Shown here in pieces: positions 1-64,000 of a stretch of 64,000 nucleotides of DNA. Below the pieces are notes generated by a model that worked only from the letters and a program-made list of their open reading frames with translations, made no database searches and was not told where the DNA came from. The position numbers were made by a program, and so were the translations under genes. Location: NCBI GenBank assembly GCA_964433215.1, contig CAYSQI010000002.1, positions 66,496 to 130,495 of the forward strand, read 5' to 3'. The stretch comes from an uncultured Bacteroides sp. Lineage in GTDB: Bacteria > Bacteroidota > Bacteroidia > Bacteroidales > Muribaculaceae. The first letter of the stretch is position 1. Each line of letters opens with the position of its first letter.

Positions 1-564
1 AACGTGCAGGTGGTGTCGACGCCACCGGCGCAGCCTACGAAAATTTCGGCGTCGTCCTCGGAGTCGAGGTTGATGAGGTACTTGCCTGAAATCATGCCGT
101 CGCCGAGGTTGTTAGCGCCTGTGAGGCCGGTCTCTTCATCGACGGTGAATAAGCATTCGATGGGGCCGTGAACGAGCGACTCGTCGACCAGGGCGGCCAG
201 CGCGGCTGCCATGCCGATGCCGTTGTCGGCGCCGAGGGTGGTGCCGTCGGCGCGGAGCCATTCGCCATCGACGATGGTAGTGATGGGCGAGTTATCGAAG
301 TCGAAGTTTTTGTCGTTCGATTCGCAAACCATGTCCATGTGGGCCTGTAGAATAACGACCGGAGCTTGTTCGTGGCCGGCGGAGGCGGGTTTGGTCATGA
401 CGACGTTGCCGATAGCGTCGGTCTTTGCGGCGATGCCGTGCTTGGCAGCGAAGTCAAGCAGGAATTGGCGTATCTTGCCTTCTTTTTTCGAAGGGCGGGG
501 AACCTTGGTGATCTGGTCGAAAATATCGAAAACCAGAGCGGGCTTGAGATCTTTGATTGTCATA
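1..564 (-). CDS. pepD: Aminoacyl-histidine dipeptidase (M20 family), N-terminal part; runs off the window start
   Basis: My translation from ATG at 564: MTIKDLKPALVFDIFDQITKVPRPSKKE...LQAHMDMV...TTLGADNGIG...LFTVDEETGLTGA...INLDSED, the typical PepD metal-binding motifs. Confidence 0.93.
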
Positions 565-743
565 TTCGGTTAATATTTTTTGAGTTTGCCAAAAGTCGTG
601 AATTAAACTTTAAGAACGGTTAATGAATGTGGCAGAATGTTAAATTTATTTATTTCAGCGCTCTAAGTTACAAAATAAAATTGAGAAATCGCCAAAATTT
701 AACGAACGTTTCTTATATTTGCACAGAAATTAGAAATGAGGAG

Positions 744-908
744 ATGAAATTGCTGCTTTTGACGATATTCATACTAGCCTTGGCCGTTGTGCTTTTGGGC
801 GTAAAGGTGTTTTTTGTCAAGGGTGGAAAATTTCCAAGTATGCACGCACACTCGTCGGCCGAGCTTCGACGCCGCGGTGTGGGATGCGCCACCTCGGATC
901 GCGATTGA
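744..908 (+). CDS. Small membrane-anchored hypothetical protein (54 aa)
   Basis: MKLLLLTIFILALAVVLLGVKVFFVKGGKFPSMHAH...: hydrophobic N-terminus and GKFP motif resembling small proteins upstream of ompH in Bacteroidales; start chosen downstream of TATATTTG promoter motif rather than the track start 627. Confidence 0.65.
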   Translation: MKLLLLTIFILALAVVLLGVKVFFVKGGKFPSMHAHSSAELRRRGVGCATSDRD

Positions 909-955
909 AATAATTAATAAGAACCCATATAAATCAAGAACCATCACAGTTCATT

Positions 956-1567
956 ATGAAGAAATTTACAATTGCAGTAGCTGCATTCATGGCTGTTTGT
1001 GCTATGACTATGGCCAGTTGTTCGAATGGCAGTGGCAAGGCTGAAGTGCCGGTGTTAGGCGACTCGACCGCAACCGCCATCAACATCCGCTATGTCAACA
1101 TGAACCGCATCGGTCAAAACTATACCCTGGCCCAGGAGCTCTTTGCCGAGCGCCAAAAGATGATGCTCGACTTCCAGAACCAGGCGGCAGCCAAGGATAA
1201 TCAGTTGCAGCGCCTTTATCAGACTATTCAGCAAAAAATCAACAATAACGTATATCTGTCGCAGCAGAGCGCCGAAAGCGACCAGCGCGAATTCCTCAAC
1301 ATGCAGAATCAAGCCCAGCAGTGGAGCAGCCAACGTCTCGAAGAGATGGATCGCTATGCAGCCCTTCAGACACAGCGTCTGAACGACTCGATTCGTAGCG
1401 TCATTCGTGATATCTGCGTAGGTAACAATATCGATGCTGTCCTTGACGACACTGTTACTTATTTCGCAAATCCGCGTCTTGATATCACCGACGTTGTGAT
1501 CGAAGAACTCAATCGTCGCTATGGCTCGGTAGCTCCCGTTGCTGCAGATAGCACCAAGGTTAAGTAA
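956..1567 (+). CDS. OmpH/Skp-family periplasmic chaperone, lipoprotein-type signal
   Basis: Signal with ASC lipobox; IRYVNMNRI N-terminal strand, long Gln-rich coiled coil, C-terminal LDITDVVIEELN typical of Skp/OmpH. Confidence 0.85.
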   Translation: MKKFTIAVAAFMAVCAMTMASCSNGSGKAEVPVLGDSTATAINIRYVNMNRIGQNYTLAQELFAERQKMMLDFQNQAAAKDNQLQRLYQTIQQKINNNVYLSQQSAESDQREFLNMQNQAQQWSSQRLEEMDRYAALQTQRLNDSIRSVIRDICVGNNIDAVLDDTVTYFANPRLDITDVVIEELNRRYGSVAPVAADSTKVK

Positions 1568-1591
1568 AAAATTCGTACTTTATATACTTTC

Positions 1592-1623
1592 AAAGGGGGT
1601 CGACGTGAAGTCGGCCCCCTTTG
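1592..1623. terminator. Bidirectional intrinsic terminator between convergent genes
   Basis: AAAGGGGGTCGAC-GTGAA-GTCGGCCCCCTTT hairpin with A and T tracts. Confidence 0.8.
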
Positions 1624-1643
1624 TCGGTATGACGGGGTTTGTT

Positions 1644-3176
1644 TTATTGAAAGATTTGTTTAGTGGCGGAGTTGGCGGTGCGGCGGATGACGATTTGGCC
1701 CGGCTCGGGCGTCGCGATTGGCATTCCTTGCAGGTTGTAGAAGGTGGCGGGGGTGTCGGTGGGGTCGACGGTGGGGTCGTCGATGCCGAGGACTTCGGTG
1801 AGGTCGAGGTACATCGGTCCCGAGGTGTAGGAACCCTGTAGGTCGGTGAAGTTGACGTTCATCCAGTAGTCGGCGCCTTCGGTGATGAAGCCGACGTAGA
1901 TGTGGGCGACGTATGGGAAAGTGATGCGGCCGTTTTTGAGGAAGCCGCCGTAGCTAAGGTCTCGGATTTCTGCCTTCGTTTTACCTTGCGCCAAGAGTTG
2001 CGAAGCACGCGAAGCGATGCGGACGTCGCCGTCTTCTTCGGTGCGGTAACCCACGGGGCCTTCTTCGACGATCACGCAGTCGGGGTCGGAAGCGTCGAAG
2101 TATATGTAGTGGTCGTGCGAGCCGTGAGTGGCGGTCGACAGCACGTTGCCTTCGAAGTCCTTGAACGGGTTGACGATGCGGTAGCGCCCCGGGGTGTTGA
2201 CATCTTCCTGAACGTCAACCTCGATTTCGCCGAGTGTGAGGTCATAGGCATGAGTGACGGTGAAATCGTAAAACTGTGCTTTGCCCGGGAGGTCGCGCCA
2301 GCCGGTCGTGGCATCGGGCGCGTAGACTATGGTGTAATCGAATTCTTGAGTGTTGCCGTCGGCGTCGAAGGTGAAGGCCACGATGTAGACCGGTTGGCAA
2401 GGCTTGATGTCTGACGGGAGGACGATGAGGGTCTCTTGTCGTGGGGCCAAGCGTGCGTGATTTTTCAACACTGCGGCAATTTGTTCCGGGTCGTTCAAGT
2501 CCGTGACAGTGCCGACGATGATGTCGGCAACGTCGTCGCCGGCTTGTGCGGAGACGAGAGCTTTGCCATCGACCGCGCACCACGAGCTGCTGCTGAGTTC
2601 GATTGAGTAATCTTTTGCGTCGGGCAGCTCAAGTCGCCAAGCGCCGTTGGGGTTGCCACCGTAGCCTTGGCCGTTCTTATCGAGTGATGGTTGTGTTATC
2701 CAGAGCGCCCCCGGGGTGGGGAATGAAATAATGCCGTCCTTCAGCGTGCCTGTGAAGCCGAGGTTTTCGATGACGGCTTTCGACAGGTTGCCGTTTTTTG
2801 TCAGCCACGAGTAAGAGTACATGAAGTATTCTTCCTCGTGATATATAATTCCGAGGTTTGTCGGCTCGATGATTACAAAGTTGGGGTCAGTGGCGTCGAT
2901 GACCATGTATCGGGTAGCCTCGTCGTGGCTGACGTAGTAATCGTATTTTTCAATGTCGGGGTTGGATCGGATTGGCTCTACGATGCGATAGTAGCCTTCG
3001 TTGGCTACGTCTTTTTCGACTTCGACTCTATAAGAGGCGGGTTGAGTGTCGAAGATTATCGACAAAATGTCATCGGTGTACATTGCTGTTCCGAGCGACT
3101 GCCACTGATGTGGCGTTTGAGCGGCAGAAACAAAACCGAGTAAGGCTACGAGAGTGATTGTGTAGATTCTTTTCAT
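1644..3176 (-). CDS. Secreted hypothetical protein with an internally duplicated domain and a T9SS-like C-terminal sorting domain
   Basis: Signal peptide; two copies of W..L.G.A..D...V.V..D....G.YRIV.P...Y...DA.DP..V; C-terminus ATFYNLQGMPIATPEPGQIVIRRTANSATKQIF. Confidence 0.75.
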   Translation of the reverse strand: MKRIYTITLVALLGFVSAAQTPHQWQSLGTAMYTDDILSIIFDTQPASYRVEVEKDVANEGYYRIVEPIRSNPDIEKYDYYVSHDEATRYMVIDATDPNFVIIEPTNLGIIYHEEEYFMYSYSWLTKNGNLSKAVIENLGFTGTLKDGIISFPTPGALWITQPSLDKNGQGYGGNPNGAWRLELPDAKDYSIELSSSSWCAVDGKALVSAQAGDDVADIIVGTVTDLNDPEQIAAVLKNHARLAPRQETLIVLPSDIKPCQPVYIVAFTFDADGNTQEFDYTIVYAPDATTGWRDLPGKAQFYDFTVTHAYDLTLGEIEVDVQEDVNTPGRYRIVNPFKDFEGNVLSTATHGSHDHYIYFDASDPDCVIVEEGPVGYRTEEDGDVRIASRASQLLAQGKTKAEIRDLSYGGFLKNGRITFPYVAHIYVGFITEGADYWMNVNFTDLQGSYTSGPMYLDLTEVLGIDDPTVDPTDTPATFYNLQGMPIATPEPGQIVIRRTANSATKQIFQ

Positions 3177-3286
3177 AAGAAAAACACGATTGGAAAACGA
3201 ACTGTGGCAAAGGTAAGTATTTTGATAAAAAGCACAAAGGTTTTTTTGTGTTTTTGTAGAGAGTTCGCTAAGCGAGTGCTGAATAT

Positions 3287-3326
3287 AAAAAGAGCAATCC
3301 CGCTCCGAAGTGGGGGCGGGATTGCT
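3287..3326 (-). terminator. Intrinsic terminator of the OmpA gene
   Basis: AGCAATCCCGC...GCGGGATTGCT stem with A tract on the plus strand (U tract on the minus strand). Confidence 0.8.
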
Positions 3327-3348
3327 TAAGCTGTATGGTTAAAGATGC

Positions 3349-4560
3349 TTATTCAGCTTCTTCGATGGTGACAGCGCGGTCGAGCGAAACGTACTTTTCG
3401 CCGTCAACGGTGATGTTGCAGAGGCTGCCATTGTTGGTGGTAGCGGTGAGCTGCGATTCCGAAACGCCGAGTTTAACGAGCTGGTTGTAAACGCCGTTTA
3501 CGCGGTTGTGACGGAGGGTTTCGTTGTATTCGGGAGTACCGGTGTAGTTGTCGGCCCAGCCGGTGAGGACATACTTGGTGTTGGGGTTCTGCTTCATAAC
3601 GTTAGCAATAGCGCCAATCACGTTCTTGTCCGAGCGGGTGAGGCTGTAGACGTTGATGGGATAGTAGATAGTGGCAAGGGGAGCCTTTTCTTCAACAGTC
3701 TGCACGGTAGCGGGGCGGTTGAGGCATTCGCGGAGCGAGTTCTCGAGGTCGTTAACACGAGCTTCCGAGGTCGAGAGGCGAGCAACAACAGCGTCGCAGT
3801 TCTGAGCGGGCGGGCAAACGGGAACGACGGGAGCGTTCCATTCGGTCTTACCGAAGAGGTAGGTGAAGCCGAGGTAAGCCTGAACGTCGAGGAAAGTGGG
3901 GTTGCCTGTAGTAGCAGCACCGCCTTCGAAAGTGCCGTCGTAAGCCGAAGCACGGAGGTCGAGCGACAGAGCGAAGTTCTTGCAAAGGTTGAACGAGTTG
4001 ATGATACCGGCGCGGAAGGTGAGCACCTTGTCCGAGTTATCCCATCCATCAGCATCGCCCTTTGTGTCGAGCGAGCGGCCGAGCATCCAGTAGCCACCGG
4101 CACCGCCGTAGAGGCTGAGGTTGTATACGCGACCGGGCTTGTAGCCGCAGAAGAGGTTGGTCAGGTTAACCATGAGGTCGAAGGTAGGACCAACAGCCAT
4201 TTGGCGAGTCTTGTAGTGACCTTCGGTCATGTGTTCTTGGGGCAGATAGCCGAATGCGTTATCTTCGCCCATACCTTTGAGGTACATCCAGTCAACACCG
4301 AGGCGGCCACCGAAAACGGGTGTAAACCACTTGCCGACATAGAGAGCGGCGTTGGGAGCAAAACGGTCGCCGAAGTCGCGAACGACGTCGTGACGCGAGA
4401 AGTTAACGTTTACACCACCCTGTGCGGTGATAAACCAGTTGTCCTTGAAAGAGTTCATCAGGTAGCCCTGTGAGGGATCGGCCTGAGTCTGTGTTTCCTG
4501 GGCAGCCATAGGAGCAACGGCCAGGGCACATGCAGCAGCGATTAAAGTAATCTTCTTCAT
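3349..4560 (-). CDS. OmpA-family outer membrane protein (Bacteroidales OmpA/Pgm6-like)
   Basis: Signal peptide, NWFITAQGG beta-barrel start, C-terminal OmpA peptidoglycan-binding domain (IYYPIN...LTGWAD..TGT..YN..L...R). Confidence 0.92.
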   Translation of the reverse strand: MKKITLIAAACALAVAPMAAQETQTQADPSQGYLMNSFKDNWFITAQGGVNVNFSRHDVVRDFGDRFAPNAALYVGKWFTPVFGGRLGVDWMYLKGMGEDNAFGYLPQEHMTEGHYKTRQMAVGPTFDLMVNLTNLFCGYKPGRVYNLSLYGGAGGYWMLGRSLDTKGDADGWDNSDKVLTFRAGIINSFNLCKNFALSLDLRASAYDGTFEGGAATTGNPTFLDVQAYLGFTYLFGKTEWNAPVVPVCPPAQNCDAVVARLSTSEARVNDLENSLRECLNRPATVQTVEEKAPLATIYYPINVYSLTRSDKNVIGAIANVMKQNPNTKYVLTGWADNYTGTPEYNETLRHNRVNGVYNQLVKLGVSESQLTATTNNGSLCNITVDGEKYVSLDRAVTIEEAE

Positions 4561-4750
4561 AGGAGAATTAAGTTAGTTATGTTGATTAAATAAATTTTCG
4601 TCGCAAAGCCTATGATGACTTTTAGACCGCTAAGTTACGAAGTTTTATTGATATTACGACTAAAAAAGTTAAAAAAATGTTGATTTTGGCTGAATTTTTA
4701 ACTTTTGGGGTCAAATTTCGCCAAAAATTCCTTTTTTTGGCGAAATTGCT

Positions 4751-6778
4751 TTATTTCAGTAAGGCGCGAACTTGTTCGTAAATGTTTTGCGGAGTGAAGC
4801 CGAATTTTTCGTCGAGGACCTTGTAAGGAGCCGATGCACCGAAGCGCGACAGGCCGTAGACTGCGCCGTCGAAGCCTCGAATGGCGCGGAGCGTCGAGGG
4901 CAGGCCGGCAGTGAGGCCGAAGTGGGGCACGCCGGGAGTCAGCACGCTGTTGCGATACGAGGCGGCTTGTTCGTTGAACAGGCCGACAGATGGCATCGAC
5001 ACGACGCTGGCGGCGATGCCGTCGGCAGCGAGCATTTCGGCAACGGTGCTGAGGAGCGACACTTCCGAGCCGTTGGCCACGAGGATTACTTTGGGGTCTT
5101 CAGCGGCGACGACTGTGTAGCCGCCACGGCGTACGCCGGCAGCGTCGGCGAGGCGGTTGCCGGTGGTCGATGGCAGGTCGTTGATGTCCTGGCGGGTGAG
5201 GATGAGAGCGGTGGGGGTTGCATCGTTCTGCATGGCCATATCCCAGCAAATCATGGTCTCGGCGGTGTCGGCCGGGCGAAGTACGAGCAGTGACGGGCGG
5301 CCTTCGAAGTTGCGAACTTCTTCGAGCAGACGAATCTGGGCTTCCTGTTCGATGGGCTCGTGTGTGGGTCCGTCTTCGCCGACGCGGAATGAGTCGTGTG
5401 TCCAGACGTATTTGACGGGGAGCCGTTGCAGGGCGGCCATGCGCACGGCGGGCTTCATGTAGTCGGAGAATACGAAGAATGTGCCGCAAGCGGTCTGGAT
5501 GCCGCCGTGTAGTGCGATGCCGTTCATGATGGAGGCCATGGTGAGCTCGGCTACGCCGGCGTGGAGGAAAGCACCGTCGAATTTGCCGGGTTCGAATGCT
5601 CCGCGCACTTTCTGGAATGCTTCGGTTTTGTCGGAGTTGGCAAGGTCGGCCGAAGACACAATCATGTTGGGCACGTGGCGGGCGAGCCAGTCGAGCACGT
5701 TGGCCGATGCGGTGCGAGTGGCGATGTTGGGCTTGTTGACGATTTCGCAGAAGTCAACAGCGGGCATACGGCCGCTCATCCACTGCTCGAATTCGGCAGC
5801 GAGTTCGGGGTTGGCAGCAGCCCAGGCAGCGATTTCGGCACGGCGTTTGCCGACAATCTCGCGCAGCTCGGCTTCGCGAGCGGCGTACAGCGCCTTGGTG
5901 TCGTCGAAGATCTGCCACGGATTTTCGGGGTCGCCTCCGAGGTTTGCGACAGTGGCGGCGAAGTCGGCTCCGCTCTTGCTCAGCGGCTGGCCGTGGGTCG
6001 AGCATTGGCCTTCAAAGTTGGAGCCGTCGGCTTTGACGCAGCCTTTGCCCATGATGGTGCGGCCGATGATGAGGGTGGGGCGCTTGTCTTCGTTCTGAGC
6101 TTCGATGATGGCTTTTTCGATTTGCGCGGGGTCGTTGCCGTCGATGTCGATGACATTCCAGCCCCAAGCCTTGTACTTGGCGGCATAGTCTTCTTCGTCG
6201 ACAGCGTCGACGTCGGTCGACAGCTGCACACCGTTGCAGTCGTAGAACATGATGAGGTTGGCTAGGCCGAGGTATCCGGCGATGCGGCCGGCGCCTTGCG
6301 AGATTTCTTCTTGGATGCCGCCGTCGGAGATGAAAGCGTAGGTCTTGTGGGCGTATGCTTCGCCGAAGTGAGCGGCGATGAATCGTTCGGCCAGCGCAGC
6401 GCCGACGGCCATGGTGTGTCCTTGTCCGAGGGGGCCGCTGGTGTTTTCGATGCCACGTCGCGGGTCGACTTCGGGGTGTCCGGGTGTGACGCTACCCCAC
6501 TGGCGGAACTGCTGCAACTCATCGATAGAGTACTTACCCGTCAATGCCAATACGGCATAAAGCATCGGCGACATGTGGCCGGGGTCGAGGAAGAAACGGT
6601 CGCGGGCGGGCCAGGTGGGGTCGTCGGGATCGGTAATCAGGAAGCGCGAATAGAGCGTGTTGACAAAGTCGGCGCCACCCATGGCTCCGCCGGGGTGTCC
6701 TGATTTTGCTTTTTCGACCATTGCAGCGGCGATGATACGGATGTTGTCGGCCGCGTGATTCATGACGTTTGTGTCCAT
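4751..6778 (-). CDS. tkt: Transketolase
   Basis: KSGHPGGAMG, RDRFFLDPGH, SGPLGQG, SDGGIQE (TPP binding), THDSFRVGEDGPTHEP. Confidence 0.97.
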   Translation of the reverse strand: MDTNVMNHAADNIRIIAAAMVEKAKSGHPGGAMGGADFVNTLYSRFLITDPDDPTWPARDRFFLDPGHMSPMLYAVLALTGKYSIDELQQFRQWGSVTPGHPEVDPRRGIENTSGPLGQGHTMAVGAALAERFIAAHFGEAYAHKTYAFISDGGIQEEISQGAGRIAGYLGLANLIMFYDCNGVQLSTDVDAVDEEDYAAKYKAWGWNVIDIDGNDPAQIEKAIIEAQNEDKRPTLIIGRTIMGKGCVKADGSNFEGQCSTHGQPLSKSGADFAATVANLGGDPENPWQIFDDTKALYAAREAELREIVGKRRAEIAAWAAANPELAAEFEQWMSGRMPAVDFCEIVNKPNIATRTASANVLDWLARHVPNMIVSSADLANSDKTEAFQKVRGAFEPGKFDGAFLHAGVAELTMASIMNGIALHGGIQTACGTFFVFSDYMKPAVRMAALQRLPVKYVWTHDSFRVGEDGPTHEPIEQEAQIRLLEEVRNFEGRPSLLVLRPADTAETMICWDMAMQNDATPTALILTRQDINDLPSTTGNRLADAAGVRRGGYTVVAAEDPKVILVANGSEVSLLSTVAEMLAADGIAASVVSMPSVGLFNEQAASYRNSVLTPGVPHFGLTAGLPSTLRAIRGFDGAVYGLSRFGASAPYKVLDEKFGFTPQNIYEQVRALLK

Positions 6779-6875
6779 TGTGCGTGTAAGTTTGCAGATA
6801 GTTTTCTAATAAAGTTTGAAGCGCCCCGGTGGTCGGATAGTCGGCCGGCCGGGATGCTGAAGTAGATTGATGTCC

Positions 6876-6920
6876 ACGCCGGAAGCCTCGCGCGATTTGG
6901 TAACGAGAGGCTTTCGGCGT
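6876..6920 (-). terminator. Hairpin downstream of the MFS gene (probable terminator)
   Basis: ACGCCGGAAGCCTC...GAGGCTTTCGGCGT inverted repeat; no strong U tract. Confidence 0.55.
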
Positions 6921-6990
6921 GGTTATAGTATCGGGTATGACAATGTTGCGGTTGTCAAATTATAAACGTTGTCGAGTCGTAAAGGGTTTA

Positions 6991-8295
6991 TTATTCTACG
7001 GGAATGTCTTTGTTGACATTTTTGTAGCCAACGAGCGAGTACACGAAGATGTAGGCGAGCATGGCGAATACGAGCCAGTAGCTGGCCACGTAGCCGACGG
7101 TGCGGCCGATGTAGTCCTGGATGAAAGGCATGATGCCGCCACCGACAACCATGGTCATGAACAGACCGGAAGCTTTGGCGGTGTACTTGCCGAGGCCTTC
7201 AGTAGCGAGGTTGAAAATGCCACCCCACATTACAGAGGTGCACAGACCGCAAAGGATGAGGAACAGACACTTCATGGGAACTTCGCCTGAGGTGATGTTG
7301 AGGAACTTGATTTCGGGGAGAGTGAAAGTGTACTTTTCGGGGAGCAGGATGGCGGTGAGCACCAGCAGGAGAGCCACAGTCGACACTGTGAGAATCTGGG
7401 CGCGCGACGACACCTTGCCACTGATAATTGAGCTGCAGAAGCGGCCTACGAGCATCAGAAGCCAGTAGATGGCGGCGAGCGAGCCGGCCACGGCAGCAGC
7501 GCCTACGAAGTTCTCGCGGCTAATCCAGATGTTGAGCTCGCCGGGGATGCCGACTTCGATACCTACATAGAAGAAGATGGCGATGATGCCGAGGGTGCAG
7601 TGGCGGAAAGCCAGCGGGCTGCGTTCGTAGGTAACTTTGTTGAGGTTGGCCTGAGGTTCAACAATCTTGATGAACGAGATGATGATGAAGGCGAGGACGA
7701 AGATGACGATACCGGTCACGACCAGCGGGGTGACGGCGGTCATCGAGGTTTCTTTGGTGAGGGTGCCAACCAGAACGCCGACAAACATCGGGGTGAGCGT
7801 GGCCGACAGCGAGTTGAGAGTGCCGCCTACCTGGATGAGCTGGTTGCCTTTGTTGCCGCCGCCGCCCAGGAGGTTGAGCATGGGGTTAACTACGGTGTTG
7901 AGCATGCAGACGCAGAAGCCGCAGACCAAAGCGCCGAGCAGGTAGATGAACAGGTTGAGAGTGGTGGGAATAGCGCCGTTGATGACGATGACGTCGGCAC
8001 CGACCACGCTCGACAGAAGCTGAATGCCAAGGCCGATAGCGCCGACAGCCAGGGCGATAAGCGCGGTTTTCTTGTATCCGTAGCGGATAAGCATGTTGCC
8101 AGCGGGAATACCCATGAAGAGGTATGCTGCAAAGTTCATTAAGTTGCCGGCCATGCCTGCCCATTCGTATTTAAATCCCCAAATATTGCCGAAAGGTGCG
8201 GCCATATTTGTAACAAATGAGATCATTGCGAAGATGAAGAACATCGTAATAATCGCAATCAGACGACCATTTGATTTTTGATTAGTTTGACTCAT
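6991..8295 (-). CDS. MFS sugar transporter, FucP/GluP family
   Basis: About 12 hydrophobic segments; FFIFAMISFVTN, NTVVNPML, FFYVGIEVG, MVVGGGIMP motifs. Confidence 0.9.
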   Translation of the reverse strand: MSQTNQKSNGRLIAIITMFFIFAMISFVTNMAAPFGNIWGFKYEWAGMAGNLMNFAAYLFMGIPAGNMLIRYGYKKTALIALAVGAIGLGIQLLSSVVGADVIVINGAIPTTLNLFIYLLGALVCGFCVCMLNTVVNPMLNLLGGGGNKGNQLIQVGGTLNSLSATLTPMFVGVLVGTLTKETSMTAVTPLVVTGIVIFVLAFIIISFIKIVEPQANLNKVTYERSPLAFRHCTLGIIAIFFYVGIEVGIPGELNIWISRENFVGAAAVAGSLAAIYWLLMLVGRFCSSIISGKVSSRAQILTVSTVALLLVLTAILLPEKYTFTLPEIKFLNITSGEVPMKCLFLILCGLCTSVMWGGIFNLATEGLGKYTAKASGLFMTMVVGGGIMPFIQDYIGRTVGYVASYWLVFAMLAYIFVYSLVGYKNVNKDIPVE

Positions 8296-8471
8296 AGCGG
8301 TCTTTTAATTGAGGTTTAAGGTGTTGTTATTTTAAAGGTGGATATGTTTATTCGTTTAGCCAGTGCAAATATACGTATTAATTTGCTTAAAAAGAATAGA
8401 TTTTTAGTTTTATTATTTTGAAGGCGTATGATTATGACCTGAATTTTGTAGTGTATGGTCGGTTATGAGGT

Positions 8472-9137
8472 TCAGTATTCGCGTTCGCCGAAGATGACTG
8501 TGCCGACGCGCACCATCGTGGAGCCGGCCTCGATGGCCAGCGGGTAGTCGCCGCTCATGCCCATCGACACGGTGTCGAAGCCTTGCAGGTCGGGGCATAG
8601 CTCGCGGATGCGGCGGTGCAGCGCAGCGATTGCTTCGAAATCGGCTCGCACGCGCGCCATGTCGTCGGTGTTGGTGGCCATGCCCATAATGCCGCATAGG
8701 CGAGTGGCTCGCAGCGATTCGAAGCGGCGGGCGGTGAAGTAGTCGAGCAATTCGTCGGGAGCAAAGCCGGTCTTGGTCTCCTCGGCGGCTACGTGCACTT
8801 GCAGCAGTACGCGCTGGCAGATGCCTCGGGCGGCGGCGATGCTGTCGACCAGGTCGAGTAGGCGCTGCGAGTCGATGCTTTCAATCAGCTCGGCGTTGCC
8901 CACGAGTGCCTTGGCCTTGTTGGTCTGCAAGTGGCCGATGAAGTGCCAGTGTATGTCGTCGGGTAGCGTAGCGCGCTTGTTGAGCAATTCGCGCACGCGG
9001 CTTTCGCCGAAGACGCGCTGGCCGGCGGCGTAGGCTTCGGCGATGACGTCGGCCGGGTGAAATTTCGACACGGCGACGAGCGTCACACCTTCGGGCAACG
9101 TTTTGCGAATTGCTGATATGCGCTCGGCAATCGACAT
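8472..9137 (-). CDS. yggS: PLP homeostasis protein (YggS/PLPBP family)
   Basis: LVAVSKFHP, FGESRVRE, WHFIGHLQTNK, SMGMSGDY..AIEAGSTMVRVG. Confidence 0.95.
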   Translation of the reverse strand: MSIAERISAIRKTLPEGVTLVAVSKFHPADVIAEAYAAGQRVFGESRVRELLNKRATLPDDIHWHFIGHLQTNKAKALVGNAELIESIDSQRLLDLVDSIAAARGICQRVLLQVHVAAEETKTGFAPDELLDYFTARRFESLRATRLCGIMGMATNTDDMARVRADFEAIAALHRRIRELCPDLQGFDTVSMGMSGDYPLAIEAGSTMVRVGTVIFGEREY

Positions 9138-9571
9138 CAGTCTTTCACTTTCATGCGATAGACATCCATCAACTTAGTTTCGCTGATAGATACGATATCG
9201 TAGTCGGAGGCTGTGCCTTTCATGTAGTCGAGAAAATTGTCGTAGGCCGACTTGAAGTCAGAAGCCTGAATCAGTATCTGCGACACCGAGCGCTTATCTG
9301 CGCCTGTCTTTTCGTCGATGGTGATAAAGCCGACTTTTACGAGGTACCAACGGTCGTAGCCGTCGTAGAATCCGATTTCACCGATTTGCGAGCGCTTCAC
9401 GGCTGCTACGGTGAATGAGCCGGAGATGAACGGGCGCTGCTCTTCGGTGATGCGGGCTTCGGCCTCGGTGAAGGAAAGGGCGTCGACCAGGTAAGGTTCG
9501 GTTACCTTTTTGGCGGCGCCATTCTCTTGGATTTTATCGAATGTTACTTTACATTCAAACCAGTTTGCCAT
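9137..9571 (-). CDS. DUF4494-family Bacteroidetes conserved protein
   Basis: MANWFECKV...EPYLVDALSFTEAEARI...ETKLMDVY; start of yggS overlaps its stop codon. Confidence 0.85.
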   Translation of the reverse strand: MANWFECKVTFDKIQENGAAKKVTEPYLVDALSFTEAEARITEEQRPFISGSFTVAAVKRSQIGEIGFYDGYDRWYLVKVGFITIDEKTGADKRSVSQILIQASDFKSAYDNFLDYMKGTASDYDIVSISETKLMDVYRMKVKD

Positions 9572-10006
9572 ATTATATATAATTAATGTGTAAATGCGGC
9601 TTACGCCTCACACGGCAAAGTTACGAAAAAAAAGCGGCGTCCGGCATAAAAAACAGAAAAAAACTGCAATCGCCTGCGCAATCGGCTCGCGGTATAGCCG
9701 GAGGTGTAGTCGGTGTGATGATTATGGTTTATAAGTGTGAGTTTGTCGTTTTTTTTCGGACCTTCGCGGCAGTTGGTCGATAGAAAAAGCGGGTTTGTTG
9801 CAGATGTGTCGAACGATAATGTTGAGAAAATGTGTTTTTTGACATAAAAAATCGCACTTTTTGGCATAACACATAATGTGCTAAAAATCAATCAAATAGA
9901 AATTTAAGTTATGAAAACTGAAAGCAAAATCGATAAAAAAATGACGTTTTAAGTGTTAAAATCGAAAAATTCTGCCGATTTTTTGCTAAAAATTGTTGAA
10001 AAGTGA

Positions 10007-10016
10007 TTATCTTTGC
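10007..10016 (+). promoter_or_regulatory. Bacteroidetes -7 promoter element upstream of susC
   Basis: TTATCTTTGC matches the TAnnTTTG consensus about 90 bp before the susC start. Confidence 0.65.
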
Positions 10017-10105
10017 AGACATAACTTTTCGCGCAATGACGCGAAATGCTTCAAAAACTTGGAAAAATATCACTTTATTTATTCTATGTCTAACTATTTT
10101 TTAGT

Positions 10106-13100
10106 ATGAAAAAGCTGTTTCTTTTACTCGTGGCAGTGCTGTCCATCGGCTTGTGTGCGTCGGCTCAGACGCGTACGGTCAAAGGTACAGTGCTCGACGC
10201 CGAAAATGACGAGCCGCTGATTGGCGTGTCAGTGACAGCGGGAAATGACGCAATGGGCGTCACTACCGATGTTGACGGCGACTTTACCATCGTAGTTCCT
10301 GAGTCGGCCAAGCACTTGACAATCTCGTACATTGGCTACCAGACTCAGACAGTAAAAATCTCAGACTCTAAACTGGTCATTAAACTCCAGTCGAGCACAA
10401 TGGGCCTCGACGAAGTGATTGCCGTAGCTTACGGTACAGTTAAGAAGGCTGAGTACACTGGTTCTGCTTCGGTTGTGAAAGCAGACCAACTCCAAGATGT
10501 TCTCGTATCAAACGTTACAAACGCCCTGTCGGGTAAGATGTCGGGTGTGATCACTCAGAGCTCTAACGGCCAGCCCGGTAGCTCTGCTTCGGTCCTCATT
10601 CGCGGTATTGGTTCTATCAATACTTCGAGCTCGCCTCTTTATGTAGTCGACGGTATGCCTTACAATGGCGATATCGCTGCTATCCCGACTACCGATATCG
10701 AAGCAATCACCGTTCTGAAGGATGCTGCTTCGACTGCTCTGTATGGCGAACGTGGTGCCAACGGCGTAATTCAGATTACCACCAAGCGTGGCCGTGAGGG
10801 TTCCGCACGCGTGACTATTGACATGCGTTGGGGCCAGAACTCGCGCATGCTTCCCAACTATGACGTAATTTCTGATACTCGTCAGTATCTTGAAACCTAC
10901 TACCAAGCTATCTATAACACACAGTACTACTATAACGGTCGTACAAAAGAAGCAGCTGCTGCTTACGCTGCAAACGCTGTATTCCCCAACCTCGGTTATA
11001 CAACCTTTACCGTTCCCGAAGGTCAAAACTACTTCGGTGCTGACGGTAAGTTCAACCCCAACGCTACCGAAGGCTATAGCAATGGTCGCTACTTCTTCAA
11101 GGTCGACGATTGGGAAAAATATGCACTTACCAAGGGCCTCCGTCAGGAATACAATATGTCGGTGACCGGTGGTACTGATCGTATCAACTACTACCTCTCG
11201 GGTACCTACCTGGGCGACGAAGGTATTATCTATGCTTCAGACTTCAAGCGTTTCAGCACTCGCGCCGCTGTTGACTTCAAGGTTAACAATTGGTTGATGC
11301 TGAACTCCTCGATCATGTACACTTACTATGACACCGGTAGCCCCGACAACCAGACCAATGGCGGTGCTTCGACTGTCAACACCTTCTACTTTGTCAATGG
11401 TATCGCTCCTGTTTACCCGATGTTCGTCCGCGGCGTCGATGGCCAGGTAATGCGCGATGTAGCTCTCGGCAACAAGCCTGTCTATGACTACGGCGACGGC
11501 CACGACTATGGCAACGGCCTCATTGGCGCTATGCGTTCGCAGAGCGGTAACCCGACCGGTAACCTCATCTACGACACCAACCGCTACTACTGTGACATCT
11601 TCGACGGCAAGTGGTCAGCTCGTCTGACTCCCCTGGCAGGTCTGACTATCACCGGTTCTGCCGGCTTGTTCATTGACAACACTCGCTATAGCAGCCTCGC
11701 TAACCCCTTCTATGGTCAGAACTCAACTGCCGGTGGCTCAGTATACCAGGCAACTGATCGTCTGCGCACTCTGACATTCCAGGCCATCGCTGAATACACC
11801 AAGACATTCAATGATGTTCACAACTTCACCATCATGGCCGGTTACGAAAACGAAGACTACCACTCGGAAGGCATCCAGGCTATTGGTTACAACCTCTACC
11901 AGCCCTTCGTACCCGTTGTAAACAACACCAGCGATGACCGTCGTGGTTATGGCTCAGCCGCTAACCTTGTTCACCGTGCTATCATCGGTCGTATCCGCTA
12001 TAACTTCAACGACCGCTACTTCGTTTCGGGTTCGGTTCGTCGCGGTGCTTCTTCGCGTTTCGCTGAAGACAAGCGTTGGGGTACCTTCTTCTCGGCCAGC
12101 GCCGGTTGGGATATCGCCAAGGAACATTTCATGGAAGACTTCACTAACGTCGACCAGTTGAAATTCAAGGCTTCGTTCGGTCAGAACGGTAATGACCTTA
12201 TCGGTAGCAACTACATCGCATACGCTGACCAGTATAAGATTTCCGGTTCAGACGGCGTCTGGTCAGATGGTGTGCTCACTTACAAAGGTAACCCCGATGT
12301 AACCTGGGAAAAATCTAACGCATTCAACATCGGTTTCGACTTCAGCTTCTTCAAAGGCAAGCTGAGTGGTACTGCCGAATACTACAACCGTCAGACTTCT
12401 GACATGCTCTTCAACATCCCCGTTTCGCCCTCACTTGGCTATTCGTCGATGCCTAAGAACGTTGGTTCGATGCGTAACAATGGTTTCGAAATCGAACTCA
12501 ACTACCGTCCCGTTAACACTAAGGACGTGACTGTTGACATCTTCGCAAATGCTACCTTCCAGGGCAACAAGATTCTGGAACTTGCTCCCGAAATCATGAC
12601 CTACAACGAACAGTTCGACTGCGACTTCTGGCGCTACTCGAATACCCACTGGTTCAAGGAAGGTGAATCGATGTATCAGTACTACCTCGTAGAAGATGCC
12701 GGCATCGTTCACAACCAGGCCGAACTCGACGAAGTTGTTGCCGCCGGTGGCGTTGGCGAACTTGGTGGCCGTCTCTTCTGGGCCAAGGATCCCGAAACCG
12801 GTGAAATGTACCGTACCGGTGAATATCAGACCGCTCTCGACACTCACCGCAAGTGCACCGGCAACCTCCTGCCCAAGGTATATGGTGGTTTTGGCTTCAA
12901 TGTTAACGCCTATGGTTTCGACCTCTCCGCTACCTTCTCTTATCAGCTCGGCGGCCGCCTGGTCGACTACGGTTATCAGAACGTGATGCAGCCCGGTACC
13001 AATGTTGGTATGAACATGCACAAGGACCTGCTCAATGCGTGGACTGAAGACAATCAGAACACCAATATTCCGAAGCTCTATACCACTACCGGTTATCAGT

Positions 13101-13363
13101 ACGCTACTGCAATCACCGAAGAGACATTCCTCACCTCGAGCAACTATCTGTCGCTCAACAACGTGACTTTCGGTTACACTCTGCCCCAGAGCCTCACATC
13201 GAAGCTCCAGCTCGGCTCGGTTCGCGTATACTTCTCGGGTGAAAACCTCGCTCTGTGGTCGCGTCGCAAGGGTCTTGACCCCCGCCAAGGCTTCGGCTCG
13301 TCTGAGAACTACACCTACTCTCCTATTCGCACCCTTTCGGGCGGTATCAACATCTCGTTCTAA
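10106..13363 (+). CDS. SusC/RagA-family TonB-dependent outer membrane transporter
   Basis: N-terminal carboxypeptidase-like domain (VKGTVLDAENDEPLIGVSV), plug motif IEAITVLKDAASTALYGERGANGVIQITTK, C-terminal SGGINISF. Confidence 0.97.
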   Translation: MKKLFLLLVAVLSIGLCASAQTRTVKGTVLDAENDEPLIGVSVTAGNDAMGVTTDVDGDFTIVVPESAKHLTISYIGYQTQTVKISDSKLVIKLQSSTMGLDEVIAVAYGTVKKAEYTGSASVVKADQLQDVLVSNVTNALSGKMSGVITQSSNGQPGSSASVLIRGIGSINTSSSPLYVVDGMPYNGDIAAIPTTDIEAITVLKDAASTALYGERGANGVIQITTKRGREGSARVTIDMRWGQNSRMLPNYDVISDTRQYLETYYQAIYNTQYYYNGRTKEAAAAYAANAVFPNLGYTTFTVPEGQNYFGADGKFNPNATEGYSNGRYFFKVDDWEKYALTKGLRQEYNMSVTGGTDRINYYLSGTYLGDEGIIYASDFKRFSTRAAVDFKVNNWLMLNSSIMYTYYDTGSPDNQTNGGASTVNTFYFVNGIAPVYPMFVRGVDGQVMRDVALGNKPVYDYGDGHDYGNGLIGAMRSQSGNPTGNLIYDTNRYYCDIFDGKWSARLTPLAGLTITGSAGLFIDNTRYSSLANPFYGQNSTAGGSVYQATDRLRTLTFQAIAEYTKTFNDVHNFTIMAGYENEDYHSEGIQAIGYNLYQPFVPVVNNTSDDRRGYGSAANLVHRAIIGRIRYNFNDRYFVSGSVRRGASSRFAEDKRWGTFFSASAGWDIAKEHFMEDFTNVDQLKFKASFGQNGNDLIGSNYIAYADQYKISGSDGVWSDGVLTYKGNPDVTWEKSNAFNIGFDFSFFKGKLSGTAEYYNRQTSDMLFNIPVSPSLGYSSMPKNVGSMRNNGFEIELNYRPVNTKDVTVDIFANATFQGNKILELAPEIMTYNEQFDCDFWRYSNTHWFKEGESMYQYYLVEDAGIVHNQAELDEVVAAGGVGELGGRLFWAKDPETGEMYRTGEYQTALDTHRKCTGNLLPKVYGGFGFNVNAYGFDLSATFSYQLGGRLVDYGYQNVMQPGTNVGMNMHKDLLNAWTEDNQNTNIPKLYTTTGYQYATAITEETFLTSSNYLSLNNVTFGYTLPQSLTSKLQLGSVRVYFSGENLALWSRRKGLDPRQGFGSSENYTYSPIRTLSGGINISF

Positions 13364-13390
13364 TCTCTAACGAAGAAAATTTAGACTACA

Positions 13391-15034
13391 ATGAAAGCTA
13401 TAACAAAATATCTGTCACTTGCGCTTATTGCCTCGACAGTGGTGTCTTGCTCTGACCTCGACACTGAATACTGGGACGATAGTGTGACGACTGGTCAGAA
13501 GGAAAATACTCTGGCCCAGAACCCCGATATGGCTTCCGCTGCTGTTAATGCTGTGTCGTCGCAGTTTGGTAGCTACTTTGGCCAGGTTTATGGTGGTCAG
13601 CACTGGGAATATGGTTATCCTTCGATTATGAGCGGTCTCGACAGCCAGACCGACTCTTATCTGGCTAAGATTCCTTACACTTCGTCGCACGTTTATTGGT
13701 TCAGCTTCTATCAGCGCACCCCCAACGGCGTGTCTACCAACTATACTTGGTATCACATGTACAAGCAGATTTCGCTCTGCAACGCTCTCGCTGTTACTAT
13801 CCCTGCTGATACCGACAACGAAGAACTGAAGTTCTACCGCGCTCAGGCTCTTACTGTTCGCGCATTCGACTACTGGGTACTTGCTCAGCTCTATCAGTTC
13901 AACTATGCTCTGAATCCTCAGGCTCTCTGCGTACCTATCATCACCGATGAAAACGAAAAGGAAGCTGCTGAGAATGGTGCACCTCGCGCTACTTGCGAAG
14001 AAGTTTTCGATCAGATTCTCAAAGACATCAACGAAGCTATCGCTCTGTTCGAAGGTTCGTCGACTACTCGCGAACGTGTCATGAGTGTTAAGCCCAAACG
14101 TATGGCCAACCTCGCCGTTGCCTACGGTTTGCGCGCTCGTGCTTACCTGACCATGCATAAGTATCAGGAAGCTGCTAACGATGCAGCAAAGGCTATCGCT
14201 ATTCACGGTGGCGCTCCCTATTCAATCGCTGAAGTTTCGGTTCCCGGCGTTGACAATTCAGAAGCAAGCTCTTGGATGTGGGGTATCTACGTTGCTGAGA
14301 GCGACCGCCCTGTCACCACCGGCATCTGTAACTGGCCTTCGCAGATCGGTACATTCACCGATGGCTATGCTAACTTTGGTGGCTGGCGTTGGATCAATAA
14401 GAAACTCTATGAATCTATCCCCACAACCGACGTTCGTAAGGGTTGGTTCCTTGATGAGAACTATACTTCGCCCAACTTGAGCAAGGCTCAGCAGGAATAC
14501 CTCACTCAGTATATCGATGTTGATGGCAATAACCTCTATGGTGCGATGAGTCAGTACATCATGCCTTACACTCAGGTTAAATTTGGCGAATACGGCGACA
14601 TGGGTGGCTACTGCGGTGCATACGAAGTGCCTCTGATGCGTGTCGAAGAAATGTACTACATCCAGGCCGAAGGTACTGCTATGGCAGGTAACCCCGCCGA
14701 AGGTGCAGCTCAGCTTGTTAACTTCGTTAAGACTTATCGCGACCCCGCTTACTCATTCGCAGGTGCTTCGGCTGAAGAAGTTCAAAACGAAATCGTGCGT
14801 CAGCGTAGCATCGAATTGTGGGGCGAAGGTCTCGCTTGGTTCGACGTGATGCGTCTCAACCGTGGTATCGACCGCACCGGTGGTGCTGCTATGGACGACT
14901 GGAACTACAAACTCGATCCCGGTTTCCCAGGTTTCATCTATTGCATCCCGCAGAATGAAATCACTGCCAACCGCGCAATTTCTGAAAGCGACAATAACCC
15001 GTCGGCTTCTGCTCCCCAGGCTATTCCGCAATAA
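13391..15034 (+). CDS. SusD/RagB-family lipoprotein
   Basis: Lipobox VSC-SD; RAFDYWVLAQLY, GLRARAYL, LMRVEEMYYIQAE, ELWGEGLAWFDVMR motifs; directly after susC. Confidence 0.95.
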   Translation: MKAITKYLSLALIASTVVSCSDLDTEYWDDSVTTGQKENTLAQNPDMASAAVNAVSSQFGSYFGQVYGGQHWEYGYPSIMSGLDSQTDSYLAKIPYTSSHVYWFSFYQRTPNGVSTNYTWYHMYKQISLCNALAVTIPADTDNEELKFYRAQALTVRAFDYWVLAQLYQFNYALNPQALCVPIITDENEKEAAENGAPRATCEEVFDQILKDINEAIALFEGSSTTRERVMSVKPKRMANLAVAYGLRARAYLTMHKYQEAANDAAKAIAIHGGAPYSIAEVSVPGVDNSEASSWMWGIYVAESDRPVTTGICNWPSQIGTFTDGYANFGGWRWINKKLYESIPTTDVRKGWFLDENYTSPNLSKAQQEYLTQYIDVDGNNLYGAMSQYIMPYTQVKFGEYGDMGGYCGAYEVPLMRVEEMYYIQAEGTAMAGNPAEGAAQLVNFVKTYRDPAYSFAGASAEEVQNEIVRQRSIELWGEGLAWFDVMRLNRGIDRTGGAAMDDWNYKLDPGFPGFIYCIPQNEITANRAISESDNNPSASAPQAIPQ

Positions 15035-15064
15035 TTATTCATCAACTTCATTCAATAGTAAATT

Positions 15065-16987
15065 ATGAAATTCTTCAAATATACGTTGATTGCAGCTGCG
15101 ACAGCTATGTCGCTGGGCTTTACCGCCTGCGATGACGATGATGATTACACGCCCGGCGCACAAAGCAATGGCGTCCTCTTCCCGTCGCAAGCCACCACGG
15201 TTGAGCTGGAGACTGCTTCTACATCAATGACTGTGACCGTTTCGCGTTTCGGTCTGACTGATGCCGCCACTTATTCGTTGGCGTCAACCGTTTCGGTTGA
15301 TGGTGCGGTGCTGACTGCTGAAGAAAGCCCTATCCATGTACCTGCTCAGGTGACATTCGCAGCTAACGAATCGACCGTCGAACTCGTTATTCCCGTTGAT
15401 GCAGCTTCGATGCCTACCTCGGTTCCTTACACCGTTTCGCTGGCAGTAGGCGAAGGCTCTCCTGCCTTTAACTATGGCAATACTACCTTAACCCTCAGTG
15501 TAGTTCGCGCTGAAGCTTGGGGTGAATGGCAGGCCTACGACAAATCAGGTGTCGGTACCTGGACTTATGCCCTTGGTCTTGACTATTTTGCTACCGGTGA
15601 TGATCCTGACCTCCCTGTATGGGTTCGTTACAACAGCGAAAAGCCTGATCAGGCTCAGTTCCTGGTTGAACATTGGGGCTATGACTCGCCGTTGTATATC
15701 AATTGGAACACGAAGACAAATTATGTATCTATTCCTGCGCAGGGCACCGGACAAGTGCTTAATATCTCAGGATATGGCGAGTTTGAGCTTTATATCATGT
15801 CGTACGATGTCTATGCTGAGTTGAATGGCGCTGGTCCTGCAGATTATGCAGAGGCTCAGGCTGCATCAACTTTCGATAGCACGACCGGTCTGTTCGATAT
15901 TTTCGTGTGCTATGGTGTCTTTTTGACTAGTGATTATTTCGCTATGTTAAGTGGTAATGACCCCTACGGATACGAGCAATTGCAACTTGGCGAATATGCT
16001 GACTATAGCCTCCAAATGGCCTATAAAGGCGTCTTTACCGGCGCTGATGGAAGCATGTCGGCTGTGATTACTTCCAATATCGGCGCGAGCGCCACGAAGG
16101 CTGTATTCGCTGCTTCGAAGGATTACTCAAGTGCTAATGAACTTCTGTCTGCTGTGCTTTCAGGCGCTGTTGCTACTGTAGAAGCAGCTCCCGGTCAGGG
16201 CGTAGATGTAGAAATTCCTGTCACGGGTGCCGGTGATTACTACGCTGTCGGCGTTACTTACTCGGGCGATGAACCCATGAATGCCGAAGCTGTGAAGTTT
16301 ACAATTGCAGGTGGTGCTTCCGGATGGAAGGACTGCTGCCCTGTTGAAGTCATTGATGGTTGGGTAATTCCTGCATTCCTCGTAGAAGGTGCTACTAACG
16401 AAGAAGTAGCTTGGAGGTGCCAAGGCCAAGTCAATAGCGAAGACCCCAACGTATATCGTCTCTTGAATCCGTACACTGATGAGAACTGTCCTCTGTACGA
16501 CTATAATAGCAATACCGGCTCGGTTGGTATCGTCATCGACGCAACCAACGAAGAGTGTGTAAAGATTGCGCCTCAGTACTCAGGCTTCTCCTTTAATAAC
16601 AGTGGTACTATGCTCGATTTCTTCATTGCAAATGTTGCCGGTTACTACGCGGATAACGGTATGTCTGATGATGAAATCTTGCAAAGAGGTTATGGTCAGG
16701 ATTGGGCTGACGGTTTCCTTGAAATCGAACTACCTATCTTTGGCTATAACGGCGGTGCAGATTTTGAAGCCTACAGTTGGAAAAATCCTGAGCCGACGAT
16801 TCTGTACTTCGATTTCGAAAGCGGTGCAAGTGCTCCTGCAAAAGCAAAAGCTTCTTTCGCCGGCATTAGCGCTAATCGTCTGAATGCTTCGTTGAAGAGC
16901 GGTTTCCGTCTCCCGCTTGAACGTACTTACTCAGTTCGCCCGGAGAATACCATTGGCACTGAAAACGTATTCCACCTCGTGAAATAA
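15065..16987 (+). CDS. Surface-exposed lipoprotein of the SusC/D unit (putative ligand-binding)
   Basis: Lipobox FTAC followed by DDDDD (acidic export signal); Ig-like N-terminus plus two aromatic-rich domains. Confidence 0.8.
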   Translation: MKFFKYTLIAAATAMSLGFTACDDDDDYTPGAQSNGVLFPSQATTVELETASTSMTVTVSRFGLTDAATYSLASTVSVDGAVLTAEESPIHVPAQVTFAANESTVELVIPVDAASMPTSVPYTVSLAVGEGSPAFNYGNTTLTLSVVRAEAWGEWQAYDKSGVGTWTYALGLDYFATGDDPDLPVWVRYNSEKPDQAQFLVEHWGYDSPLYINWNTKTNYVSIPAQGTGQVLNISGYGEFELYIMSYDVYAELNGAGPADYAEAQAASTFDSTTGLFDIFVCYGVFLTSDYFAMLSGNDPYGYEQLQLGEYADYSLQMAYKGVFTGADGSMSAVITSNIGASATKAVFAASKDYSSANELLSAVLSGAVATVEAAPGQGVDVEIPVTGAGDYYAVGVTYSGDEPMNAEAVKFTIAGGASGWKDCCPVEVIDGWVIPAFLVEGATNEEVAWRCQGQVNSEDPNVYRLLNPYTDENCPLYDYNSNTGSVGIVIDATNEECVKIAPQYSGFSFNNSGTMLDFFIANVAGYYADNGMSDDEILQRGYGQDWADGFLEIELPIFGYNGGADFEAYSWKNPEPTILYFDFESGASAPAKAKASFAGISANRLNASLKSGFRLPLERTYSVRPENTIGTENVFHLVK

Positions 16988-17008
16988 TTAAAGCGATAAT
17001 ACCCTTCC

Positions 17009-17042
17009 AAAAAGCGCGACTCATATCCGGGTCGCGCTTTTT
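17009..17042 (+). terminator. Intrinsic terminator of the susCD operon
   Basis: AAAAAGCGCGAC-TCATATCCGG-GTCGCGCTTTTT. Confidence 0.88.
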
Positions 17043-17216
17043 ATGTTTGATTACTAAGTGTTCATCGTCGCCGGATGGGGGCCATTTGCAGGCCGGCTCC
17101 CCGTTTCGAATATTGCTTGTGTGTAGGTAATTTTTTTTGCGTTTGCGAATATGGTGTTCGGCCTTGTGTATTACCTTTGCAATGCAAAATAATTATTAAC
17201 CAATTTTGAAAACAAT

Positions 17217-17900
17217 ATGAAAACAAGTAATCATTCTCAAGCTGAAAGTGTATGCACCGCGTCGAAGTCGCAGGGTACAAAGATTTCGAAACGGACGCTG
17301 AAAGACGATGAAACGTGCCAAACTATTGAAGAGGCCTTGATTATGGCCGTCGGACATATCAAGTCAAATCCTCGCGATGCAGTACACATCTATCCTGTCG
17401 ACGATAATACTCCGCTACAGCCGTTTTTCGACGATCTCGGCATGGCTGTGGGAGGCTTGAGCTTGATAAGCAACCGGCCGGTGCTTTTCTCGGCATTGCA
17501 CGACAACATAGATATCACGTCGATTGAAGACTGCAAACGTATTGCAGCCGAGTTTAAATCATCGTTTGCCGAAAACGGGGTAGATAATGTTGACGTCGGT
17601 TATTGTTTTGTTTGCTCTGATTATACAGAGGCTTGGGATAACACTTGCGAGGTTGAATTATACCTTTCAGGCGACGTGGAATGCCTGTCGGCCGCGGTCG
17701 AGAGCTTCAACGATAAAGCCAAAGAGGCCGGAGGAAAACTAACCCTCGACTCCCGATTAAAAACCATTACCGGAACGGTAAAGACGCTTCCGGTCAAAGG
17801 TGGCATATTTGCAAAAGGACGAATTAAGAAGGCGAACAAAGCAATTGAGAATGCCTTGCAGGACCTTATCGTACAGGCAACGCCGTACCTTGAGGATTAA
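17217..17900 (+). CDS. Hypothetical protein, no recognisable family
   Basis: 227-codon ORF preceded by a TACCTTTG promoter motif and converging on the ArnT-like gene; no motif recognised. Confidence 0.6.
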   Translation: MKTSNHSQAESVCTASKSQGTKISKRTLKDDETCQTIEEALIMAVGHIKSNPRDAVHIYPVDDNTPLQPFFDDLGMAVGGLSLISNRPVLFSALHDNIDITSIEDCKRIAAEFKSSFAENGVDNVDVGYCFVCSDYTEAWDNTCEVELYLSGDVECLSAAVESFNDKAKEAGGKLTLDSRLKTITGTVKTLPVKGGIFAKGRIKKANKAIENALQDLIVQATPYLED

Positions 17901-17911
17901 TCAAGCCATTA

Positions 17912-19519
17912 TTACTTTACTTTGATAGCAATCCAGGCCGGGCGGCGCGTGTCGGCCAGGCGGCGTTTCAGTGTGTCGAGGCGATAGGTGTCGGGCAGGC
18001 CGACGGTGTCGGTTGCGTGTGGAATGATAAGGACTGTGCCGACGGGCTTCGATTTGGCCTCTGTGATGTCTGTCAGACGGCGCAAGCGGTCGCCGGTGTA
18101 GAAGTTGATGCAATAAGCATTTGCGACGATTTTATCGGGTCCTACGACGAAAATAGGATTATCACCGGCGATAGCTTCGATACGGGCGGCGTCGGCTTTG
18201 TCCGACAGTCGGTTGACGGCTGCGGGCATCAGTGCGCCACCATAGCAAGTAAGCAGCGCTGTCGTGATGACGCTTGCGCTCAAAATGCCGCTGTCGTCGC
18301 GATTTTTAAGCCACCAAATGATTGCTGCAGTAGGCGGCAAGAGAAGCAGAATGTACGCCCACCATGGCGCGCCGGCCATTGTGAACCCGGCCACCGGGCA
18401 GAATGTGGTGACGACGGCAAACAGAGGCGCTACGATGGCTATCGCACTTATTATGTAGGTGTAGATGCGGTTGATGCGCGTGGCTTTGAGGCCTTCGGCC
18501 AGCGAGGCTACGGCATAGGCCAAGAATGGATAGACGGGCAGCAGGTAGACACTGCGTTTGCTGGCAGGGATGCAGTAGAAGACTGTGACGACAACGATGA
18601 CAGTCAGCGCAAGGCGTCCGGCGGGCTTGAGTGATTGGCGTTTGAAGTGGCGCCGAGCGGCAATGGCCATCAGCGCGAGCAATGTCCACGGCAACATACC
18701 TACGATGATGGTCTGGAAATTGTACCAGAATGGGTTGACGTGCGATTCGTAGGGCATAGTGCCGGTGAGGCGCTGGAAGTTTTCTTCCCATACGAGTGCG
18801 AGGAACGAGTCGCCGCCGTCGAGCCATGCAAGATAGTACCACACGGCAGGTATGATGCAGGCAGCTATTGATAGGCCTAACATTCGCGCGAGTGTGCTGA
18901 GGAAGCGCTCGCCGCTCAGCAGGTAGTAGATGCCCATGACGAAGCATGGAAGTAGAGCTCCGACCGGCCCTTTTGTGAGCACGGCGCAGGTCAGCAGCGA
19001 CGTGGCCGCTATGTAGCGCCAAGCTGTGCCGCGGCCCGGGTCGGTCTGAATCCTGTATAGGAGGTAAATAGCCCCGACCATGCAGGCTGTCAGCACCATA
19101 TCGACGCGGCAAGCCACCGCAGCGCGGTAGACCTCGACCGAAGTGGCCAGCACGAGCGACATGACTAAGGCAAAGCGCTCGCCGCGCTCGCGGCGCGCCC
19201 AGAAGTAGCCGCCCATGACCATGGCAATAGCTGCGATGGCCGATGGCAGGCGCGAGATGAATTCGTTGACTACGCCGCCGTTGAATATCTTGGCGAAAAT
19301 GGCGATGAGCCAAGCCAGAAACGGGGGCTTGTATGGTATGTCGGTGCCATAGTTTACCGGCAAGATCCAGTCGCCCGACTGTAGCATCGATAGGGCGACG
19401 ATGGCTTCGCGAGGTTCGCCTTTTGAGTAAAACAATGTTTCGCCAAGCCAAGGAATCCACAGGATTGCGAGGCCGATGAAGAGCACGAGGCTCGGTCTGA
19501 GGTTAATCGGTCGTTTCAT
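17912..19519 (-). CDS. ArnT/PMT_2-like (GT83-type) membrane glycosyltransferase
   Basis: SKGEPREA...DWILP...YKPPFLAW, RLPSA, VDMVLT, LTKGPVG, SKRSVYLLP; start moved to MKRPINL (19519). Confidence 0.88.
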   Translation of the reverse strand: MKRPINLRPSLVLFIGLAILWIPWLGETLFYSKGEPREAIVALSMLQSGDWILPVNYGTDIPYKPPFLAWLIAIFAKIFNGGVVNEFISRLPSAIAAIAMVMGGYFWARRERGERFALVMSLVLATSVEVYRAAVACRVDMVLTACMVGAIYLLYRIQTDPGRGTAWRYIAATSLLTCAVLTKGPVGALLPCFVMGIYYLLSGERFLSTLARMLGLSIAACIIPAVWYYLAWLDGGDSFLALVWEENFQRLTGTMPYESHVNPFWYNFQTIIVGMLPWTLLALMAIAARRHFKRQSLKPAGRLALTVIVVVTVFYCIPASKRSVYLLPVYPFLAYAVASLAEGLKATRINRIYTYIISAIAIVAPLFAVVTTFCPVAGFTMAGAPWWAYILLLLPPTAAIIWWLKNRDDSGILSASVITTALLTCYGGALMPAAVNRLSDKADAARIEAIAGDNPIFVVGPDKIVANAYCINFYTGDRLRRLTDITEAKSKPVGTVLIIPHATDTVGLPDTYRLDTLKRRLADTRRPAWIAIKVK

Positions 19520-19614
19520 ATTTGGCAAAGATAGCCAATAATTCTGAATATTTTGCGAGTTATATCGACTTTTTTGCCGGTTTGTCAGACACATAAATAC
19601 GGCACATAAATACG

Positions 19615-19651
19615 GCGGCCCGACTGCAGGACGAGCTGCGAGTCGGGCCGC
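19615..19651 (-). terminator. Hairpin downstream of the malic enzyme gene
   Basis: GCGGCCCGACT...AGTCGGGCCGC 11-bp stem. Confidence 0.6.
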
Positions 19652-19678
19652 TATGATTTTGTGTGTTTGTAAGCGCGA

Positions 19679-21028
19679 TTATTGGCGTTGCTTAGGTGTG
19701 AAGCTACACTCGGATTGAGCCTTGATGAGGTAGCGTATCAGGGCGTCGTCGGTGCATTTGATGTATTCGAGGCTGCGAGCGTAGGCTTCGTAGTCGTCGA
19801 TGTGTCGACGCGCTACTCCCGAGGCCTCGGCGGCAGCGATGATGGCGGGCGCCACGGTGGTGAGCAGGCGGCGGTCGAAGGGCTTGGGCAAGATGTAGTG
19901 TCTGCCAAATCGCAGGTCGGGCTCGCCGTAGGCGGCTGCGAGGTCGTCGGGCACGGGCTCGTGAGCGAGCGCGGCGATGGCGATTGCGGCGGCTTTTTTC
20001 ATCTCTTCATTGATGCAAGTGGCGCGGCAGTCGAGGGCGGCGCGGAAGATGTAGGGGAAGCCGAGCACGTTGTTGATTTGGTTGGGATAGTCCGAACGGC
20101 CGGTGGCGAAAACGAGGTCGCTGCGCGAGCCTACGGCGGCCTCGTAGGCAATCTCGGGGTTGGGATTTGCCAGGGCGAAGACGATAGGTCGCTGAGCCAT
20201 CGATTTTATCATGTCGGGGGTAAGCACGTCGGCTACGGACAGGCCGAGGAACACGTCGGCATCGCGCATGGCATCGGCCAGGCTGTGCAGGTCGGTGCGG
20301 GTGGTGACAAATCGGCGTTTGAACTCGTTGAGGTCGGTGCGGCCGGTGTGAATCACGCCTTTCGAGTCGCACATGATGATGTTTTCGCGCTTCAGTCCGA
20401 GCGCGCAGTAGAGGTTGGTGCAGGCCATGGCGGCTGCGCCGGCGCCGTTGACAACGAGGCGAACCTTGCTGATGTCCTTTGCTTGGAGCTCGAGTGCGTT
20501 GAGCAGACCGGCGGCCGATATGATGGCTGTGCCGTGCTGGTCGTCGTGCATCACGGGGATTGAGCATTCGCGTTTGAGTGAATCTTCGATTTCGAAACAT
20601 TCAGGGGCTTTGATGTCCTCGAGGTTGATGCCACCGAAGGTCGGTGCGAGCGATTTGACGATTTCGACGAAGCGTTTGGGGTCTTTTTCGTTGATTTCGA
20701 TGTCGAATGCGTCGAGTCCGGCGAAAATTTTGAAGAGCAGCGCTTTACCTTCCATGACCGGCTTTGCGGCTTCAGCGCCTATGTCGCCGAGGCCGAGGAC
20801 GGCGGTGCCGTTGCTGATGACGGCTACGAGGTTGCCGCGCGATGTGTATTCGTAGGCAGCAGTGGGGTCGTCTTTGATGGCCAGGCAGGGGTACGCAACG
20901 CCCGGCGAGTAGGCCAAGGCTAAGTCGGCCGGAGTGTTATAGGGCTTGGTCGGCACGACTTCGATTTTGCCTGGTTTGGGCAGTCGATGGTAGTCGAGCG
21001 CCTCGCGTTCGGTAGTTTCTTTGTTCAT
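19679..21028 (-). CDS. NAD(P)-dependent malic enzyme, MaeB-type catalytic part without the PTA domain
   Basis: [78 protein letters not shown]. Confidence 0.95.
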
Positions 21029-21208
21029 AATGGGTCTTAATCAATTTATATATAAAAACAATCTAATCACCTGATTAGTTTGATGCGCTCAAGTGTACAC
21101 AGAGTCAAAAAGTCGGAGCGCTCTTTCTTGCAGAGTTCGGTGGCGATAGCCGTGCTATGGCTGAGTTTACGGCTATGATTACTACACTAATTTAGTATTT
21201 CAAGTATC

Positions 21209-22597
21209 TCAAAACGCATTGCTTTCGCCATGAATGGCGTTGATTACCGTGCGCACGATAATCTTCAGATCGAGCAGGAACGTCCAGTTTTCGATGTACC
21301 AGACGTCGTACTGCACTCGTTTTTCCATCTTCCAGACTTCGTCGGTGATGCCACGGTAGCCGTTGACTTGGGCCCAGCCGGTGATGCCGGGCTTGACGAG
21401 GTGTCGCACCATGTATTGGTCGACGATTTTGGAGTATTCTTCGGTGTGCTTCACCATGTGCGGGCGCGGCCCTACGACCGACATTTCGCCCTTCAGGACG
21501 TTGATAAACTGAGGGAGCTCGTCGAGCGAGGTGCGCCGCAGGAAGTCGCCCAGTCGAGTCTTACGCGGGTCGTCGCGAGTGGCTTGCGCTTTATCGGCGT
21601 CGATGTTGACGCGCATAGTTCGGAATTTCAGGCACCAAAAATCGGAGCCGCGGTAGCCGGTGCGCTTCTGCTTGAAGTAGACGGGGCCGGGCGAGCTAAT
21701 CTTGATAGCAATGGCTATCGGCAGGTAGATAAGCGGGTAGAAGCACAGGAATAACGATGAAAAGAGGATGTCGAAACCGCGTTTTACCAGTCGGTTGATA
21801 GTCTTTTTGAGAGGATTGCGACGGATTGACAGAACGGGCACAGCGCCGATGGTGTCCATCTGGAAGCTGCGCGATATGTACTGAGAAATTTGCGGCACGT
21901 AGAAGAAGTCGACCACGTTGTCGTCGGCAACCTTCACGACTTTCGTGAGTATCTCGGCGTGGCCGGGCATCGTGTAGTAGATTTGGTCGATAGCGTTGGC
22001 CTTCACGAAGGCGTCGAGTGAGTCGAGTGTGCCACAGTAGCGCCCAACGAAGTCGGGCCGCCACTCGCGGTCGAAAAATCCCATGATTTTGTAGCCGAAG
22101 CCGGGGTCGCTGAGCATCTGGTCGTAGAGCCGTCGAGCCGTGGCATTGGTGCCGACGATAACGACACGCTTGTAGTTGTAGCCACGTCGGCGATAGTTCT
22201 TGATGAGGCGTTGCGAGGCTAGCGACCACACTACGTGTGCTGCGATGAGCATGCCGTAGTAAGTGAAATAAAAGCGCGGCGGTAAATGGACGACGTCGGT
22301 CAGCGTTATCAGCGACATGAAGAACAGGGCGTAGAGCCCAACGGTGGCCAGCGAGTCGACGGCAACACGGTCGAGCTGTATGGCTCGGAGGTCGTCGCCT
22401 CGACGCCAGACGCGGATGATGACGGGGACGAAGCTAAGGTTGACGAAAAGCCACAAAAAGCCCGTAGACGTAGCGTCTCCGCTCATTCCGGGGTAGATGA
22501 GCTGAGTTATCAAGAAAAAGAAGTTGACCAGCGCCCAGTCGACAGCGGTGAGCGCAGGTCGTACATATCGTCCGTATCTTTGTCCTTTGTTCTTCAA
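21209..22597 (-). CDS. Undecaprenyl-phosphate glucose phosphotransferase (WcaJ-like initiating transferase)
   Basis: Four N-terminal TM segments, KRGFDI, FKQKRTG, KFRTM, DELPQFINVLKGEMSVVGPRP, KPGITGWAQVNG. Confidence 0.93.
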   Translation of the reverse strand: MKNKGQRYGRYVRPALTAVDWALVNFFFLITQLIYPGMSGDATSTGFLWLFVNLSFVPVIIRVWRRGDDLRAIQLDRVAVDSLATVGLYALFFMSLITLTDVVHLPPRFYFTYYGMLIAAHVVWSLASQRLIKNYRRRGYNYKRVVIVGTNATARRLYDQMLSDPGFGYKIMGFFDREWRPDFVGRYCGTLDSLDAFVKANAIDQIYYTMPGHAEILTKVVKVADDNVVDFFYVPQISQYISRSFQMDTIGAVPVLSIRRNPLKKTINRLVKRGFDILFSSLFLCFYPLIYLPIAIAIKISSPGPVYFKQKRTGYRGSDFWCLKFRTMRVNIDADKAQATRDDPRKTRLGDFLRRTSLDELPQFINVLKGEMSVVGPRPHMVKHTEEYSKIVDQYMVRHLVKPGITGWAQVNGYRGITDEVWKMEKRVQYDVWYIENWTFLLDLKIIVRTVINAIHGESNAF

Positions 22598-22674
22598 AGT
22601 CGAGTCGTATATCCACTATTAGTGGCCGCCTGCACCGATGTGGTGGTGCGGGCGGCCATAAGCGGTGAAGAATA

Positions 22675-24501
22675 TTAAAGTTTGGCGGTTACGACCTTGA
22701 TTTTTTCTTCGAGGTCGGCAATGTCGGCGCGCAGAGCATCGGCCTTGCGTTCGAATTCCTTGAGCATTGAGTTGCCCGATTTGCTCTTCGACGACAGGAA
22801 GCCGAGATTGTTTTCGTAAGTGCGTAGTTCCTGGCGTCGAGCTTCGAGTGCGCGAGTGAGTTTTTCGCGTTCGCGATAGAGTTTGTTGTCGTCGCCTTCG
22901 ATAGCGCTGACGGTCTGCTGGAAGCGTTCCATGCGGGCTTGAGAGCGGCGCAGGTTGAGCTGGTCGCGGATGGCGTCGAGCTGCTGGCGATAAGCGTCAT
23001 AGACTTTGTCTTTCTCGCGGAAAGGTACGTGGCCGATTTCTTTCCAGCGGTCTTGCAGCTGGCGCATACGTTCGATGGCTTCTTCGCGCGGGGTGTCGGC
23101 TGTGATTTCGGCCAGGGCGGCAATTACTTCGCGCTTGGCTTTGAGATTTTCGTTCTCTTCGCGTCGAGCGCCCGATGTTGCTTTCTTTTTCTGTTCGAAG
23201 AAGTGGTCGCAGGCGGCTAAGAAGCGTTTCCACACGGCGTCGCTATATTTTTTCGCAACGGTGCCGATGGTTTTCCATTCCTTCTGCATAGCTACGAATT
23301 CGTCGGTAGCAGCTTTCCAGTCGGTGCTGTCCTTGAGTGCTTCGGCACGTTCGGCCAGAGCAGTCTTGCGAGCCAGGTTATTGGCCAGCTCTTCGCGAGT
23401 GGTCTGGAAGTATTCAGCTTTGGCAGCGAAGAATTTGTCGCAGAGTTCGCGGAAACGGGCGAACAGGGCTTTGTTCATCTTCTTCGAAGCGAATCCGTAA
23501 GTACGCCATTTCTGCTGAAGCTCCATTACTTGCTTGGTGACTTCATCCCAAGCGGAGAAAGACTTGATAGCATCCAGGTCGATAGCTTCGAGCTCGGCAA
23601 TCAGTGCGCTCTTGCCGGCTTCGTTCTCGGCTTCGCGAGCTTTGCGAGCTTCGAAGTGAGCTTGGTAGCGCTTGTTGATTTCGGCAGATGCGGCCTTGAA
23701 TTTATCCCAGATTTCTTCGCGGAATTCTTTGGCAACCGGGCCGATGCGACGCCATTTGTTGTGCAGCTCTTGTAGGCGGCGGTATGCGGTGATGATATCG
23801 TCGTCGGTGAGGAGGCTTTCGGCTTCGTCGAGCAGCAGTTGCTTGCTATCGAGGTTTTTCTTGAAGTCGTAGTCGCGCAGCTCTTTGTTAATCTTGAGGT
23901 TGTCGGAGTAGCGTTCGCGAGCTTCCTGGAATTTTTTCCAAACGGCGGTGTCGTCGGTGGCGGGAACTTCGCCGATGGAGTTGAATTCTTCTTGCAGCTC
24001 GCGGTAGCGCGGGAATGTGCGGTTGACGTTGTCGGTATCTTCGGCTAGAGCGATGATTTCGGCGATGATAGCTTGCTTGCGTTCGAGGTTTGCAGCTTTG
24101 GCGGCTTCCTGCTCGGCGGTGTAAGCGGCTTTTTTATCGCGTATGGTGTTGAAGAGGTTTTTGAGCTCCTCTTCAGCTTCCGGCTCTGTTTTTAGGAAAG
24201 CGTTGATCTGTTGGCGAATTCGTCGCACGTCGTCGGCCGAGATGTCGGCAGCATCGCGGTCGGCAATTTCTTGGCAAACGGCGACAAGCTGGTCGTGCGT
24301 CATTTCGACAGCGACCTCGGCGTTTTCAGCATCGGTCATTTCGTCTTCGGCAACTTCTTCGGGGTCAACGCCGTCGACGAGGACCGGTTGCTCAGTTTCT
24401 TCGATAGTGGCACCGGCTTCGGCGGGTGCAGCTGTTGGGAGGGTTGTTTCTTCGGCTTTTACAGAAGCCAAATCGGGATCAAGCATTTCCATAGTTTTCA
24501 T
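22675..24501 (-). CDS. DUF349 repeat protein
   Basis: Repeated NL..K..L..EAE.L...W......LQ..W..IG.V..E..W..F helical units. Confidence 0.88.
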   Translation of the reverse strand: MKTMEMLDPDLASVKAEETTLPTAAPAEAGATIEETEQPVLVDGVDPEEVAEDEMTDAENAEVAVEMTHDQLVAVCQEIADRDAADISADDVRRIRQQINAFLKTEPEAEEELKNLFNTIRDKKAAYTAEQEAAKAANLERKQAIIAEIIALAEDTDNVNRTFPRYRELQEEFNSIGEVPATDDTAVWKKFQEARERYSDNLKINKELRDYDFKKNLDSKQLLLDEAESLLTDDDIITAYRRLQELHNKWRRIGPVAKEFREEIWDKFKAASAEINKRYQAHFEARKAREAENEAGKSALIAELEAIDLDAIKSFSAWDEVTKQVMELQQKWRTYGFASKKMNKALFARFRELCDKFFAAKAEYFQTTREELANNLARKTALAERAEALKDSTDWKAATDEFVAMQKEWKTIGTVAKKYSDAVWKRFLAACDHFFEQKKKATSGARREENENLKAKREVIAALAEITADTPREEAIERMRQLQDRWKEIGHVPFREKDKVYDAYRQQLDAIRDQLNLRRSQARMERFQQTVSAIEGDDNKLYREREKLTRALEARRQELRTYENNLGFLSSKSKSGNSMLKEFERKADALRADIADLEEKIKVVTAKL

Positions 24502-24635
24502 TTAGTTTTGCCCGCAGGCACGTTTGGGCTTCAAATTTACACATTTTTTTTACAACTGCAAAAAAAAGTTATTTTTTATGCTGTTTTTGTTGTTTGACGT
24601 AAAAGTATTAACTTTGCTAATATAAAATATATGTA

Positions 24636-26045
24636 ATGCCTCGACAGTCGCAAGCGCAAACTCAGCAACAGCAATTAGGACAGAAATTAAGTCCACAGCA
24701 GGTGGCCTTCGGTCGCGTGCTGGAGATGTCTGCTGCCGAATTTGAGGAAGAAACTCGTCGCACCATCGATGAAAATCCGGCCCTTGAGGTAGTCGAATCT
24801 CAGCCAGATGAAACGCCCGGCGCGGGCGAAGGTGATTTTAACGAGACGGCCGAGCAGCTGCAGCAGGGAGATTATGTCAGTGAGGATGATATGCCTACAT
24901 ACCCACAATCACGGCAGCAACGCTCGTCTTACGAGGATTATACTCATGGCTCCGGACAAGCCGACGACACTGCTTCGGGTTACGAACTGCTTGAACATCA
25001 GCTCGACATGGAGGATTTGGATGCTCTCGACCGCTCTATTGCTACTTATATTATCGGAAATATCGATGACAATGGCCGCCTGACGCGCTCTGTCGTGCAG
25101 ATTGCCGATGATATTGCCATCGCTGCCGGCCTCGACATCAGCGAGACAGATGTGGAACGCGTGCTGAGTGTAGTGCGTTCGCTTGAGCCGGCCGGAATTG
25201 CCGCATTCGATTTGCGCGACTGCTTGCTGCTACAGCTCGACCGAAAGGATACGACCCGGCAGGACGTAGCTGATGCCCGTATGATAATTGCCGACAAATT
25301 CGAGTTGTTTTCAAACCGGCATTTCGATCGCTTAGGCTTGTCGCGCGAGCGGGTAGATGCAGCTCGAAAGGTAATTCGAGGTTTGAACCCCAAGCCGGGT
25401 TCGTTGCTCCAACTTTCGGCAAGTGCTGACCGCACTCGCCAGATCTCGCCTGACTTTTTCGTAGATGTTGACCACAATGGGCGCGTGTCGGTGTCGCTTG
25501 CCGGAAATATCCCGGAGCTTGCCGTGGACCGCTCGTTTCAGATTGATGCCGGTCGTCCTGACGAAAAGGCATTTATAAAAGAACGTCGCGACCAGGCATT
25601 GGCCTTCATAGATATGTCGCGTCGTCGCACGCAGACGCTTCTTGACGTAATGGAGGCTATAGTGCGACTTCAGCCTGATTTTTTTAAAACATTCGACCGG
25701 AGCAGTCTCCGTCCGATGGTATTGAGAGATGTGAAGGCTTTGACGGGACACGATTTAAGTGTGATTTCTCGAGCGACTGCATCGAAATATGTATCTACTC
25801 CGCAAGGCAATTTCTTGCTAAAGTCGCTGTTTAGTGAAGCATCCGGCGACAATAATGAGATGTCGTCGCATGCAGTCCTTGATGCACTTAAGCAGATTGT
25901 GGAGAATGAGGATCCGGCTTCGCCGCTTTCGGATGATGCTATTAGCGAGGCTCTCGCTAATCAGGGTATCGCTATCGCTCGCCGTACCGTAGCTAAATAT
26001 CGCGAAAGGCTCGGCATACCGGTTGCGCGTTTGCGTCGTAACTAA
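24636..26045 (+). CDS. rpoN: RNA polymerase sigma-54 factor
   Basis: Q-rich region I, ENPALE, RpoN box ARRTVAKYRE. Confidence 0.96.
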   Translation: MPRQSQAQTQQQQLGQKLSPQQVAFGRVLEMSAAEFEEETRRTIDENPALEVVESQPDETPGAGEGDFNETAEQLQQGDYVSEDDMPTYPQSRQQRSSYEDYTHGSGQADDTASGYELLEHQLDMEDLDALDRSIATYIIGNIDDNGRLTRSVVQIADDIAIAAGLDISETDVERVLSVVRSLEPAGIAAFDLRDCLLLQLDRKDTTRQDVADARMIIADKFELFSNRHFDRLGLSRERVDAARKVIRGLNPKPGSLLQLSASADRTRQISPDFFVDVDHNGRVSVSLAGNIPELAVDRSFQIDAGRPDEKAFIKERRDQALAFIDMSRRRTQTLLDVMEAIVRLQPDFFKTFDRSSLRPMVLRDVKALTGHDLSVISRATASKYVSTPQGNFLLKSLFSEASGDNNEMSSHAVLDALKQIVENEDPASPLSDDAISEALANQGIAIARRTVAKYRERLGIPVARLRRN

Positions 26046-26060
26046 TTTCGGTAGGTATAT

Positions 26061-26194
26061 AAACAAACGGGGCCTCTCTCACGAGAAGCCTCCTGCATGA
26101 TAACCTTTAAAACCTTAAACCAAATTATAATCTTTTTTACCTTAAATTGTCCTTCGGGTTTGGTACCCTATTCGGTGTTGTTCCGAACTTTTGA
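26061..26194 (-). ncRNA. Candidate small noncoding RNA, divergent from the DUF6377 regulator
   Basis: TAATTTTG -7 motif (26207-26200), about 135 nt with no credible ORF, internal hairpins, four AAGG motifs, GTGA-tetraloop hairpin (26071-26090) followed by GTTTGTTT. Confidence 0.45.
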
Positions 26195-26373
26195 CAATGC
26201 AAAATTACTGCTTTAGCTCACCCTCGGCAAGTACGTATATGACCTTTGTGAGTCGATATAAATTGCATACATTATTTAATCATTGATAATCATCGATATA
26301 ACATACTTGAAATATAAATAGAAATTGAGAATTGTATAACTCGGTTTTCGGAAAATATTACTATATTTGCAGC

Positions 26374-27951
26374 ATGAAACCCCGTCGAATTCTTCAGCTT
26401 TTCTTTCTCTCGCTTGCTGTGATGGTGCAGACGATGGATTTGTCGGCCGTCGAACGTCCCAAGCGCCTTTGCGATGCAATCACGGACCTCGATGAAGCAA
26501 TAGTCAATCGCAATGTTTACCGAGAACGTTGCTATCGGTCGATTGACTCTTTGCGAGCGCAATATGTTGCTTCGTCCGATTTTGATATTTGTCGCCGGTT
26601 GAGTAAAGCTTTTGCCGATGTAAATGCCGATTCGGCCTTTTATTATTTGTATCAGGCTCATGATATTGCAGAATGCCGCGCCGATTTGCAGGCTCACAGT
26701 CGAGTCTTGCTCGATTATGCCAATATGTTGCATCGAGGTATGTTGTATGCTGATGCTCTTGATGTTATAGATTCTGTGAATGTCGCTTCGCTCTCGCGCG
26801 CAGACAGTATCGCATACTATTCTATTCTTAGTCGGACATGTATGAGCGCTTCTCAGCAGCAGATACTATTCAGCTCGCGAAGTGATTATTGTTCGCGAGC
26901 TTTAGCCGCTCTTGATTCGTTAGTAAGCTTTTTCCCGGATGGTACAATAGCTCGCCATATCACTCAGGCACAAATATATTATTTAGAAGGAGATATGACC
27001 CTCGGAGTCGGGGAGCTAAATGAAGCCTACGAAAGTATGGAGCCCGGTCACGAGGCAAATGCTGCCTTAACGAGTATGCTTGCTGCATATTATAAGACGA
27101 AGCCTTCGGCGCGAGAGGAGTATCTTTATTATTTGGCTCTTTCGGCGGCTTCCGATGTGCGTTCTGTCAATGGCGAGCCATTGTCGCTTGTAGCTTTGGC
27201 CTCCGAGTTGTTCAGCGATGGAGATGTCGACCGTGCATATAGCTATTTGAATGCGGCTGCTGAAACTCTAAATAGCTCGGGCTCAACCCTTCTCAGTACA
27301 GATATTATCAAGCCACTGACGGAAGTAAATAGCCATATACTCGCACGCGAAAGCAGAGCTCGCAATAAATATTTGGTAATTATTGGCATTTGTTGTGCTG
27401 TAGCGCTGCTGTTTGTGATACTCTATGTGGCGCGTCGGCGGAGTATTGCGCAGCGCGACAGACTTATTCAGACGCTGTCCGACACTGTGAGCAATCGCGA
27501 GCTTTATATCAGCCAATTGCTCAATATCTGCTCGGTGTATTTGGAAAGTATGGAGGACTTTAACCGACTTGTCGGTCGCAAACTTAAAGCGGGTCAAGCA
27601 AAAGATCTTTATTCTGATGTAGAATCCGGTAAGTGGCTTCATGAGTGCAATGAGCGTTTCTTTGAAGCGTTTGATGCTGCAGTGCTAAAGATTTACCCTG
27701 ACTTTGTGGCGCAGGTAAATCGGCTGCTTCAGTCTGATAAGCCTTTGGCGCAACCTGCTTCGGGTCGTTTGTCGCCCGAGTTGCGTATTATCGCATTTAT
27801 GCTTCTGGGAGTTGAAGATTCTACGCGCATATCGAAGTTTCTCGGACTATCGCTCACTACGATTTATACCTATCGCAATCGAGTGAAATCACGCGCTATC
27901 GATAAGGATAATTTTGATGCAGATATACTTAAGATTGGAAAAATCGCTTAA
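26374..27951 (+). CDS. SusR-like/DUF6377 membrane-spanning transcriptional regulator (periplasmic TPR-like region, one TM, C-terminal LuxR-type HTH)
   Basis: Signal peptide from MKPRRILQ (26374); TM YLVIIGICCAVALLFVILYVA; FDAAVLKIYPDFV...LSPELRIIAFMLLG...ISKFLGLSLTTIYTYRNRVK. Confidence 0.85.
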   Translation: MKPRRILQLFFLSLAVMVQTMDLSAVERPKRLCDAITDLDEAIVNRNVYRERCYRSIDSLRAQYVASSDFDICRRLSKAFADVNADSAFYYLYQAHDIAECRADLQAHSRVLLDYANMLHRGMLYADALDVIDSVNVASLSRADSIAYYSILSRTCMSASQQQILFSSRSDYCSRALAALDSLVSFFPDGTIARHITQAQIYYLEGDMTLGVGELNEAYESMEPGHEANAALTSMLAAYYKTKPSAREEYLYYLALSAASDVRSVNGEPLSLVALASELFSDGDVDRAYSYLNAAAETLNSSGSTLLSTDIIKPLTEVNSHILARESRARNKYLVIIGICCAVALLFVILYVARRRSIAQRDRLIQTLSDTVSNRELYISQLLNICSVYLESMEDFNRLVGRKLKAGQAKDLYSDVESGKWLHECNERFFEAFDAAVLKIYPDFVAQVNRLLQSDKPLAQPASGRLSPELRIIAFMLLGVEDSTRISKFLGLSLTTIYTYRNRVKSRAIDKDNFDADILKIGKIA

Positions 27952-28093
27952 GTATACACTTATATTTTTATTCTTTCAATATTTGTTAATACCTCTGAAT
28001 ATCAAGAATATAATTTTAGATTTTCCTTAAATCTATTTATATTGCATTTCGATAGGAGCATTTTTTGCTTGCATCGTTGCTAAATTTGCATTG

Positions 28094-28232
28094 TAAATAA
28101 TATTTAGGTCTAAGATTCAAGGATATTATTAAGGATTATTCAGAAGGAATTTACAAGGATTAAAAAAATGGTTTTAGGTATTTAGTGTTAGACCACACAC
28201 AGAAAAGTCGAACCGCGAGGTTCGACTTTTCT
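28094..28232 (+). ncRNA. Candidate small noncoding RNA downstream of the DUF6377 regulator
   Basis: TAAATTTG -7 motif (28081-28088), about 140 nt with no credible ORF, AAGGA at 28119/28131/28144/28155, ends in a strong GCGA-loop terminator. Confidence 0.5.
28201..28232. terminator. Bidirectional intrinsic terminator
   Basis: AGAAAAGTCGAACC-GCGA-GGTTCGACTTTTCT perfect 14-bp stem. Confidence 0.88.
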
Positions 28233-28255
28233 ACTTGTATGAGTATTCGTAATTC

Positions 28256-29095
28256 TTAGAATTTCTTTCGCGGAAACGCGTCGATGTAGCTGCCGGTCGT
28301 TGAGTTGTAGATATTTACACCTTTCTTTCGAGCAAATCGAGCTATCTGATGATAGCTGTTGAAGGCTATATAGAAGCTCTTGAGTATGTCGTGTAGGTGG
28401 TAGCCTTTGTATTCGGTGACGCTGCGCGTAGTCTCGGCTTCGGAGTCTTTGTAGAAATGAGGCTGTATGGATACTACATTGTTGTTGTCGTTGACGCGAA
28501 TAGTTTCGAGCCACGAGTGGTCGGCGCCGGCAATGTAAATATCTTTAAAACCGGCGTTTATGCCGAGCATTATCGAAGGAATCAGTACGTTGCGCGGACG
28601 CGGCATAGCGCGACCGGCAGCGAATGCGCGGTCTTCGAGCCATGCGAAAGCGTCGATACCTACGAAGTTGAATGTTGCGATTTCGACATTAGTTTTCGGG
28701 CCGAGCAGTTTCTTGGCTTGTTTGTATCGCGTGGTAGGAACGAATAACGTCATGGCGTGTTCGGAGTGGCTTATGTTGCTCCAAAGCGATTGTACGTTTT
28801 CATTGTTGAGCCCGGTGAAAAAATGCGGGTCGGCCAGCACGTAGAAGTCGGGTTGAATTATTTGAAATTCAGGGGTGTTGGCCATGAAGTTTACGCAGAG
28901 CGTCGTTGCGCTCTTGAGGTATTCTGTTCTCTCGGCCAGAGTTTGCTTCAACGACGGACCGTTGGCCAATATCACAAGCGGCTCATCAGCTTTGGGTGTG
29001 CGCGCAGTGTTGATAGTGCGTCGCGATGACACGATTATTTTGGCGAGAGCGAATAAAGACGAGCCTGTAAGTCTTAAAAAATCAGAGGCTTTCAT
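28256..29095 (-). CDS. DUF115/Maf-like or GT42 (Cst-II-like) putative nonulosonate transferase
   Basis: LVILANGPSL, LCVNF, YVLADP, IYIAGADHSW...HFY resemble the Rossmann-like GT42/Maf motifs; lies at the end of a glycan gene run. Confidence 0.6.
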   Translation of the reverse strand: MKASDFLRLTGSSLFALAKIIVSSRRTINTARTPKADEPLVILANGPSLKQTLAERTEYLKSATTLCVNFMANTPEFQIIQPDFYVLADPHFFTGLNNENVQSLWSNISHSEHAMTLFVPTTRYKQAKKLLGPKTNVEIATFNFVGIDAFAWLEDRAFAAGRAMPRPRNVLIPSIMLGINAGFKDIYIAGADHSWLETIRVNDNNNVVSIQPHFYKDSEAETTRSVTEYKGYHLHDILKSFYIAFNSYHQIARFARKKGVNIYNSTTGSYIDAFPRKKF

Positions 29096-29684
29096 CGTCG
29101 TAAACGTGAGTGGTGAGATATTCTGTTACGGGTGTCGGGCAGAAGTTGAACTGAGCCGCGAAATCGGCGCCGTCGGTCAAGTCGTCGGTGGTGATTAGGC
29201 TTATGAGTTCGCGTGTCATCAGCAGTCGAGTCCAGAAGCCTTTCAGCCGGTAGATTCGTCGGCCTTGGATGCGCGAGGCCAGCGCTTCGGCCAGTTGTTC
29301 GTAAGTAGGGTCGGCGAGATCGGTAATTGTGTGGTTGCCGGCTGAGTTGTATGCTAATGCTACGGCGCGAGCCACGTCGGATGCGTGTACTGTGGAAATG
29401 CGAGCCGCGTTGCCTGCGATGTGATAGAGGCGACCGCCGGCAATAGCTTTGGCAATCTCCATCGGCTTGCCGTTCATGCCGGTGCCGACGATGTTGGGGC
29501 AGAAAAAGCCGGCAGCGTCCGCAGGCTTTTCGGCCAATCGACTTTTATCCTGAGTGATGAAAACGGAGTAGTCGGCCTGTGTGTCGGTTCCGACAAGGTC
29601 GAAATCGGGCATTTCGCGAGCGATATATGGTGTTACGAATTCGCAGTCGTTGGCTATTACTCGCAGGGTGGGTTTATCGTTCAT
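29082..29684 (-). CDS. Degenerate extended-SDR (epimerase/dehydratase-fold) protein
   Basis: PNIVGTG and STVHASDVARAV..A match the SDR C-terminal part; no GxxGxxG or YxxxK visible. Confidence 0.6.
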   Translation of the reverse strand: MNDKPTLRVIANDCEFVTPYIAREMPDFDLVGTDTQADYSVFITQDKSRLAEKPADAAGFFCPNIVGTGMNGKPMEIAKAIAGGRLYHIAGNAARISTVHASDVARAVALAYNSAGNHTITDLADPTYEQLAEALASRIQGRRIYRLKGFWTRLLMTRELISLITTDDLTDGADFAAQFNFCPTPVTEYLTTHVYDDESL

Positions 29685-30432
29685 AAGTCGGACCGGTAAA
29701 AATGTTTTTGATGACCATGAAGTATTTGAAAAGTAAGCGTAGCGGATTGGCCGGTAGGCCGTTGAGGCGTAGCGCTTTCAGTTTTTCGCGGTTGTTGTAC
29801 CAAATTCGCGACACGAAGGCTGTAGATCGTCCACCGGTCGTCATTTCGGCTAACACCATCGGTAAATATTTGCCTTTGAGTGATTTATTAGTAAAAAGGC
29901 GGATCCAATAGTCGAAGTCGGCCGCGTTGGGCATATCTAGTCGGTAGTCGCCGACCCTTTTGTATGCGTCAGTGCGGATGTAGAGTGTCGGATGTGGTGG
30001 GACTACTCCGCCGCAGAGTTGGTCGGGGGAGAAGTTGCCGGAATAGTAAATGCGCACGTGTTTGCGAGAGGCCGGCTTCACGTAGCGCAAGTCGCCGTAG
30101 ATAAAGTCGAGCTCCGGGTCGGCTTCGAATTGTTGCCCGATAACTTCAAGGATGTTGCTATCGGGCATAAGGTCGTTGCCGTGGACAAAGCCCAGGATGT
30201 CGCCCTCGGCAATGCTGAAGCCGTAGTTGAGGGCATCGTAGACCCCTCTGCGCTGTCGACGGATATATTTCACGCCGGGGAATTCGCTGACGACCCGGGC
30301 GGTGTCGTCGGTCGACATGCCGTCGATGACGATATGCTCCAACTCGTCATAGTGCTGGTCGGCCACGCTTTGTAGGGCTCTGCGCAGGGCTTCGGCTTCG
30401 TTGAGTGTTGCTGTTATGATAGATATCTTCAT
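29674..30432 (-). CDS. GT2 glycosyltransferase (WcaE-like)
   Basis: From ATG 30432: MKISIITATLN...IVIDGMSTD...GVYDALNYG...GFVHGND...HPTLY...ADFD; ATGA overlap with the upstream gene. Confidence 0.92.
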   Translation of the reverse strand: MKISIITATLNEAEALRRALQSVADQHYDELEHIVIDGMSTDDTARVVSEFPGVKYIRRQRRGVYDALNYGFSIAEGDILGFVHGNDLMPDSNILEVIGQQFEADPELDFIYGDLRYVKPASRKHVRIYYSGNFSPDQLCGGVVPPHPTLYIRTDAYKRVGDYRLDMPNAADFDYWIRLFTNKSLKGKYLPMVLAEMTTGGRSTAFVSRIWYNNREKLKALRLNGLPANPLRLLFKYFMVIKNIFTGPTYER

Positions 30433-31811
30433 GACGGATGTTGCATTGAGTAGCAGATGATTAGGGCAGCTATCAGCAGAATTGCAAAGACGCTTAGCCA
30501 AATCCACAATGAGCGCTGTCGGCGACAGTCGGCCACCACCAACGCTGCGGCCGGTAGTAGCATAGGCAGGTATGGCAAGCAATAGCGAGCGATGCGCCCC
30601 GACGACATGTAGGCGGTGATTATGGTCAGTATGACGCCCCACGCGATGAGCAGTTGCAGGCTGCGAGGAGCTTTGCGCGCCCGGACAAATATCCAATACA
30701 AAATCAGCGCACCGGCCAGATACCAAAAGTAGCTGACGTGCGCCACAGCGACTCCGGGGCCGTAGCATACGTGGCGTTCGAAGCCCCAAGGGAAGGGTAG
30801 CAGAAATTGTATTGCAACCGATACGGGTAGCCACAGCAACTTTGTGTAGAATGGAAGTTGTGTGTAGTCGCCCACGATGTTGTCCCATGGGCGTGTGGTC
30901 TCGTCGTTGAGTATCATCAGTGCGCACTCATCAGCGCTGATAGTGTTCAGAATATTATCAGGCGAAGGCATGACAACGCGGTTGACGATCTGGCCGCCGA
31001 TAAGAGCGATCACAGCCAGTGCGATAAGGCTTAGCCGAGTGCGGGGCTTTGCTCCGATAAGGAACAGGGCGCAACCTACAGCAAGCATGAACGACATGTT
31101 GTGGCGCAAGATCAGCAATAACGCCAATGCTGGTGTTAGTAGCGCTATGTCTTTGATATTCAGGCTTCGCTGTTGCCGATATATGCACACGATGCGGTCG
31201 ACGACGATGGCAGTCATGCACGTCACCGGCAAGTCTTTGACCAAAACGGAGCTGTGGGCCAGTAAAAAGCACATCATGGCCCCCAAGGCCATCGCTATGG
31301 TGGCGACATCGCGGTGGTCGGTCAGTCGGTATGCAATCGAACCAATCATCACAATACCAACCGCGTAGCAGAGCGACACGAAGAAAATCGGGTATGCAAT
31401 CGAGCGTCCGAATAGCCACAAGATGCCGGCCGTCGGGTACGACATTCCGGATACGAATACGTCGGGTCGGGCATCGCCAAATGCCATGTGGCAAGCCCAT
31501 GACCAATCGCGCATGGCGTCGAAATTTTGCATTAGCGGGTCAGCAACTGTGTGCCCGGCAGCGACCGTGAAGTAGTTGACGTTGATTATGACTAAAATTG
31601 CCGACAGCGTTGACGATATAAGAGCAATGCTGCGTGTCGCCATAGAGTCAATGCCGCTTGCACGTAGCGCGGCCAGCGCGGCAGCTACGATTACGGCGTA
31701 GGCAGCGGCTGATACCCCGACACCCGCGCCGGGAAGGGCGTACGCCACCAGCGCTACCGCCATAAAGCAAGCAGCAACGGCTGTTGCAAAAACTACCGCT
31801 GTCTTTTTCAT
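30429..31811 (-). CDS. Polytopic membrane protein, possible Wzy-like polymerase or GT-C glycosyltransferase
   Basis: About 11-12 TM segments, periplasmic loop with NFDAMRD, LVKD motif, coupled to the GT2 gene. Confidence 0.55.
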   Translation of the reverse strand: MKKTAVVFATAVAACFMAVALVAYALPGAGVGVSAAAYAVIVAAALAALRASGIDSMATRSIALISSTLSAILVIINVNYFTVAAGHTVADPLMQNFDAMRDWSWACHMAFGDARPDVFVSGMSYPTAGILWLFGRSIAYPIFFVSLCYAVGIVMIGSIAYRLTDHRDVATIAMALGAMMCFLLAHSSVLVKDLPVTCMTAIVVDRIVCIYRQQRSLNIKDIALLTPALALLLILRHNMSFMLAVGCALFLIGAKPRTRLSLIALAVIALIGGQIVNRVVMPSPDNILNTISADECALMILNDETTRPWDNIVGDYTQLPFYTKLLWLPVSVAIQFLLPFPWGFERHVCYGPGVAVAHVSYFWYLAGALILYWIFVRARKAPRSLQLLIAWGVILTIITAYMSSGRIARYCLPYLPMLLPAAALVVADCRRQRSLWIWLSVFAILLIAALIICYSMQHPS

Positions 31812-32027
31812 GTCGCAAAGTTAGCTATTTTTTGTCTGATTTACTTGCATTTTCCGCACAAACTGCAGCAAAAACCACGGGCGCACAAACGAAAGCAGTC
31901 GTTACTCGTTCGCATCTTCAAGGCAAGTCCGGTCTTTAGTCTTAAATTTCTTTTCGAAATCAGCCAATTCGTCTGTCAGCCGTAGCCTCCTCGCCATCGT
32001 CGCCGCACATAATGTTGCTGAAAATTT

Positions 32028-33419
32028 TTAAGTTGTTAATGACGATAAATCTATGTCGGGAATAATAGCATTTGCTAATTTGTCTTTTATAAGAAAGCCC
32101 ATATAAAGAGGGATGGAAAGAATAGAACCTTCGCGTCCGACGTTGTATTGTCCAAGCTTAATAGCATTGTTGACGTGGTAGACAGGCTTGTTTTTGAGCA
32201 CGGTTGTCAAACTTTTGGCTTTGCCGGTTTTTGCTTTGACTTCAAGAACAATGCACTCGCCTTTGTAGCGTACCAAAAAGTCAAGTTCAAGTCCGCTATC
32301 TTTGTGAAAATAGTAGAGCTTTTGCTCTGATTTGCAGAGAAAGTCAGCTATGAGATTTTCGAATATAGCTCCTTTATATCCTAAAAGGTTGCCTTTTAAG
32401 ATGTCTGCTTGGGAGCCGTAATCGAGCATGGCTACAAGAAGGCCGATGTCAGATGTGTACACTTTGAAACAATCATTAATCGCATTACCTTCCAATGGCA
32501 ATTCTGTGATATGTACATTATAACAACGGCGCACAATTCCTGCATCTTCCAGCCATTGTAGGCTGCCGATATACAGAGAAGCCCTTCCTCCTTTTTTTAT
32601 AATTGAATATTGAAATTTTTTGTTCTCTTTGGCTAATTGTTTTGGTATGGATTCAAAACATTCACAAATATGCGGCTTGTCGGTGTCAGCGGCATATTTA
32701 ACCATATCAGCCTCGTACTGAGTAATCAGATTGCGTTGAGTCTTGTATATGAGTTCGATATTTTTGGTCTCTAAAAAGCAATTTACTACTTCGGGTAGTC
32801 CACCGACAATCACATATCTATATAGCAGCTCCATCATAGCGTTGTGAACACCTTCAGGAACCTTTTTTTCGTTCTCAAAACATGATTTAACGGAATTGAT
32901 GACCGACTCAGGAATACCGTTAGCCCACAAGAATTCCTCAAAATCCAAAGGATACATGTCGATAATAGTTTCATATCCAACAGGAACGGAATCTGCCGAG
33001 ATATTTTGTCCGAGCTTTTGAGTGCTGTTACCATATCCTTTAACGCCTAAAAGCGAGCCGGTCGCAATTACATCAAATCGGCCATCAAGTTTGAAGGATT
33101 TCAAAGCAGTTCGAGCCTCTTTACATTCTTGAATTTCGTCAAATATGATACAGGTCTTTCCGCTTATAAATCTACAATTTTTTATTAAGGCCGAAAGATT
33201 GAGAATTATTGTATCTACATCAATATTTCCTGAAAAAGCCGCTTTTTTATCAGGTTCAAGAATGAAGTTCATATAGACGACATTGTCGTAATTCTCTCTT
33301 GCGAATTTTTGAACAATGTAAGTCTTGCCGCATTGTCGTATTCCACGTATTACAAGCGGCTTTTTGTCTTTTGAGTCTTTCCACTGGGCTAAAAATGTCT
33401 CTATTTTTCTGTGAAGCAT
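32028..33419 (-). CDS. AAA_14 ATPase with DUF4143 / PD-(D/E)XK-like C-terminus
   Basis: Walker A IRGIRQCGKT, Walker B IIFDEIQ, ATGSLLG, C-terminal ELDFLV...LEVK; start set to MLHRKI because the track start overlaps the promoter; AT-rich relative to its flanks. Confidence 0.9.
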   Translation of the reverse strand: MLHRKIETFLAQWKDSKDKKPLVIRGIRQCGKTYIVQKFARENYDNVVYMNFILEPDKKAAFSGNIDVDTIILNLSALIKNCRFISGKTCIIFDEIQECKEARTALKSFKLDGRFDVIATGSLLGVKGYGNSTQKLGQNISADSVPVGYETIIDMYPLDFEEFLWANGIPESVINSVKSCFENEKKVPEGVHNAMMELLYRYVIVGGLPEVVNCFLETKNIELIYKTQRNLITQYEADMVKYAADTDKPHICECFESIPKQLAKENKKFQYSIIKKGGRASLYIGSLQWLEDAGIVRRCYNVHITELPLEGNAINDCFKVYTSDIGLLVAMLDYGSQADILKGNLLGYKGAIFENLIADFLCKSEQKLYYFHKDSGLELDFLVRYKGECIVLEVKAKTGKAKSLTTVLKNKPVYHVNNAIKLGQYNVGREGSILSIPLYMGFLIKDKLANAIIPDIDLSSLTT

Positions 33420-33449
33420 AGGCTTATTAGAATTATTCGTTTGCAAATT

Positions 33450-33567
33450 TACACTTTTTCGACCGAATAAACAATGCTTCGCTACACTTTTTCGACCGAA
33501 TAATCGGCGTGTTGCTACACTTTTTCAACCGAATAATTGGTGTGCTGCTACACTTTTTCGACCGAAT
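33450..33567. repeat. Four-copy array, period exactly 33 bp (19-bp core TACACTTTTTCGACCGAAT + 14-bp spacer)
   Basis: Cores start at 33450, 33483, 33516 (one G>A change) and 33549; the first overlaps the minus-strand TAAATTTG promoter motif (33444-33451). Confidence 0.95.
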
Positions 33568-33736
33568 CGGTGATACACTTAAGGCTTTAAGGCGGTGAGA
33601 GAAGTGTTAACACGTTTTAGTAACACTATTACTATCAAATTGCTATGCACACTTTCCGAAGCGATGTGCAGTGGGGCTATTCTGTGACTGTGTGCTATTT
33701 GCTTGCTCATAAAAATTTATTAATTTTGCACACAGA

Positions 33737-34567
33737 ATGGAAAACGCAGGAGTAAAATCGTCGGCCGGGCCGATAAAAATCGACCTGGGTGCAGTGCTAC
33801 GCGAGCGCAAAGCTACGCGTTGCGTGCCCGGCTTTGTCGTGAGTTGGCTCAAGCGGTTGATACGCCAAGACGAGCTCAACGCTATGCTCCAGGCGGCGTA
33901 TCCGGCTCGAGGAGCCGAGTTTTGCCATGCCGTCCTCGACCACCTTGGCGTGAGCGTGTCCGTTAGCCATGAGGAGCGTCTGCCCGCCGCAGAGCAGCGC
34001 CGCGTTATTTATGTTAGCAATCATCCGCTTGGCGGGCTCGACGGCATGGCTCTCATTGATTGGGTCACTCGTCGCCACGGTGTCGAACCTCGCTTCGTGG
34101 TCAATGATTTGCTGATGGCCATAGAGCCTCTGCGCGAAGTCTTTCTGCCAATCAACAAGCATGGAGGTCAGTCGCGCGATGCAATTGCAGCAATCGACCG
34201 AGCCTTGGCCGACGACCGCCCCGTCATTATATTTCCGGCCGGCTTGTGTTCGCGCCGGCGCGGCGGAGTCGTTGCCGACTTGGAGTGGAAAAAGATGTTC
34301 GTGCTGAAAGCGCGGCAGACAGGGCGTCCGATACTGCCTCTGCATTTCAAGGGCCGCAATAGTTCGCGCTTCTATCGACTGGCAAATTTACGCGAGCGCG
34401 TGGGCATCAAGCTCAACGTAGAGATGGCTCTCTTGCCGGGCGAGATTTTCAAGGCCCGAGGCAAGGCGTTTGAAATAGTGTGTGGCGACCCTATCGACGC
34501 GGAGGCGCTCGCCGGCGATGCACAGACGGTAGCCGCTCGTATCCGCCAATATGTATTGAATTTATAA
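33737..34567 (+). CDS. PlsC-like acyltransferase (GlsA-like O-acyltransferase candidate)
   Basis: SNHPLGGLDG (HX4D), IIFPAGLCSR, WKKMF motifs; upstream of a GNAT gene. Confidence 0.85.
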   Translation: MENAGVKSSAGPIKIDLGAVLRERKATRCVPGFVVSWLKRLIRQDELNAMLQAAYPARGAEFCHAVLDHLGVSVSVSHEERLPAAEQRRVIYVSNHPLGGLDGMALIDWVTRRHGVEPRFVVNDLLMAIEPLREVFLPINKHGGQSRDAIAAIDRALADDRPVIIFPAGLCSRRRGGVVADLEWKKMFVLKARQTGRPILPLHFKGRNSSRFYRLANLRERVGIKLNVEMALLPGEIFKARGKAFEIVCGDPIDAEALAGDAQTVAARIRQYVLNL

Positions 34568-34595
34568 GACCTTAAGTCATAGAATTAAAAAAACG

Positions 34596-35549
34596 ATGAA
34601 CCGGAAAATCATAAACCCCGTACCCACCGAGCTAATCGAGCGCGAACTCACAGCCGAGCGATTTCTGCGCGACACAAATAAGGGTGGCAATCAGATATAT
34701 GTCGTAGATGCCCACAATTCGCCGAATGTGATGCGCGAAATCGGACGTCTGCGCGAGATTGCTTTTCGCTTGGCCGGAGGTGGCACGGGCAAGGACTGCG
34801 ACATCGACGAGTTCGATACGATGCAGCCCGCTTGTCAGCAGTTGTTGGTTTGGGACCCGGTGGGCAAACAGATACTTGGAGGCTATCGCTACATTTGCGG
34901 CAAGGATATACGCACCGACGAGCATGGCCGTCCGCGCATCGCCACTGCTCACATGTTCAATTTTTCCGATAAGTTCATCAAAGATTATTTGCCATATACC
35001 ATCGAACTTGGTCGTTCGTTTGTGCGACCGGAATACCAGTCGTCGCAGGCCGGTGCGAAGGCCCTTTATGCCCTCGACAACTTGTGGGACGGGCTCGGCA
35101 GCCTCACCGTCATTCATCCCGACATTAAGTATCTCTTCGGTAAGGTGACCATGTATCCCAACTACACCGAGGAGTGCCGCGACATGATACTTTACTTTCT
35201 GCACAAGCATTTTCCCGACCCCGACCACTTGGTACGACCCATCACGCCGCTGCCGTTCGAGAGCGATCCGCGCGAGATGGAGAAGATTTTCACATCCGAT
35301 GATTTCAAGGAGGATTATCTGATACTGAATACCCATGTTCGCGCTCATGGCGACAACATCCCGCCGCTGGTCAACGCTTACATGAGTCTTTCGCCGACGA
35401 TGCGTATGTTCGGCACAGCTATCAACGATGAATTCGGCAACGTCGAGGAAAGTGGTATTTTCTTTGCCGTCGATGAAATTCTTGATGCCAAAAAGCGTCG
35501 ACACATCGACTCATACCATCCTACGCTGCCCCTTTCCTCAGATATGTAA
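34596..35549 (+). CDS. GNAT-family N-acyl amino acid synthase (GlsB/OlsB-like)
   Basis: EIGRLREIAFR..GGGTG...DIDEFD, ILGGYR, IELGRSFV, LWDGLG, PPLVNAYM. Confidence 0.85.
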   Translation: MNRKIINPVPTELIERELTAERFLRDTNKGGNQIYVVDAHNSPNVMREIGRLREIAFRLAGGGTGKDCDIDEFDTMQPACQQLLVWDPVGKQILGGYRYICGKDIRTDEHGRPRIATAHMFNFSDKFIKDYLPYTIELGRSFVRPEYQSSQAGAKALYALDNLWDGLGSLTVIHPDIKYLFGKVTMYPNYTEECRDMILYFLHKHFPDPDHLVRPITPLPFESDPREMEKIFTSDDFKEDYLILNTHVRAHGDNIPPLVNAYMSLSPTMRMFGTAINDEFGNVEESGIFFAVDEILDAKKRRHIDSYHPTLPLSSDM

Positions 35550-35564
35550 TCGGGGTTTGCGATT

Positions 35565-35855
35565 TTAGCTGAGGAGAACTGATTCGAGGGTGGACGCTTG
35601 TTGTACGCCGGAGGCGCGCCATACGGCTTCGCCTTTACGAAATACGATCAGCGTCGGTACGCTTTGCACGCTGTAGTGCGCCGCCAGGTCTTGGTTGGCG
35701 TCGATGTCGACCTTCAGAATGGTGGCGCGGTCGCCAACGTTTGCTTTGACTTGTTCGAGGATTGGCGCTTGCATCTTGCACGGCCCGCACCACGTGGCGA
35801 AGAAGTCGACCAAAGTCGGCTTATCGCTACTAATTATTTCCGAGAATTTACTCAT
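35565..35855 (-). CDS. trxA: Thioredoxin
   Basis: From ATG 35855: MSKFSEII...LVDFFATWCGPCK...VQSVPTL. Confidence 0.95.
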   Translation of the reverse strand: MSKFSEIISSDKPTLVDFFATWCGPCKMQAPILEQVKANVGDRATILKVDIDANQDLAAHYSVQSVPTLIVFRKGEAVWRASGVQQASTLESVLLS

Positions 35856-35907
35856 GCTTTCGATGTATTGTCGTTGGAAAAAACAACAACTGATGAGCCA
35901 TGTTTGT

Positions 35908-36927
35908 TCAGTTGGCAATAGCTTCGCGTAGCTCGCGGCGCAGGCGGTAGTGGTCGCGCAGGCTTTCGAAGTCGCATGGTGCATCGCGCAGCATATCGGT
36001 GTCGACCAGCGGGTTGTAGCCATTGAGAGCGACTCCGGGAGTGATTGAGGAGGGCACGGGCGGCACGCAGAGCCCGGTGTTGAGGCGCGGCAGGCCGAAG
36101 CAATCGGTCAGTGCGTCGATTACCATCTGTGAGGCGCGTTTTTTGCCGGCTTCGCTGTATCCGGCGATGTGTGGCGTGGCTATGTCGGCCATGTCGAGCA
36201 GTTCGAGGTCTATGTTGGGCTCGCCTTCCCAGCAGTCAACCACAGAGGCTCCGACTACGCCGGCTCTGATAGCTTCTTTCCACGCTTCGGTATCGGCCAC
36301 CGGTCCGCGAGCAGCGTTGATGACAATCGGTGCGCGGCGTAGCGAGTTGAAGAAGTGGCTGTCGGCCAGGTGGTACGACGGGTCTTGACCATCGTATGTG
36401 AGCGGGGTGTGGAAAGTGATGATGTCGGCTCGGTGCGCCAGCTCGTCGAGTGTCGACCAGCCGTCGCCGCCTTCGGCACGCTGCCGTGGCGGGTCGCACA
36501 GCAGCACGGGCATCTCCAGCGAGCGTGCCCAGCGCTCGACGATGCGTCCTACGTGGCCTACACCGACAATGCCCAGCGTGTATTGGCGCAGCGGGCGGTT
36601 GACCAGCTGCATCAGCGATGAGAATACGTACTGAGCCACGGCCGGCGCGTTGCACCCCGGGGCGTTGACAGCCGTGATGCCGTGGGCGGCACACCAAGCC
36701 TGGTCGATGTGGTCGAGGCCTATGGTGGCGGTGCCCACGAAGCGCACACGCGAGCCTTCGAGCAGGTCGGCGTTGCAGCGCGTGCGTGTGCGCACAATCA
36801 GGGCGTCGGCATCGGCTACTGCAGCGCGGTCGATGGCCGTCGGAGCCAATATGCGCAGGTCGGCTATTTCGTTGAGCGACTCCAGGTACGGGACGTGCGA
36901 GTCGGCTACTATGGTGAGGCGGTTCAT
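35908..36927 (-). CDS. pdxB: 4-phosphoerythronate dehydrogenase
   Basis: LIVRTRT, ATIGLDHID, NAPGCNAPAVAQY, GIVGVGHVG, INAARG, DCWEGEP, TPHIAGYS. Confidence 0.93.
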   Translation of the reverse strand: MNRLTIVADSHVPYLESLNEIADLRILAPTAIDRAAVADADALIVRTRTRCNADLLEGSRVRFVGTATIGLDHIDQAWCAAHGITAVNAPGCNAPAVAQYVFSSLMQLVNRPLRQYTLGIVGVGHVGRIVERWARSLEMPVLLCDPPRQRAEGGDGWSTLDELAHRADIITFHTPLTYDGQDPSYHLADSHFFNSLRRAPIVINAARGPVADTEAWKEAIRAGVVGASVVDCWEGEPNIDLELLDMADIATPHIAGYSEAGKKRASQMVIDALTDCFGLPRLNTGLCVPPVPSSITPGVALNGYNPLVDTDMLRDAPCDFESLRDHYRLRRELREAIAN

Positions 36928-37907
36928 AAGGTAATTCTCCAGAAGTAAAGTGCCAGGTAGACGCCGATGATGCCGATGACGGCTATGTATTGGCGCTCGT
37001 AGCGGTGATTTACGAAATAATGGGTAATCTGGTAGGCGGCGTTGAGGTTGAGCAGCGGCACGTAGGCCAGGCAGTTGTCGTAGTCGAACACCATGGCTAT
37101 GAGGGTCGTGAGCGACACCAGCAAAAAGGCTCCGTTGAAAGCGCGAGCTCGTGCGTTGTAGGCAAAAGCCTTCATGGCGTTAGCAGCGACCGAGGCGATG
37201 AGCATCAGCACCGTGATGCCCGTAATTGTCAGTAGATATAGAGCCGAGTGGCCGTCGGCCGATGCAAAAATGCTGCGAATATCGGGCAAGTGCAGGCTAT
37301 TGATATCAATGAGCCCGAAGCCGAGCATATTGATCCACACTGTGGCGATACCGAGCATCGAGGCTGTGAACGCACGCGGAGTCAGCACGCGCATCTGCAG
37401 GCAGATGACCCAGAATAGCGGTATGAAAAAGGCGAAACAATACTGCGTGGTTGAGCCTAACGCCATTAGCAAAAATGCGGTGAAGATGGTGCGATTCGAC
37501 GCCGGATTGTCGTACGTGCCGAACATCATGAACAGGCCTATGATTATCACCAGGCCTACGAGCGGGCCGGAATTGAGCGTGAGCAGCTGCTGTGGCATCG
37601 CTCCTTGCATGATTGCGAATAGCCCGACGGGTAGCCAAGTCACGGTTCGCAATAGGTTGTAGGTCTTGTTGATGAGTAGCAACATTAGCATTATCAACAA
37701 GTTGAGTCCGATGCTAATGGCTGTTGCGCCGGCTGGGTTGAGCGGCCAGGCCGATGGCGCCGGCAGTCCGAGCCCTTGCTCGTTCTGCGGGGGTAGGGGA
37801 TCGGAAACGTGCCCCGACACTACGACGTAAGCGGCGGCAATGACAAACATAGCCACAGCGGCGAATTTGCCATGAAACCAGCGCGATATAATGTCGGGCT
37901 TCAGCAT
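36924..37907 (-). CDS. DUF6427-like polytopic membrane protein
   Basis: About 9-10 TM segments, located between purD and pdxB as commonly seen in Bacteroidales. Confidence 0.7.
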   Translation of the reverse strand: MLKPDIISRWFHGKFAAVAMFVIAAAYVVVSGHVSDPLPPQNEQGLGLPAPSAWPLNPAGATAISIGLNLLIMLMLLLINKTYNLLRTVTWLPVGLFAIMQGAMPQQLLTLNSGPLVGLVIIIGLFMMFGTYDNPASNRTIFTAFLLMALGSTTQYCFAFFIPLFWVICLQMRVLTPRAFTASMLGIATVWINMLGFGLIDINSLHLPDIRSIFASADGHSALYLLTITGITVLMLIASVAANAMKAFAYNARARAFNGAFLLVSLTTLIAMVFDYDNCLAYVPLLNLNAAYQITHYFVNHRYERQYIAVIGIIGVYLALYFWRITL

Positions 37908-37959
37908 GATGCGGGTAGCGCTTTGTGCTTATGAAATTTTAGTAAGCAATGGTCGGCGT

Positions 37960-39228
37960 TCAGAGCACGTCGCGACCGATGTCGCGGCGGAAGTACATGC
38001 CGTCGAACTTTATATCTTTGAGCGAGTGGTAGCTCTTGGCAAGGGCCTCTTCGAGTGTGGGAGCCAGCGAGGTGATGGCCAATACGCGGCCACCGGCGGT
38101 GACGAGTTCGCCCTCGGCATTGCGGGCGGTGCCGGCGTGGAAGACGATGCTGTCGGCCGGCTGCAAGTTGCCGCTGATAGGCAGGCCTTTGGGATAAGAG
38201 CCGGGGTAGCCGCCCGACACAGCGATTACAGTCGTGGCCGCTTCGGGGCGGATTTCAGCCGGGATGTCGCCGAGGCAGCCGTTGGCTACGCCTTCGAGCA
38301 AGTCGACCAGGTCGGAAGCCAAGCGAGGCATCACGACTTCGGTCTCCGGGTCGCCCATGCGCACGTTGTATTCAATCACGCGCGGCTCGCCGTCGACGTT
38401 GATGAGGCCGAGGAAGATGAAGCCGCGATAGACGAGGCCTTCGTCGAGCAGGCCTTTGATAGTCGGCCGGATGATGCGCGTTTCGACCTTCTCCATGAAG
38501 GTGTTGTCGGCAAACGGGACGGGGCTGACAGCGCCCATGCCGCCGGTGTTGAGGCCTGTATCGCCTTCGCCTACGCGCTTATAGTCCTTAGCGACGGGCA
38601 GGATGCGGTAGCCGCCGCAGCCGTCGGTGAGCACGAATACCGAGCATTCGATGCCCGACATGAATTCTTCAATCACTACCTTTTGCGAGGCTTTGCCAAA
38701 CTGTCCGGCGAGCATTTCGTCGAGCGAACGATGAGCTTCGTCGAGCGTCGGCACGATGAGCACACCCTTGCCGGCAGCGAGGCCGTCGGCTTTGAGCACG
38801 TAGGGGGCTTTGAGGCTCTCGAGGTAGGCATATCCGGCTTCGATAGTCTCGGGTGTGACGGTCATGTGTCCGGCAGTCGGTATGCCGTGGCGACTCATGA
38901 AGTCCTTGGCGAAGTCCTTGCTGCCTTCGAGCTGAGCGGCAGCTTTCGAGGGGCCTACAACCTTGACACCGCGCTCGGCGAAGTAGTCGTAGATGCCGGC
39001 CACCAGCGGGTCTTCGTTGCCTACGACGATGAGGTCGATGGCCAGGTCTGTCACTGTCTGCTCCACGCTTTTGAAGTCGAGCGGGCTTATCTTCGGCAGA
39101 TTGATGCCGTAGGCGTCGGTGCCGCCGTTGCCGGGCGCAATCCATAGCTGCGAGCAGCGTGGGCTTTCAGAGATTTTGCGAGCCAGGGCCGATTCGCGGC
39201 CGCCTGAGCCAAGGAGCAGTATGTTCAT
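37960..39228 (-). CDS. purD: Phosphoribosylamine-glycine ligase
   Basis: LLGSGGRE, APGNGG, LEGSKDFAK, KADGLAAGKGV, NTGGMGA, EYNVRMGDPE, GGRVL, FRRDIG. Confidence 0.97.
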   Translation of the reverse strand: MNILLLGSGGRESALARKISESPRCSQLWIAPGNGGTDAYGINLPKISPLDFKSVEQTVTDLAIDLIVVGNEDPLVAGIYDYFAERGVKVVGPSKAAAQLEGSKDFAKDFMSRHGIPTAGHMTVTPETIEAGYAYLESLKAPYVLKADGLAAGKGVLIVPTLDEAHRSLDEMLAGQFGKASQKVVIEEFMSGIECSVFVLTDGCGGYRILPVAKDYKRVGEGDTGLNTGGMGAVSPVPFADNTFMEKVETRIIRPTIKGLLDEGLVYRGFIFLGLINVDGEPRVIEYNVRMGDPETEVVMPRLASDLVDLLEGVANGCLGDIPAEIRPEAATTVIAVSGGYPGSYPKGLPISGNLQPADSIVFHAGTARNAEGELVTAGGRVLAITSLAPTLEEALAKSYHSLKDIKFDGMYFRRDIGRDVL

Positions 39229-39270
39229 GATGTCGTTTGGTTAAGGTGATGATAAAAATATGAGGGGTGT

Positions 39271-40749
39271 TTATTCTGATTTCTTTTTCCAGCCGCGCGA
39301 GCGCATGATGGGGCCTTCCTGAGGCTTGAGCGAGGGCTGCTTGCCTACGAGCATTTTCAGCGCATGAGGGTTGCGTCGCTTAGCCAGCGGATTTTCGGGG
39401 TCGGCTTCTTGGATAGGCGCGTTCGCTGCACGGTCGTCGAAACGGCGGCCTTTGGTTCGCTCGGTGTAGCGGTCGTCGCCGGCGCGTTCGTTGAAACGGC
39501 CTTTGCGTTCGCCGGGTCGACGGCTTTTGCGTTCGTCGCGGCTGTCGCTCTTGGCGCGTTCGGCCGGGCCGTTGCCAATCTTGCCACCTGCGCGGACGAA
39601 GCTCTTGCGGTCGCCTTCGAAGATGACGTACTCGCGGAGCGAGCACTCCAGGGCGCCGTTGTAGAGCGGCAGCTTCTGACTGGGAGCGAGGCCTATGCGG
39701 GCGAAGTATTCGTCGCGGTAGCCGATAATCCAAGCGTGGTAGCCGGTGAATACGTGTTTGAGTTTCGAGCCGATGGTCTGGTACAAGGCGTCCATGTCGG
39801 GAGCGCTGATGCGTTCGCCGTAGGGCGGATTGGTCACCATGACGCCGGCGGGTTGCGGAGCTTCGGTCCAGGTGGAGATTGCGCGGCACTGCAGGTCGAT
39901 GTACTTGCCTACGCCGGCGCTTTTTATATTCTCAGATGCAATTTTTATAGCTTTCGGCGAGATGTCGGCGCCGAATATTTTGAAGTTGACTTCGCGTTCG
40001 CCGCTGTCGTCGTTGTAGAGGCGGTCGAAGAGGTCGGCGTCGAAGTCCTTCCAGCGTTCGAAGGCAAAGCCACGGCGGTAGATGCCGGGGTTGATGTTGG
40101 CGGCAATCAGAGCGGCTTCAATCAGGAAAGTGCCCGAACCGCACATGGGGTCGACCAAGGGACAATCGCCGCGCCAGCCGCTGAGCAATATGATGCCGGC
40201 GGCAAGCACCTCGTTGATAGGCGCTTCGGTTTGCGCTACGCGGTAGCCGCGCTTGTGCAGCGATTCGCCCGACGAGTCGAGCGACAGGGTCACGTTTGTG
40301 CCGTTGATGTGTACGTTGATCATCACGTCGGCATCGACCAAGCGTACACCGGGGCGCTTGTCTTCGCCGAAGCGATCCTTGAACCAATCGACGATGGCGT
40401 CCTTTACTTTATATGTGACAAATCGCGAGTGGCTGAATTCATCGCTGTTGGTCACTGTGTCGATGGCAAAAGTTTTGTCAATCGACAGCATTGACCCCCA
40501 GTCGAATTCTTTCACCATCTCGTACAGGCGCTCGGGGTCGCGCGCCTTGAATTTGTAGAATGGTTTGAGAATGCGCAGGGCGGTGCGGCATGAGAGGTTT
40601 GCCTTGTACAGGGTGGCAAGGTCGCCTTCAAATGACACCATGCGCCTGCCGGCCTGTATGTTCGTAGCGCCGAGTGCGCGGAGCTCTTCGGCCAGTACGC
40701 CTTCGAGTCCGGCGAAGGTTTTGGCCACCATTTCAAACTGATTGTCCAT
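39271..40749 (-). CDS. THUMP-domain class I SAM-dependent RNA methyltransferase (RlmL-like) with a charged low-complexity tail
   Basis: SLDSSGESLHKRGYR, APINEVLAAG, DPMCGSGT, NPPYGER. Confidence 0.9.
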   Translation of the reverse strand: MDNQFEMVAKTFAGLEGVLAEELRALGATNIQAGRRMVSFEGDLATLYKANLSCRTALRILKPFYKFKARDPERLYEMVKEFDWGSMLSIDKTFAIDTVTNSDEFSHSRFVTYKVKDAIVDWFKDRFGEDKRPGVRLVDADVMINVHINGTNVTLSLDSSGESLHKRGYRVAQTEAPINEVLAAGIILLSGWRGDCPLVDPMCGSGTFLIEAALIAANINPGIYRRGFAFERWKDFDADLFDRLYNDDSGEREVNFKIFGADISPKAIKIASENIKSAGVGKYIDLQCRAISTWTEAPQPAGVMVTNPPYGERISAPDMDALYQTIGSKLKHVFTGYHAWIIGYRDEYFARIGLAPSQKLPLYNGALECSLREYVIFEGDRKSFVRAGGKIGNGPAERAKSDSRDERKSRRPGERKGRFNERAGDDRYTERTKGRRFDDRAANAPIQEADPENPLAKRRNPHALKMLVGKQPSLKPQEGPIMRSRGWKKKSE

Positions 40750-40853
40750 ATCTGTCGATTTTCGCTTTCTTAATTATGTTGCAAAGGTAGCAATTTTAAT
40801 GCGATTATCGTGCGTCGTCGGCGCTTATTTGCGCATGCTCTGCCGAAAAACAT

Positions 40854-40893
40854 AAAAAAAAGAACGCGGCGACTCTCCCGAGCGGCCGCGTTC
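40854..40893 (-). terminator. Intrinsic terminator of the endonuclease gene
   Basis: GAACGCGGC...GCCGCGTTC stem with an 8-A tract on the plus strand. Confidence 0.78.
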
Positions 40894-40937
40894 CTACCTA
40901 TGATTCACTTATGTGATCTGAAATATCGTTTTCGACG

Positions 40938-43328
40938 TTATTTAACGAGTACTCGGCGCGCGAAGTCGTCGACCGACACTACGTATAGGCCGGGCGCCAG
41001 ATCCAAAGTCGTCTCGCCGACACCGACTTGAGCGGCGAATATGGTTGACCCGTCGAGACTGTAGACGCTGGCCATGACGGTCTCATCGGCTTCGATTACG
41101 AGCTTGCCGTCGCGGCAGAAGGCATCCCAGCGGTGGTAGTCGGCCACGGCGTCGGGTACGAGGTTTGAGTACTTGGTGGCGCTGATTTCGTCGACCAAGA
41201 AGCGCTTGCCCGAGGTCTGGCGCACGCGCAGACGTGCATTGCCGGCTACGTTGACTGTGAATTTCTGCTCGGTGTAGGTCGTCGAGCTGACGGTGCCGGT
41301 GCCGGCGCTCTGCCATGTCGTGCCGCCATCGGTCGAATATTCGAGCTCGTATTTAGCTTCGCCATCATTATTCCAGGCTGCGGTCCAGAGGCTTACGGTG
41401 CCGAAGCCGCTGTTGTGATCTTCAATTGCGGTGATTACTGATGAGGCTGACTTGCCCATGCGCACGGCTTGGTTGCCCATGTAGGCCTTGTCGTCCGGCC
41501 AGATGCCTGCGTCGTTCATTTCCCACTTGCAAGCTGAGCCTGTGTATGTGTGGTTATTATAAGTGCTGGCTGTGGCATTGACCGGTTCGAAATCTTCGTG
41601 GAAAGCAATGCCGGCCGATACTTCGGCTTCAGCTTCTGCATCGTCATTGAAATAATCACCGGCGGTTGCTACTATCGAGGTCTGGAAGTGTCCGACATTT
41701 GCCGAGTTGACGCGTAGGTACAGGCGGTCTTCTTCGGGGTCGAGGCTGATGCTGTCGCACCACGTCGACTTGTCGGTCGAGAGTTCGAAAGGCTTGGTTA
41801 CATTGACGTTCAATGCTTGGTCAATGTTTTCGATGAATACGAGTATCTCGGCTGCTTCCGAGGGTTCGCCCGGCTCGGCGGTGAAGTAGAGTTCGCCGTC
41901 GAAAAGGAATGTTACGCGAGGCTGCGGCTCGGCGGTGGTGACGGATACCACTTCCGATTGCAGGCGCTGCGAGCTGATGGTGTAGGTGTATGTGGTCTCG
42001 GCATCAAGGTCTTCAACCAGGAAAGCCTCGTCTGCTGCATCGACCGACATGGGATAGCCGTCGAGTGATTCGCCATTGAGGCATACGTTGAGCGTGTATT
42101 GTCCGTTAGTGTCGGCATCGCCTACGTTGCTCCATGTGGCTACGAACGAGCGGTCGTCGTAGGTGGTGACGGGGCCGACCGGTAGTGTGCTGATGGCTGT
42201 GCCTTTGAGGCTGACGCGCGAAGTCAGGCTGCCCGATGTCACGGTCAGCGTGGCGTTGTGGGTGCCGGCTACAGTCGGATTGTAAGTTATGGTGGCGGTG
42301 GCACCGCTATGAGCCGAGGCCTTGGTTATTGTCGTAGGTGATACGCTAAATGCAGCGTTGTCGACACTCAGTGTGACGTCGCTTTCGAGGGCAGCGCCGA
42401 GAACTTTTAGCGATACTGCGCGTGAATATCCGGCTACGGTAGTGCCTAAGTCAAGCGTCGATCCGTCGATTGGCTGGTTGAGGGTAGGCTCGCTGACGCC
42501 GCCGGGAGTCCATCCCATGCCTTGCTTGTCGCCCCAAATGTATTCGGCGAGTTCAGGATAGTCGATGAACGGGTTGCGGTTCGACTGATTTTTTGCTACG
42601 GCATCGTTGCGATTGATTTCTTTGTCGCTCACGGGGTCCTGACGGTGCCACTTGAGCAGCAGATTGATGGCCCAGGTCGTGAACGCCGGGTAGTTGTTTT
42701 TAGCCAACATCGGACTGCTCCACGAGCCGATTTGCGAGTAGTAGGCAGCAGCCATGTAGAAATATGAACGCGCGAAGTCGCCTTTGTATTCATCGTCGGG
42801 TTCGAAAACCTTGCCGGAATAGCCCGAGAAAGTAGAAGTGCCGAGCTTGCCAAGGGGCTTCACGCTGCCGTTGGCGGGCAGATATGTGCCGTTGGCGCAC
42901 TCGCCGAAGGGGTAGTTGCTGCGCTGGCCGTTGACTTTGCCGTCGGTCGGATATATATGATATGCGTCTGAGACCATCGGCGAAGCATCGTCAAACCAGC
43001 TTTTCGGGAAGGAGTGCTCGCGGTTGTAGCAGCTACCTACGTTCGTGTATGTGCCGCATTGGTCGGTCTTGTATTTATATTTGCTGGTCGAATACATGTC
43101 CCAGATGGTGCCGTCGGCGCGAGTGTCTGTTGTTTTATAGAGAGTCCACAGTCCTTTGTAGCTGAGTACCTTCGGATTACCTACGACGTTGTATAGGGCC
43201 GAAAGTAGCGCTTGTCCGCTTTTACCTTCGCAGTTACTGTAATAGCCTGCCGGGGCAGCTGCATACGCGGCGATGGCGCTGCACAATGTGGCGAGGAGGA
43301 GGAATGCACTTTTTTTTAGAAAGTTCAT
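40938..43328 (-). CDS. Secreted endonuclease I-family nuclease with Ig/Fn3-like accessory domains and a T9SS-like C-terminus
   Basis: Signal peptide; YNREHSFPKSW, SDAYHIYPTDGKVNGQRSNYPFG, FEPDDEYKGDFARSYFYM, WHRQDPV...RN; C-terminus VYSLDG...LAPGLYVV...RVLVK. Confidence 0.88.
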   Translation of the reverse strand: MNFLKKSAFLLLATLCSAIAAYAAAPAGYYSNCEGKSGQALLSALYNVVGNPKVLSYKGLWTLYKTTDTRADGTIWDMYSTSKYKYKTDQCGTYTNVGSCYNREHSFPKSWFDDASPMVSDAYHIYPTDGKVNGQRSNYPFGECANGTYLPANGSVKPLGKLGTSTFSGYSGKVFEPDDEYKGDFARSYFYMAAAYYSQIGSWSSPMLAKNNYPAFTTWAINLLLKWHRQDPVSDKEINRNDAVAKNQSNRNPFIDYPELAEYIWGDKQGMGWTPGGVSEPTLNQPIDGSTLDLGTTVAGYSRAVSLKVLGAALESDVTLSVDNAAFSVSPTTITKASAHSGATATITYNPTVAGTHNATLTVTSGSLTSRVSLKGTAISTLPVGPVTTYDDRSFVATWSNVGDADTNGQYTLNVCLNGESLDGYPMSVDAADEAFLVEDLDAETTYTYTISSQRLQSEVVSVTTAEPQPRVTFLFDGELYFTAEPGEPSEAAEILVFIENIDQALNVNVTKPFELSTDKSTWCDSISLDPEEDRLYLRVNSANVGHFQTSIVATAGDYFNDDAEAEAEVSAGIAFHEDFEPVNATASTYNNHTYTGSACKWEMNDAGIWPDDKAYMGNQAVRMGKSASSVITAIEDHNSGFGTVSLWTAAWNNDGEAKYELEYSTDGGTTWQSAGTGTVSSTTYTEQKFTVNVAGNARLRVRQTSGKRFLVDEISATKYSNLVPDAVADYHRWDAFCRDGKLVIEADETVMASVYSLDGSTIFAAQVGVGETTLDLAPGLYVVSVDDFARRVLVK

Positions 43329-43532
43329 GTCGCTGGGTTTAAAGTATTTTTTCAGGATTTTCGAAAACGGATGTCAAAATTACTGCAAAAATCCCATTTA
43401 TCAAATATGTACATTCCTTTTTTATGAGGAATTTGTCGTTTTTGGCGAATTATTGATAAAAGTTGATAAAGTTTCGATAAAAAATTTGTGGAATTAGAAA
43501 TCTTTGCGTACCTTTGCAGTCGCTAAACCCAG

Positions 43533-43603
43533 GGTTCCTTGGCCGAGTGGTTAGGCAACGGTCTGCAAAACCGTGCACAGCAGTTCGATTCTGCTAGGAA
43601 CCT
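43533..43603 (+). tRNA. tRNA-Cys (GCA)
   Basis: Acceptor stem GGTTCCT/AGGAACC with U discriminator, D-loop GAGTGG, anticodon arm ACGGT-CTGCAAA-ACCGT, T-loop TTCGATT; CCA not encoded; upstream TACCTTTG promoter motif. Confidence 0.95.
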
Positions 43604-43611
43604 CAACAACG

Positions 43612-43646
43612 AAGCGCATCAGTCATCCGGCCGATGCGCTTTTTTT
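43612..43646 (+). terminator. Intrinsic terminator after tRNA-Cys
   Basis: AAGCGCATC...GATGCGCTT followed by a T run. Confidence 0.85.
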
Positions 43647-43710
43647 GGGTCGGTTGCGTAAAACAGAGGTGCTTCAGGGTCAGCGGATGCGTGAACCCCA
43701 CAGTGGTTGG

Positions 43711-44709
43711 TTATGATTTTATGCTTTCGAGACGCTTCCTTTCTGCTTCGAAGGCTTCGAGGAAGTGAAATTCGACCGGGGATAGCTGGTGTTGGGCGCG
43801 TTCACGGAATTTGTCGTATTCATCATTGGCTTTCAGTTTGGCAACTTCGGCTGACACGCTTCCCGCATGGTTCAATAATTCCTTTCCCGACAGCTTCAAG
43901 AAATCGTCGAGCTTCTGAATCCAGTCTTTCATATACATCGGAATATGACTTTTAGCTTGGAGTTCGGCAAAATCGAGGTATAGATTGACAATACGGTTCA
44001 GCATATCGACTTCCTCTTCCGAAAGGTAGTTCTTGGCAATCTCAGCTTCTTGTTTTGAAGGCATGGCTCCTCGCCACGAAGTTAAACCCATAAAATCTTT
44101 TTCGGCATTGGCTCGATCATAGATTACCTCTGCGGCTGTATGTCCGTGAGCGGCAAAGTGCATCTTGTTCTGAACCGTTTTGAAGAACTGTTGGGTTATG
44201 GATGTGCGAGGGTCATAGTCTATGCTGAGGGCGTATATTTCCAATACCTTGCGGTAGAACACCTTTTCAGAACTGCGTATGTCTCGGATGCGAGCCAACA
44301 ATTCGTCAAAATAATTTCCTTGTCCGGCGTTTTTAAGTAAATCGTCATTGAGAACGAACCCCTTAATCATGTACTCTTTCAGTACCTGAGTGGCCCACTG
44401 ACGGAACTGCACGCCACGATGAGAATTGACACGATACCCCACGCTGATAATCATGTCAAGGTTATAATATGAGACTATATAGGTTTTTCCATCAGAGGCA
44501 GTTGTTGCATTTTCTGCAACAACTGAATTTCGCTGTAATTCACCACTTTTAATTACGTTTTTAATATGTCGTGAAATGGTTGATTTGTCGCGCTGAAACA
44601 ATTCAGCCATCTGGTCAGCCGTGAGCCACACAGTCTCATTAGAGAGCCGAACTTCAATCTTCGTCTCTCCGTCTTGTGTCTTAAATAATATAATCTGTCC
44701 GTTATCCAT
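43711..44709 (-). CDS. RhuM-family (virulence RhuM-like) protein
   Basis: ETVWLTADQMAELF, YYNLDMIISVGYRVNS.RG.QFRQWAT, IRDIRSSEKVFY, VQNKMH.A..G.TAAE. Confidence 0.9.
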   Translation of the reverse strand: MDNGQIILFKTQDGETKIEVRLSNETVWLTADQMAELFQRDKSTISRHIKNVIKSGELQRNSVVAENATTASDGKTYIVSYYNLDMIISVGYRVNSHRGVQFRQWATQVLKEYMIKGFVLNDDLLKNAGQGNYFDELLARIRDIRSSEKVFYRKVLEIYALSIDYDPRTSITQQFFKTVQNKMHFAAHGHTAAEVIYDRANAEKDFMGLTSWRGAMPSKQEAEIAKNYLSEEEVDMLNRIVNLYLDFAELQAKSHIPMYMKDWIQKLDDFLKLSGKELLNHAGSVSAEVAKLKANDEYDKFRERAQHQLSPVEFHFLEAFEAERKRLESIKS

Positions 44710-44778
44710 TTACAAATCGTATAATCTATTATTGTGAGAATCCGACCGTTAATCGTAAATAAATTAAACGTATGAAAG

Positions 44779-44908
44779 AAACTATGTTTTTGAAATCAGT
44801 GTAGCAAAGTTACTGATTATTACACTAATCCCCAAATTTTAATCAGCATAGTCGGTTCACATTTTCATTGGTCGAGAAATATTATTTATCGTAGTATGGA
44901 ATTTTTTT
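44779..44908 (-). repeat. Duplicated promoter/leader block (second copy at 46539-46769)
   Basis: AAACTATGTTTTTGAAA.CAGTGT.GCAAAGTTACTGA...CACTAATCCCCAAATTTTAATCAGCATAGTCGGTTC...GGTCGAGAAAT...GTATGGAATTTTTTT occurs at both sites and includes the TAACTTTG promoter motif. Confidence 0.9.
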
Positions 44909-44938
44909 GCACTTTTTTGAGGCTTTTTTCCTAAAGTC

Positions 44939-45082
44939 AAAGTCGAAACGCAATTAACCCAAGAGGGAAACCGTATCTCAAAGCAGACTATCTACAACTA
45001 CATACATGCCGATACAAGTAGAAAATTACTTGCAAACACCCGACACAAAGGCAAGTATAATCGCAAACATAGAACCAAGTAA
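44939..45082 (+). pseudogene. IS30-family transposase remnant
   Basis: My translation: KVETQLTQEGNRISKQTIYNYIHADTSRKLLANTRHKGKYNRKHRTK*, resembling the IS30 (I/V)S.ETIY.YI..D...L...LRH segment; no start codon, no DDE domain. Confidence 0.6.
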
Positions 45083-45203
45083 ATGTATCAAGACACATCA
45101 GATGCGAGAGCCGGAGAGTAGTAATCGGCGCTTGGTGTGACCGCAATAGCCTGATATGCGCTGATGCCAACTCGAGAGGGTAAAGCCGTTCACCTGAATG
45201 CCC

Positions 45204-46538
45204 TTATCTCAAAAATATGGACATGTATGCCGGTAAGTAAACGATATTCTCATCCTTACGAAGGTCTTTGGTATAAATTAAGTATCGACTGCTAATGCGA
45301 GATGAAAATTTTTCGCAGAAAGCGTCAAGGGATGCGTGAGTCTTGTATCCTGAAGACTTTACCTCAATGGGGATAATCTTTGCTCCATCAGAAAGCAGAA
45401 AATCTATTTCGTATAGATGATTGCTTCTAGGCGAAGGAAATGTGTAATAATAAAGTTCATGTCCGGCAGCCTTCAGCATTTGCGCAATGATATTTTCAAA
45501 AACGTAGCCAAGATCCGCGCTCAATTTATCAGACAACAATTTTTCGTATATGAGATTGTCTGTGAACTTTTTATCCCAAAACGCAAGAGTTACAAACAAC
45601 CCTGTGTCACAGATGAACATTTTGTAACGGTCCGAATCGCGATGAAGTGCCATTCCGACATTTGGGTCATTTGCATGATATGCAAGATTAACAACCATCG
45701 AATCGCTCATATCAAAAATGGTTTCGGCTAATCGAGATTGGCGTCCACCATCAGAGGCCGCTTTAACTGTGTATCGAGAGGCATTTCGTGTTAATTCAGA
45801 CGGAATGGCATGAAACAAACGCGAGGCATTTCCGGACGGATCAATCTTCATAAAGTCATTTTCGTAAAGACGAATAATTTGACGCTTTACAGTATCAACC
45901 TTATTCATGTTATTTGTTTCCAAATATGTGTTTACAGCCTGTGGCATTCCGCCAATGAGCATATACAATCTGAACTGACGCATAAGATTACGATTCGCCT
46001 CATCTCCAAGACTACGTTTGCGATCAAAGAAAAATTTAAGGTTGGGAATAGTCGTTTCATCTCCGGTAGCCCATAGGAATTCTTCGTAATCAAGAGGGTT
46101 AAGGGTTACTTCGTGCTCTTCACTTGGGATAATAATTCCTTTTACATTTTGTCTGATAGACAATAAAGAGCCGGTTTCGATATAATCATATCGGCCATCT
46201 TCAATTAGATATTTTATGGCTTGACGAGCATTCGGACATTTTTGAACTTCATCAAAAACTATAACAGATTTGCGCACATTAAGGTCGCATTTGAATATCA
46301 TTTGCAAGCGCATAAATATGTAGTCAAGGTCGGAAATATCGTCAAAAAGATCACGAACCTCTTTTTTACACTTAGCAAAATCTATAATAATGGCTGATTC
46401 ATACTCCTGTTCAGCAAATAGCTTGGCAATGGTTGACTTACCAACACGTCTCGCGCCTTTTATAAGCAAAGCTGTCGCTCCATTGCTTTCAGACTTCCAT
46501 TGAAGCATTTCTGAATAGATTTTTCTCTTGAATACCAT
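45204..46538 (-). CDS. Second AAA_14 ATPase with DUF4143 / PD-(D/E)XK-like C-terminus
   Basis: Walker A IKGARRVGKST, Walker B VFDEVQ, ETGSLL, C-terminal EIDFLL...PIEVKS. Confidence 0.9.
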   Translation of the reverse strand: MVFKRKIYSEMLQWKSESNGATALLIKGARRVGKSTIAKLFAEQEYESAIIIDFAKCKKEVRDLFDDISDLDYIFMRLQMIFKCDLNVRKSVIVFDEVQKCPNARQAIKYLIEDGRYDYIETGSLLSIRQNVKGIIIPSEEHEVTLNPLDYEEFLWATGDETTIPNLKFFFDRKRSLGDEANRNLMRQFRLYMLIGGMPQAVNTYLETNNMNKVDTVKRQIIRLYENDFMKIDPSGNASRLFHAIPSELTRNASRYTVKAASDGGRQSRLAETIFDMSDSMVVNLAYHANDPNVGMALHRDSDRYKMFICDTGLFVTLAFWDKKFTDNLIYEKLLSDKLSADLGYVFENIIAQMLKAAGHELYYYTFPSPRSNHLYEIDFLLSDGAKIIPIEVKSSGYKTHASLDAFCEKFSSRISSRYLIYTKDLRKDENIVYLPAYMSIFLR

Positions 46539-46581
46539 AAACTATGTTTTTTGAAACCAGTGTGGCAAAGTTACTGAGTAT

Positions 46582-46700
46582 AACGCTGATTTCCAAATTT
46601 ATGATGAGGTTTTTTGGCACTAATCCCCAAATTTATAATATGGTTTTTGGCACTAATCCCCAAATTTTAGATGAGATATCTGGCACTAATCCCCAAATTT
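46582..46700. repeat. Array with 33-bp period (19-bp core GGCACTAATCCCCAAATTT + 14-bp spacer); three exact cores and one degenerate
   Basis: Cores at 46616, 46649, 46682; degenerate AACGCTGATTTCCAAATTT at 46582 next to the minus-strand TAACTTTG promoter motif (46566-46573). Confidence 0.93.
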
Positions 46701-46840
46701 TAATCAGCATAGTCGGTTCGCATTTTTATCGGTCGAGAAATTTTTGCTATCAGTGGTATGGAATTTTTTTAGCGTCGGTTGTTTATATGTTGGTAATTAT
46801 TTTCAACCGTTTTTTTTACGTTGGACTAAAAAAATCAGTA

Positions 46841-47084
46841 AATTTGCGGACGGATCAATTGCCTTCGGCACCGTGCACCGGTCTTCGACCGACGTTCACT
46901 ATTGACCGACACGCTAATTAGAGAATTTGCGGTCGGATCAATTGCCTACGGCACCGTGCACCGGTCTACGACCGACGTTCACTATTGACCGACGCGCTAA
47001 TTAGAGAATTTGCGGACGGATCAATTGCCTACGGCATCGTGCACCGGTCTTCGACCGACGTTCGCTATTGACAGACACGCTAAT
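46841..47084 (+). repeat. Three tandem copies of an 83-bp palindrome-rich unit
   Basis: Units start at 46841, 46924 and 47007; copies 1 and 2 differ at 4 positions; internal hairpins TGCC-T(T/A)C-GGCA and CGGTC-T(T/A)C-GACCG. Confidence 0.97.
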
Positions 47085-47114
47085 AAAATTATTCAGATCT
47101 AAATACAGACGGAA

Positions 47115-48119
47115 ATGATACCACCGATTTATTCACCTGCTGAAAACCGCTATGAAAATGGTATGCACTATCGCCGTAGCGGCCGTAGCGGCATACTTTT
47201 GCCCGAAATTTCGCTCGGGTTGTGGCACAACTTTGGCGACGTAGACTTGCTGTCGAACTCGCTCAAAAAAGCTCACTACGCCTTCGACCATGGCATTACA
47301 CACTTCGATTTAGCCAACAACTATGGCCCCAGCTACGGCTCGGCCGAGGAAACGTTTGGCTTGATTATGGAGAAATCGTTCCGTCCCTATCGCGACGAAT
47401 TGTTCATCTCCACGAAAGCCGGACACGATATGTGGCCCGGCCCCTACGGAGAGTGGGGCTCGCGTAAGTATCTCTTTGCGAGCCTCGAACAGAGTCTGAA
47501 GCGTATGAAACTCGACTATGTCGATATCTTCTATTCGCACCGCTACGACCCCGACACGCCGCTCGAAGAGACGCTGCAGGCTCTTGTCGACATTGTGCGC
47601 CAAGGCAAGGCTCTATATGTAGGCATCTCGAAATATCCTAAGGATGCAGCAGAGTTTGCGTATAAATATCTGGCCGATAGTAAAGTGCCGTGTCTGTTAT
47701 ATCAGGGACGCTATAATATCTTAAATCGCGATCCTGAAGAGGAAGGTATCTTGGCCGGTGCGAAAGCTGCCGGTTCCGGTTTTATAGCTTTCTCGCCGTT
47801 GGCCCAAGGATTGCTCACCGACCGCTATCTCAACGGCATTCCGGCTGACTCGCGTGTGGCTCGCGGCGGTTACTTGAAAAAAGAACAACTCACAGAAGAA
47901 ACGCTCAGCAAGGTTCGTCGACTCGACGAGGTGGCTCGCCGCCGTGGGCAGACGCTGGCCGAAATGGCTCTCGCCTGGCTGCTCAAGGACGACCTCGTCA
48001 CGAGTGTAATTGTCGGCGCCAGCTCTGTCGAGCAAATCGAACGCAACCTCAAGGCTGTCAAAAATACGACTTTCTCAGCCGAGGAGTTGGCTGAAATCGA
48101 CAGCATCAGCAAGTCCTGA
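47115..48119 (+). CDS. Aldo/keto reductase (YghZ/MgrA-like)
   Basis: ISLGLWHNFG, HFDLANNYGP..GSAE, ISTKAG, DYVDIFYSHR, GKALYVGIS, FSPLAQGLLT. Confidence 0.93.
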   Translation: MIPPIYSPAENRYENGMHYRRSGRSGILLPEISLGLWHNFGDVDLLSNSLKKAHYAFDHGITHFDLANNYGPSYGSAEETFGLIMEKSFRPYRDELFISTKAGHDMWPGPYGEWGSRKYLFASLEQSLKRMKLDYVDIFYSHRYDPDTPLEETLQALVDIVRQGKALYVGISKYPKDAAEFAYKYLADSKVPCLLYQGRYNILNRDPEEEGILAGAKAAGSGFIAFSPLAQGLLTDRYLNGIPADSRVARGGYLKKEQLTEETLSKVRRLDEVARRRGQTLAEMALAWLLKDDLVTSVIVGASSVEQIERNLKAVKNTTFSAEELAEIDSISKS

Positions 48120-48141
48120 TTTCTGCAATCGTCAAAAGAAA

Positions 48142-48185
48142 ACCGGGCTGACGCCAATGAATTCTTGAGTCAGCCCGGTCGTTTT
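48142..48185. terminator. Bidirectional terminator between convergent operons
   Basis: ACCGGGCTGAC...GTCAGCCCGGT stem with flanking A and T tracts. Confidence 0.8.
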
Positions 48186-48197
48186 ATTTGTGTCGGG

Positions 48198-48527
48198 TTA
48201 CGATTGTTTTGGGGGATATTCGGAGGCGCGGCGCGGGTTCATCGGGAACCAGCCTTTGATTACACGCTGGCGCTGTTCGAAAATTTCGAGGATACTCCAG
48301 AACGACGAGAAGCCGACGACGCCGGCCAGTGTCGACCACATGATGTCGTCGACCCATAGCGACAGGGCGCACATGGCCGCACCCAGCAAGGCAAACCACC
48401 ACCAGCAGCGCGTGCCGAAGTAGTATTCACTTTTAATCACGATGGGGTGGAATAGTCCGATTATCAGGAAGGTGCCGAGGCCTATTACGAGCCCCGACAG
48501 ATGGTATTGGGCTAAGAGTTCGCTCAT
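48198..48527 (-). CDS. DUF4491-family small membrane protein
   Basis: FLIIGLFHPIVIKSEYYFG...WSILEIFEQ..RV.KGWFP.NP. Confidence 0.85.
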   Translation of the reverse strand: MSELLAQYHLSGLVIGLGTFLIIGLFHPIVIKSEYYFGTRCWWWFALLGAAMCALSLWVDDIMWSTLAGVVGFSSFWSILEIFEQRQRVIKGWFPMNPRRASEYPPKQS

Positions 48528-48558
48528 GTTTCTATTGTTGAGTGTTAGTGATTTGGTC

Positions 48559-49683
48559 TTATTTTCGGCGGCTGAGCCAGCGGCGCACCGGTTGGTCGTA
48601 GAGTCGTAGAGCGGCGTATGCTACCAGTATGTTCAGCGCCATGACGCCCAGAGCTACGGGCCATGTTTCGGCCAAGGTGTACTGCTTGGTGTCCATGAGC
48701 CATTTGTAGAAGAGGTACATCACCGGATAGTGAGTGATGTAGAGCGGGAACGAAATGTCGCCCAGGAACTTGCACACTCGGTTGGAGAAGGCGTCGCGGG
48801 TCTGGCCCGAAGCGCCGAGCCATACGAGGATGGGGAAGGCTACGATGATGCAGGCCGATTCGTACACGCCGTTGAGGCAGATGGCACCGTCGGTCGGAAG
48901 TACCGGCACGATGAACAGGGCCAGTAGGATGGCTGAGCAAATCCAGAATGCGCCCTTGATGGCTACGGGCTTGAAGATGCGCGACAGGAAGATACCGCAG
49001 GTGAACGGGAACAGCATGCGCAGCGAGCCTGTCAGGATGCCGTAGTCGGCCATGGTCCAGCCCACGCTGAGCGAGCCGGCGCCTGATGCGTCGGTCCAGG
49101 TGTAGACGGCGAGGCACAGGCCGAGTACTACGGCCAGCGCGCCGACCACGCGAGTGCGGCAGCGACTGATGACGAGCGCGTAGATTATGTTGCCGATGTA
49201 TTCGAAGAAAAGCGACCATGCCGGGCCGTTGAGCGGGAATGCTTCGCCATTGCCGCGCACTTCGTAGGAGCAACCGGGGATGGCCGGAATGAAGAGCATG
49301 GCGCACAGCAGGGCCAGCATGATTGAGGTCCAACTAACCTGGGTGCCGTCCCACTGCGTGCAGCCTTGGATGGCGAAGCAGATGGTGCCGACGATAGCAC
49401 CGAATATCACCATGGGGTGGAGACGGATGAGTCGGCGGCGGGCGAAGTCGGCCAGCGACATCGAGCGGTGCAGGCGGTCGTCGTAGGCATAGCCGATGAC
49501 GAAGCCCGAGAGCATGAAGAAGAAGTCGACGGCGAGGTAGCCGTGGTTGATAGTGCCGATGACGGGCGCGCCCGACGCGAAGGCAAATCCTTCGTGTATG
49601 TGGTAAAATACAACAAGGAGTGCTGCGACGCCGCGAAGGCCGTCGAGGAGCGCGTAGTGAGGTTTGGTATCTGAGAATGACAT
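48559..49683 (-). CDS. Acyltransferase_3 (OafA-like) membrane O-acyltransferase
   Basis: LDGLRGVAA..VV..H, AVDFFFMLSGFV, RRLIRLHP, WSLFFEY, LGDISFPLYITH. Confidence 0.9.
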   Translation of the reverse strand: MSFSDTKPHYALLDGLRGVAALLVVFYHIHEGFAFASGAPVIGTINHGYLAVDFFFMLSGFVIGYAYDDRLHRSMSLADFARRRLIRLHPMVIFGAIVGTICFAIQGCTQWDGTQVSWTSIMLALLCAMLFIPAIPGCSYEVRGNGEAFPLNGPAWSLFFEYIGNIIYALVISRCRTRVVGALAVVLGLCLAVYTWTDASGAGSLSVGWTMADYGILTGSLRMLFPFTCGIFLSRIFKPVAIKGAFWICSAILLALFIVPVLPTDGAICLNGVYESACIIVAFPILVWLGASGQTRDAFSNRVCKFLGDISFPLYITHYPVMYLFYKWLMDTKQYTLAETWPVALGVMALNILVAYAALRLYDQPVRRWLSRRK

Positions 49684-49718
49684 AATTATGGCTTTAGGTT
49701 GTACGATGGGATACGCGT

Positions 49719-50228
49719 TTACTTCTTTTGTGCTTGGCTGAAAAGGTTTTCGAGAGCGTCGGTGAGCAAGTCGAGCACGAGTTCGAAGCCTTCGGCGCCT
49801 TCGTAGTAGGGATCGGGTACATGGTCGTAGCGAGTGGCTATGTTGCCCATCCAGTCGCTCATCGGGTGGATTTTAGCCAGGGCTTCGGGCGAAGGAGCCA
49901 GCTCGCGCAGGTCGGATATGTTGCTCGAATCCATGCCGATGATGAGGTCGAAGTCGTCGAAGTCGGTGGAGCGCACCTGGCGCGCGCGATGGGTTAGTTC
50001 GAATCCGCGGCGGCGCGCGTGGATGCGCATGCGGTTGTCGGGCAGCTGGCCGGTGTGCCAGGCGCCGATGCCGGCCGAGTCAATCACCCACCGGTCAGCG
50101 GCGCCTTCGCGCTCGACTATGGCGCGGAAGATGCCTTCGGCGGCCGGCGAGCGGCAGATATTGCCAAGGCACACGAAGAGGACGCGCAGCGGACGCTGCT
50201 CGGGAAGTTCGGGATATTTATTTTTCAT
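49719..50228 (-). CDS. Low-molecular-weight protein tyrosine phosphatase
   Basis: P-loop VCLGNICRS, DSAG, DPYY. Confidence 0.93.
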   Translation of the reverse strand: MKNKYPELPEQRPLRVLFVCLGNICRSPAAEGIFRAIVEREGAADRWVIDSAGIGAWHTGQLPDNRMRIHARRRGFELTHRARQVRSTDFDDFDLIIGMDSSNISDLRELAPSPEALAKIHPMSDWMGNIATRYDHVPDPYYEGAEGFELVLDLLTDALENLFSQAQKK

Positions 50229-51354
50229 TGCGTAAGTCGTTGACGATTAGGGATGCTGCGCGCGCCGATGCACCCGCCGGGCCGAGGATGTCGCGCATCT
50301 GTCGGTAGCCTTCGAGCTGAGCGGCGCGTGCCGGCGAGTTGTTGGGCGTGAGTTGCTGCAGGCGCTCGGTCACGGCTTGTGGTGTGCAGTAGTGGAGCAG
50401 CATCTCGGGTATGATTTCGCGGTCGGCGATTAGGTTGGGTAGCGACACGAAGCGCACTTTTAGCAGGCGTTTCATCAGGTTGTAGGCCAGCTTGGAGCCG
50501 TTCGAGCGGTACATGACTACTTGTGGCACGCCGGCCAGGGCTGCCTCGAGGGTGGCGGTGCCCGATGTGACCAAGGCGGCATGGGCGTGAGCCAGCAATT
50601 CGTGGGTGGCGCTGCGCACGATTTTGAATTTGGTCAGTCCGCTGTAGACACTGTCGTCGATGGCCGGAGCACCGGCTACGACGATGGTGTAGCCCGGGAA
50701 TTGGCGCGCTACGGCATCCATCACCGGCAGGTTGCAGCGGATTTCGCCGCGGCGGCTGCCGGGCAGCAGGGCTATGAACGGGCGGTTGGCTCGCAGGCCG
50801 TGAGTGGTGGCGAATTCTTCGCGCGAGGGAGTAGCGGCCAGCGCGCGCTCGATTTCTTCGACCGACGGATTGCCCACGTAGGTGGCTTGGTCGTAGTCGT
50901 GAGCGCGGTAAAAGTCGGGCTCGAAGGGCAGGATGCACAGCACACGGCGCATCAGTCGGCGTATGGCCTTTACGCGCCACTGCTTCCAGGCCCAAATTTT
51001 GGGCGATATATAATAATATGTAGGAATCGAGGCCTTGGCGGCAGTTTCTGCGACTTTGAGGTTGAAGCTCGGGTAGTCAATCAGAATCAGCGCGTCGGGT
51101 TTTGAGTCGACGACGGCTTTGCGTGCCGTGGCGAGGTTCTTGCGCACCTTGCCCAAGTTGCGGAGCACTTCGCTGAAGCCCATGTAGGCCATTTCGCGAT
51201 AGTGAATGAGGGGCGCGTGCCCGGCCACGTCGGCCATGAGGTCGCCACCGAGGAAGGTAAAGCGAGCTTGTGGGTCGGCAGCGGCCAGTTGCTGCATCAG
51301 CTGCGAGGCGTGCAAGTCGCCCGAGGCTTCGCCGGCTATGAGAAAGTAGTGCAT
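50218..51354 (-). CDS. lpxB: Lipid-A-disaccharide synthase
   Basis: IAGEASGDLH, IDYPSFN, PKIWAW, LLPGSR, TSGTATLE, SLPNLI. Confidence 0.95.
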   Translation of the reverse strand: MHYFLIAGEASGDLHASQLMQQLAAADPQARFTFLGGDLMADVAGHAPLIHYREMAYMGFSEVLRNLGKVRKNLATARKAVVDSKPDALILIDYPSFNLKVAETAAKASIPTYYYISPKIWAWKQWRVKAIRRLMRRVLCILPFEPDFYRAHDYDQATYVGNPSVEEIERALAATPSREEFATTHGLRANRPFIALLPGSRRGEIRCNLPVMDAVARQFPGYTIVVAGAPAIDDSVYSGLTKFKIVRSATHELLAHAHAALVTSGTATLEAALAGVPQVVMYRSNGSKLAYNLMKRLLKVRFVSLPNLIADREIIPEMLLHYCTPQAVTERLQQLTPNNSPARAAQLEGYRQMRDILGPAGASARAASLIVNDLRNEK

Positions 51355-51797
51355 CAGCGTCGTTTTTTGAAGAAGTCAACAATCAGTGCGGCGCATTCGT
51401 CGGCCATGACGCCCCATTCGACTTCGGCCTTGGGGTGGAAGGGTGAGGCCGATGTGAGCGACCGATATCCGCGACGTTCGTCGCCGGCGCCGATGACGAT
51501 GCGGCGAATTTGGCTCCAGCCTATGGCGCCGGCGCACATCAGGCATGGCTCCAGGGTGACGTAGAGCGTGGCATCGTCGAGGTATTTGCCTCCGCGTTCG
51601 TTGGCAGCAGCGGTGATAGCCTGCATTTCGGCGTGAGCGGTGACGTCGCGGAGGGTCTCCGTGAGGTTGTGGCCGCGGCCTACGATGCGTCCACCGGCCA
51701 CTACGATGGCTCCGACGGGAATTTCGTCGTCGGCCATGGCTTGGCGAGCTTCGCCGAGCGCCATCTTCATGTAATATATATCGTCGGGGGTAATCAT
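51354..51797 (-). CDS. tadA: tRNA-specific adenosine deaminase
   Basis: EIPVGA, TAHAE, YVTLEPCLMC.GA. Confidence 0.88.
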   Translation of the reverse strand: MITPDDIYYMKMALGEARQAMADDEIPVGAIVVAGGRIVGRGHNLTETLRDVTAHAEMQAITAAANERGGKYLDDATLYVTLEPCLMCAGAIGWSQIRRIVIGAGDERRGYRSLTSASPFHPKAEVEWGVMADECAALIVDFFKKRR

Positions 51798-51810
51798 TCG
51801 GTTAGATGCG

Positions 51811-52725
51811 TCAGAGGTTGAGTGTGAGACCTTCGTTGGCGGCTACGATTTCGCCACTGAAGGTGTTGGCGGCTTCGCGAGCAAACTGGTTGATGTCGCG
51901 GTAGACCTTAGAGTAGTGGCCGAGCACGAGGCGGCGAGCGCCGGCGGCCGTGGCAATGAGTCCGGCTTGCGAGGCGGTGGAGTGTCCGCGTGTCTTGGCC
52001 TTGGCCAAGCAGTCGTCGCAGTAAGTTGCTTCGTGATATAGCGTGTCGACGCCGCGCACCCACTCGGCGATGTCCGGCTTGTAGGCTGTGTCGCTGCAGT
52101 AGGCATAGCTGCGAGCCGGGGTGGGGTCGGTGGTGAGCATGGCGTTGGGGATGACTCGGCCGTCGGGGCGGACGAAGTCGGCACCATTCTTTATGTCGTT
52201 CATGCGGCTGACGGGCACTTCGTGGTAGCGTACCATGTCGCCGATGATGTGTCGTTGGCCGGGTTTTTCTTTGAACAGAAAGCCGACGGCTGGCACGCGA
52301 TGGTCGAGCGGGAAGGTCTCGACGGTGAGCGCCTTGTCGTCGACGATGGTTGCACGGCCCGGCTCGAGGATGTCGTATTCGATGGTGTAGGGGCGTTCGC
52401 GGCAGAAGACGCGGAGTATGCGGTCGAGCACGTCGGCGCCTTCGGCAAAGGTGTGTATGGTGATGGTGCCGCTGATGTCGTGCAGTGCCATGGTCGATAG
52501 CAGGCCCGGTAGGCCCAGGAAGTGGTCGCCGTGGAGGTGTGATATGAATATGTGGGTGAGGCGGTTGAGCTTCAGGCGCATGCGCTTGAATTGCAACTGC
52601 GCACCTTCGCCGCAGTCGATCATCATTAGTTGGCCGCGAAAGTCGATGACTTGGCACGACGGCAAGTGGTGTGCCGTGGGCGTGGCTGAACCGCAGCCGA
52701 GGTAGTTGATGTCGAATGCAGGCAT
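51811..52725 (-). CDS. rnz: Ribonuclease Z
   Basis: LGCGSATP, DCGEG.Q, SHLHGDH, YCSDT, HEAT, GHYS. Confidence 0.93.
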   Translation of the reverse strand: MPAFDINYLGCGSATPTAHHLPSCQVIDFRGQLMMIDCGEGAQLQFKRMRLKLNRLTHIFISHLHGDHFLGLPGLLSTMALHDISGTITIHTFAEGADVLDRILRVFCRERPYTIEYDILEPGRATIVDDKALTVETFPLDHRVPAVGFLFKEKPGQRHIIGDMVRYHEVPVSRMNDIKNGADFVRPDGRVIPNAMLTTDPTPARSYAYCSDTAYKPDIAEWVRGVDTLYHEATYCDDCLAKAKTRGHSTASQAGLIATAAGARRLVLGHYSKVYRDINQFAREAANTFSGEIVAANEGLTLNL

Positions 52726-52737
52726 TTGATTGGTGTT

Positions 52738-53457
52738 TTAGGTGTTGAAATTCCGGGGAGTGAGGGTGGTGATAGGAGTCAGACCGGTGTGTGTGCCGGT
52801 AATGGGCGCCAACTGATAATCGGGACGCATCAGCAGGAAGTGGCACAGCCCGATGCCGCAGTCGAGCAGTAGCATCGAATCCTTAGGGTCGCCGAATATG
52901 TCGACTGAGCCTGACGGATTGAACGCAAAGCGCCAGGGCTGGCGATTGCAGGCGCTGGGAGCCAGGCGAATGGCTTCGACGGCCTCGGCCAAGTGCTCGG
53001 GAAGGGAGCCGGCGATAATCAGTTCGGAAATGGGGTGACGGCTGCGTGCGTGTACGGCGCTGCGCATCACACGCTCGATCAGTCCGGCGCGTGGTGCGGC
53101 ATATCCTACGGCGATGACGGCGGCGATGTCGCGTCCGGCAGTGCGGCGAGTCAATGAGCGATTGAACGTGCCGCTAATCCAGCAGGTGGCCAAGCCGCGG
53201 CGAGTGAGTTCGACGACGAGGCGCTCGCCTTCGATGCCGGCTTGCAGCAAGTCGTCGGCAGCTACGGCTACGTAGCGTGGCCGGCCCTTGATGATGCCGT
53301 ACGTACCCACGCGCCCCGAGCCGAGTGCGGCCGGGTCGAGCACGGTGAGTGTCGGGCTATCGGCACACAATTCCTCAAGCAACCCGTCGGGTACCGCTTG
53401 GTCGGTGAACGTGCGTGTCGAAATGCGTCGGTTGATTGCTTCGGAAATTGTCAACAT
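52738..53457 (-). CDS. Nitroreductase-family protein (two-lobed)
   Basis: AINRRISTRTF, GLATCWI, APSACNRQPWRF, DCGI. Confidence 0.85.
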   Translation of the reverse strand: MLTISEAINRRISTRTFTDQAVPDGLLEELCADSPTLTVLDPAALGSGRVGTYGIIKGRPRYVAVAADDLLQAGIEGERLVVELTRRGLATCWISGTFNRSLTRRTAGRDIAAVIAVGYAAPRAGLIERVMRSAVHARSRHPISELIIAGSLPEHLAEAVEAIRLAPSACNRQPWRFAFNPSGSVDIFGDPKDSMLLLDCGIGLCHFLLMRPDYQLAPITGTHTGLTPITTLTPRNFNT

Positions 53458-53458
53458 A

Positions 53459-54199
53459 TCAGCCTTGGAGAGAGAGTTTTCGATTATTTAAAACGGCGAT
53501 TACTTCGTCTCTCATATATGGTATATCTATAACATAAGGCCGGCCGTTGTCAGGATGAAAAATAGCCAATTTGCTATTAGATACAATTATACCATAGTTC
53601 TTTTCAAGAATGTATCGATAGATACTTACTTGTAAAGCGTAGTGCCAGTAAGTGGTGTCATAAACATGGTCGATGGGGCTGAAAGCTCTCTTGTTCCATC
53701 TATTGCACTTTTCGGGCTCTCCGTTTACGATAATCTTGTTGCTTCGTTTCCAATCGTAGATTGTGAATTCGCCATTCTGAAAATTCAAGAAATCGAGAGT
53801 GCCGGCCGTCGCGGTTTCTTCGTCATAAATAGCCCACTCCGTACGGTATGGGGTTAATTTATGAGTTTCGGTGAACTGCTCAAAAAGTCGGTATGTAGCA
53901 TCACTGGTATTTGGAAGGCCCAAATAATGCCGTTCGATCTTATGATGTAATTGTGTGCCCAAGTTACGAGCTTCTTCTCCTTTCCGGGCCCACATATCCA
54001 GCACTTCTTGAGGAGTCATGCCTAAGCTTGGCGCCTTCTTTTTCGACCAATAATCAGCGTCAAATTGTTCGAAACATTCTTCGACAATGGTAGTTACGGA
54101 TTTGAATACTTGGCCATTGTGGGTATATGTGTGCGAGGCTTCGTCGAAAAAAATTCGAGAATCTCTGACATGGCTGTTATCGGAGTTGAAATTTTTCAT
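53459..54199 (-). CDS. PD-(D/E)XK nuclease-superfamily protein (RecB/YqaJ-like exonuclease)
   Basis: SVTT, GTQLH..IE, EWAIYD, AGTLD, IYDWK, HYALQVSIY; AT-richer than its neighbours. Confidence 0.82.
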   Translation of the reverse strand: MKNFNSDNSHVRDSRIFFDEASHTYTHNGQVFKSVTTIVEECFEQFDADYWSKKKAPSLGMTPQEVLDMWARKGEEARNLGTQLHHKIERHYLGLPNTSDATYRLFEQFTETHKLTPYRTEWAIYDEETATAGTLDFLNFQNGEFTIYDWKRSNKIIVNGEPEKCNRWNKRAFSPIDHVYDTTYWHYALQVSIYRYILEKNYGIIVSNSKLAIFHPDNGRPYVIDIPYMRDEVIAVLNNRKLSLQG

Positions 54200-54227
54200 G
54201 ACAGACTATTGAGGAAAGATTGAGCAC

Positions 54228-54569
54228 TTATATGATACGACATTTGAAGTCCATGTCGGAGAGGGCGCGGCTCACGGCTTGTGCACGGTCGCCTTGGATG
54301 AGAATTTCGCCGCCGCGGCATGAGCCTCCTACACCCAGAACTTTTTTCAAGCGGGAGGCTACGCTGTCGATTTCATCGTCGTCAATGGTGAAACCGGTGA
54401 TGATGGTAGCGACTTTGCCACCGCGACCTTTGCGTTCGACGATGATGTCGAGCCGGCCTTTTTGTGAGGCTTTCGGTTCGGTGGCAGGCTCGGCCTCGGC
54501 CGGGCTATCGGCTTCGGGCATCTCGGCTCGCAGCCCCATCAGTTTGTCGCGCCAATCGTCGGTCATCAT
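54228..54569 (-). CDS. SUI1/YciH-family translation initiation factor
   Basis: ERKGRGGKVATII.G, LK..LGVGGS...GEILIQGD. Confidence 0.9.
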   Translation of the reverse strand: MMTDDWRDKLMGLRAEMPEADSPAEAEPATEPKASQKGRLDIIVERKGRGGKVATIITGFTIDDDEIDSVASRLKKVLGVGGSCRGGEILIQGDRAQAVSRALSDMDFKCRII

Positions 54570-55033
54570 TCGAGTTCGGTGTGATGCAAGTGGGTGGAGT
54601 CGTCGTGGCTGTTCTCGATGTATGGCTCGTCTTCGGCGCCGACGAGTGAGTCGCGGGGAATTTCAAGGTACGAGCCTACGGAGTAGAGGGTTGTCAGTTG
54701 CGAAGCACCTTCGGACGAGCACGAATTCAGGAAGCTATCGACAGAGTCGGTGCTGAGTGAGCGAGCGCGATTGAGGCAGCGGACTGCCGCACCATCGTTG
54801 GCTCCGGGCTCGCCTGAGAGTAGCACATACAACTCGGCCATGCGGCAGAGTTGTGTAGCCGAAAGGTCGTTGAACGCCGCAGTGTCGGCCAGCAGAGCGT
54901 CGCAGGCTTTTTGACAAGCTTTTTCGTTGCCGGCAGCCAAGGCAGCGGCGGCTTTAGCCACCGGGTCGTCGTTGGCCGACGAGCCGCACGACATTGCCGC
55001 AAGGGCAATCATGATGAAGAGGAGATATTTCAT
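54566..55033 (-). CDS. Hypothetical lipoprotein
   Basis: Lipobox AMSC-GSS; coupled by overlap to ribH and the SUI1 gene. Confidence 0.7.
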   Translation of the reverse strand: MKYLLFIMIALAAMSCGSSANDDPVAKAAAALAAGNEKACQKACDALLADTAAFNDLSATQLCRMAELYVLLSGEPGANDGAAVRCLNRARSLSTDSVDSFLNSCSSEGASQLTTLYSVGSYLEIPRDSLVGAEDEPYIENSHDDSTHLHHTELE

Positions 55034-55524
55034 ATATTCTTAACTTTCTGAGCGAAAGTGTGCATTTTGAGGGCTGCTTCGGCGGCTTCCGAGCCCTTGT
55101 TGCCGAGGCAACCGCCGGCGCGGTCGAGTGCGTCTTGCTCGCAGTCGACGGTGAGAACGCCGAAGATTACGGGTATGTCGCAGTCGGTATTCAGCGACGT
55201 GATGCCTTGTGTGACGCTTTGGCATACATAGTCGAAGTGGGGAGTGCCGCCGCGAATGACACATCCGAAGACGATGACTACATCGTAGGCGCCCGTTTCG
55301 ATGAGCGAGGATGCTGCGAAAGTGAGCTCCACGGCTCCGGGCACGGTGTAGCAGTCGATCATATCATCGTCGACGCCGTGTTCGTGGAGGGTGGCAATAC
55401 AACCCTCGGTGAGTGCGTTGGTAATATGGCCATTCCATTCGGCGGTGACGATGGCTACGCGTACGTCGCCTTCGATTTGCGCGTTGAACGGATTGGGTAG
55501 GCTATTGTTTAATCCGGTTGACAT
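55030..55524 (-). CDS. ribH: 6,7-dimethyl-8-ribityllumazine synthase
   Basis: AEWNG.IT, VPGAVEL, GCVIRG.TPHFDYVC, PVIFGVLT, GNKG.EAA. Confidence 0.96.
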   Translation of the reverse strand: MSTGLNNSLPNPFNAQIEGDVRVAIVTAEWNGHITNALTEGCIATLHEHGVDDDMIDCYTVPGAVELTFAASSLIETGAYDVVIVFGCVIRGGTPHFDYVCQSVTQGITSLNTDCDIPVIFGVLTVDCEQDALDRAGGCLGNKGSEAAEAALKMHTFAQKVKNI

Positions 55525-55660
55525 AAGGTTAAATTTTTAGTATCTGTGTTTGTGGCGCGATGCGCGGACTCTGCGTTTGCCGAGATTGAGCTGCAAAGTG
55601 CTGAGTATGTGCGCAAAGTGCTGAGTGCGCTCGCTCGTGCCGATGATTTTGCTATCGGGT

Positions 55661-56281
55661 CTACTTCTTTTCGGCTGAGTGTTCGCCTCGTGCGGCTTGT
55701 CCGAGATAGCCGCCATGGTGGCGCCGAGCATAATCAGCGCGGCTGAAACCGATAGCTTTCATGACGTTCACTACCAGCACGTCGCCGATGACGGTCATCA
55801 TCGTGGTCGATGTGGTAGGAGTCAGTCCGAGCGGACAGACTTCGGGCTCCGGACCGGTGACAAGCGTTACGTCGGCCATGGCAGCCAGGGGGCTGTCGGC
55901 TTTGCCGGTGATAACGATTAGCGGCACGTCGCTATACAAGCCGCGGGCCAGGTTCACAAGTTCGACGATTTCGCTGGTCTTGCCTGAATTGGAAATCAGC
56001 AGCATCACGTCGTGAGGCTGCATCACGCCTAAATCGCCGTGCTGGGCTTCGGCCGGGTGCAGGTTCACTGCCGGTGTGCCTGTCGACGAGAATGTCGTGG
56101 CGATATTCATGGCAATTTGGCCGGCTTTGCCCATGCCTGAGGTTATGAGCTTGCCACCAAGTCGGTGTACGTGCTCCACGATAAGTTCCACGGCGCGTTC
56201 GTATCCATCAGTGACAGGAATCGACATGATGGCGCGGCTCTCGGCTTCGAGTATCTCTCGCATTGATTCTTTGACGTTCAT
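55661..56281 (-). CDS. SIS-domain sugar-phosphate isomerase (KpsF/GutQ/KdsD-like, no CBS domains)
   Basis: SGMGKAG, FSSTGTP, EAQHGDLG, ISNSGKT, PTTSTT, HHGGYLG; start set at MNVKES. Confidence 0.88.
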   Translation of the reverse strand: MNVKESMREILEAESRAIMSIPVTDGYERAVELIVEHVHRLGGKLITSGMGKAGQIAMNIATTFSSTGTPAVNLHPAEAQHGDLGVMQPHDVMLLISNSGKTSEIVELVNLARGLYSDVPLIVITGKADSPLAAMADVTLVTGPEPEVCPLGLTPTTSTTMMTVIGDVLVVNVMKAIGFSRADYARRHHGGYLGQAARGEHSAEKK

Positions 56282-56654
56282 CTCTGTAAGTTTGAAATGC
56301 AAAATTAACAAATATCAGTCGTACTTGCAAGCGAAAAACGCCGGACGCTGCCGTGCAAATGTGGCTTGGCTACACCAAAAGTGGTGTATTTTGCCGGCGC
56401 AGAGGTCTTAGAGTCTGTTTTAGGGGTGGCAAGTTGCTGAATATTCTTTGTGAACAATCCGTCGATGGCGTCGAGCTGCGCGTCGGAATACTGCCTTGCC
56501 ATGCGTCTACGATGTGGCTTCGGAAAGTCAGGGCGTATGTCTTTTAGTTGAAAACCTTCTACAAAAAAATGATGTAGCCGGGGAGCGCCCGGAGAGAGCG
56601 CTCCTCGGCCGGAGGAGGGAGGAGAATGGAGGAGTGAGAGGAGAATGGAGGGGG

Positions 56655-57464
56655 TTAATGATCGTAGCTGTCGCGCGCCTTCTTATACGAGCAGAGTATT
56701 TCTGAAGCTTCGGCGTCGTCGTGGAAATCTTCGCACATTTTGTCGAAATGAATACGACCTTTCATAGAGCCGCGAGCCGATATGGAGGCTTCGACAAGGA
56801 TTGACGTCTTGCCGCTGCTCGAGAATGGTACGCTCAGTCCATCAGTGATTTCCGATAGTTGCTTGAGCCACGGCTGATTGCAGATTGTCACGGTGTCGAA
56901 TTTGATGCCCTTGGCAGCGGCCTTGCCTGCTTCGCGTACCCAGCTAATTTGGTTATTGACAATGTAATTTTCGCAGCTATAACCTATCGGATGCGGTTCG
57001 GCGTCGGCGATTAGCAGTACCGAGCGGGTGGAGTCGTCGCGCCAAGGAGTTTCTTCAACGATTCGCTTGATGACAAGTTCGTAGAATTCGTCACTGTCGC
57101 CACCGAATGTGTTCTTTGATTCGTGGACGAACTTAATTAGTGCGTTGGCGTCGTTTGTCGGTTGGATGCACTGGTAGGCATCGCCAAAGTCCTGTGCGTT
57201 GCGCATGTCGCAGTAGTCGCCGAAAGCTACGATGCCCAGGCGCAGGTCCTCGTTATTCTTGAACAGGCGCGGAATTAAGTTGGTGACTTGTTGGCGTACA
57301 TCCTCGATGTACGCGGCCATCGAGCCGGTGGTGTCGAAGGCGATGACCATGTCGAGCTTGCCGATGTTTTCGGGCGCGATTGATTCCATCGACGATTTTT
57401 CGGTTGATTGTGGGTCGTTTGAGGGAGAGGCTGCCGTGGCAGATTTAGGAGAAGAGGATTTCAT
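56655..57464 (-). CDS. von Willebrand factor A domain protein
   Basis: MIDAS-like FDTTGSM, VAFGDYCD, GGDSDE, LLIADAEPH; low-complexity S/P-rich N-terminus. Confidence 0.82.
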   Translation of the reverse strand: MKSSSPKSATAASPSNDPQSTEKSSMESIAPENIGKLDMVIAFDTTGSMAAYIEDVRQQVTNLIPRLFKNNEDLRLGIVAFGDYCDMRNAQDFGDAYQCIQPTNDANALIKFVHESKNTFGGDSDEFYELVIKRIVEETPWRDDSTRSVLLIADAEPHPIGYSCENYIVNNQISWVREAGKAAAKGIKFDTVTICNQPWLKQLSEITDGLSVPFSSSGKTSILVEASISARGSMKGRIHFDKMCEDFHDDAEASEILCSYKKARDSYDH

Positions 57465-57663
57465 AGTTTTTGTTTGGTTTTTGAGGTTAGAGTTCACAAA
57501 TGTTAAAGCAAAGAGCGTGCCAAAGTGCGAAATCTATCATATAATTGAGAGAAAAATCGGGCTTGGTACTCGGAAATTGAAAAAATCAGAGGAAAAGGCG
57601 GCTTTTGTCGAATTTTTTAGTTAAGTTTGTATTCAGATTATAGACTAACCAATATCCAAAACA

Positions 57664-59757
57664 ATGGCTAAGAAAACATCCGACGAGAGCCCGCGCAAAC
57701 GTGCGTCGCGCCGCCCGAAAGTTTTACCGATAATCAAGAATGATCCATGGCTTGAGCCGTATGCAGCCGCTATTACCGGCCGCCATGACGAGGCTTTGGC
57801 AGTCGAAAAGCGCCTTACGAGCGCTGCCGGCAGCCTGAGCGACTTTGCCAACGCACATAAATATTTTGGTCTTCACCGCACGGCCGACGGTGGCTGGGTG
57901 TTCCGCGAATGGGCACCAAATGCTACGTCGATTACATTGGTGGGTGACTTCTCTGACTGGAAAGTTGATAAAAAATACGAACTTACACGCCTCGAAGGTG
58001 GCGTATGGGAAGGCGTATTCGACGCCGATGCGCTCAGCCACGGCCAGCTTTTCAAGATGCTGGTGAAGTGGCCCGGCGGCGAGGGCGAACGCATCCCGGC
58101 CTATGCTACACGCGTGGTGCAAGATGAAGTGACTCATATCTTCTCGGCCCAAGTGTGGTCGCCGGCTAAGGCCTACAAATGGAAGGTGAAGGATTTTCAC
58201 CCCGACACGCGTCCGCTGCTTATCTACGAATGCCACATCGGCATGGCTCAGGAGCGCGAGGGCGTCGGTTCGTACGACGAATTCCGCGAAAAGGTGCTGC
58301 CGCGCATCGCTCGCGACGGGTACAATGCCATCCAAATTATGGCAATCCAGGAGCATCCCTACTATGGCTCGTTCGGCTACCATGTGTCGAATTTCTTTGC
58401 TGCTTCGAGTCGCTTCGGTACCCCCGAGGAGCTCAAACGCCTCATCGACGCTGCCCACGCCGAGGGTATCGCAGTCATCATGGATATCGTGCACTCGCAC
58501 GCCGTGAAGAACGAGAACGAGGGACTCGGTCGCCTCGACGGCTCCTACGACCTCTACTTCTACGGCGACTCGCGACGCGAACATCCGGCGTGGGACTCGC
58601 TTTGCTTCGACTATGGCAAGGACGAGGTGATGCACTTCCTGCTTTCGAATTGCAAATATTGGCTTGAGGAATACCGCTTCGACGGCTTCCGCTTCGATGG
58701 CGTCACCTCGATGCTCTATTATAATCATGGCCTAGGACAGGCGTTCGGCGGATACGGCGACTACTACAATGGTGGTCAAGATACAAACGCCATCACCTAT
58801 CTGACGCTGGCCAACAAGCTCATCCACGAAGTCGCTCCCGAGGCTATTACCATTGCCGAGGAGATGAGTGGTATGCCTGGCTTAGCAATGCCGGTAGCCG
58901 ATGGCGGCATGGGCTTTGACTATCGCATGGCTATGGGTATCCCTGACTATTGGATTAAGACTCTGAAAGAAAAGAAGGACGAAGATTGGCATCCGACTTC
59001 GATTTTCTGGGAGTTGACCAATCGTCGCGCCGACGAGAAGACTATCTCGTACGTCGAAAGCCACGACCAAGCCCTCGTAGGCGACAAGACGGTGATATTC
59101 CGCCTCATAGATGCTGCGATGTACTGGCACATGATGGATGGCGACAACGACATGACCGTGGCTCGCGGCATGGCTCTCCACAAGATGATTCGCCTCGTCA
59201 CACTTGCTTCAATCAATGGTGGCTACCTCAACTTTATGGGCAATGAATTCGGCCATCCCGAGTGGATTGACTTCCCTCGCGAAGGCAACGGCTGGAGCTA
59301 TAAGTATGCCCGTCGTCAGTGGGACCTTGTCGACCGCGAGGATCTTAAGTATAAGTATCTCAATGCGTTCGATAACGCAATGATTGAACTCGTGTCGAGC
59401 GTTCACAACTTCCAGTCGAAGCCTATCCGCAAGCTGTGGGAGAAGGACGACGACCAAGTGTTGGCCTTCATGCGTGGCGACCTTGTGTTTGTCTTCAACT
59501 TCAGCCCTTCGAAGTCGTACGACGGCTATGGCATTCTTGCACCCGGCGGCGTTTACGATGTAGTGCTGACGACCGACAATCCCGAATTCGGAGGTTACGG
59601 CAATATCGACGAGCATGTAGAGCACTTTACTCGCCCCGACGAACTGTATGCGCCGGCCGGCGTCGAGTGGTTGCCGCTCTATCTGCCCGCTCGCTCGGCA
59701 ATGGTGCTTCGTCGCCACTCGCAGCGCCGCTCATCGACTCGCAAAAAAGCTAAGTAA
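57664..59757 (+). CDS. glgB: 1,4-alpha-glucan branching enzyme (GH13)
   Basis: REWAPNA, IYECHIGM, HPYYGSFGY, FDGFRFDGVTSM, IAEEMSG, YVESHDQ, NFMGNEFGHPEWIDFPR. Confidence 0.96.
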   Translation: MAKKTSDESPRKRASRRPKVLPIIKNDPWLEPYAAAITGRHDEALAVEKRLTSAAGSLSDFANAHKYFGLHRTADGGWVFREWAPNATSITLVGDFSDWKVDKKYELTRLEGGVWEGVFDADALSHGQLFKMLVKWPGGEGERIPAYATRVVQDEVTHIFSAQVWSPAKAYKWKVKDFHPDTRPLLIYECHIGMAQEREGVGSYDEFREKVLPRIARDGYNAIQIMAIQEHPYYGSFGYHVSNFFAASSRFGTPEELKRLIDAAHAEGIAVIMDIVHSHAVKNENEGLGRLDGSYDLYFYGDSRREHPAWDSLCFDYGKDEVMHFLLSNCKYWLEEYRFDGFRFDGVTSMLYYNHGLGQAFGGYGDYYNGGQDTNAITYLTLANKLIHEVAPEAITIAEEMSGMPGLAMPVADGGMGFDYRMAMGIPDYWIKTLKEKKDEDWHPTSIFWELTNRRADEKTISYVESHDQALVGDKTVIFRLIDAAMYWHMMDGDNDMTVARGMALHKMIRLVTLASINGGYLNFMGNEFGHPEWIDFPREGNGWSYKYARRQWDLVDREDLKYKYLNAFDNAMIELVSSVHNFQSKPIRKLWEKDDDQVLAFMRGDLVFVFNFSPSKSYDGYGILAPGGVYDVVLTTDNPEFGGYGNIDEHVEHFTRPDELYAPAGVEWLPLYLPARSAMVLRRHSQRRSSTRKKAK

Positions 59758-60410
59758 TGAATCCGCTCCCCTTTTTGAACCAACTGGCGGTCAATAACGA
59801 CCGCCGGTGGTTTGCTGCACACCGCGACGAATACGAGCAGATGCGCCGCGGCTGGATTGCCGATGTCGATCGCTTCATCGCTGCCTGCACGCAGTGGGAG
59901 CCGGCCTATGGGCATCTGAGCGCTGTCGATTGCATTTATCGCATATATCGCGACACGCGCTTTTCGCCCGACAAGACGCCGTACAAGACTCACATGGGCG
60001 CTTATTTGTCGCCTCGCGGCCGACGAATCAACATGGCCGGGGTCTACATTCAGGCCGGTGGCGATATGAATGGCCTCTACTCGGGTCTATGGATGCCACA
60101 GAGCGACGAACTGCGCAAGTTGCGCCATGCTATCGTGGACAATATCGAGGAGTTTGAGGCTATTATCAACGAACCGACGTTCAAAAGCCGGTTTCCCGAG
60201 TGGTCGGGTCCGCAGTTGAAGACTATACCGAAAGGCTGGCCGCGCGAGCATCCGCAAGCACACTTGCTGCGCTTGCTCAGCTATGGCGTGCAACTTGAAG
60301 TCGATGATAGCTTTTGGGACGACCCGGCGTGGCCCGAGCGAGCCGCCGACCTCCTCGCTCCGACCAAGCCTCTTCTCGACTTCCTCAATTATTCCCTCTT
60401 TGAAGAGTAA
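59757..60410 (+). CDS. DUF2461-family protein
   Basis: NNDRRWF..HR..Y, RIYRDTRFSPDKTPYK, LKTIPKG. Confidence 0.9.
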   Translation: MNPLPFLNQLAVNNDRRWFAAHRDEYEQMRRGWIADVDRFIAACTQWEPAYGHLSAVDCIYRIYRDTRFSPDKTPYKTHMGAYLSPRGRRINMAGVYIQAGGDMNGLYSGLWMPQSDELRKLRHAIVDNIEEFEAIINEPTFKSRFPEWSGPQLKTIPKGWPREHPQAHLLRLLSYGVQLEVDDSFWDDPAWPERAADLLAPTKPLLDFLNYSLFEE

Positions 60411-60485
60411 AAATAGTCTCGGCGCTCTAAGAGGTAATCAAAAAATATGTGTAAAACCTTTGGTCGTATCAGATTATTTTAATAC

Positions 60486-60523
60486 TTTTGCATCGTTTTA
60501 GTGTGGATTAAAACGATGCAAAA
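60486..60523. promoter_or_regulatory. Perfect 15-bp inverted repeat overlapping the -7 promoter motif (operator candidate)
   Basis: TTTTGCATCGTTTTA-(8 nt)-TAAAACGATGCAAAA; TACTTTTG promoter motif at 60483-60490; ATG at 60533. Confidence 0.75.
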
Positions 60524-60532
60524 TCGATTAAA

Positions 60533-61495
60533 ATGAAGGACGTAGTCATATTAGGAAGGCCCATACAGCTGCAAGAACGAAGCAAGGTGCAGATGAAGGG
60601 TGTCGCCATCGGTGACGCGCTGACATACAAGTTTTATGATGGAGAGTTTCATGGTATACCCTTACTTTTCGCAGAACCGAAAGGCAAGGTGGCGACCCCA
60701 CTAAGTCTGTCTGTCACAGCCAATAACCTCGCTTCACTTTTCCAGCGTCCAATAGTATTCTTACTTCCAACTTGTCCTGCTTATGAACGACAAAGGCTTA
60801 TTGATAAGGATGTTTATTTCGTTGTCAATGACAAATACGTTCATTTGCCAATGCTTCTGGCCAACGAGCGCATACGTAAGAGCAAAAAGGCTAAGTCATT
60901 GACTCCCGTTGCCCAATACTTGTTGCTCTATCACTTGCAGATAGACAGCCTTGAAGGGCGCGCCGCTCGTGACATTGAGAACAAGGTGCCGTATTCATAC
61001 GCAAGTATTACGCTTGGAATTACTTGCCTTGAAGACCTGGGACTATGCCATAAAGTGGCAGATGGTTCCAAACGGAAAGTTATCCACTTCGACAAGAAGG
61101 GAAAGGATTTGTGGAAACAGGCACAACCGCTTCTTATCAATCCAGTAGAAGAGCGCCTTTTTTGCGATGAGTTGCAGTGTGAAGGGCATTTTCCAACATG
61201 TGGCATCAACGCCTTAGCACATTACACTATGCTAAATCCTGACCCGGAAAGGATTATAATGATGACGGCAAGACAGCTTCGTGACCTTCGTGCATCAGGT
61301 GTTTTAGTGCGCCCTAATGAATACGATGGCAACATCATCATTGAAGCTTGGAAATACCCATGCGTCACCTGCATGGGTGATAAGATCGAATGGGTTGATA
61401 GGCTATCATTGGCCATTTCACTCCGTGATGATGCAGACCCACGAGTGGAAGGAGAAGTAGAACGTTTGATAAATGATATACAATGGAAGGATTAG
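60533..61495 (+). CDS. Winged-HTH protein resembling AbiEi-type (type IV TA) antitoxin/regulators
   Basis: Central wHTH-like LTPVAQYLLLYHL...SYASIT..ITCLEDLGL; C-terminal CGINALAHYTML...VDRLSLAISLR.D.DPRV; stop overlaps the next gene. Confidence 0.62.
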   Translation: MKDVVILGRPIQLQERSKVQMKGVAIGDALTYKFYDGEFHGIPLLFAEPKGKVATPLSLSVTANNLASLFQRPIVFLLPTCPAYERQRLIDKDVYFVVNDKYVHLPMLLANERIRKSKKAKSLTPVAQYLLLYHLQIDSLEGRAARDIENKVPYSYASITLGITCLEDLGLCHKVADGSKRKVIHFDKKGKDLWKQAQPLLINPVEERLFCDELQCEGHFPTCGINALAHYTMLNPDPERIIMMTARQLRDLRASGVLVRPNEYDGNIIIEAWKYPCVTCMGDKIEWVDRLSLAISLRDDADPRVEGEVERLINDIQWKD

Positions 61496-62268
61496 AGCGA
61501 TTTCGTGAAGCTTTTGAAGATTATTCCGAGAACTACGTTATCATTGGCGGCACAGCATGTAGCATCGCTATGACCGGGACAACAGTACGCCCACGCGCCA
61601 CACACGACATCGACATGATTGTTATTGTCGAGAAGATGACTACTAATTTTACAGAACATTTCTGGCAATTTGTGCGAGAAGGCGGGTATCGTCCCGAAAA
61701 ACGCAAGCAATCAGAGGATGTGACTCCGAAGTACGAGTTGTACCGCTTTGTAAATGGTAAACCGGACTATCCGGAAATGATTGAATTGCTGTCGCGCCAT
61801 CCTGATATTCTTGGCATCCCCAAAGGTCTGACCATCGAGCCTCTACCTGTCGACGAGAATACGTCAAGTCTGAGTGCAATCATAATGGATGATGATTTCT
61901 ATCACTTTACCATCGACCATAGTAAAATGACTAACGGGCTTCGTCATGCTGACTCGGCAGCTCTTATCGCCCTAAAAACACGTGCCTACCTCAACCTCTT
62001 GCAAGACAAAGCTAACGGCAAGCGTGTCAACAGTAAAGATATCAAGAAACATCGTTCTGACGTACTAAAGAATGTGGTCATCATGGAAGACGTTAAGATT
62101 GCGGCTCCGGAGCCAATCGTATGCTGCATCAAAGAGTTTGTCGCCTCAATCAGGAACGACTGGGAAACGCTTTCTGAACCTCTTGCCAAGGCTCTTGACC
62201 AGGATCCTTCGTTCATCGAGGCTCTGCTTGAACAATTAGATGGATTATTTGCCATAGAACAGTCATGA
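61483..62268 (+). CDS. AbiEii-like nucleotidyltransferase
   Basis: YVIIGGTA...RATHDIDMIV (GG.A and D.D of the Pol-beta NTase fold), IALKTRAY, KKHRSDV. Confidence 0.78.
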   Translation: MEGLERFREAFEDYSENYVIIGGTACSIAMTGTTVRPRATHDIDMIVIVEKMTTNFTEHFWQFVREGGYRPEKRKQSEDVTPKYELYRFVNGKPDYPEMIELLSRHPDILGIPKGLTIEPLPVDENTSSLSAIIMDDDFYHFTIDHSKMTNGLRHADSAALIALKTRAYLNLLQDKANGKRVNSKDIKKHRSDVLKNVVIMEDVKIAAPEPIVCCIKEFVASIRNDWETLSEPLAKALDQDPSFIEALLEQLDGLFAIEQS

Positions 62269-63026
62269 AGATACAGTATGCGTCTGACCTCCATCTGGAG
62301 TTTGCCGACAACTGGCGATACCTGAAGGAGAATCCCCTGCAAGTGACAGGGAACATTCTCGTTCTGGCTGGCGACATCGGCTACTTGGGGGATGACAACT
62401 ATACCAAACATCCTTTCTGGGACTGGGCATCGGAGAACTACCAGCAGGTAATAGCCTGTATGGGCAATCATGAGTTCTACAAGTTCTACGACATCGCCAA
62501 ACTGAATGACGGCTATTGTCTTGAAATACGTTCCAATGTTCACAGCTATTACAACGCTGTGGTGCATATTGATGACGTTGATTTCATCATCACTACACTA
62601 TGGTCCATAATTCCTCTGAAAGACGCATACTATACGGAGCGAGTGGTAAGCGACTTTCGGCGCATCGTCTTCAATAGCGAAATGCTTACGTTTGCCGACT
62701 TCAACCGTGAACATGAAAAATGTCTGGCATTTCTGAAAAATGCTGTTTCAAGCAGCAAGGCCGCCAAAAAGATTGTCATAACCCATCATGTTCCATCCTT
62801 CCGAATGCAATGCCCGAAGTTTGCCGACAGCCAAGCCAACGGAGCCTTCATAGTGGAACTAGAAGACTTCATAGAGGACAGCGGCATCAACTATTGGATA
62901 TATGGCCACTCGCACTACAATGTGGATGTCGAGATAGGCAAAACCAAATGTGTGTCGAATCAGTTGGGATACGTCTTTCATAGAGAGCATGAATCATTCA
63001 ATCAAAGTAAACATATCGAAGTATAA
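62265..63026 (+). CDS. Calcineurin-like metallophosphoesterase
   Basis: SDLHLE, LAGDIG, GNHEFY, THHVP, GHSH; ATGA overlap with the NTase gene. Confidence 0.92.
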   Translation: MKIQYASDLHLEFADNWRYLKENPLQVTGNILVLAGDIGYLGDDNYTKHPFWDWASENYQQVIACMGNHEFYKFYDIAKLNDGYCLEIRSNVHSYYNAVVHIDDVDFIITTLWSIIPLKDAYYTERVVSDFRRIVFNSEMLTFADFNREHEKCLAFLKNAVSSSKAAKKIVITHHVPSFRMQCPKFADSQANGAFIVELEDFIEDSGINYWIYGHSHYNVDVEIGKTKCVSNQLGYVFHREHESFNQSKHIEV

Positions 63027-63129
63027 TCACTAATTCTATCGGGGCATATTTGTTGCTTAAGTTGGATTGTTCGAGCTATTCGCTTAAATTATAATAACTT
63101 TGCAGTGCAAACAGACGGATAAAAATTAA

Positions 63130-63156
63130 AGTGCCGAGACTTTTTGCCTCGGCACT
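63130..63156. terminator. Intrinsic terminator between the island and pyrC
   Basis: AGTGCCGAG-ACTTTTTGC-CTCGGCACT hairpin. Confidence 0.72.
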
Positions 63157-63190
63157 CTAAAATTTAGGTATATCTTTGGTATGTAATGCT

Positions 63191-64000
63191 TTAGCGGAAG
63201 CGTAGTGGTTCGGGTGCGAGGCCGCCGTTGACCCATGTGGCTACGACGCTGTGGCGCGTAGCGTAGCCGGCCAGGGGGGTCCAGCCGCATTTCGAGATTA
63301 CGTCGCTATCGGTGATGGTGTGCGGTTCGGCGAGACGCTCGACGAGTACCAGGTCGGCGTGGTAGCCGGACTCGAGGAGGCCTCGGCGGTCGATGCCGTA
63401 GAGTGCGGCCGGAGCGTCGGACATGCGCAGCGACACGGTCTGTGGGTCGTAGAGGTCGAGCATCACGGGCAGCGAGAACTGCACCAGCGGCGCACCGGAG
63501 GCGGCATGGAATATGTCGCCTTGCTTGTCGGAGAGAAGGTGGGGTGCGTGGTCGGTGGCTACGATGTCGAGTCGGCCGGTGGCGAGGCCTTTGCGCAGCG
63601 CGGCACGGTCGGCTGCGGTCTTGACAGCCGGATTCATCTTGATGCGTGAGCCCAGTCGGGCGTAGTCGTCGACGGTCCACAACAGGTGGTGGGGCGACAC
63701 TTCGGCTGTGTATTGCTTGCAAGCAGGCCAGTCGGCCGGGTCGAAGAGGCTACATTCGCTGGCGGTAGTGACGTGGGCCACGTGTAGGCGAGTGCCGTAG
63801 CTGGCAGCCAGTTCGAGGGCGCGTTCCGTAGCACGTACGCAGGCATCGGCCGAGCGTACAGCCGTGTGCAGGCGCATATCGTTGAGGTCGGCGTCGGCGG
63901 GTAGCGAGGCAGCGTTGGCGTCGATTATGTTCTGATCCTCAGCATGCACCACTATTCGCGCGCCTTGCTCGGCGAATACTGCGGCGAGCGGCTTTTCGTC
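63191..64000 (-). CDS. pyrC: Dihydroorotase, C-terminal part; runs off the window end
   Basis: VHAED, LHVAHVT, EVSPHHL, KMNPAVK, ATDHAPH, GYHADLVLV, KCGWTP; frame is open to base 64000. Confidence 0.9.
   Translation of the reverse strand, partial: DEKPLAAVFAEQGARIVVHAEDQNIIDANAASLPADADLNDMRLHTAVRSADACVRATERALELAASYGTRLHVAHVTTASECSLFDPADWPACKQYTAEVSPHHLLWTVDDYARLGSRIKMNPAVKTAADRAALRKGLATGRLDIVATDHAPHLLSDKQGDIFHAASGAPLVQFSLPVMLDLYDPQTVSLRMSDAPAALYGIDRRGLLESGYHADLVLVERLAEPHTITDSDVISKCGWTPLAGYATRHSVVATWVNGGLAPEPLRFR

Follow-up and report, generated by a model that had tools for sequence, protein, structure and literature searches.

A mobile three-gene cassette of gut Bacteroidales that adds a metallophosphoesterase to an AbiE/MenAT-like pair

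What might a metallophosphoesterase do when its gene is coupled to a gene pair of the known two-gene AbiE/MenAT kind? The question is raised by three genes, here called P1, P2 and P3, in the window (the whole 64-kb stretch of DNA that was analysed). Their combination of a winged helix-turn-helix (wHTH) protein, a DUF1814 nucleotidyltransferase (NTase) and a phosphoesterase is a variant of that two-gene kind, and no description of it was found in the literature searched, in line with a sequence-only reading of the locus that had not recognised the triad as a described system. The main features are as follows.

60411..63190, no strand: island delimited by empty-site comparison, 2,780 nt, where near-identical strains have a GC-rich spacer of 76 nt
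60436..63030, plus strand: cassette core (promoter/operator region and the three genes), common to homologous loci at the DNA level
60533..61495, plus strand: P1, regulator and putative antitoxin, 320 aa, built of an N-terminal domain reaching from aa 1 to about aa 120, a wHTH of MarR type and a C-terminal domain of some 115 aa (about aa 205-320)
61483..62268, plus strand: P2, DUF1814-type (AbiEii/MenT-like) NTase and putative toxin, 261 aa, whose relatives match Pfam AbiEii
62265..63026, plus strand: P3, calcineurin-like metallophosphoesterase, 253 aa, with D8-x-H10, G36-D37, G67-N-H-E70, H174-H175 and G214-H-S-H217
63126..63160, no strand: GC-rich hairpin 3' of P3, 15 pairs, with a T-run on the minus strand
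60418..60436 (CTCGGCGCTCTAAGAGGTA) and 63148-63166 (CTCGGCACTCTAAAATTTA), no strand: imperfect 19-nt direct repeat, 79% identity

Both overlaps were read directly: P1 and P2 share 13 bp (ATGGAAGGATTAG, with the P1 stop codon TAG at 61493-61495), and P2 and P3 share the ATGA at 62265-62268. The GC content of the genes is 0.42-0.48, as against 0.55-0.67 in both flanks. In the window the triad lies between an upstream DUF2461 gene and a converging dihydroorotase-like gene on the minus strand; in two contigs with an empty site (L091 and L092) an identical DUF2461 protein is followed by the 76-nt spacer and then by the dihydroorotase-like gene. Homology at the DNA level to about 80 other loci begins sharply at 60436 in many of them and ends at 63026-63030 (blastn, 80 loci), and no homology of the flanks was found in the same comparison. 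The overlapping genes, AT-richer composition and island-like ends described earlier are thus confirmed: the 2.78-kb AT-richer segment has real island ends, and the cassette of about 2.6 kb is mobile and common in gut Bacteroidales. Metatranscriptome contigs of related variants from the gut cover both gene junctions. The hairpin behind P3 is terminator-like and would serve the converging dihydroorotase-like gene. The copies of the 19-nt direct repeat flank the insert; they form a short two-copy family that may have arisen by chance.

The region upstream of P1 contains two overlapping elements.

60483..60490, plus strand: putative Bacteroidetes-type -7 box TACTTTTG (TAnnTTTG), as read from the sequence
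60486..60523, no strand: operator-like inverted repeat with 15-nt perfect arms and an 8-nt spacer, overlapping the promoter box

The arms, TTTTGCATCGTTTTA (60486-60500) and TAAAACGATGCAAAA (60509-60523), match at 15/15 positions, and the repeat stops 10 nt short of the P1 start codon ATG. Perfect inverted repeats in 300 shuffles of the 3.2-kb region reached 11 nt at most, so the palindrome pointed out in the sequence-only reading exceeds all of them, and only two other perfect inverted repeats of at least 13 nt occur within the 64-kb window. The pattern TTTGCATCGTTTTAAT-N5-6-ATTAAAATGWWGCA is kept in essentially all of 58 distinct upstream regions despite diverged surrounding DNA. A sigma-70 promoter scan is not applicable to this promoter; TAnnTTTG is what we take to be the Bacteroidetes -7 promoter consensus, and inspection by eye of further triad loci showed an equivalent copy directly 5' of GCATCGTTTTAAT, a conserved sequence. 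The conserved repeat, a putative operator, parallels by analogy the set-up of AbiEi negative autoregulation.

The identity of the middle gene product rests on its family. P2 of the window has no match to PF08843 and gives DUF6036 alone, at E 0.023, below the cut-off. PF08843 (AbiEii) does match 25 of 78 diverse P2 relatives at E 0.01 or better; P0241, which is 49% identical to P2 and of the same length, scores 25.2 bits over profile positions 8-206 of 238, and P0301 scores 29.1 bits over about 200 of the 238 positions, the Pfam gathering threshold being 22.5 bits. Because the relatives pass this threshold and P2 itself does not, its membership in DUF1814 is transitive, not direct. By these sequence relationships P2 is a divergent member of the AbiEii/MenT (DUF1814) NTase superfamily, as had been claimed, in a family of 2,353 representative clusters. 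The best relative of known structure is MenT1 of the Mycobacterium tuberculosis MenA1-MenT1 pair (DUF1814, COG4849; 8AN4), although the similarity of the family profile to it is marginal (E 0.31, N-terminal 45 residues).

Two stretches of P2 carry the catalytic and nucleotide-binding residues.

61546..61614, plus strand: P2 motifs I and II with the candidate phospho-acceptor, G22-G23 ... T40-H-D42-I-D44
61975..62061, plus strand: nucleotide-binding motifs in the C-terminal part of P2, K165-T-R-A168-Y169 (motif III-like, KxxAa) and K189...D193

Among 78 sequences of 31-49% identity, G22, G23, T40 and D44 are invariant and D42 is nearly so. The Pol-beta motifs hG[GS] and DhD are present as I-I-G22-G23 and D42-I-D44, separated by 18 residues versus the classical 9-13, a longer spacing also noted for AbiEii (Dy et al. 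2014). T40, a candidate phospho-acceptor, lies two residues before the first catalytic Asp; T40-D42-D44 aligns with MenT1 T39-R-D41-V-D43 and has the same T-x-D-x-D pattern as AbiEii T65-V-D67-I-D69, so that T40 aligns with the autophosphorylation site T39 of MenT1 and holds the same place in the pattern as the autophosphorylation site T65 of AbiEii. The invariance of Thr40 is no proof of phospho-regulation, because this residue also belongs to the general catalytic core. Motifs III and IV were assessed by the definitions for DUF1814 of Dy et al. (2014), and K165, A168, K189 and D193 are invariant in the 78 sequences. K165-T-R-A168-Y169-L-N-L has the Lys, Ala and aromatic residue of motif III, without the final Arg of the COG4849 form KLxAaxxR, and this KxxA-aromatic form is of the COG4849 type, as in MenT1. 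There is no literal copy of motif IV (+DxxD) in P2, which has instead the invariant K189-H-R-S-D193, the likely counterpart of AbiEii D192 and MenT1 D152. Overall, P2 T40 and D42 correspond to MenT1 T39 and D41, and K165 and D193 probably to K137 and D152.

The first gene product, P1, is also recognised through its relatives.

60905..61132, plus strand: P1 winged helix-turn-helix, about aa 125-200

P1 of the window gave no family match by itself and hits the structure 3F3X at E 0.1, and the wHTH becomes visible only in the family: MarR_2 or MarR matches occur in 14 of 26 members, the best HTH_27 match is at 4e-7, and the family profile matches MarR structures (4MNU, E 7e-4). Neither window P1 nor any of the 26 diverse relatives matched the AbiEi Pfam models (AbiEi_1, AbiEi_3, AbiEi_4), hhalign against canonical AbiEi_3 found nothing, and one remote member has a marginal PADLOC AbiEi match (E 0.005, aa 130-249); P1 is, on its sequence, not a recognisable AbiEi/MenA homologue. 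Its gene position is AbiEi-like. P1 lies upstream of and overlaps the NTase gene in 78 of 80 genome loci, the remaining two being cut by a contig end, and, by P1 search, in 63 of 80 remote-clade loci; P1 has 789 homologues. The proposal of a wHTH antitoxin-like first gene therefore holds for the winged helix and the antitoxin position and fails for AbiEi resemblance, the wHTH lying in the middle of the protein, after an additional N-terminal domain of about 120 aa. P1 is the fastest-evolving of the three genes, and its alleles swap independently of P2-P3.

The PADLOC check suggested earlier gave no AbiE-model match for window P1 or P2 (P2 matches PDC-M21B alone, E 0.034), and PADLOC 2.0.0 AbiE models would therefore miss the cassette; P3 matches the candidate defence family PDC-S10 over a partial stretch (E 3e-7). 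The failure of these models, together with the exclusively MarR-type matches of P1 and the PGAP label 'MarR family transcriptional regulator' on some of its homologues, could be read as a sign that no toxin-antitoxin system is present, and that a MarR-type regulator controls an NTase modifying a small molecule or nucleic acid, as resistance enzymes do, with P3 as a pathway partner. We consider this very improbable, since family members match AbiEii over its full length above the Pfam threshold, the P2 family conserves C-terminal Lys/Asp motifs of the kind specific to DUF1814 together with the candidate acceptor Thr, and the gene overlap, operator-like repeat, fast-evolving P1 and plasmid, ICE, prophage and defence-island contexts are typical of toxin-antitoxin or defence modules. 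It is likely that P1 and P2 form a toxin-antitoxin-like pair.

Comparison with characterised systems places this pair more closely. AbiE, known from Streptococcus agalactiae and Lactococcus lactis and by now counted among the type VII toxin-antitoxin systems, shares with the cassette a bicistronic arrangement of a wHTH gene overlapping a DUF1814 NTase gene, promoter inverted repeats, the T-x-D-x-D pattern and mobile carriage. It differs in that window P2 is too divergent for direct detection by Pfam or PADLOC AbiEii models, P1 has 320 aa and is not COG5340/AbiEi-like by HMM, as against about 195 aa in AbiEi, and characterised AbiE consists of two genes with host phosphatases at most, whereas the cassette has a third, coupled phosphoesterase gene. 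Antitoxin-induced autophosphorylation, as in MenA1-MenT1 and MenA3-MenT3, is the model that may be transferred by analogy to P1-P2; MenA1, unlike P1, is a small protein without a wHTH, and MenAT operons encode no phosphatase, only host PstP having been shown to dephosphorylate MenT3, in vitro. The pair probably belongs to the widespread, predicted COG4861-COG4849 class (Dy et al. 2014), in which a wHTH protein precedes a COG4849-type DUF1814 NTase, as suggested by the form of motif III and the best match to MenT1 (COG4849); no third gene is described for those pairs.

P3 matches PF00149 (Metallophos) with 56.3 bits (cut-off 21.5, E 7.5e-15) and phrog_1649 at 9.6e-38, and belongs to a family of 4,502 proteins. 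In 20 homologues of 62-89% identity D8, D37, N68, H69, H174, H175, H215 and H217 do not vary, and H10 hardly does; judged by its sequence, the active site is intact, with all five metal-binding motifs present. The Ser/Thr protein phosphatases of the PPP family have the signatures GDxHG, GDxVDRG (GDxxDRG) and GNH[DE]. P3 has the third only, reading S-D-L-H-L, G-D-I-G-Y-L-G and G-N-H-E, and a PPP-family phosphatase of the lambda phosphatase or PrpA/PrpB type is disfavoured by the absence of GDxHG and GDxVDRG. The missing signatures lower the likelihood of PPP membership and do not weigh against dephosphorylation of a protein by P3. The DxH/GD/GNHE/H/GHxH set looks more phosphodiesterase- or nuclease-like than protein-phosphatase-like; the nearest solved-structure or curated-family matches, both non-significant, are the phosphodiesterases MPPED2 (E 0.14) and YfcE (E 0.05), and P3 relatives carry the JGI label 'predicted phosphodiesterase'.

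The third gene was correctly called a coupled metallophosphoesterase: it is intact, and 77 of 80 genome loci keep it in translational coupling. On co-occurrence, which the sequence-only reading had proposed to check, a search from the P3 side gave complete triads in 62 of 80 loci. P3 accompanies P2 over a range of P2 identity from 100% to about 40% in both sets and in locus L184, the coupling across this range being ATGA or 0-18 nt, and allele exchange never parts P2 and P3, while it does exchange P1. In 8 of the 80 P3-side loci the same phosphoesterase family adjoins a canonical AbiEi-AbiEii pair. In Mu-like prophages of Bacteroidales, such genes have 50-55% identity to window P3 and immediately precede canonical AbiEi_4-AbiEii pairs (6Y8Q at E 5e-14, 9HLO_B at E 7e-39), and the adjacency is kept across a P3 divergence of 71-97%. 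This is a second, independent link of the P3 family to DUF1814 toxins.

The P1-P2 pair is also found without P3 in various phyla, where plasmids and defence islands carry it, and in loci L033 and L039. P3 is therefore a clade-specific (Bacteroidales) add-on, and of the three-component system envisaged earlier the triad stands for Bacteroidales, around a core that is a two-gene pair in many phyla. In a further 7 of the 80 P3-side loci the P3-family gene follows an AAA_14/DUF4143 ATPase, a pairing outside the AbiE-only frame of the sequence-only reading, as is the more phosphodiesterase- than PPP-like motif set. Distant homologues, 25-31% identical, stand alone in more than 160 large phages. Because of the ATPase pairing and the stand-alone phage genes, the function of P3 need not depend on a DUF1814 toxin.

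The cassette family occurs in Mu-like prophages, ICEs, mobilisable elements and defence islands. Since all contexts are cargo hotspots of mobile elements and at least three types of neighbour are known, P3 might be a general mobile-element phosphoesterase, directed for example against phage kinases or host nucleotide signals, that shares the operon by chance; PMC13645617 reports phage kinases that inactivate defences. This has little probability in our view: the tight coupling persists as P2 diverges, recombination separates P1 and never P2 from P3, and chance is unlikely when DUF1814 toxin-antitoxin pairs account for two of the three partners. With somewhat more confidence than for the nature of the pair itself, we regard P3 as probably coupled in function to P1-P2.

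In other clades the gene after P1-P2 is often an NADase-type defence gene (DUF4062/NIR, SIR2-STAND or SIR2_2). PF00149 proteins are among the NAD+-cleaving defence effectors, and numerous predicted systems are said to contain the domain (bioRxiv 10.1101/2025.11.05.686725). P3 could accordingly be an NAD+- or nucleotide-cleaving effector like MisA, with P1-P2 as its regulator or sensor or as an adjacent toxin-antitoxin pair, in keeping also with the sensor-plus-effector appearance of the ATPase pairing and the weak match to PDC-S10. Defence operons with a PF00149 enzyme or an accessory phosphatase are known in Metis (MisA, a calcineurin-like NAD+ pyrophosphatase, and MisB, a HAD phosphatase) and Vesta (an NIR NADase and an alkaline phosphatase), whose accessory phosphatases tune the system and do not kill. 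P3, however, is a bare catalytic domain without a ligand-sensing domain and is accompanied by a wHTH protein and a DUF1814 NTase, with no HAD or NIR partner, an architecture that sets the cassette apart from Metis. The DUF4062 and SIR2 neighbours lie about 50 nt from the pair and look like systems complete in themselves (a fusion of NIR with a sensor domain, or Avs-like proteins); they therefore speak for a defence-island setting and not for a position taken by varying effectors. Moreover, an NAD+ pyrophosphatase translated along with P2 and left unregulated would be toxic, and the effector role appears unlikely.

It is similarly unlikely that P3 acts on the product of the toxin, as a phosphodiesterase or 3' exonuclease trimming the 3' ends of tRNA or another RNA. 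It might then undo the additions made by P2, as a target-repairing second antitoxin that makes the arrest reversible, or prepare or worsen the lesion as a co-toxin. The motif set and the weak nearest neighbours belong to the phosphodiesterase/nuclease class, and pairing with an AAA_14 ATPase recalls SbcCD/Mre11-Rad50, which follow a metallophosphoesterase-plus-ATPase logic. The link to two DUF1814 lineages could reflect a common product no less than a common phospho-site, and the relatives in lytic jumbo phages could be counter-defence repair enzymes, although these are only distantly related to P3. Against this role, no nuclease-specific feature or RNA-binding domain was found in P3, a repair enzyme constitutively made along with the toxin would weaken it at the very moment of need, and the viability of the pair without P3 means that P3 is not an essential antitoxin.

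The favoured candidate substrate is phosphorylated P2. The antitoxins of MenT and AbiEii toxins induce toxin auto-phosphorylation and do not act as kinases (PMC11375011; bioRxiv 10.64898/2026.01.19.700257), contrary to the earlier description of some of them as kinases. The published sites are MenT1 T39, MenT3 S78 and AbiEii T65; host Ser/Thr phosphatases reverse the modification in vitro, and toxin re-activation by phosphatases is stated as unexplained. P3 may be the dedicated "re-arming" enzyme that, according to recent studies, these toxins lack. We tentatively propose that the cassette works as a mobile switch of the type VII-like toxin-antitoxin or abortive-infection kind, whose P2 autophosphorylates under the influence of P1 and is dephosphorylated by P3. 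The MarR-type winged helix of P1 would bind the promoter-overlapping inverted repeat and repress the operon, as the position and conservation of the repeat suggest. Active P2, by extension from MenT and AbiEii, would add nucleotides to tRNA 3' ends and halt translation. Given the invariant, aligned acceptor, P1 would silence P2 by inducing self-phosphorylation of Thr40, two residues before the catalytic Asp42. P3 would take the phosphate off Thr40, and silencing would then be a continuous cycle dependent on P1 instead of a final state. Once P1 is titrated away, blocked or not produced any longer, on phage infection or loss of the element, the silent stock of P2 would be re-armed at once without a host phosphatase.

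The idea of a dephosphorylating eraser, already raised in the sequence-only reading, becomes more plausible because the phospho-acceptor Thr is invariant and the P3 family is independently linked to canonical AbiE; that phospho-P2 is the substrate of P3 is nonetheless a possible, still doubtful assignment. Points against the switch are the occurrence of P1-P2 without P3 in most lineages and in L033 and L039, the non-PPP, diesterase-like motifs of P3 and, for the transferred autophosphorylation model, the dissimilarity of P1 to AbiEi and MenA. Structure models were too poor to judge interfaces. A partial parallel is reported in the kinase-kinase-phosphatase system (KKP) of Pf prophages (PMC11341870), where a phosphorylation switch resembling a toxin-antitoxin system is encoded on the prophage together with a phosphatase and affects phage defence; its proteins (Ser/Thr kinases and a phosphatase) are unrelated to those of the cassette, and its phosphatase appears there as an antidote, not a re-armer of the toxin.

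Should the proposed switch prove true, which we hold to be possible, the cassette would be the first DUF1814 (AbiE/MenT, type VII) toxin-antitoxin or abortive-infection system to encode a phosphoesterase for re-arming its toxin. The P3 family would then have been recruited independently, by mobile elements of gut Bacteroidales, to two distant DUF1814 lineages, P1-P2 and canonical AbiEi-AbiEii. Neutralisation of the toxin would be a dynamic cycle of phosphorylation and dephosphorylation, in which the fast-evolving P1 would set the balance between growth and translational arrest.

The cassette consists of three genes in the same orientation, encoding a putative antitoxin or regulator (P1), an AbiEii/MenT-like (DUF1814) nucleotidyltransferase (NTase) that is the putative toxin (P2), and a calcineurin-like metallophosphoesterase (P3):

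60533-61495, forward strand: P1, 320 aa
61483-62268, forward strand: P2, 261 aa
62265-63026, forward strand: P3, 253 aa

The sequence-only reading had described these genes as overlapping, AT-richer than their flanks, preceded by an operator-like palindrome and bounded by island-like ends, and all four features are borne out. The stop codon TAG of P1 (61493-61495) lies within ATGGAAGGATTAG, the 13-bp overlap with P2, and the ATGA at 62265-62268 combines the stop codon of P2 with the start codon of P3. The GC content of the genes is 0.42-0.48 versus 0.55-0.67 in both flanks. A perfect inverted repeat with 15-nt arms and an 8-nt spacer (60486-60500 and 60509-60523) ends 10 nt before the start of P1; perfect repeats in 300 shuffled versions of the region reached at most 11 nt. 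Only two other perfect inverted repeats of at least 13 nt (loop 3-12) occur in the 64-kb window (4714-4747 and 28201-28232), and these may be terminators. The motif TTTGCATCGTTTTAAT-N5-6-ATTAAAATGWWGCA is retained, unlike the adjacent DNA, in virtually all upstream regions of triads (P1-P2-P3 cassettes), of which 58 are distinct, and its left arm lies directly against a TAnnTTTG box (the -7 consensus of Bacteroidetes). In AbiE systems AbiEi represses its own expression via inverted repeats in the promoter, and the triad similarly carries a conserved inverted repeat on its promoter as a candidate operator. Related variants spanning the P1/P2 and P2/P3 junctions occur on contigs of gut metatranscriptomes from cattle, pigs and sheep, one of them with a single mismatch over 179 nt; this is consistent with co-transcription of the three genes, although DNA contamination of the metatranscriptomes is possible.

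Two near-identical strains without the cassette (L091 and L092) reveal the empty site. They encode a DUF2461 protein identical to that encoded upstream of the cassette, followed by a 76-nt GC-rich spacer and the converging dihydroorotase-like gene, while the window has 2,780 nt (60411-63190) at this place. DNA similarity to 80 loci of other genomes starts at 60436 and ends at 63026-63030, and none of these loci shares the flanks; thus, the unit is a discrete 2.6-kb cassette comprising the promoter region and three genes, without its own recombinase. Synonymous differences between the genes of the identical DUF2461 proteins are clustered in the last codons beside the junction (60380-60410 in the window versus 1650-1686 in L091), and the 160 nt following P3 (63031-63190) have no counterpart in the empty site or in other cassettes, which suggests that the cassette may have been imported by homologous recombination with flanking DNA of a relative already carrying it at this site. 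This unique AT-rich stretch contains a second TAnnTTTG-like box (TAACTTTG, 63095-63110), possibly a remnant of a donor promoter, which points towards the converging dihydroorotase-like gene and would thus be antisense to it. An imperfect 19-nt direct repeat on both sides of the insert (60418-60436 and 63148-63166) may be due to chance. In other genomes the cassette is found at the margin of an ICE-like region adjoining SSB, UmuDC-like and RadC genes, where its downstream neighbours are variable and include BREX and AbiE, next to MobC/relaxase, Mob_Pre or integrase genes, and in cargo hotspots of Mu-like prophages.

The NTase proposed for the middle gene is recognised via its relatives, since P2 of the window taken alone has only a sub-threshold match to the DUF6036 nucleotidyltransferase family and no significant match to a solved structure in a direct PDB sequence search. 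A profile search of 1.84 billion representatives returned 2,353 clusters of the P2 family. The Pfam AbiEii model is matched by 25 of 78 diverse full-length relatives (31-49% identical to P2). P0241 (49% identical, 261 aa) reaches 25.2 bits and P0301 29.1 bits, with a gathering threshold of 22.5, and their matches cover ~200 positions of the 238-position profile. Compared with the PDB, the family profile found MenT1 and 5UVD at E 0.1-0.3; in the weak match to MenT1 (8AN4, E 0.31), R-A-T40-H-D42-I-D44 of P2 is aligned with R-F-T39-R-D41-V-D43. The 'highly conserved NTase-fold residues' of MenT1 are T39, D41, K137 and D152 (PMC11375011). Residues G22, G23, A25, T40, D44, Y69, P97, E101, K165, A168, K189 and D193 are invariant in the 78 P2 sequences and, following the motif definitions for DUF1814 NTases (Dy et al. 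2014), take in pol-beta motifs I and II, a COG4849-type motif III (KxxA-aromatic) and, likely, the counterpart of motif IV. Based on the AbiEii matches of the relatives, the MenT1 alignment and the invariant motif residues, we conclude that P2 is probably a divergent DUF1814 enzyme, the assignment being transitive for the window protein itself. An hhalign comparison of the P2 family with a single canonical AbiEii aligned only the GG...DxD core. AlphaFold2 models built from alignments of 19-20 sequences with at least 72% identity were poor for both P2 (mean pLDDT 59, the half containing the NTase being unreliable) and P1 (pLDDT 35), and when the PDB was searched with the P2 model in Foldseek nothing scored below E 0.2. 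Four P2-family NTases (P0258, P0267, P0270 and P0344) have C-terminal extensions of 120-210 aa; considered as fusions to other domains, they were uninformative, with no resemblance to P1 or P3 on reading of the sequences.

The first gene had been taken to encode an AbiE-like winged-helix (wHTH) antitoxin. The wHTH is supported by relatives of P1, but the AbiE affiliation is not: none of 26 aligned P1 sequences (21-82% identity, from genes upstream of distant P2 relatives) matches the Pfam AbiEi models, the PADLOC AbiEi model finds one remote member marginally (E 0.005), and hhalign of the family against a single AbiEi_3 aligned nothing. Window P1 itself has no family match in domain searches and no significant match in a PDB sequence search. 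MarR_2 or MarR is matched by 14 of the 26 relatives and HTH_27 by nine (best 4e-7), while the family profile matches MarR-family structures over residues ~126-194 (4MNU, E 7e-4). P1 is thus predicted to comprise an N-terminal domain of ~120 aa, a MarR-type wHTH and a C-terminal domain of ~115 aa, the latter with conserved G-x-S-A-L ... W-x-Y ... D-x-L-S. A CARF-like sensor in the N-terminal domain was considered and rejected, the PADLOC Csa3/CARF3/CasR matches being confined to the wHTH (~120-200). P1 evolves faster than its partners, with a mean pairwise identity of 0.64 versus 0.77 for both P2 and P3. In 24 locus pairs with P2 and P3 less than 8-10% divergent, the P1 alleles are more than 20% apart; exchange of P3 alone was never seen among the locus pairs compared. 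Fast divergence and exchange of this kind would fit P1 as the sensor or antitoxin of the set. That the pair is instead a modifying enzyme under the control of a regulator, rather than a toxin-antitoxin system, appears very improbable.

In related systems, the antitoxin silences the NTase through phosphorylation. MenT1 autophosphorylates at T39 when induced by MenA1, and MenT3 at S78 when induced by MenA3 (PMC11375011). AbiEii does so at T65 in response to AbiEi and thereby loses its NTase activity; the host PP2C phosphatase SaSTP reverses this modification in vitro (bioRxiv 10.64898/2026.01.19.700257). According to the authors of the latter work, toxin re-activation would need phosphatases and 'remains to be explored'. 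By analogy, P1 would repress the operon and induce autophosphorylation of P2, presumably a toxin acting on tRNA, at T40; P3 would remove this phosphate, and upon loss or titration of P1 it would re-arm the toxin pool. Among the readings considered we tentatively favour this chain, although as a whole it is no more than possible. The homologies, the invariant residues, the gene coupling and the two associations of P3 with DUF1814 pairs are observed, whereas toxicity, the tRNA target, phosphorylation, the substrate of P3 and any part in phage defence are inferred. The module would then work like AbiE and MenAT, although P1 matches no AbiEi model and P2 belongs to DUF1814 only transitively.

The third gene encodes a metallophosphoesterase, as had been claimed: P3 scores 56.3 bits against Pfam Metallophos (cut-off 21.5), and its metal-binding motifs are all invariant in 20 homologues with 62-89% identity. 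The family includes 4,502 proteins at E <=1e-10; P3 also matches phrog_1649 'metallo-phosphoesterase' (9.6e-38), and at least 160 large phages encode homologues with 25-31% identity and generic annotation only. The motif set is DxH / GD / GNHE / H / GHxH, without GDxHG and GDxxDRG, which are the signatures of PPP protein phosphatases. A direct PDB sequence search gave no significant match, the weak nearest neighbours being the phosphodiesterases MPPED2 (E 0.14, not significant) and YfcE (E 0.05). The motif set and these neighbours suggest that P3 leans towards a diesterase, which counts against the simplest version of the model with P3 as a toxin phosphatase.

The linkage of the three genes, proposed as a check on the sequence-only reading, was found from both sides; counts are for the best 80 loci of each scan and overstate independent events, since near-identical copies of one element occur among the loci. 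With one genome per species, the best 80 of 306 loci with a P2 relative are from Bacteroidales, except for a few records with implausible organism labels. Five of the cassettes (L048, L054, L078, L079 and L005), identical or near-identical to Bacteroidales ones, are labelled Oscillibacter, Dechloromonas, Waltera, Lactococcus garvieae and Paratractidigestivibacter, most likely through mis-binned or contaminating sequence and not through transfer between phyla. Of the 80 loci, 78 carry P1, the remaining two ending at a contig edge, and 77 carry P3; the exceptions are two intact P1-P2 pairs (L033 and L039) and a truncated P2 (L023). The triad is retained down to 51% (L102) and 40% (L184) P2 identity. 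Among 80 loci from a viral collection, probably including ICE and prophage fragments, with 50-83% identity to P3, 62 carry full triads and three end at a contig edge. That P3 is unrelated mobile-element cargo is highly unlikely, the P2-P3 coupling being conserved and the two genes inseparable.

In eight of the 80 P3-side loci, P3 is followed after ~66 nt by canonical AbiEi (AbiEi_4; 6Y8Q, E 5e-14) and AbiEii (9HLO_B, E 7e-39; T65-V-D67-I-D69), which closely match the solved S. agalactiae proteins. Loci of this kind (L267 3501-5786; L269 3501-5802; L252-L256 and L258-L260, 4001-6298) lie in Mu-like Bacteroidales prophages between the tape-measure gene and DUF2586, a slot also occupied by triads (L272, L276 and L282). 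The arrangement persists as the identity of P3 to the query, the P3 gene of L253, falls from 97% to 71%. The association of two unrelated-looking DUF1814 pairs with one phosphoesterase family is the strongest argument that P3 may be functionally linked to DUF1814 enzymes. The contig of L082 carries a triad and, 8 kb further downstream, a canonical AbiEi_3-AbiEii pair (18746-20408; its AbiEii without a PDB match) that lacks a phosphoesterase, so two DUF1814 systems can coexist in one element and AbiE is not always accompanied by P3.

Another seven P3-side loci have an AAA_14/DUF4143 ATPase gene upstream of P3. In loci of this type (L277 2291-4265; L278 2219-4268; L249, L251, L257, L262 and L264-L266, about 2570-4762) P3 starts 8-13 nt after the ATPase gene, and the two genes lie in prophages with the ClpP-like protease gene on one side and the Mu-type portal gene on the other. 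Even ATPase alleles of just 49% identity retain the pairing, which may represent an uncharacterised two-gene system. Of ten P3 clusters sampled independently, for which Pfam labels were already computed, six are triads, two Metallophos with AbiEi_4 and AbiEii, and two AAA_14 with Metallophos (one also with DUF4143). The SbcCD-like pairing with an ATPase and the diesterase-like motifs would suit a P3 acting at tRNA or RNA 3' ends, either repairing or adding to the lesion, yet a repair enzyme co-translated with the toxin would undercut it, and we consider this role rather unlikely.

P3 is absent from more distant relatives. In 80 metagenome loci ~35% identical to P2, a P1 search found a homologue before the NTase gene, usually overlapping it, in 63 (E 1e-10 to 1e-28, one marginal at 1e-4), most of the others ending at a contig edge, and no P3 homologue follows the NTase in any. 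The downstream gene, if any, is variable (DUF4062/NIR, S1-domain, SIR2-STAND, AAA_15/21 ATPase or unrelated genes). The pair without P3 (L104-L183; plasmid loci L280 2000-3765 and L281 1985-3759) is widespread outside Bacteroidales. Its carriers include plasmids, mostly conjugative, of Pseudomonas, Edwardsiella, Latilactobacillus, sphingomonads and rhizobia, and it is annotated as hypothetical or, for the first gene, sometimes as 'MarR family transcriptional regulator'. From this distribution we take the pair to be the ancestral unit and P3 to be an addition in the Bacteroidales clade.

In at least ten metagenome loci (L117, L118, L119, L129-L131, L133, L134, L137 and L150; e.g. L129 6808-8232) a protein of 471-483 aa with an N-terminal DUF4062 (NIR NADase) is encoded 49 nt downstream of the pair; S1-domain proteins follow it in L163-L167 and L176, SIR2-STAND in L146, and SIR2_2 lies 6 nt after the triad in L282. 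These neighbours indicate a defence-island context. The idea that the pair is followed by a variable slot for NADase effectors (DUF4062, SIR2, Metallophos) was considered but lost weight, the DUF4062 and SIR2 genes being ~50 nt away, self-contained-looking and similar to NIR fused to a sensor domain or to Avs-like proteins. P3 as a Metis-like effector cleaving NAD+ or nucleotides has a published precedent (bioRxiv 10.1101/2025.11.05.686725), and NADase-type genes are frequent after the pair in other clades; it is nevertheless doubtful, as P3 has no sensor domain and the neighbours in question resemble independent systems.

A defence-annotation check with PADLOC did not recognise the cassette as AbiE, its AbiE models missing both P1 and P2 of the window. 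Its most likely place is among the COG4861-COG4849 pairs, which are uncharacterised. As the sequence-only reading had supposed of the triad, no description of a DUF1814 pair with an operon-encoded phosphoesterase was found in the literature searched. The pair family is large (2,353 representative clusters in several phyla, on plasmids, ICEs, prophages and in defence islands), and the relatives inspected are annotated only as 'hypothetical protein' or 'MarR family regulator'.

Work of 2024-2026 established silencing of MenT/AbiEii toxins by antitoxin-induced autophosphorylation and left the switch-on step to unexplored 'cellular phosphatases'. A natural operon joining a phosphoesterase to a putative MenT/AbiEii-type toxin, of a family also found beside a canonical AbiE pair, makes re-activation directly testable with three small genes. 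If P3 is instead a tRNA-end diesterase or an NAD+-cleaving effector, it would represent a new accessory logic for the DUF1814 toxin family. Among gut Bacteroidales of humans and animals the triad is highly abundant, with single 90%-identity clusters of up to ~10,000 sequences, and therefore may affect phage-host dynamics in the gut and the stability of mobile elements.
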